This document shows positions 1 to 20,684 of a stretch of DNA of 20,684 nt, one piece after another. This stretch comes from an uncultured archaeon (GTDB lineage: Archaea > Asgardarchaeota > Thorarchaeia > Thorarchaeales > Thorarchaeaceae). Where the stretch lies: contig CAYWJO010000053.1 of the NCBI GenBank assembly GCA_964458565.1, positions 1-20,684 on the forward strand, read 5' to 3'. Numbering within the stretch: position 1 is the stretch's first letter; every line of letters starts with the position of its first letter. A program made the translations under genes and the position numbers. The notes under the pieces are model-generated. The model had not been told where the DNA came from. It saw only the letters and a list, made by a program, of their open reading frames with translations, and ran no database searches.

Positions 1-935
1 CTGCTGAATCCTTGGGGGTACTCAAATTCAACAGGTTTCCCATTCAATTGCTGAGTTCCCCAGATTGTATCATGTTTCTCCTTTGGCCAGTTTTCTAGTA
101 AATCTGGTCCAATTCCAATATGATCTGGCCCTATAAGATTTGAAATATATTCGATATGCCGTACCATATCCTCCACAGACACATGTCCATTTATTTTCAG
201 AAAAGAAGGCAAACAATGTATTCCTATGACTCCACCTGACTTACCAACTAACTCAATTACTTTATCATCCAAATTTCTTGGGTGATCACAAAGCGCTCTT
301 ACATTAGAATTCGAAACGATCACAGGGTCACTTGTTATTTCTAAAACATCAAGACATCCTGTATGTGACATTTGAGCTAAATCAATCACCATTCCGATTC
401 GATTCATTTCTTTAACAACATCAATTCCAAAATGAGTAAGACCACCTGCATTTCGGTCAGCACAACTATCGGATATTTGATTTCGAATATTCGCAGTTAG
501 ATGCATACAACGAATTCCAAGCTTATAGAATATCCTGAGTAATGAAAGATCCTCTTTTATTGGTGAGCCACCCTGCAAACACAAGATAATACCAAGTTTA
601 TCTTCGGTCTTTAACACTTCAACATCATTTATACTCTCAATGATTTTGAGATTAGAAGCACTTTCAACTGCTTCTTGCAACATGCAATCAATTCCATGTA
701 ATGCTCGTTCCATTGGGTCTGCAAATGAAAGCATCTTTTTCAACGGAAAGGTCGAAAACATCCTAGTGCGGCCACCTACATGATCACAAATGATATTCAC
801 TCCACCGGCTTTCAGACTGGGTAAATGTCGATTTTCTAAGACACGTTTTTCACCCCAGCTTCTACGTTCTGCAATATCAATCAGATAATCGGTATGGGCA
901 AGAACAACCAAGTCATTATAATCTACATTTGTCAT
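1..935 (-). CDS. Membrane dipeptidase (peptidase M19, amidohydrolase fold) family protein, 3'-truncated by the window edge; several metal ligands substituted
   Basis: Absent from the ORF track; translated by hand from ATG at 935 (AGGTGA upstream): MTNVDYNDLVVLAHTD...HLPSLKAGGV...LCLQGG...FYKLGIR...GMVIDLAQMS...PVIVSNSNVRALCDHPRNL...GPDHIGIGPD, the typical M19 motif order. Confidence 0.88.
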   Translation of the reverse strand, partial: MTNVDYNDLVVLAHTDYLIDIAERRSWGEKRVLENRHLPSLKAGGVNIICDHVGGRTRMFSTFPLKKMLSFADPMERALHGIDCMLQEAVESASNLKIIESINDVEVLKTEDKLGIILCLQGGSPIKEDLSLLRIFYKLGIRCMHLTANIRNQISDSCADRNAGGLTHFGIDVVKEMNRIGMVIDLAQMSHTGCLDVLEITSDPVIVSNSNVRALCDHPRNLDDKVIELVGKSGGVIGIHCLPSFLKINGHVSVEDMVRHIEYISNLIGPDHIGIGPDLLENWPKEKHDTIWGTQQLNGKPVEFEYPQGFS

Positions 936-955
936 TGAATCACCTTTTTTTATGT

Positions 956-2305
956 TTAAGATACCAGAAGATTTGCAAGGATAGCAACATTGTTGCAAGT
1001 TTCCAAGGATTTGATAATATCTCTCAATTCCTTAGCTTTATTCTGAGATATAGCGTTTGTTGAAAGATTGAAGAATTTTTTATCAAGTTCCATTGGAGTC
1101 ATATCCCGTGGACGTCTTACATACTCGCTTTCTATCTTAGACCTATCATTGAGATGAATCTCAATCTTAGCAGCCATTCGATGGTCAAGCCCCATCTTTT
1201 CTAACTCCGGGTCTATAACAATCTGTACTCGACCAATCATTTTCCTAATATCAGATGAATTAATCCTTTCTTCCGAATATTGATTAATACCAAGCTCACC
1301 ATCTAATAAAAACGCAGCTGCAGCATAATTCATGCTCATCTGAGCGGACGATATGTTGTCATACTGAGCTCCAACATTATTTTTCAAAGCGCCGCTAGTT
1401 GTTTTGATAACCACGGATTCTATTTTCGTTGAATCGATATCATTAGCTGATAATATTCCTGCAATCGCATCAGCGACAGCATGAAAGCTTGTGCAATTTG
1501 GATATTTTTTCAAAACTAAGTTGCTCATTAGATATTTAGTTCCTAAATCTGCCGTTATATTGTCAATGGTAGGGTCTGAGGAGTGTGCGGTACAAAAACC
1601 ACCCTGTTTAGATTCAAAGATGTCACGATATCCAGTAAATCCTTTTCCTGCAAGAAAAGCAGCCATTAATCCTCCTTGAGCTGATCTTGCGTTTACAACA
1701 CGTTTAGCCATAGCTTTGAATCCAAATGTCAACAAACCCCCGACATATGGTCCACATATTCCGAGTGCGTTAACCATTTCATCTATACTAAGACCTAAAA
1801 TCTTACTGGCCGCTGCAGCAGCTCCAAAAGTCGAACAAATAGCTGTACCATTCCATCCATGAAGGACGGACCAACCAAGACCACTTCGAACTCTAGCGGA
1901 TATTTCATGACCAATCACTACCGCAGTTATCATGTCTTTACCAGAAACAGAATCCAATTTCTCCGCTGTAGCTAAAGCGGATGTCACTACGAGTGCTCCA
2001 GGATGAATACCAGTTGGCACATATGTATCATCATATTCAAAGGCATTAACTGCATTTGCATTTGCAAATACGGCATTGACGCAAGGGACCTTCGCTTTAT
2101 GACCCCAGAGAGTCGCTTCCTTAGAGCCACCCCATTCCTTCACCATTTCTGCTACAACGGAAACCCATGGTTTTGTAGACCCAAAGAGTCCACAACCAAA
2201 CATATCAAGTATATTATCTTTTGCAGCTTCAACGAATTGTCTTGGAATGTCATTGAATTTCAATTCGTGAATCCAATTAGCAAGAACCTCACTAACCGTT
2301 TGCAT
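956..2305 (-). CDS. MmgE/PrpD family protein (2-methylcitrate dehydratase / iminodisuccinate epimerase-like)
   Basis: EYDD...HPG, KxYPxC, AQxSxxY motifs; about 450 aa; start placed at ATG 2305 (MQTVS), downstream of AGGTGA. Confidence 0.9.
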   Translation of the reverse strand: MQTVSEVLANWIHELKFNDIPRQFVEAAKDNILDMFGCGLFGSTKPWVSVVAEMVKEWGGSKEATLWGHKAKVPCVNAVFANANAVNAFEYDDTYVPTGIHPGALVVTSALATAEKLDSVSGKDMITAVVIGHEISARVRSGLGWSVLHGWNGTAICSTFGAAAAASKILGLSIDEMVNALGICGPYVGGLLTFGFKAMAKRVVNARSAQGGLMAAFLAGKGFTGYRDIFESKQGGFCTAHSSDPTIDNITADLGTKYLMSNLVLKKYPNCTSFHAVADAIAGILSANDIDSTKIESVVIKTTSGALKNNVGAQYDNISSAQMSMNYAAAAFLLDGELGINQYSEERINSSDIRKMIGRVQIVIDPELEKMGLDHRMAAKIEIHLNDRSKIESEYVRRPRDMTPMELDKKFFNLSTNAISQNKAKELRDIIKSLETCNNVAILANLLVS

Positions 2306-2327
2306 GAATATCACCTAGAGTATTATT

Positions 2328-2648
2328 TCATTCATCTGGATCAACACGACGCATCTTGAATACGACTGGACGCGCTGCGTCAGGACATGCGTGCTCAACA
2401 ATACCCTCTTTATTCCATGGAAAATCGAAACCAGCTCTCATGGGAAGTACCTTGTACATCATTGACGCGAGAGCACTGTAACAGATAACACCGTCAATCT
2501 CACCCTCCTTGAATACAAGTTTATCTCCAGGTTTATAATACCTACAAGGACCTTTGCCTGCTGTATCTTCACCTTGTAGACCATGAACTGATTTCACTAC
2601 AGCTTCAACATTGTAGGTTTTATAATTCGGTTTTTTTAGCTTGCTCAT
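2328..2648 (-). CDS. Small Cys-containing protein, TIGR04076-like
   Basis: GPC..YKPGD...IC..AL...F.W...CPD..RPVVFK pattern. Confidence 0.75.
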   Translation of the reverse strand: MSKLKKPNYKTYNVEAVVKSVHGLQGEDTAGKGPCRYYKPGDKLVFKEGEIDGVICYSALASMMYKVLPMRAGFDFPWNKEGIVEHACPDAARPVVFKMRRVDPDE

Positions 2649-2702
2649 AATAATTCCTCAAAAAAAAGAAGATATTCCTAGAAATAAGTATTTTTGAAGA
2701 AA

Positions 2703-3533
2703 TTATTCCTTAATTATTCCTAATTTATACACACAAGCAAGATGTCGCTTACATTGAGGACAACCCCTTCGGCATTCAATCAGACTCTCAGGAATTGCAC
2801 TTGTGCTTGAACCTTTTATGTTTGTAACAAGATTGAAGATATTCTCTACGTCTGCTTCTTCGCCCTCAACGACTAAAGTCGTTGCTCCTTCAGCTCCTTC
2901 AATACCTCCTGCACCTATCACAGTCACATTTACATTAGCAAGCTCCATCAATGCTTCTCGTTCAGTTACTAATTCACCAAAAATCGGTATTAATCCAACA
3001 GCTGCACCAAATGATTTGTCAATAGTAGTACGTCCTGCTGCTAGAACAGCATCACGAATCGTGCCGGGTATTAGCTTCTCCAGTCCTGATGCAATTATAA
3101 CTTTGGACCCTTGAGTCATAAATCCTGCAACTGCTTTTCCAGGTATATGACCTAAGGGTGCCGCAGCCATCATCGCGGCATCGCCATTCTTATCAATAGC
3201 ATTCGCACTAGCTATAATGATATCATCCCTACCAAACCCTGCCACTATTTCATCGATCGTAGCATCAACATTTTCTATGTTTTTACCTTCGATTAGAATA
3301 CAGTGAGCATTATCCACCCTCCGAAGAGTATTCATTGTCCCTCTTGGAGTGATTCGTCCTCCGATTCTCAATGGATGGCCTGTCAATTCTTCTGCAATCG
3401 CGGAAACGGTAGTCCCCCCTTTAAGTAGAACCTTTCCCTTAGAGAGTGCCTTTTGGACATCGATTCGCTTACAAATGCCTAGAGCAATAATTCGTTTTGC
3501 CTCTGCAACTGTGAGAGTTATTTGTATCTTCAT
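2703..3533 (-). CDS. Conserved hypothetical protein (possible CoA-transferase/RpiA-like fold) with C-terminal CxxxCxxCx4C cluster
   Basis: LTVxExKRxIA N-terminus, KGGTT, ANAID, GLEKLIP, GAGGIxGAEG; Cys-rich tail CRRGCPQCKRHLAC; operonic position. Confidence 0.65.
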   Translation of the reverse strand: MKIQITLTVAEAKRIIALGICKRIDVQKALSKGKVLLKGGTTVSAIAEELTGHPLRIGGRITPRGTMNTLRRVDNAHCILIEGKNIENVDATIDEIVAGFGRDDIIIASANAIDKNGDAAMMAAAPLGHIPGKAVAGFMTQGSKVIIASGLEKLIPGTIRDAVLAAGRTTIDKSFGAAVGLIPIFGELVTEREALMELANVNVTVIGAGGIEGAEGATTLVVEGEEADVENIFNLVTNIKGSSTSAIPESLIECRRGCPQCKRHLACVYKLGIIKE

Positions 3534-3555
3534 GAACTACCACCCAATAGGATGA

Positions 3556-4536
3556 TTATTTCACCGTTCGATCAATCCTTGCAACTGTTATGATGTTATT
3601 TCCAGGATACGCTACTGGAGATGCAGGAACACCAAGAATCGTGCCATCCTGAGGAGATAATATCTTTTCAAGCTCATTACCGAATAAATCGACAATGCTA
3701 GCAAGATGATCTCCTTCCTTAACTTCCTGTTTAATCCTACATTTTTCTGTTGTGATGATGAGACCTCCATACCCACAACGAATATTGGTGCCTTTCAAAA
3801 CACCCCATTCACCCGCTGATTCATGTTCTCCATCAAACATATTGATATAACGCATTACATTTACTATTGCATGAATAAAGGTGTCAACGTTCTGATCTAG
3901 AGTATCAGGCATACGATTATTTGATCCACCCAATTCAAGTATAACAGCTGGAATTCCTTCAGCACCGCATGAATTTAGAAGCGTATTTGGATGATGGCTT
4001 TCGTGTAATAATTTCCAGGTGGGACCAACCGCTTTCCCTAGTTCTATCGATTTTGGATCATCACTAACCATGATGCGATTAATCAGGTAGAATAAGCCCC
4101 CACCACCATGTAAGGAAACCACATAATCCATATGCTTTACGAGTTGTGTGAAATATACATGTACAAATCTTTGAGAAATTGAACCATTTGCTAACCCAGG
4201 GAATAGTCTATTCATGTCGTAATTATATCGTTCATCGGGATTTCCACGAGTACCAGATTCATATGCGCGTATATTAAGAACAGGAACGCCAATAATTGTA
4301 CCTGATAATTCTTCAGGTTTTATTTGATTCATTATTTTTACTACGGCTAAAGAACCCTCAGTTTCATCGCCATGGCAACATGCTTCTAAGAGAAGTGTTG
4401 GACCCGGTTTATGGCCATTTACAACAATTACCGGAATGCCAAGCGGAGAACCATCAGATCTTGTCGACACTGAGAGCCAACCAGAAAACCGTTCTCCTCT
4501 TTTTCCTATTAATTGAGGAATATCATCAATATACAT
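3556..4536 (-). CDS. Succinylglutamate desuccinylase/aspartoacylase (AstE/AspA, M14-like) family deacylase
   Basis: HGDE, DMNRLFPG, SLH, ELGG motifs and a C-terminal barrel-sandwich hybrid segment (SPQDG); ATG at 4536 preferred over the upstream GTG. Confidence 0.9.
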   Translation of the reverse strand: MYIDDIPQLIGKRGERFSGWLSVSTRSDGSPLGIPVIVVNGHKPGPTLLLEACCHGDETEGSLAVVKIMNQIKPEELSGTIIGVPVLNIRAYESGTRGNPDERYNYDMNRLFPGLANGSISQRFVHVYFTQLVKHMDYVVSLHGGGGLFYLINRIMVSDDPKSIELGKAVGPTWKLLHESHHPNTLLNSCGAEGIPAVILELGGSNNRMPDTLDQNVDTFIHAIVNVMRYINMFDGEHESAGEWGVLKGTNIRCGYGGLIITTEKCRIKQEVKEGDHLASIVDLFGNELEKILSPQDGTILGVPASPVAYPGNNIITVARIDRTVK

Positions 4537-4604
4537 TTTAATTTTCCACAAAAAATGAATATGACATAGAATATATAAAGGTGATTTTTATTATTCTATA
4601 AAAT
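4537..4604. promoter_or_regulatory. Compact divergent promoter with a shared TATA box
   Basis: ATATATAAA at 4571-4579, about 26-34 bp upstream of ATG 4605 and about 35-43 bp from ATG 4536; 8-bp inverted repeat ATAGAATA (4566-4573) / TATTCTAT (4592-4599). Confidence 0.55.
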
Positions 4605-6065
4605 ATGACAGAACCTCATAAATTTAAAATATATAATAATCTCCAGAGGAATAAATCCATTATTTTTTCCGAAATAAAAGATGCGATTAATTCCCTAGGA
4701 ATTCCTGAAGATGTGAAAGGAAGTTTCGGATTGGGTGGAGGATCTGGTACACCACCTACAATACCGATAGATGTTCTTGATGCAATGCACTCTGCAAGTC
4801 GTAAGGTAATTTCACTTGCAACTTTAGCTGATGAAGTGCGAACACTTGTCAAGGATGTTTATGGAGATTCATACGATGCTGTAGCAACAAGTACTGCAGA
4901 AGCCGCTCTTTGGGTATCCTACGAAGCTTTGTTTACACCGCCGATTCAAGGCAGAGGTGATACGTATCACTCTGCTTACATAGCACCATATGAAAGACAT
5001 CTTCATCACCAAGGAGGGTATGGAAGACCATTTCCACCTAAATACAAGGATCTATTCTCAGATCGTGGAGTTACTTCAGGTGATTTAGGAGTCCAAGGAA
5101 AGAGGTTATCAAACCTTGAAACGTTGATAGTCCCACTTGAAGGAGCAAGATATGAGGTTCATGGAATTAAATACCACACTATTCCAATGTTGACAACAGT
5201 AGATCCGGATAAATCAATTGAAAAAATTAAAATCGTGGCTGATAGACACATTAGCAAATTAGCAGGATTTACATCACTTGGTTATGATACGATAGGATAT
5301 GGATATGATATCAAAGATAGAGATGGAGCTCCAAAATTACAGAAATTAATTGGTAAAACAGCACAAGAGTATAATGTGCCATATATTTGTGATAATGCGA
5401 GAGGACTACCCTTTGGAGGAACTGATCCACGAAAGACTCATGCAGATGTTATTCTGTATAGTATGGACAAAGCTGCTGGAGGTCCAACATGTGGTCTTGT
5501 AATTGGAAAGGAAGATGTAATGATTCCTATTCGAAAAGCTATGGGTGTACATGGTGCTCGTCAAGGAACAACATCTGCATTTGGAAAAGCAGGGTATGTC
5601 ATGGCTGATCCTGGGAAAGAGGCATTAGCAGGATTGGTTGTTTGTTTAAGAAAACTAAAAGAAAATCCAGATCGTTTCAAGAAGAACATTGAAACACTTC
5701 ATGGAATTGTAACTGATGAATTCAGTAAATCAGAATTACTATCACAAGATGGAGTAAGAGTTACAAAATCATACAATGGAGTCTCAGTTGAAGTCAATTA
5801 TGTTGACACGTGGACTACTGAAAAACAAGGATTACCCATATTTAGCATAGAAGATATGTACGCAGGTACAAATCTGATTCAATACGGTTTAGCACAAGCA
5901 GGAATTCGACCCCCCCTGAGTTATGATGGAAATATCTTCATAGTGTTTGGCCAAGCTAATCTAGATAATGAAGACAAAATAATTCCCGAGATTTACGAAT
6001 ATGCTGTGAGAGGGCTCGCAAGAACTATGGAAATAATTGCAAAATGGGGTATCAATCCAAATTGA
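4605..6065 (+). CDS. Fold-type I PLP-dependent enzyme, SelA/DgaE-like
   Basis: PYICDNA (PLP-binding Asp) and ADVILYSMDKAAGGPTCGLVIGK, resembling the SelA-family S-x-D-K-x-x-GGP-x-x-G motif. Confidence 0.75.
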   Translation: MTEPHKFKIYNNLQRNKSIIFSEIKDAINSLGIPEDVKGSFGLGGGSGTPPTIPIDVLDAMHSASRKVISLATLADEVRTLVKDVYGDSYDAVATSTAEAALWVSYEALFTPPIQGRGDTYHSAYIAPYERHLHHQGGYGRPFPPKYKDLFSDRGVTSGDLGVQGKRLSNLETLIVPLEGARYEVHGIKYHTIPMLTTVDPDKSIEKIKIVADRHISKLAGFTSLGYDTIGYGYDIKDRDGAPKLQKLIGKTAQEYNVPYICDNARGLPFGGTDPRKTHADVILYSMDKAAGGPTCGLVIGKEDVMIPIRKAMGVHGARQGTTSAFGKAGYVMADPGKEALAGLVVCLRKLKENPDRFKKNIETLHGIVTDEFSKSELLSQDGVRVTKSYNGVSVEVNYVDTWTTEKQGLPIFSIEDMYAGTNLIQYGLAQAGIRPPLSYDGNIFIVFGQANLDNEDKIIPEIYEYAVRGLARTMEIIAKWGINPN

Positions 6066-6088
6066 TATGAAATTTGAAGGTGATTAAA

Positions 6089-7159
6089 ATGGATTATGTC
6101 GAAAGCATGCTGGAAGTGATTGGGAATACACCTCTTCTTAAGTTGAATCGAATCGGTAAGGATGTAAAAGCCAATGTCTTTGTGAAATTGGAGCATCTCA
6201 ATCCTAGTGGGAGCTATAAGGACAGAATGGCACTCTCTATGGTCGAGGCTGCTGAGAGGGGGGAAACATGGAATGGTAAAAGACTCAAACCCGGAGGTGT
6301 TGTTTGTGATGCATCCGCAGGAAATACAGCTCCAGCTCTTGCATTTATCTGTGCTATGAAAGGATATGAGATTAGATTATGCTCCTATGCTCATTTTCTT
6401 CATTCAGATGATAAGAAGAAGAGTGCCAGACTAAAAATTAGTTCCGCATTTGGAGCAAACCATTACCCCTGTCCACTACCAGATGATAGTATACTAGAAC
6501 AATTTGATGATGAAAAGGAACGCAGATTCGCAATAATTATTGCAGGGAAACATCACATGTATCAAATGGAACGTGATGATCCAGATGTCATATGGGTCGA
6601 TCAGATTTATAATGACGCAAATTGGAAAGGCCAGATGGCCATGGGGGAGGAGATTTACAAGCAACTCGATGGCAAAATTGATGCATGGGGTGCATCAATA
6701 GGGTCTGGCGCAACATTTCTTGGAGTAGCCACAGCATTGAAAAACCACGGTGTAGAACCATATACATTTGGAGTCGTACCTGATGAAGGAACAAGTCTTG
6801 TAGATATTAGCACAGGTATTATGGATAGTACAACAATGGGTAGACCACCATTGAGGATGAAGATATGCGAAATGTTGAACCTCGAGAAATGGTGCACAGA
6901 AGATTCCATTGTTGAGAAGGTATACAAGGCAGGATATCCGCATAAGTGGTTTGGCGTGACTCAAGAAGATGCACGAAATATGGCAAATAGATTATGTCAA
7001 GAAGAGGGAATCTATTGTGGTATGTCATCAGGTGCAAATGTTTATGCAGCGATGAAAATTGCTGAGGGACTTGACGAGGGTCAAAATGTCGTTACGGTCA
7101 TTGTTGACAGAAGAGACCGCTATTTGGATGAATATCCAAACGATAAGTATGTAGTCTAA
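6089..7159 (+). CDS. Cysteine synthase / cystathionine beta-synthase family PLP enzyme (fold type II), divergent
   Basis: IGNTPL, KLE.LNPSGSYKDR, SAGNT, GSGAT, EEGI.CG.SSGAN, D...RYL; ATG 6089 after AGGTGA. Confidence 0.88.
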   Translation: MDYVESMLEVIGNTPLLKLNRIGKDVKANVFVKLEHLNPSGSYKDRMALSMVEAAERGETWNGKRLKPGGVVCDASAGNTAPALAFICAMKGYEIRLCSYAHFLHSDDKKKSARLKISSAFGANHYPCPLPDDSILEQFDDEKERRFAIIIAGKHHMYQMERDDPDVIWVDQIYNDANWKGQMAMGEEIYKQLDGKIDAWGASIGSGATFLGVATALKNHGVEPYTFGVVPDEGTSLVDISTGIMDSTTMGRPPLRMKICEMLNLEKWCTEDSIVEKVYKAGYPHKWFGVTQEDARNMANRLCQEEGIYCGMSSGANVYAAMKIAEGLDEGQNVVTVIVDRRDRYLDEYPNDKYVV

Positions 7160-7176
7160 CAAGAAGGTGTAAGAAT

Positions 7177-8346
7177 ATGCCAATTAATCTTCAAAGAGCT
7201 CAAAAAATAATGAATGAGAGGGGTCTTGATGCCGTATTAGCATCATCCCCAGAGAATTTCTTCTATGCTAGCGATCTATATATTCCCTTCATAGATCGCT
7301 TTAGAGGATTCCTAAGTGGACTTGGGGCATTTGCGTTAATTCCAAGAGAAGGAGATCTGGTTGTATCTACTACTGCATTAGATGCAGATTTAGCTAAAAT
7401 TACCTCTCCTATCAAAGATATTAGATTCACACGAACCTGGGCATATTTTCAGAGAGATGGTGCTCATGAAATCGAGGTCTACGAGAATCCGGTTGAATCA
7501 TTCAAGGAGATTGTCAAGGAGAAAGGTTTCACAAAAGGGAAAATCGGTATTGAAGAAAAAACGTTACCTATTGTAGATTACAGAGCAATATCAAGTAATT
7601 TGCCTGATGTAGAGTTTGTTGATGCATCTAAGACCTTACTAGATATTAGAGCTGTGAAAATACCAGAGGAAATAGAGAGAATACGGAAAGCATGCAAGAT
7701 CTCAGAAATAGCATTCGATGCCGCCTTCTCGATTTGCCATGAAGGAACATCAGAAGCGCAAATCCTCGGTGCATTTCAACAATCAGTATTGGATCAGCTA
7801 GGATATATCCCTAAAGGAATTCTACATCAGAATTTCACAATCGGTGTTCATTCAGCTACAGTAAGAAGAGGTGAACCGCTTGACTTGAAATTGAAAAAAG
7901 GTGATGTTATGCGATTCGATGGTGGGGCAATATACAAGGGATATCGCTGCGACTTTGCCAGGACGCATGTATTAGGGAAAGCGGATGAGAAAGTTAAGAA
8001 AGTTTACCATGCACTTGTAAAAGCTGAAGAAAAAATCATTGACATGATAAAACCAGGTATAAAATTCTCGGATCTGTATGAAGTTGGATTGAAGACAGTA
8101 CAAGAAAGTGGCTATCCTGACTTCATGAGAAAACATTTTGGTCATGGACTTGGGCTTATTACTGAAGAAGACCCCTTGATTGGACCAAATAATAATACAC
8201 TTGTCCAAGAAGATATGGTTCTTTGTGTTGAAGTCCCCTATTACTGGACCGGAGTAGGTGGTTTCAATGCTGAAGATGTCATGAGAGTACACTCTGATGG
8301 AGTCGAAGTGTTAACACCAAATCTGAGTAAAGAATTAGAGATTTGA
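7177..8346 (+). CDS. Xaa-Pro peptidase (M24B, creatinase/prolidase N-domain) family
   Basis: LDAVLASSPENFFY, RAVK.PEEI, D..G..Y.GY..D..RT, GHGLG, E.P, G...ED; metal ligands appear intact. Confidence 0.92.
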   Translation: MPINLQRAQKIMNERGLDAVLASSPENFFYASDLYIPFIDRFRGFLSGLGAFALIPREGDLVVSTTALDADLAKITSPIKDIRFTRTWAYFQRDGAHEIEVYENPVESFKEIVKEKGFTKGKIGIEEKTLPIVDYRAISSNLPDVEFVDASKTLLDIRAVKIPEEIERIRKACKISEIAFDAAFSICHEGTSEAQILGAFQQSVLDQLGYIPKGILHQNFTIGVHSATVRRGEPLDLKLKKGDVMRFDGGAIYKGYRCDFARTHVLGKADEKVKKVYHALVKAEEKIIDMIKPGIKFSDLYEVGLKTVQESGYPDFMRKHFGHGLGLITEEDPLIGPNNNTLVQEDMVLCVEVPYYWTGVGGFNAEDVMRVHSDGVEVLTPNLSKELEI

Positions 8347-8357
8347 AGGTGCTAGTG

Positions 8358-8759
8358 ATGAAATATGAGAGGAATTTCTTAAAACCGAGAGAGAGTGAAG
8401 ATATACCACATCACGACAGCAAAATCATCAAGCAGACTGGTATGTCATATGTTCTTTTAGACAATATGCATCATCCAGATGCGGATCTAAGAATTACGAC
8501 AAGATACATTGAGAATGTGCCGAAAGAAGCTCCTGCTTATGTCGAGCTCCATACTCATGACGTAGATCAAGTCTTCATATTTCTCAGTTATCCAGGAAAT
8601 CCCGAACCAATGAAAATAGAAGTCATCTTTGAAGAAGAAGTGTATAATGTAGAAGCTCCCATCACAGTGTTTATTCCTAAGAATGTACCTCATACTCAAA
8701 GGGTCCTGAGTGGTAGAGGTAGACTAGTGACGATTCTGAAAAAAGGGACTTATCCCTAG
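8358..8759 (+). CDS. Cupin-domain protein
   Basis: HTHDVDQ and FIPKNVPH cupin motifs; ATG 8358 after AGGTG. Confidence 0.8.
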   Translation: MKYERNFLKPRESEDIPHHDSKIIKQTGMSYVLLDNMHHPDADLRITTRYIENVPKEAPAYVELHTHDVDQVFIFLSYPGNPEPMKIEVIFEEEVYNVEAPITVFIPKNVPHTQRVLSGRGRLVTILKKGTYP

Positions 8760-8778
8760 ATTCAGATTCGTGACTATT

Positions 8779-10203
8779 TTATTTCTGTTTTCTATATTCC
8801 CATATCAAAGACGCAATTAGCTTTTCATAACCAGCAATTCCATCCATCTTGTCGGTTCCATCAATCATGAAGAATTCGTCAAATCCATGGCTATGACCAC
8901 CGGATCCAACACATCCCGTCGCAAACGGTAGATTGAGAGGCGGTTGGTTAAAGAGATATAGAGGTATAGTCGCTAATGATGTAGGCCAAACTTGAACTTT
9001 CTTATCCAGCGAATCATAAGCTCTGATGAGAGATTGGGCAATCTCCTCTTTAACGCTAGTCCTACAGGACTCAACACTTGCTAGTTTCTCAATCTCAATA
9101 GCTTCGAATCCATGTTCCTTTAGATGATTGTGTATTTTCATAAAAATTGAATCGGTTGTCTGGTCAGGAATTAACCTGATATCTAACTTAGCTTTCGCTT
9201 CACTGGGAATTACTGCTTCCGGACCTACACCAGTGTAACCACTCCATATTCCATCAATATTGATTTGGCATGTGAATAGTAACCTCTCGAGTAATTTTCT
9301 CGGGTCAGATTCATCACCTACGAGAATCTTGGCACCCTGAGATTTTTTATAACTGACCAAATCGAAATCATTCGCTAAAATATCAACTAACTCTAAGAAA
9401 TCACCATCAGGTTCAACTACTTCATCCATAAATCCTTCAATCAATACTGTGTTGCTGTCTTCTGAGACCATCGATTTCAATGCAGAAATTAAATACCAGA
9501 TTGGATTATCGATTGCAGGTCTGTGCATACTATGAATTTCATGATTAGCAGGACCTCGACCCCAATTCTTAGCTGATGCGGTAAGCTCAAGATAGAGGAC
9601 TCCCTTATACCCCAGTTGTACTCTTGATACTCCTTGTGAATTCTGAGATCCAAAAGGCATGTAGAGTGCATCAGCTTTTTGAAGAACTGGCTGATATGCC
9701 TTAATGAATTGAGGTAATGTTGGACTGAACATTTCCTCTTCTCCATCGAAGACAACAATGATATCATAAGGCAAATCAGATTCTGCAGTTTTAACCGCAT
9801 CAATAGCATTCAATATACCAGCTATTTTCATCTTATTGTTCACACCCCTACCTACCAATATTCTACCTTTCTCAGGGTGTTCAACAATTCTCCCTTCAAA
9901 AGGAGGAATCGACCACTTTTCGGTTTCAACTGGATTACTATCATAGGCTCCATAGATCAACAAAGTCTTATCTGAATCAGAATTGCCATATAACTGTCCG
10001 AGAATAATTGGATTCCCATTTCCAGGAAATACTTCCACTTCGTCAAAGTGAATTCTTGACATCCAATTAGCTATTAATTCCGCACACTCCTTCGTGCCAA
10101 ATTGCTCAACCGAAACACTTGGTTGCCGTACAAGTTTCTGTAGTTCAACAACATGATTTGTAAAATTCGAATCAAGAATAGCTGATATTTCTTCAAGTCC
10201 CAT
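8779..10203 (-). CDS. M20/M25/M40 (ArgE/DapE/dipeptidase-like) metallohydrolase, atypical metal site
   Basis: LVRQPSVS, W..PPFEG, GRG, GEEE, LGYKG, HS, HG.DE; ATG 10203 after GGTGA. Confidence 0.88.
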   Translation of the reverse strand: MGLEEISAILDSNFTNHVVELQKLVRQPSVSVEQFGTKECAELIANWMSRIHFDEVEVFPGNGNPIILGQLYGNSDSDKTLLIYGAYDSNPVETEKWSIPPFEGRIVEHPEKGRILVGRGVNNKMKIAGILNAIDAVKTAESDLPYDIIVVFDGEEEMFSPTLPQFIKAYQPVLQKADALYMPFGSQNSQGVSRVQLGYKGVLYLELTASAKNWGRGPANHEIHSMHRPAIDNPIWYLISALKSMVSEDSNTVLIEGFMDEVVEPDGDFLELVDILANDFDLVSYKKSQGAKILVGDESDPRKLLERLLFTCQINIDGIWSGYTGVGPEAVIPSEAKAKLDIRLIPDQTTDSIFMKIHNHLKEHGFEAIEIEKLASVESCRTSVKEEIAQSLIRAYDSLDKKVQVWPTSLATIPLYLFNQPPLNLPFATGCVGSGGHSHGFDEFFMIDGTDKMDGIAGYEKLIASLIWEYRKQK

Positions 10204-10268
10204 CGATAATCTCACCAATTTAAGTATAAAATTACGCTACATATGTTATTTTCGGATAATATTTGTGA

Positions 10269-11465
10269 TTATCTGCTGGGATCCAAAGGAATTGACTTCT
10301 TTTTCCTGATGGCTAATGCTACAAAGAACGTAACAAGCATCAGTAGTGATGCAATCCTAAAGAGTAATGTGATATCAGAAAATGTAACGAGTATTCCAGC
10401 TAGAACAGCTCCAAAAGTTGAACCAATATTGAACATTGTTGATAGATAAGCAGCCGCTACATTTCTAGCATTTGCTGCACACTTATCTGCAAGCATAGTC
10501 CATTCGGATACAACTCTCAATCCAACTGCTAATCCAAATATAACCATCAAAACAACAAGGTAAAAGAAATCAGTAATTTCCACTAGAAGAATGTAGACAA
10601 GAGATAGAACTCCAATAGCAGTTAGAATAGACCATTTGTAATCGACTTTATCAACAAGACGTCCTGCAGGGATTCGAAGAAGCATGTCAGAAAGCCCACG
10701 AGTTCCAAGTAGAAAAGCAATCAATGATGGTGCCAAGAGAAGTGTGTTCTCTGCATAAATTACAAAGAATGTGATATAGAACGAGTAGGTTATGGCATAA
10801 GAAAATCGGAGGAAGGTCAATATCAGAAGGTCACGTGAATGGAGTATACTACTCAATGATTCGATTGGATTATTTCTATCAACGTTGACAGGTTTCAATA
10901 ATGCCGTTGTCCGTTTTATTACGATTAGAGGTAGTAAACCAAATAATGGAAGGAGAGCGGCCACTTGGAAAACTTGGACATAGGTCAAGAATGTTAGAAG
11001 TAATGAGCAGAGAAATGGTCCGATACTATTAGCTAACCCATAAGATGTAAGAAAAACACCCATAACCTCGCCCGTCTTTCCTTTCGGAGCTAAATTTTGT
11101 GAAACTGAAATCGCCATAGGTACTAATGCGGCTGTTGAAATCGCATGAAGCACTTGAATAGGATAGAAGAATATCAATTGGGGCGCAATGGAATAGAAAA
11201 ATTGAGAAAGGCTTTGGCCAGCTACAGCGAGGAGGATTACATACACACCACTAAAACGTTCTGACAACACACCCAAGGGTATTTTCAATAGCATCAATGA
11301 GAATGATAATACACCAATTATCAATCCGAGTTCAAATGGAGTGGCTCCGATTTCTGTCACATAGAGAGGGATTATTGGACGAGTTGTTTCAACAGCTAGA
11401 AACACAAAAAGTGAAGAAAATATCAATACGAAAAGATCAATTGGATAATGCTCCTTTTTTGACAT
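10269..11465 (-). CDS. MFS transporter
   Basis: About 12 hydrophobic segments; motif-A-like G.LSERF and GRLVDKV; start is ATG 11465 or GTG 11474. Confidence 0.9.
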   Translation of the reverse strand: MSKKEHYPIDLFVLIFSSLFVFLAVETTRPIIPLYVTEIGATPFELGLIIGVLSFSLMLLKIPLGVLSERFSGVYVILLAVAGQSLSQFFYSIAPQLIFFYPIQVLHAISTAALVPMAISVSQNLAPKGKTGEVMGVFLTSYGLANSIGPFLCSLLLTFLTYVQVFQVAALLPLFGLLPLIVIKRTTALLKPVNVDRNNPIESLSSILHSRDLLILTFLRFSYAITYSFYITFFVIYAENTLLLAPSLIAFLLGTRGLSDMLLRIPAGRLVDKVDYKWSILTAIGVLSLVYILLVEITDFFYLVVLMVIFGLAVGLRVVSEWTMLADKCAANARNVAAAYLSTMFNIGSTFGAVLAGILVTFSDITLLFRIASLLMLVTFFVALAIRKKKSIPLDPSR

Positions 11466-11595
11466 TTTCGCCACCTAAATTATATTCTTTTTTAGGATTA
11501 TTTTATGGGATTAAAAAGAATATTTGAAAAACCCATAAATAAATAGAATGGAATATTCATTCTTCATGAAATATATTTTTAATTAGAAATTAAAG

Positions 11596-12207
11596 CTAGT
11601 GCGGATTCAACAATGAACGTACCCCACTATTCCAAATGGCTTCACCCAATTTCTTGTACCCTTCGATACTAAGGTGCAAGCCATCACCAGAATCGTACGC
11701 TCTCTGTAGCAAACCATTTTGATTTGAAAGAGACGCGAAGGTATCAACAGCAGTAAATAATGTATTAGAAGTGAAATTGTTATTGAGTATATAGATGTTG
11801 ATTGAATTCTGTGCGGTTTGAATATCGGGATAAAAGGAACCAATTGGGGGTATCGTGCATGCAATAACCTGATGACTATTATCTAACGCAATCTTCCACA
11901 TTTTATTCAACGAGTTCTTTATTGAATCAATAGGTCGCCCCCACCCTATATCATTGGATCCACCCATTATTATAACAAAATCATAGAACGCATCTCTCAA
12001 TTCTACCAAAAGCCGATCGGGCATCCATTCTGCTAGCTCACCAAGTACTCCACGATTTGTAAATGAGATATCATGATAGCCAGTTTTCCTTGATTCTTCT
12101 AACAACCAGAAACCATATTGAGATCTTTCGTCACCGTAATCATACGCAGGGTCATAACCGGGACTTCCAGCAGTTAAGCTATCACCAAAGCCAAGGATAG
12201 ATGTCAT
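11596..12207 (-). CDS. SGNH/GDSL hydrolase family protein
   Basis: FGDSLT, NRGV.G, GGSND, DGLH blocks. Confidence 0.93.
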   Translation of the reverse strand: MTSILGFGDSLTAGSPGYDPAYDYGDERSQYGFWLLEESRKTGYHDISFTNRGVLGELAEWMPDRLLVELRDAFYDFVIIMGGSNDIGWGRPIDSIKNSLNKMWKIALDNSHQVIACTIPPIGSFYPDIQTAQNSINIYILNNNFTSNTLFTAVDTFASLSNQNGLLQRAYDSGDGLHLSIEGYKKLGEAIWNSGVRSLLNPH

Positions 12208-12314
12208 CGTAATATTGTAATTTATCGGACTAATTGAATCTGACGGAACTAGATAATTAGGCTTCCACAGAATGAAATATTACAACGAATGTTCACCAAT
12301 TAGAGGGAAAAGAA

Positions 12315-13487
12315 GTGAATGATTCAACTGGCCTTGAACAAAACACGAGAGATCCTGTGATTGTTTTTGGAGCGGCATCATTTCTAAATGACATGGGGTC
12401 TGATTTGATTGCTCCAATTTGGCCCACTTTTCTGAGAAATCACATTGGATTAGACCTTTTTCAAGTAGGTGTTGTTGATGGTCTAGCACTGACAATAACT
12501 GCATTGTCAAAGCTGATGTCAGGATACCTCTCAGACAGAACTCAAAAGAGAAAGATATTCATTACATTGGGTTATTTGCTCTCAGTAATTGGTAGACTTG
12601 GTTTCTTTATTTCATATACATTCTATCAGATATTGACATGGAAATCAATGGATAGATTGGGAAAAATTAGAGGCCCACCTCGTGATGCAATTGTAGCATC
12701 TGAAACAGAAACTGGAGAGAGGGGTAGGGCCTTTGGAGTTTTGAGATCATTAGATACAGCGGGAGCAGTAGTTGGTGCAACAATAAGCTACCTTCTCTTT
12801 GTCTATATTGGGTATTTGGGTATAATTCTACTAGCGGCCATTCCAGGAATTTGTTCGGTCATTTTGGTTTCGGTTCTAATAAAGGAAAAGAAAGGCAAAG
12901 ATGTATTCAAAGGAGTAACATTCAGAGGATTAGATAGAAATCTCAAGATGTTCCTTTTTTCATCCTTACTATTTGCATTAGGGACGTATAGCTATTCGTT
13001 CCTGATATTATATTCCCAAGGATTTGGTTTCGGAGAGGCAGTATTACCTCTTCTGTACCTTCTTTTCACCTTCGTGTATGCTGTGAGTAGCTATCCATTT
13101 GGTAGAATTTCAGATACCATCGGTCGCAAACCGATTCTTCTCTTAGCATTCCTTTTCCTAATAATGACCTCAGGATGGGCACTCATAGTTCAGGACTGGT
13201 TTACTGTTGTGATCATGTTCATCTTCTTTGGATTGATGCAGGGGGCTCTAGATCCTGTACAGACTTCGTATATCAGCGATTTAACAGAAGAGAATAGACG
13301 AGCTAGCATTCTTGGAGCATTTCAACTAGTCATTGGTTTGTGTGCCTTACCTGCAGGAGCGATAATTGGTTATCTCTGGGAGTACCTCTATAGTGCAGCA
13401 GCATTTCAATACTCTCTGATCTTATGCGGAATTGCAATCATCACACTAGTATTTGTAAAAGAGAAATCTAGTGAGAATGTCATGTAA
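12315..13487 (+). CDS. MFS transporter
   Basis: SFLND, GYLSDR..KRK, DRLGK.IR.PPRDA, GRAFG..RSLDT.GAV.G, GRISD.IGRK. Confidence 0.93.
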   Translation: MNDSTGLEQNTRDPVIVFGAASFLNDMGSDLIAPIWPTFLRNHIGLDLFQVGVVDGLALTITALSKLMSGYLSDRTQKRKIFITLGYLLSVIGRLGFFISYTFYQILTWKSMDRLGKIRGPPRDAIVASETETGERGRAFGVLRSLDTAGAVVGATISYLLFVYIGYLGIILLAAIPGICSVILVSVLIKEKKGKDVFKGVTFRGLDRNLKMFLFSSLLFALGTYSYSFLILYSQGFGFGEAVLPLLYLLFTFVYAVSSYPFGRISDTIGRKPILLLAFLFLIMTSGWALIVQDWFTVVIMFIFFGLMQGALDPVQTSYISDLTEENRRASILGAFQLVIGLCALPAGAIIGYLWEYLYSAAAFQYSLILCGIAIITLVFVKEKSSENVM

Positions 13488-14010
13488 TGGTCACATCTTG
13501 ACCAGCGAGCTTTCTCAGCATTGCACCTAAACTCATGCTAGTCAGCATATACCATGACCAATAGTACATCCCGAATCCTGCACCTGGAACTGTTATTCCA
13601 ATCCAGTCCTTGAAGAACACTAGGACTGATTCAACATGAAATGGTACAATAGCAATGGGAAGGCCTTGATATATTCCCCCTAAGAGGCTAAAAATGATGA
13701 AGAAGGGGATTATAAAAATTAAATATGGTTTACATCTTGCTCCCATCATATCCGCATTCAAACGCATAATACGCTGCTGCTGGGACATGACCTCCTCTAA
13801 GAGCAATGGATCCATTGTTTTTCTGGCTTCATTAAACCTTTTTTGCCATACTTTTACCTCTTCCATATTCTCTTTCATCTTCTGGACATCAGTGAAACGA
13901 TTTGTTGCCCAAATTGAAAACAGATTAAGACCTATGCTTACGAAGATAATGAAAATTGTCGCCATGGGAGGTTGGATGAGAGATATATACAAATCAGATA
14001 GTAAATCCAT
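13480..14010 (-). CDS. DUF106 / EMC3-TMCO1-like (Oxa1 superfamily) membrane protein
   Basis: TM1, cytosolic coiled coil (D..KMKE.MEE...Q), KP-led TM2, and terminal WY.L.S motif; probable start ATG 14010 (MDLLSD). Confidence 0.85.
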   Translation of the reverse strand: MDLLSDLYISLIQPPMATIFIIFVSIGLNLFSIWATNRFTDVQKMKENMEEVKVWQKRFNEARKTMDPLLLEEVMSQQQRIMRLNADMMGARCKPYLIFIIPFFIIFSLLGGIYQGLPIAIVPFHVESVLVFFKDWIGITVPGAGFGMYYWSWYMLTSMSLGAMLRKLAGQDVTIT

Positions 14011-14213
14011 TATTGGTATCCTCTTTGGTGAATGCAGGCAACTCCAATACGTTTTAAGGCTTATCTTCTGAAATCCTGCTGATTTCACGACTAGAATATC
14101 ATGAGTGTACTAAGATTCCGGAATTTATTACGCCATTCCTTTCTAGATTAATACATACAGATTTAATATATATAAAATGCACAGAAAGAAGCCCGTATGG
14201 TTAAATAATGATA

Positions 14214-14489
14214 GTAAACGATAAATTATTACATGGTAAACGTTAAGAAAATACATTTGGCGCGCTGACCTTAGTAAAGTAAACGTATTCTATAATTTCG
14301 CGCCATTCAATCAAGGCAGCTAGCTCATCATTGCTAGCTTATGTAAAATTGTGCAATAATTTTTGATTCTAATGCACATTGTGCAAATATATTTTAATTT
14401 GCAGAGCTTACTAACAAAATCATACTATCTTCATTAAACAAACGTTTACAACTAAAAACTAACGATGTTTATATATTGGTAACGTGTAC
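14214..14489. repeat. Array 1 of GTAMACG(TT) motifs
   Basis: Plus-strand copies at 14214, 14236 and 14279; minus-strand copies at 14441-14449 and 14481-14489. Confidence 0.8.
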
Positions 14490-14526
14490 TAAGTTATTTG
14501 TCTCCCGCCGGGAGGGTTGACGCAAA

Positions 14527-14796
14527 ATGATGATGTTTACAAGAATGCTCAGAAGACAGGGGTTCTACAGGGTCAAGAACACTGAAGAACCGATTTTTAT
14601 GAAACACAACGTAGGTCTTGGTGGTGTCTACGTTAGAATAGAAGATAGAAAGGCGTACATAACTGTACGTGATCTTGGAATAGAGGAAGAATTCTCACGA
14701 GTTAAACGACTTGAAGATTTTATCAACACTCTTGATGACGAAGCATACCGTCAAAAATGCTTCATAGTACACAAGATGCGTGGAGCCGGGTCTTAA
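14527..14796 (+). CDS. Small basic hypothetical protein (89 aa)
   Basis: TATA box (TTTATATA 14468-14475), GGAGG at 14511-14515, downstream hairpin, protein-like composition. Confidence 0.75.
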   Translation: MMMFTRMLRRQGFYRVKNTEEPIFMKHNVGLGGVYVRIEDRKAYITVRDLGIEEEFSRVKRLEDFINTLDDEAYRQKCFIVHKMRGAGS

Positions 14797-14806
14797 TCTT
14801 CTCAGC

Positions 14807-14846
14807 TGATGGGTGTCTTAGATAACGGGGCTAAGATATCCCATCA
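14807..14846. terminator. Stem-loop between convergent genes, probable terminator or 3' stabilising hairpin
   Basis: TGATGGG-TGTCTTAG-(9-nt loop)-CTAAGATA-T-CCCATCA followed by a pyrimidine tract. Confidence 0.6.
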
Positions 14847-14879
14847 CTTTCCTCTACTTCTATGTGACATGAGTTGTAT

Positions 14880-16070
14880 TCATAGTTTGGATTTAATGTA
14901 AGAAGGAATAGATTTCATCATCGCACTTCGAACTGATCTCTTCCCAACGAGCATCTCTGCAATTGTCAGTTGAGTCTTTTCCGAATTTAAAAATTGAATA
15001 CCACCTTTGGATTCACTAGAAGTAAAACGTTCCTGTAACCATAGACCCCACTTCAAATCAAAACCAAATTTCTTAATCCAAGCTTTTTCATATTGAGCTA
15101 GTTGTTTCTTTGTTTGTACCTTATTGATAACACGATTTGCAACTTTCGCCGCCATATCACCTGCCATTATTGCATAATGAATCCCTTCACCAGAAATAGG
15201 CAAACAATGCGATGCAGCATCACCAGCTAATAGAATTCGTTCATCATAAGATGGTGTTATGACTCCTGCTAATGGAACCAGAGCAGCTTCTTTCTTGATG
15301 AGTGTAGATTCAGCTAAAATTGACTTGATATGAGGATCAGTGTCTATTAAATCATCAAGGAATACCCCTAGAGGCTTCTCAGATAGCTTCACATTCTCTA
15401 TTAAACCACCTGCACCAATAACCGTTTCAAATTTCCTAGGGAAATTCCACGCATATCCTTTAGGTGAATATTCACCACCATAATAAAATTCCAAAGTGGG
15501 ACTATAAGATGTGGTCTTTGAATTCTTTTGAAAATGATACTGTATACCGTACCCCATTTTAGAATTGGGAATCCTAGTTCGAACAAATCCATCCTTGATA
15601 GATACCGGATTAGCCCCCGATGCATCAATTACTAAGCCAACATTGAATGAGTGATCTGATTGACCATCTGTGAATTGTACAACAATAGCATTATCTTTTC
15701 GCTTTAAACTGCGTACATACGCTCCCATGATAATGGATTCCTTGGACTCCACAAGTTCGACCATTCTTCTTCCAAGAGATTCTCTAGTTACAACAATTCC
15801 CGCAATATAATCAAAATCAATATGAATAGCATCCAAACCAGGGAATTTCATTCTTATCGACTGTATCTCATAGGACTCGGGAACTTCACCGATCTCATAC
15901 TCTTGGATTGCACTTATTGGAATGAAACCTCCACACGGCTTTTTGAGACAAGGGACATCTTCGCGGGCTAAAAGTGTGAAATCAACATCGAGCTGACTGA
16001 GTACTCTTGCTGCTTGCAATCCTGCTGGGCCAGCACCAATTACTAGAACATCATGATCGAGTGAAGCCAT
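14880..16070 (-). CDS. Geranylgeranyl reductase family FAD-dependent oxidoreductase (DGGGPL reductase-like)
   Basis: DVLVIGAGPAG, KPCGG, IDASG, P.GYAW.FP, LAGDAA, P.SGEGI; true start ATG 16070 (MASLDHD). Confidence 0.9.
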   Translation of the reverse strand: MASLDHDVLVIGAGPAGLQAARVLSQLDVDFTLLAREDVPCLKKPCGGFIPISAIQEYEIGEVPESYEIQSIRMKFPGLDAIHIDFDYIAGIVVTRESLGRRMVELVESKESIIMGAYVRSLKRKDNAIVVQFTDGQSDHSFNVGLVIDASGANPVSIKDGFVRTRIPNSKMGYGIQYHFQKNSKTTSYSPTLEFYYGGEYSPKGYAWNFPRKFETVIGAGGLIENVKLSEKPLGVFLDDLIDTDPHIKSILAESTLIKKEAALVPLAGVITPSYDERILLAGDAASHCLPISGEGIHYAIMAGDMAAKVANRVINKVQTKKQLAQYEKAWIKKFGFDLKWGLWLQERFTSSESKGGIQFLNSEKTQLTIAEMLVGKRSVRSAMMKSIPSYIKSKL

Positions 16071-16120
16071 TTCATAATGAAATAACATCTTCATATAATT
16101 AAATAGTGGGATAGGAGTGC

Positions 16121-16370
16121 GTACACGTTCATTATTATATCCTGATGTACTGCGTTTACTCCAGAGTTCATTAGTAATCGCAAGTTTCACTAAACATAAA
16201 TAGTAAACGCGAAAAATTACAAGTAAACGTTGTACACGTTTGATTATTTGATGAATCATGGAAATGGTATAAAATAGCATCCCCAAAAAGACAAATCAAA
16301 TGTATTATCCAGATAATACATAATCAACGTTTACTATTCAACAGAAGTATACTGTAATGTTTACTACTCA
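16121..16370. repeat. Array 2 of GTAMACG(TT) motifs with a 22-bp palindrome
   Basis: Plus-strand copies at 16121, 16203, 16223 and 16232; minus-strand copies at 16151-16159 and 16326-16334; variant AATGTTTAC at 16356; palindrome at 16300-16321. Confidence 0.8.
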
Positions 16371-16452
16371 TTCATCCGCAGTATATGGGGAAAGTAGCTG
16401 TCATGAATCATGATTTGATCTACATCAAGTGACATTCGAATCCGATAATCCC

Positions 16453-16804
16453 ATCCCTCAATTTTCCTCTTTTTTTTGGAGATGACTATGTTTGAACATA
16501 TATTATTATTTCAAAAAGGGTAGCCTATTTGATCTCAATCATATCAAATGCAATTTATTCCAATGATTTGTTGTTCTCACATCAAAGAAATATTCTCTCA
16601 TTTAAATACTATAACTATAGGTTATTCTGAGTAACCCATAGTTATGAACTGCAAAATTAGCATTAAATAGTACTTGTAGCTAAATGCATTTGGGAGGTAA
16701 GTAGTATTTTCAATAACTATAATCGAAGAGATAAGGGTAGTAGTCACAAAACTAAGATTGAGGAATCGAATGGGTTTCCAAAAATAGAAGAGAAATTGAG
16801 GGAT
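16453..16804. other. Inverted-repeat-bounded 352-bp segment: candidate invertible element or recombination site with arm repeats
   Basis: ATCCCTCAATTT (16453-16464) / AAATTGAGGGAT (16793-16804), extendable to 24/30 bp; central 35-bp palindrome; 13 bp from the recombinase stop codon. Confidence 0.6.
16611..16645. other. lox-like palindrome (14-7-14), putative tyrosine recombinase core site
   Basis: ATAACTATAGGTTA-TTCTGAG-TAACCCATAGTTAT; arms match 13/14 as an inverted repeat. Confidence 0.6.
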
Positions 16805-16817
16805 AAAAAAATGAGTT

Positions 16818-17918
16818 CTATTCGAGTTCTATTATGGGACTATCACATCGAATGCAAGTTTTAGAGTTTTTACCAATAATCGAAATTGAGGGATCGTCTT
16901 CAGGGGGGTTGATAGTATCGCAATTAATACAATACCTCTGATGATATTCTGACCTACCAGGTACGAAACGTCCTTGCGCTCGTACTACATCTTCATTGTA
17001 GTCTTCATGAAAGAGTGCAAGATAGTGTTTTTCGAATGTACGAGACCTCTGGGTATGACCAAGACGCGCTCTTATTGAAGAAGTGGGTAATAGACCAGTG
17101 CGTTCCCACCATGTTGCAGCACTCTTTCTAATAGTGTAAGCATATAATGTTCTATCTTGTCTGCGACCACGGTCTCCGATATTTTGACCTAAGGCGTGAA
17201 CTGTCATACGATAACCATTTCGAGTTGGAAAGAGAGGTCCACTTTTTGTAGGGTGATTCTCATAATAAGGAATGAACCACATGTGAGCAATCCAAGTCAT
17301 GAGATCATGTTCTTGGTATTCTCCACTTTTCTCGCGTTTAACACGAACTGACCATTCTGCATTATTATGGAATATATCTTGATAGTCAATACTCACAATC
17401 TCACCTGGTCTAAACGCGGTATCCCATGCGAAAGCAAGTAATGCTTTCCATTTCTTCGATCGAGAAGCTTGTATTAACTCGACGAGATCAGTCACTGAAA
17501 GTCTTTCTTCACGACCGTCCATTTGTCTTGGTACGGTGCTTGTGCTTTTTAGCATACGTTCAATTCTCTGTGAAAAGATAGAATCATAATCAGAACTACT
17601 GCTCAGGAGTTTCTTAATCCGACTGAAGAATGAAATTGGTTGGGTAACATCACTTAGATCATCAACATCATGCACAAATCGAATCCAATGACGAAGCGTG
17701 TTTTTTACAAGATTCATGCTATTTTGAGAGTATCTATTAGAAGCAGAGTATAGAGCTTTTTGGAGGGCAGTGATGTCCACCATGGTGAGTGATTTATTGT
17801 AATCAGTATTAGCAAAAGTTGAGAGCAATTTTAATGCCTTTTGTGCACTAACGTTTGATAATCCTCTCTCAGCTCGTAGGTATATCTCAAATGCAGACCA
17901 GTCGAATTCACTTTTCAT
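16818..17918 (-). CDS. Tyrosine-type recombinase/integrase with C-terminal zinc ribbon
   Basis: XerC/D-like N-terminus (F..YL..ERGLS), TAFRPGE (R), KSG (K), YTIRK (H-x-x-R box with Y), LGH, HY nucleophile; tail CINC...CIRC. Confidence 0.92.
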   Translation of the reverse strand: MKSEFDWSAFEIYLRAERGLSNVSAQKALKLLSTFANTDYNKSLTMVDITALQKALYSASNRYSQNSMNLVKNTLRHWIRFVHDVDDLSDVTQPISFFSRIKKLLSSSSDYDSIFSQRIERMLKSTSTVPRQMDGREERLSVTDLVELIQASRSKKWKALLAFAWDTAFRPGEIVSIDYQDIFHNNAEWSVRVKREKSGEYQEHDLMTWIAHMWFIPYYENHPTKSGPLFPTRNGYRMTVHALGQNIGDRGRRQDRTLYAYTIRKSAATWWERTGLLPTSSIRARLGHTQRSRTFEKHYLALFHEDYNEDVVRAQGRFVPGRSEYHQRYCINCDTINPPEDDPSISIIGKNSKTCIRCDSPIIELE

Positions 17919-18060
17919 TAAATTGAAGATGTCACGATGATAACAAAAGTGGTAGTAATACCCTGGTACTTCCGAAATTTGAAATGAAAAGTCTATAAGA
18001 TTTCATCTTGCTGGCTACTCTAGAGAAAAACTGCTTGTGTGAGTTTGGTGGCGTGAGCTT

Positions 18061-20139
18061 GTGAAGTCTAAAGGCATTGTATTCCTAATTATCTTATCAC
18101 TCATCCAATCAACACCGGTTGGATATGCTGCAGAAATTGTAACACATAGTGACACAATAGAAGGTTCTTCATTGTCTTTCAGACAATTGGTGCCATATCC
18201 GGAATTTTCGAGTCAACCCAATATAACAAATACAGGCACTTCGAGTCAATTCTCCTATGAGTATGAAAATAATGAAGTAAGACTCATATGGTCACATGAA
18301 GCGGGAACCCGGTTAGATTTTCGTGAACAACCTGATGAAAACTTGCCTGATTGTAAGGAATTCATCTACCTGTCACAGGATATGCATTGGCCAATTGACA
18401 ACTTCCCACTTGAGCGTAAGCTCACTGTAAACTTTCAAGTGATATTTAACGGATCATTTAATGAGGAAATTGCAGGTCCACGGATGTTCACTGTATATAT
18501 GTGGTTCATTGATTCATCAGGAAATTGGGTCAAAGTCTATGAATCATTTCCGCCGTACGTTACACAAGGTGGGAGAGAAATCATTCTAAGTAACTTTGAG
18601 GTCGAAGACATATGGGAAGGAATGATAGCCGATGAAGAAGGAAATCAAGAAAATCCGACGGATGTATTTGAGCTAGCTATAGGAATAGCGCCATCACTTA
18701 ACATGGAGAGTGATCTGTATGGAAATCCGTGGGAATTCTACAACGGATCGGTGACAGTGTCTGTGCAAGGAATTAGTTTAGAAGTATTACTCGACAGTGG
18801 AGGTAATCCACAGGCTCGCACTCCATCATATTTTGGAAACATCACGTTTGGATACTATACCCTCTGCGAGGATATGACATTTGATAGTATAGGGAATGTT
18901 TACACAGTAGGCACAATCATGGATTATACTGACAGAGTCTATTGTCTTGTTCTAACTAAATGGGATTCTAACGCTCAAATTCAATGGACAAAATTATGGA
19001 ATGGAACACCGTATGCTCAGGGTCACGGTATTGCTACGAATGAGAACAATATCTACACCGTTGGTTCTGTATTTAATGAAAGTGGTAACCTGGATTTTTC
19101 CATAGTAAAATGGGATACTAATGGAAACGTTAATTGGGAAAAGACGTGGGATGGCGAGGAGTCATGGCTTGATCTGGAACCTTATTTGGAAAATCGTCTT
19201 GGACCGGACTATGAGATTCTAAATCATTCGTTTTCTGATGATAGAGGGTTAGCTATCGAAATCAATGATAATGGAGATTTACTCTCACTTGTTAAGAGTT
19301 CTTTTAATATGGATTTGTATAATGAAGAAAGTGACGCCATCCATTCATATTCAGCCGACATTCTGACACTACTCATTCATAGTCAGGACGGGAATCTTCT
19401 ACAAACTGAGATAATCGACATGAACTCATGGATATGGGATGAATATGTTGATATTCAAATATCGGATAATTACATTTACACAATAGGTTCCAATATAACG
19501 AAACTAGATAAGGAATACAACATCGAATGGTCTACCTTGGGATGGGGTGACTTTATTGTAAGAAAAGACGACGTTTTTTGTAATAGTGCAGGTTATGATA
19601 GTTGGGAGATCTATGAATTCCTTCTAGACCCTTCTTTCCCATACTTTAATAATTTTTCATGGTTCTGGCACGGAATATTGGATCTAGGTGATTCTCCATG
19701 GTTGCCTTCCTACTATAACGGACCATCTACATACCTATCAGATAACTCAATTATTTCCATGATGGAACTGTCGTACTACTATCCGGATATATATCAAACT
19801 GGCGATTCAAATTCTTATTCTCTATCAGAACTATATCTTGTGAAATTGAATGCCTCTCACCAAATAGAATGGTTAGACAGAATAGAACTGGATTATTGGC
19901 CTTCAGCTACCCTAGATCAGGGTAATGGAATTCTCAAATATCGTGAATCTACGGGACAGATTCTATTTGCAGGAACATCATATGCTGGAATTTCACTCTA
20001 CATATTTAATGATCGCTCAGTTGCACCTCCTGGATATGATTTTGGGATTGTAATTTATGGAGTATCAGCTGCTCTCATTGGTTTAGTGGCGGTTGATTAT
20101 TTGAGACGAAGAAGGAATGCGAGTTCATCGGAAATTTGA
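18061..20139 (+). CDS. Secreted, C-terminally membrane-anchored acidic cell-surface protein with beta-propeller-like repeats
   Basis: N-terminal signal peptide; repeats D..GNVYTVG...L.KWD.N....W.K.W.G; C-terminal TM helix followed by RRRR. Confidence 0.8.
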   Translation: MKSKGIVFLIILSLIQSTPVGYAAEIVTHSDTIEGSSLSFRQLVPYPEFSSQPNITNTGTSSQFSYEYENNEVRLIWSHEAGTRLDFREQPDENLPDCKEFIYLSQDMHWPIDNFPLERKLTVNFQVIFNGSFNEEIAGPRMFTVYMWFIDSSGNWVKVYESFPPYVTQGGREIILSNFEVEDIWEGMIADEEGNQENPTDVFELAIGIAPSLNMESDLYGNPWEFYNGSVTVSVQGISLEVLLDSGGNPQARTPSYFGNITFGYYTLCEDMTFDSIGNVYTVGTIMDYTDRVYCLVLTKWDSNAQIQWTKLWNGTPYAQGHGIATNENNIYTVGSVFNESGNLDFSIVKWDTNGNVNWEKTWDGEESWLDLEPYLENRLGPDYEILNHSFSDDRGLAIEINDNGDLLSLVKSSFNMDLYNEESDAIHSYSADILTLLIHSQDGNLLQTEIIDMNSWIWDEYVDIQISDNYIYTIGSNITKLDKEYNIEWSTLGWGDFIVRKDDVFCNSAGYDSWEIYEFLLDPSFPYFNNFSWFWHGILDLGDSPWLPSYYNGPSTYLSDNSIISMMELSYYYPDIYQTGDSNSYSLSELYLVKLNASHQIEWLDRIELDYWPSATLDQGNGILKYRESTGQILFAGTSYAGISLYIFNDRSVAPPGYDFGIVIYGVSAALIGLVAVDYLRRRRNASSSEI

Positions 20140-20292
20140 CATATCATTAGTTGAAAATAGACATAATCACATATCATTTATATCCCAAAGGTTCTAAACA
20201 TGGCATAGAATGTACGGAATATGTGCAGGTAACTAGTATAAGTCGCTTGTACAACATGTAGATAACATGAATATCATACGGTTGGCTTAGAA

Positions 20293-20655
20293 ATGGTAAG
20301 TATATTCATAATTGACGATGAAGTCATTTTGCACCGCTTGTACAAAGATGTGTTTGCAATAAAAGGTCATGAAGTTGTTGCAGACGCATATGATGGAGAA
20401 GAAGCGGTAAATAAGTTTCATACCATGGAACCTAAGCCAGATGTTATCATTCTTGACCATCGAATGCCAAATCGAGATGGAATCGAAGCGATGAAAGATA
20501 TCCTCATAATTCAACCTGAGGCCAAAATCGTGTTCATCTCTGCAGATGCAAATGTTAGAGAAGAAGCCATGAGTAAAGGTGCTGTAAGTTTTGGTCTAAA
20601 ACCAGTAACCATCAGACATATGCTGGAACTTGTCGAGAGTGCAGTTGATCATTAG
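20293..20655 (+). CDS. Stand-alone response regulator receiver domain (CheY-like)
   Basis: IIDDE, ILDHRMP.RDG, ISA, KP motifs; 120 aa. Confidence 0.95.
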   Translation: MVSIFIIDDEVILHRLYKDVFAIKGHEVVADAYDGEEAVNKFHTMEPKPDVIILDHRMPNRDGIEAMKDILIIQPEAKIVFISADANVREEAMSKGAVSFGLKPVTIRHMLELVESAVDH

Positions 20656-20684
20656 ACTGTCGACTATTCCCGCTAAGGCAGGGA

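Follow-up and report, generated by a model that had tools for sequence, protein, structure and literature searches.

A conserved palindrome beside the sole tyrosine recombinase of a Thorarchaeota genome: a candidate gene-plus-site module

Introduction

On what DNA does a lone archaeal tyrosine recombinase act, and does its site lie next to its own gene? The question is raised by a 20.7-kb contig (C53), analysed here as a whole and called the window, from a Thorarchaeota assembly of 3.73 Mb in 93 contigs. A tyrosine recombinase gene in the window abuts a 352-bp module of inverted repeats centred on a palindrome. A preliminary description of the locus had offered two readings of this module, as an invertible segment resembling E. 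coli fimS or as a core-plus-arm recombination site, with a MITE as a further alternative. For Asgard archaea, our literature searches turned up the integrases of mobile elements as the only described systems of site-specific recombination, and no such gene-plus-site module. Below, L-numbers denote loci or contigs of relatives and G-numbers denote genomes of the family. Type A loci, from a sister clade, have a recombinase pointing away from GGR, the lipid-saturation gene; in type B loci (the window and L024, the sole other contig with the window's arrangement) it points towards GGR.

Results and discussion

The locus and its neighbourhood

The neighbourhood is recognisable in the contigs of all relatives. 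It comprises an EMC3-like gene (minus strand), a gene of 89 aa (plus), usually a HEAT-repeat gene, GGR (minus) and then a gap, past which lie two response regulators (plus), a KaiC-like ATPase and a TPR protein. Neither a tRNA, as already noted in the preliminary description, nor any Rfam family was matched in the window. GC skew tracks gene strand only and is uninformative for a 20.7-kb contig of a genome in 93 contigs. The TATA-like TTTAAATA reported within the segment is present at 16601-16608, with the start of GGR about 500 bp away. GGR starts about 370 bp to the left of the outermost repeat (c1, below), and no gene appears to be placed for switching by so small a segment. The segment, searched for as 381 bp, occurred once in the genome, and this single copy rules out the MITE.

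The recombinase

The gene and a conserved element upstream of it are as follows.

16818..17918, minus strand: tyrosine recombinase gene, 366 aa (PF00589 match, E 5.6e-11)
17943..17962, minus strand: conserved element GGTATTAC-N4-ACTTTTGT, a near-invariant alignment block in both arrangements of the locus

The protein was correctly recognised as a tyrosine recombinase in the preliminary description. Its N-terminal domain is helical, a catalytic domain follows, and the C-terminus carries a CxxC-x21-CxxC zinc ribbon. Its catalytic set R...K...R...Y is intact (R170, K197, R264 and Y299, the tyrosine lying within an FEKHYL motif). The upstream element lies 25-44 nt before the ATG and is presumed to be the promoter or operator of the gene. 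A genome-wide profile scan matched PF00589 to this gene alone. Its best curated family is archaeal XerA (NF040815), and at 38.9 bits against a cut-off of 220 it falls far under the curated threshold, so membership of the XerA equivalog was rejected. No canonical XerA above the cut-off was present in any of the 24 scanned genomes of this Thorarchaeota family; other Asgard families have one. A profile search of solved structures returned only P. abyssi XerA (E 0.018), and an AlphaFold model built from nine sequences (pLDDT 50) was too poor for a structure search.

About 15 proteins share 76-80% identity with the recombinase and keep its entire C-terminus. All are from Thorarchaeota assemblies, the hosts being named 'Candidatus Thorarchaeota archaeon' in the source records. 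Among 1.84 billion representative proteins, three clusters matched at E < 1e-30 and 11 at E < 1e-10. Relatives at 41-49% identity are flanked by many small unannotated ORFs, DNA methyltransferases and a VRR-NUC nuclease, surroundings that look like mobile elements. No module resembling the palindrome (P, below) was seen beside the distant homologues P0016, P0018 and P0019, and neither the recombinase nor P was found in IMG/VR viral contigs. The mobile-element-like contexts of the 41-49% relatives favour the view that the locus is a decaying, functionless remnant of an integrated element, or its repeat a product of chance. We regard this as highly improbable, because every lineage has an intact gene that exceeds neighbouring housekeeping genes in conservation, the sites keep fixed positions across loci and the 12-mer statistics given below oppose chance.

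The repeats and the palindrome

The following elements lie behind and within the end of the recombinase gene.

16453..16480, plus strand: repeat c1, the distal arm, ATCCCTCAATTT followed by a T-rich stretch and TTGGA; inverted relative to c2 (repeat finder)
16611..16645, no strand: palindrome P, 14-7-14, with arms 16611-16624 and 16632-16645 (repeat finder)
16646..16776, minus strand: spacer d, from c2 to P, homologous to the same spacer of all relatives in recombinase orientation
16755..16766, minus strand: degenerate fourth copy of the repeat, AGATTGAGGAAT, 10/12
16777..16804, minus strand: repeat c2, the proximal arm, 13 bp past the recombinase stop codon
16883..16894, minus strand: repeat c3, an exact copy within the recombinase gene (13 nt, 16882-16894, by the repeat finder)

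Together c1 and c2 form an inverted repeat of 28 nt, 82% complementary around a perfect 12-mer core. When the 531-bp intergenic region was shuffled with dinucleotides preserved, 4 of 300 shuffles reached this complementarity (23/28). In the 3.73-Mb assembly the 12-mer AAATTGAGGGAT has exactly three occurrences, at 16453 (minus), 16793 (plus) and 16883 (plus), all within 442 bp, and its reversed control has none. This count is the strongest statistic for non-randomness and argues against chance. The inverted repeat, the third copy inside the gene and a palindrome at the midpoint of the repeats, all claimed in the preliminary description, are thus in place. The repeats follow the consensus TC(C/A)CTCAAT, 6-9 nt and a T-rich run ending in GGA or CGA, and each is followed, reading towards P, by an oligo-T tract (T8 after c1, T5 after c2). 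c3 encodes D-P-S-I in the zinc-ribbon loop, 75 nt before the stop, and is an unproven candidate for a DNA site inside the gene.

P is centred 175 bp from the start of c1 and 176 bp from the end of c2. Its spacer in the window is TTCTGAG (16625-16631), and its ends are TATA-like. Taken as 17-nt arms it matches at 15 of 17 positions, a value reached by none of the same 300 shuffles. P is 89-95% conserved across lineages, the remaining intergenic DNA being hardly alignable, and 22 of the 39 columns of its 14-lineage alignment are invariant. The spacer is always TTC-N-GAG, with A, T or G as the centre base. Changes in the arms are uncompensated: pairing was simply lost in six of eight variable pairs, and covariation was no better than in shuffles. 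Selection on P for an RNA or cruciform hairpin was therefore ruled out. Because the arms are conserved, their changes uncompensated and the centre base free, the pattern is that of two protein-bound half-sites, and not that of a hairpin. Recombinase cores typically combine such a 14-7-14 geometry with a centre base that is free to vary, and P has the form of a dif-type site, an imperfect palindrome of about 28-31 bp with a centre of 6-11 bp. The repeats, unlike P, have no dyad core-site structure of their own.

Linkage of gene and site

Read in the orientation of the recombinase, the layout behind its stop codon is common to 14 lineages from two Thorarchaeota clades, so that repeats and palindrome are conserved next to homologous recombinases, the opposite of an outcome that the preliminary description had named as refuting. 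The c3 motif TCCCTCAAT lies at -75 in 12 of the 14 tabulated loci and is absent from L024 and L026. Without inserted DNA, c2 follows the stop by 3-16 bp (48 bp in L026). An insert precedes it in L015, L017 and L069; what separates stop and c2 is a membrane-protein gene in L015/L016-L020 and other DNA in L069. No duplicated gene end follows the 381-aa insert (L015, L016), and the recombinase C-terminus is native throughout the loci, which rules out cargo capture at c3. Identity of the 692-aa neighbour with this type A insert was also rejected, the two being unrelated. P is centred 160-175 bp beyond c2, equivalent to 176-221 bp past the stop where nothing is inserted. Beyond P, 11 of the 14 loci have an inverted copy of the repeat 164-257 bp from its centre; the distance is 164-176 bp in the window and L024 (where the c1 equivalent is at 3420-3431) and 222-257 bp in the others. 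In type A loci the distances of the two repeats from P are unequal, about 173 and about 245 bp, and the repeats have become different subtypes.

Close orthologues of the recombinase are present in five of 86 family genomes, and P, sought with up to three mismatches in 29 nt, was present in those five and in no others, once each. It is unique in the window's genome, and an extra P in G065 comes from a second strain, whose 2.4-kb fragment has the layout unchanged. Each chromosome thus has one recombinase and one site. P occurs nowhere in five sister-clade genomes that retain the synteny from GGR to the response regulators and have no recombinase; the gap in these genomes is variable (1.7-3.3 kb). 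A search of the window's own genome and of viral contigs found no partner attB or attP, and with a single intact P per genome there were no element borders, direct repeats or attL-attR pairs.

The recombinase-less genomes do carry, at the same locus, a c-like element, TCCCTCAAT-N7-CGATTTTTCGA, and this left-hand element is preceded by a P-arm-like palindrome of 12-14 bp (TTAACTATAGTTA). The repeat motif thus also occurs apart from the recombinase and may be recognised by a host factor, and part of the repeat system belongs to the host locus. These elements, together with the archaeal-terminator-like oligo-T runs at c1 and c2 and the TATA-like ends of P, might suggest that P and the repeats are transcription-factor operators or terminator or insulator elements that regulate the recombinase or its neighbours and are not substrates of recombination. 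The strict co-occurrence of P with the recombinase makes such a role very unlikely in our estimation, as do the 14-7-14 geometry and the clustering of rearrangements and contig breaks on P described below.

Orientation of the segment

Were c1 and c2 themselves crossover sites, the 352-bp segment would be an invertible switch like fimS. This proposal is in keeping with a perfect inverted repeat of 12 bp, found nowhere else in the genome, that adjoins a recombinase. In L024 both arms share the same A-to-G change (ATCCCTCAGTTT), which hints at a coupling of the two arms, albeit at a single position and with the variant present in only one arm in L065. Measured against the gene, the asymmetric spacer of P in the window also points the other way from that in L024 and in most type A loci. 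However, spacers d and e, which flank P, align between the window and L024 in unchanged order and orientation (z 5.4 for d and 4.5 for e; z <= 2.0 for inverted pairings), so that the core of P alone differs. Spacer d, on the gene-proximal side, is likewise collinear with all five type A loci tested (z 2.8-8.2). The unequal distances and different subtypes of the type A repeats count against crossover there, as does the dyad core-site structure of P, which the repeats lack. In the comparison of orthologous loci that the preliminary description had suggested, a flipped 352-bp segment was seen in no relative: L024 has the same orientation throughout, and the five type A loci have it in the proximal half. 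Since the orientation of the segment relative to the gene is unchanged, a flip of the fimS type is not supported and appears improbable. Of the two original readings, the core-plus-arm site is the one that agrees with the comparisons, through the conservation of P and the repeats, the co-occurrence of P with the gene and the 14-7-14 structure; the inverton is opposed by the collinear spacers and by repeats without a dyad.

Orientation of the whole unit

When the flanking genes EMC3, p89, GGR and RR1 are held in order and strand, the recombinase lies on the minus strand in the window and L024 and on the plus strand in all other loci. Between fixed flanks, gene, c2 and P are thus inverted as a unit. 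Misassembly at the palindrome was rejected as the cause of the window's arrangement, because it would need two breakpoints and the independent metagenome contig L024 has the same order. Homology of the DNA beyond P was not significant between the two arrangements, nor with the gap of recombinase-less genomes, and since this DNA is unalignable between clades the exact borders of the inverted unit could not be placed. Whichever way the unit is turned, the recombinase gene reads in the same direction as the flanking gene on the far side of P. Amino acid identities between loci were as follows.

L021 versus L029: GGR 98%, recombinase 97%
Within the type A clade: GGR 65-77%, recombinase 83-89%
Window versus L024: GGR 52%, recombinase 79%
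Window versus type A: GGR 42-46%, recombinase 76-80%

A tree of GGR unites the type A loci as a monophyletic group (100/100), with the recombinase-less genomes outside it and the window and L024 in another clade. The recombinase thus co-diverges with its host and evolves slowly, which indicates long-term selection. Orientation is fixed by clade, with no sign of frequent switching of the unit, and one ancient inversion or two independent insertions would be enough to explain the two arrangements.

It is nevertheless conceivable that the whole block of recombinase and P is a cassette, comparable to those of Hin or phiCh1 Int1, that can invert or be re-inserted and is flipped by way of inverted repeats outside it. 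Such a flip would redirect transcription from the block, towards GGR in the window and towards the response-regulator/KaiC operon in the sister clade. The opposite strands between the same flanks and the constant co-directionality with the gene beyond P are consistent with this. So are the inverted repeats that bracket the block in L021, L029, L030 and L041, which share a core of 33 nt (31/33 in L029) and extend over about 150 bp; in the other type A loci such repeats are weak or absent. An archaeal virus provides a precedent in the inversion of int1 in phiCh1, which is cited in PMC8371274. To the right of the gene, however, neither the window nor L024 yielded a second inverted copy. The left-hand repeat also occurs in recombinase-less genomes, where it may be a host regulatory element. 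Given these points, and an orientation fixed by clade for which a single ancient event or two insertions would do, we consider the cassette unlikely.

Strain-level changes at P

Closely related strains differ at P itself. L062 and L064, from two metagenomes, are identical, and differ from L063 at 16 positions in 7.1 kb, 12 of which fall in a 77-bp stretch around the centre of P; over the middle 33 bp one sequence is exactly the reverse complement of the other. The four differences between L021 and L041 in 3.1 kb are the centre base of P and three positions at the outer edge of the distal repeat, and L017 and L019 also differ at the centre base. In L016 a 61-bp deletion removes P from a contig otherwise 98.9-99.7% identical to L017 and L018, with an identical recombinase. 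Contig L020 stops exactly at the left border of this deletion, L028 stops a few bases from the equivalent point and L027 stops inside the P spacer. Palindromes alone can disturb assembly and mutate by template switching, so these rearrangements are suggestive and not proof; they do locate the action at P, away from the 12-mers.

Proposed mechanism

On balance, with about even odds of being right, we propose that the 352-bp module serves the neighbouring recombinase as its cognate site, gene and site forming one inherited unit in which P is the core and the repeats are accessory. This assignment follows from the half-site pattern of P and from repeats without a dyad of their own. P would be the crossover core, with two inverted 14-bp recombinase-binding half-sites flanking a 7-bp overlap region. 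The ATCCCTCAAT-type repeats would be accessory, arm-type protein-binding sites that shape the synaptic complex, c2 and c3 towards the gene and c1, in inverted orientation, across P at about 175 bp from its centre. The data show the anatomy, its conservation, the co-occurrence and uniqueness of P and the strain-level rearrangement there; both the binding of the recombinase to P and the repeats and the reaction that it catalyses are what we infer. With one P per genome and the sole tyrosine recombinase of the genome beside it, the activity would most likely be single-site recombination and not a flip of the 352 bp. P could recombine with P between sister chromosomes, in a dif-like resolution, or with partner DNA bearing P, in integration or excision at what would be an attP-like docking site.

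Several observations count against this module. The recombinase scores under the XerA threshold, and c-like elements occur in genomes that have no recombinase. Sister lineages live without any tyrosine recombinase, so that dimer resolution is not obviously needed. To our knowledge, chromosomal dif sites need no flanking accessory repeats.

Comparison with known systems

In streptococci and lactococci the gene xerS and the site difSL are neighbours and make up one module, and xerA/dif modules occur in some archaea (PMC5357621). The thorarchaeal locus resembles both in having a lone tyrosine recombinase beside a single imperfect-palindrome chromosomal site, the two apparently inherited together, with one site per genome and no second recombinase. 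It differs from both in its protein, far below the XerA threshold and carrying a C-terminal zinc ribbon, and in its 14-7-14 site with inverted accessory repeats about 170 bp to either side. It is also limited to two Thorarchaeota clades, and dimer resolution is hypothetical here.

Compared with attP sites of the lambda type, the locus has a similar core of inverted half-sites around a 7-bp overlap, and a second, unrelated motif on both sides of the core, in opposite orientations and within about 250 bp. Its site, unlike theirs, stays whole in the chromosome, with no division into attL and attR, and no N-terminal arm-binding domain like that of lambda was recognised in the recombinase.

fimS and its recombinases FimB and FimE share with the locus a segment of about 350 bp, short inverted repeats and an adjoining tyrosine recombinase gene. 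The best core-like site of the thorarchaeal segment is however in its middle and not at its ends, and no relative was seen to be flipped.

As in the Hin and phiCh1 Int1 segments, the recombinase lies between inverted repeats in some type A genomes, and the block has opposite orientations in the two clades. Unlike in those segments, orientation is fixed within each clade and the window has no second repeat. Salmonella Hin is moreover a serine recombinase.

Significance

A divergent recombinase is here tied one-to-one to a 35-bp site with accessory repeats, and the pair has been kept under strong constraint across genus-level divergence. Its candidate functions are resolution, integration or inversion, and because the predicted substrate is explicit the system is directly testable. 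If the recombinase is a resolvase, a mobile-element integrase would have taken over the role of Xer. If it operates a switch, phase variation would extend to the archaeal lineage closest to eukaryotes. A more speculative and distinctly unlikely possibility is programmed rearrangement, in which the recombinase would flip its own core, or the cassette of gene and site between host-encoded inverted elements, or both, and so toggle read-through between GGR, and with it lipid saturation, and the response-regulator/KaiC operon. If true, it would be the first switch by DNA inversion to be described for Asgard archaea.

Sequence variation at the palindrome

The palindrome P (window 16611-16645) is the proposed crossover core for the adjacent tyrosine recombinase (window 16818-17918, minus strand), which is the only PF00589 gene found in the whole genome. 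Two haplotypes of this locus from relatives, L062 and its near-identical strain L063, share 99.8% identity across 7.1 kb. Twelve of the 16 differences between them fall inside 77 bp centred on P (L062:4246-4322), and the central 33 bp in one is the exact reverse complement of that in the other. The same L062 haplotype was yielded by two separate metagenomes (L062 and L064).

In one MAG (L016), P has been removed by a 61-bp deletion (L016:8530-8545 versus L017:8530-8606); the recombinase encoded there is identical. Three independent contigs (L020, L027, and L028) terminate at the deletion border or within the P spacer. L016 also carries a 19-bp tandem duplication (GCTCGCTCGAGGTTTTCT) at 8722-8760 relative to L017, the region being otherwise identical.

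The surrounding locus

The recombinase gene is oriented towards the lipid-saturation gene GGR in the window and L024, and away from it in the type A arrangement. A short motif lies near P in both arrangements:

Window 16504-16522, motif TTTCAAAAAGGGTAG
L023:7364-7383, motif TTTCAAAAAGGGTAG
L021:7388-7399, motif TTTCAAAAAGGGTAG

The motif sits approximately 100 bp from P. Its chromosomal strand is the same in both arrangements, but the side of P on which it lies differs, a combination that would not result from rigid inversion of a unit comprising the recombinase and P.

A further gene neighbours the recombinase in the window:

Window 18061-20139, plus strand, 692-aa ORF with no Pfam family

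Its product has a C-terminal hydrophobic stretch and a weak match to a beta-propeller lipoprotein, and L024 has a homologue (49% identity) at the equivalent position. The 692-aa protein is not related to the 381-aa membrane protein of L015 and L016-L020, the gene for which is inserted between the recombinase and c2, the repeat that otherwise lies shortly after the recombinase stop codon.

In the recombinase-less genomes L047-L051, the gap between GGR and the first response regulator gene, RR1, is variable (1.7-3.3 kb) and contains differing small genes. These genomes keep a conserved element in the gap, TTAACTATAGTTA...TCCCTCAAT-N7-CGATTTTTCGA, and have an inverted pair of CGA-boxes approximately 300 bp upstream of RR1.

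Upstream of GGR, arrays of GTAAACG / GTACACG occur in both orientations, and relatives of both arrangements carry them:

Window 16100-16380, array
Window 14214-14490, array
L024:3460-3720, array
L023:5540-5690, array

These arrays resemble transcription-factor sites belonging to the host locus.

Follow-up and report, generated by a model that had tools for sequence, protein, structure and literature searches.

Single large tyrosine recombinases that are linked to a single chromosomal site with unequal half-sites have been described in streptococci and lactococci (XerS/difSL) and in Helicobacter and Campylobacter (XerH/difH). XerS (356 aa) and XerH (354–362 aa) are each encoded beside their own site, and one half-site is bound more strongly than the other (PMC5357621). 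The locus examined here appears to resemble both systems in these respects, and it resembles the archaeal XerA/dif systems (Pyrococcus, Thermoplasma, Sulfolobus) in that its recombinase, for which XerA is the nearest relative of solved structure, has two domains and no arm-binding domain, and in that the site is single-copy. The archaeal dif site is 28 bp long with 11-bp arms and a 6-bp spacer (PMC2958812, PMC8371274), and in the Thermococcales it is not adjacent to xerA (PMC2958812). No paper on a Xer/dif or comparable system in the Thorarchaeota was found in the literature.

The window, the 20,684-nucleotide stretch analysed, is a whole contig of a Thorarchaeota MAG (93 contigs, 93 % complete, 3.73 Mb). 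The part of interest carries, in order, genes for an EMC3/DUF106-like membrane protein (13480–14088, minus strand), an 89-aa ORF, p89 (14527–14796, plus strand), a geranylgeranyl-reductase-family protein, GGR (14880–16082/16286, minus strand), a 366-aa tyrosine recombinase, Int (16818–17918, minus strand), a 692-aa ORF that belongs to no family (18061–20139, plus strand) and a receiver-domain protein, RR1 (from 20293, plus strand). In those relatives whose contigs are long enough, the order is a HEAT-repeat gene (plus), GGR (minus), Int (plus), the palindromic element described below (PAL), RR1 (plus) and a further gene, RR2 (plus). GC skew in the 20.7-kb window tracks gene strand, and no replichore-scale signal was seen on the 124-kb syntenic contig of a relative or on the three largest contigs of this genome.

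PAL is a 35-bp near-palindrome (16611–16645) that lies 172 bp from the recombinase stop codon and is proposed here as a core recombination site. Direct reading of the sequence bore out exactly the original prediction of a 14-7-14 palindrome at this position with arms complementary at 13 of 14 positions: a 14-nt arm on the GGR side (16611–16624, plus strand), a 7-bp spacer presumed to be the overlap region (16625–16631), and a 14-nt arm on the recombinase side (16632–16645, plus strand) that is one mismatch away from perfect symmetry. The spacer had also been called asymmetric, which holds for its two outermost positions (T...G) and its centre and for no others; the asymmetry is weak, the inner five bases extending the palindrome about one central base to give an element near 17-1-17. 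The 14-7-14 arrangement, shared by the window and 17 related contigs, is within the format of tyrosine recombinase core sites (two inverted 11–14-bp arms and a 6–8-bp spacer). When palindromes of this grade (14-nt arms, no more than 1 mismatch, spacer of 5–9 nt) were counted across the 3.73-Mb assembly, 7 loci (13 overlapping counts) were found, compared with 2–9 counts in block-shuffled genomes, and about 0.03 would be expected in a 20.7-kb window. The genome thus contains palindromes of equal quality about as often as shuffled sequence does, which is what would be seen if PAL were a chance palindrome with no function, and because the palindrome alone is not beyond chance at the genome scale, its significance rests on conservation in relatives.

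The recombinase passes the Pfam Phage_integrase model PF00589 (43 bits against a cut-off of 27.1) and is the sole PF00589 or XerA-like match in this 93 %-complete genome. Against the XerA equivalog model NF040815, which requires 220 bits, it scores only 38.9 bits and so fails, and its other NCBIfam matches are weak and confined to XerA, XerC and XerD. Direct phmmer comparison of Int to the PDB gave no matches. A broad profile found the archaeal XerA structures best (4a8e, 1e-38; 5hxy, 5e-36), followed by XerD, and a profile built from the close clade only reached 4a8e (9e-7) and 5hxy (1e-4) and did not reach XerH. An AlphaFold (AF2) model of Int, including a C-terminal zinc ribbon, is of high confidence (mean pLDDT 89), and its Foldseek neighbours are XerA, Cre, the lambda Int core and XerH, with XerA first by E-value. 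An Xer-like two-domain core is thus indicated by PF00589, the profiles and the model; an N-terminal arm-binding domain of the lambda type is absent, as the match to XerA begins at residue 3. The zinc ribbon, formed by a pair of Cys-x-x-Cys motifs, is common to all members of the close clade. When 1.84 billion cluster representatives were scanned with HMMER, only 3 proteins fell below 1e-30 and 11 below 1e-10, and the family is very small. The clade is divergent and Xer-like. Among 32 homologues R170, R264, G287 and Y299 are invariant and K197 is nearly so; H288, read from the sequence, precedes the tyrosine, and Tyr261 occupies the first His position, so that Int carries the residues of a tyrosine recombinase catalytic domain (R-K-H/Y-x-x-R-H/W-Y). 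With these residues conserved, the enzyme looks active.

Membership of the XerS or XerH family was considered and rejected, as the only NCBIfam matches are the weak ones to XerA, XerC and XerD and the clade-only profile misses XerH in the PDB; a score against XerH is obtained via the broad profile only, and there is no specific sequence kinship. The sites also differ, difSL being 31 bp with a long central region, and the Thorarchaeota module is set apart from both the XerS and XerH modules in being archaeal, having no known FtsK partner, carrying the C-terminal zinc ribbon and being limited to one subclade. Compared to XerA and dif, PAL is longer (35 bp, 14-7-14) and gene-linked, and Int has about 65 extra C-terminal residues that include the zinc ribbon. 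Canonical XerA, scored above the model cut-off, was found in none of 61 genomes of the family that were searched, and 37 of the 61, two single-contig assemblies among them, contain no XerA-like match at E ≤ 1e-5.

A likeness to Cre/loxP of phage P1 had been suggested as well. Cre is likewise a tyrosine recombinase of simple build whose gene lies near its palindromic site, its overall fold is similar (TM 0.55–0.58), and the PAL arms share their outer hexamer with those of loxP. However, loxP is a 13-8-13 site, the arms diverge after the first 6 bp, Int and Cre share only 13–17 % identity, and profile searches prefer XerA. As the palindrome mirrors one 6-mer, the match at the two ends is a single match counted twice. 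Hence, no special relation to Cre/loxP was found, the nearest solved relatives being XerA, and the resemblance is coincidental. The possibility that PAL is a protelomerase or telomere resolution site was also rejected, because in every lineage the contig sequence continues to either side of PAL, and Int is of the Xer-like two-domain type rather than the large TelN/ResT type.

Orthologues of Int that share 76–80 % identity were found in Thorarchaeota MAGs and metagenomes, and PAL is carried by 17 related contigs representing about 12 lineages (L013, L015–L022, L031, L056, L057, L060 and L062–L065), in which an Int orthologue lies nearby whenever the length of the contig allows this to be seen. 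Within the assembly PAL is present once, whether the exact pattern or one with up to 4 mismatches per arm was searched for; the genome search for further copies that had been proposed with the original prediction therefore returned no other, and with one copy per strain in the relatives the arrangement is that of Xer/dif systems, which have one site per replicon. A search of one genome from each of 185,579 species recovered only these Thorarchaeota MAGs, and PAL was found in none of the 2.9 million viral contigs of IMG/VR. Nor were PAL-like or comparable palindromes found beside homologues of Int with 30–41 % identity (L005–L008, L033, L058 and L059).

In the relatives, the arm proximal to Int does not vary, apart from its outermost base in L062 and L065, and it corresponds to the arm on the GGR side in the window, which is the identical 14-mer with the same exception. 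In the distal arm the inner four bases and a TAGT block are kept and 0–3 other positions vary. Read along Int, the spacer is T-T-C-N-G-A-G, where N is A, G or T, with a single change in one lineage, so that six of the seven bases are conserved and the unpaired central base is free. The outer spacer pair is never complementary, the symmetric combinations C...G and T...A being absent from all contigs compared. This pattern would fit a DNA site with one strong and one weak half-site, by analogy with XerS/difSL and with XerH/difH of H. pylori. The conservation is sharply bounded: L017 and L060 differ at 45 positions within ±400 bp and L057 and L017 at 124, with no difference inside PAL in either case, and the one PAL difference between L017 and L018 is the central spacer base. 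For the Int gene, dN is 0.05–0.16, dS exceeds 2 and dN/dS is about 0.03–0.07; synonymous sites are thus saturated, and both the gene and PAL are under purifying selection. That PAL is conserved base for base across lineages diverged to this degree makes a functionless chance palindrome hardly credible.

A survey of 86 genomes of the family, using up to 3 mismatches for PAL and E ≤ 1e-40 for an Int orthologue, found PAL in five (G000, G055, G074, G076 and G087), an Int orthologue in exactly these five and neither in the remaining 81. In non-carriers the flanking genes are kept, and the DNA between GGR and RR1 is different, cannot be aligned and does not include PAL. The refuting case named with the original prediction, a site that stays conserved where the recombinase is missing, was thus sought and not found. 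All five carriers probably belong to a single clade, as judged by an ATPase gene neighbouring the module that shares 86–88 % identity among carriers and 78–80 % with non-carriers; hence, the co-occurrence counts as one or two evolutionary events and not as five.

These data also bear on the proposal that PAL is an operator, bound by a dimeric transcription factor that controls the downstream response-regulator genes, or a terminator-like hairpin of the recombinase transcript. In the relatives the palindrome does lie in a long intergenic region upstream of RR1, and as single-stranded DNA it would form a hairpin more stable than those of shuffled controls (z = −3.5). However, the 81 genomes that keep the RR1/RR2/ATPase neighbourhood and lack the recombinase also lack PAL, and in the window PAL has moved with the recombinase gene away from RR1. 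The changes in the distal arm are not accompanied by compensating changes in the proximal arm, which argues against an RNA hairpin, and no Rfam family was matched in the window or in four related loci. Hairpins are not known to be required for termination in archaea. We therefore give this explanation little weight.

A second conserved element, a 28-nt box that we call boxA (16777–16804, minus strand), lies just past the recombinase stop codon and 131 bp from PAL, and is a candidate accessory element. It is nearly invariant in all related loci, the distance to PAL is always approximately 125–130 bp and the intervening stretch is conserved. In L013 and L015 extra ORFs, and in L057 about 270 bp, separate boxA from the Int stop codon, and the distance to PAL is unchanged; boxA and PAL therefore hold together as a single unit. 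A short piece of the PAL arm recurs in the other genus about 35 bp from PAL, on the boxA side. A core site flanked on one side only by some 150 bp of conserved DNA recalls the Xer sites of the cer and psi type, although no accessory proteins are known for the Thorarchaeota module. The boxA core motif also recurs in the recombinase gene itself, in the coding region that separates the two Cys pairs (16882–16894, minus strand), as a direct repeat that occupies the same place in the orthologous genes, and 3 of the 11 copies of the core 11-mer in the genome are at this locus. A replication origin, which this repeated motif might suggest, is not favoured, since there is no adjacent Orc1/Cdc6 gene and in all relatives the box follows the recombinase stop codon.

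In this genome only, a second, mirror-image boxA (16453–16480, plus strand) is found 130 bp from PAL on its far side. PAL had been placed at the centre of the module, which is correct for the window, where the two 28-nt repeats flank it at 130 and 131 bp, but not for the relatives, which have the recombinase-side copy only. The repeats are not the remains of a large inverted duplication around PAL, as only the 28-nt box aligns and the 130-bp intervals and the remainder are dissimilar. They could instead bound a switchable segment of the shufflon or fim type, with the boxA copies as the crossover sites. Their symmetry about PAL, the copy of the core motif in the recombinase gene and the fact that in the window the whole Int-boxA-PAL unit is inverted between GGR and RR1 relative to all relatives would be consistent with this. 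However, the relatives have a single boxA by PAL and hence no pair of sites, the 296-bp segment between the boxes includes no arrangement of promoter and gene that a flip would alter, and the inversion seen in the window covers the gene and not the 296 bp. A switch of this kind is very unlikely.

Comparison of closely related contigs revealed a number of rearrangements at PAL itself. Read relative to Int, 14 contigs have T...G as the outer spacer bases, and C...A is found in L056, L062, L065 and the window. An ungapped alignment of L062 and L064 over 7,988 bp shows 99.675 % identity, and 12 of the 26 differences fall in a 77-bp patch extending from −27 to +49 around PAL (Poisson P about 1e-16), while there are none in the 1.1-kb Int gene. 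In the patch the spacer is exactly reverse-complemented (at all three asymmetric positions) and the outermost base is changed symmetrically in both arms. The L062 allele is also borne by L065, which is from a third sample, and no donor lineage for the divergent patch was found among the sampled loci. In L056 the spacer alone is reversed and the arms and flanks are as in the relatives, so that the flipped segment can be no longer than about 19 bp. As spacer polarity flips independently of the arms and flanks, an attempt to orient PAL on the chromosome using the spacer and flanks was abandoned. A loss was seen in L014, which is 99.85 % identical to L015 but is missing approximately 58 bp that include PAL, with Int intact. 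Judged by these alignments, the DNA at PAL has been broken and rejoined more often than that around it.

Plastid genomes undergo small hairpin-loop inversions flanked by short inverted repeats, and the reverse-complementing of a 7-bp loop between identical stems in near-identical genomes is of the same kind. The spacer flips can be explained in the same way, by recombination or template switching in the hairpin stems that needs no enzyme. Here, the stems are also the arms of a putative recombinase site, and the enzyme itself could therefore be the cause; the flips can likewise be put down to strand exchange that is aborted between sister sites in antiparallel alignment, an event that the near-symmetric spacer would allow.

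The origin of the module has to be considered together with its present role. The closest outgroup recombinases (41–49 % identity, with homologues P0016 and P0018 at 47–49 %) have the same zinc ribbon and are encoded on virus- or plasmid-like contigs that include many small unknown ORFs, DNA methyltransferases and a VRR-NUC nuclease, which points to an origin in a mobile element. PAL could accordingly be no more than a former att core (attP or an attL/attR hybrid) left with the integrase gene by an integrative element, in which case the recombinase would now have no function for the host or a different one, for example as an integration platform for related elements. The patchy distribution of the module, the variable interval between GGR and RR1 in the relatives and the loss of PAL from one strain agree with such a relic. 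However, with no second PAL or PAL-like site in the genome there is no attL/attR pair, mobile-element genes do not adjoin the module in any of the 17 contigs, no tRNA genes are present in the window, and PAL was not found on the viral contigs searched. The additional ORFs in its vicinity are pieces of the HEAT-repeat gene next to it and not foreign cargo, the chromosomal position is identical in two genera, and the strong purifying selection, evident despite saturated dS, is not expected of a stranded integrase. A relic is therefore possible but unlikely.

The reading that we prefer is that PAL is the cognate core site of Int in a gene-linked, single-recombinase module whose role is probably the resolution of replicon dimers, and we assign this reading as a whole a probability of about 0.55. 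Its first part is the firmer one. The strict co-occurrence in the 86 genomes, the restricted distribution, the selection on both gene and site and the core-site architecture all support the link between the palindrome and the neighbouring recombinase that had been predicted at the outset, and PAL is likely to be the crossover site of the adjacent enzyme. Further support comes from the conserved catalytic residues and the fold of Int, from the lack of a competing recombinase in the genome and of canonical XerA in the family genomes searched, from the parallels with XerS and XerH and from the rearrangements centred on PAL. By these data, the unit of gene and site is vertically inherited, single-copy and under selection.

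Tyrosine recombinases in general cleave at the edges of the spacer. In the mechanism that we envisage, two Int monomers would occupy the two 14-bp arms, binding the invariant arm strongly and the variable arm weakly, and would cut at the edges of the 7-bp spacer, with strand exchange then taking place with a second, identical PAL. An accessory role, of the kind played by the sequences next to cer and psi, may fall to the 150 bp or so that run from boxA to PAL. As there is one PAL per chromosome, its natural partner would be the copy on a sister or dimeric replicon, and with such a partner and no foreign copy found, resolution of dimers or multimers is the most economical role, in parallel with the gene-linked XerS/difSL and XerH/difH modules and with Cre/loxP of P1.

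If PAL is the site of the recombinase, we would still put this particular role at slightly below even. Conservation throughout the lineage, which is expected of a dimer resolution system, was not found; with the module in 5 of 86 genomes and canonical XerA not found in the other members of the family that were searched, dimer resolution is not obviously required in the lineage. The retention of an intact Int by L014 despite the loss of PAL and the encoding of the nearest outgroups on virus- or plasmid-like contigs are both serious arguments against it. Hence, the module is best regarded as an integrase of mobile-element origin that has been domesticated and that now probably, though not certainly, serves in resolution. 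A more elaborate version, in which the resolution system of a Thorarchaeota lineage without XerA was recruited from a virus or plasmid integrase and its zinc-ribbon enzyme flips the polarity of its own spacer by exchange between antiparallel sister sites, is doubtful, although flipping driven by the enzyme, if it occurs, would explain both the exact spacer reversals and the cluster of mutations at PAL.

The basic idea of a tyrosine recombinase next to a palindromic site will be familiar to specialists, and what is unusual in this module is the zinc ribbon and the natural flips of the spacer. Through the flips seen between strains of near identity, the setting and loss of site polarity in nature can be approached. 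As a simple recombinase of 366 aa with a defined 35-bp site that is absent elsewhere in large databases, Int could also plausibly join Cre, Flp and Dre as an orthogonal tool. The pair, if confirmed, would be the first candidate for a recombinase with a gene-linked site to be reported from the Asgard archaea, and it would illustrate the domestication of a mobile-element integrase. Given that canonical XerA is missing from the family genomes searched, the module could show how some Asgard archaea resolve replicon dimers.

The palindrome, a 35-bp near-palindrome of two 14-bp arms and a 7-bp spacer (16611–16645) that was proposed as the core site of the adjacent tyrosine recombinase, has undergone natural changes in two pairs of closely related loci. 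When the 8-kb contigs L062 and L064, which are 99.7 % identical, were compared, 12 of the 26 differences fell within a single 77-bp patch (L062, 5640–5716; L064, 4661–4737) with the palindrome at its centre, and within this patch the spacer is exactly reverse-complemented between the two. A search among the sampled loci for a lineage that could have donated the patch found none. In the second pair, L014 and L015, a deletion of approximately 58 bp in one strain removes the palindrome (L014, 6530–6560; L015, 6544–6601), though the recombinase proteins are identical.

The 366-aa Xer-like recombinase (16818–17918, minus strand) includes a conserved C-terminal zinc ribbon (residues 330–358, approximately), which is atypical among tyrosine recombinases. 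Its two Cys-x-x-Cys pairs are retained in all close homologues, including those of mobile elements, and the core motif of boxA, a 28-nt box near the recombinase stop codon, is found inside the coding sequence between the two pairs (16882–16894, minus strand). None of the 61 genomes of the family contains a canonical XerA above the family cut-off, and 37 of them, two single-contig assemblies among these, lack any XerA-like match (E≤1e-5).

Relative to the related loci (L013–L022 and L060–L065), the unit made up of the recombinase gene and its site is inverted in the window genome (14880–20292) between the geranylgeranyl-reductase-family gene (GGR) and a receiver-domain gene, and the HEAT-repeat gene seen in relatives is missing. 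The window GGR shares only 44–47 % identity with its counterparts, whereas the receiver-domain gene and an 89-aa ORF share 75–80 %. Arrays of a short GTAMACG motif lie on both sides of GGR (14214–14481 and 16121–16326). A 692-aa ORF (18061–20139, plus strand), which matches no family apart from a weak hint of a beta-propeller, is missing at all related loci. Copies of a 20-nt direct repeat with 80 % identity lie at its two ends (17966–17985 and 20123–20142), and the ORF may be an insertion.

Extra ORFs, some separating boxA from the recombinase gene and others past the palindrome, are present in L013 (5182–6327) and L015 (5182–6389 and 6717–7241); they represent fragments or paralogues, now diverged, of the adjacent HEAT-repeat gene, and one is broken into two in L015. 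The recombinase gene is preceded by a conserved, roughly 27-nt motif with a CCCTCAA core followed by a T-rich CGA repeat, and a second, inverted copy lies about 200 bp past the palindrome. The motif occurs only once in relatives that lack the recombinase. Its sites are at L017, 3816–3869 and 5519–5552; L039, 10979–11029; and L040, 9119–9170.

On the contigs of P0018 (69.8 kb) and P0019 (L058 and L059), the closest outgroup recombinases have as neighbours numerous small ORFs of unknown function, together with DNA methyltransferases and a VRR-NUC nuclease. These contigs are probably Asgard viruses or plasmids.
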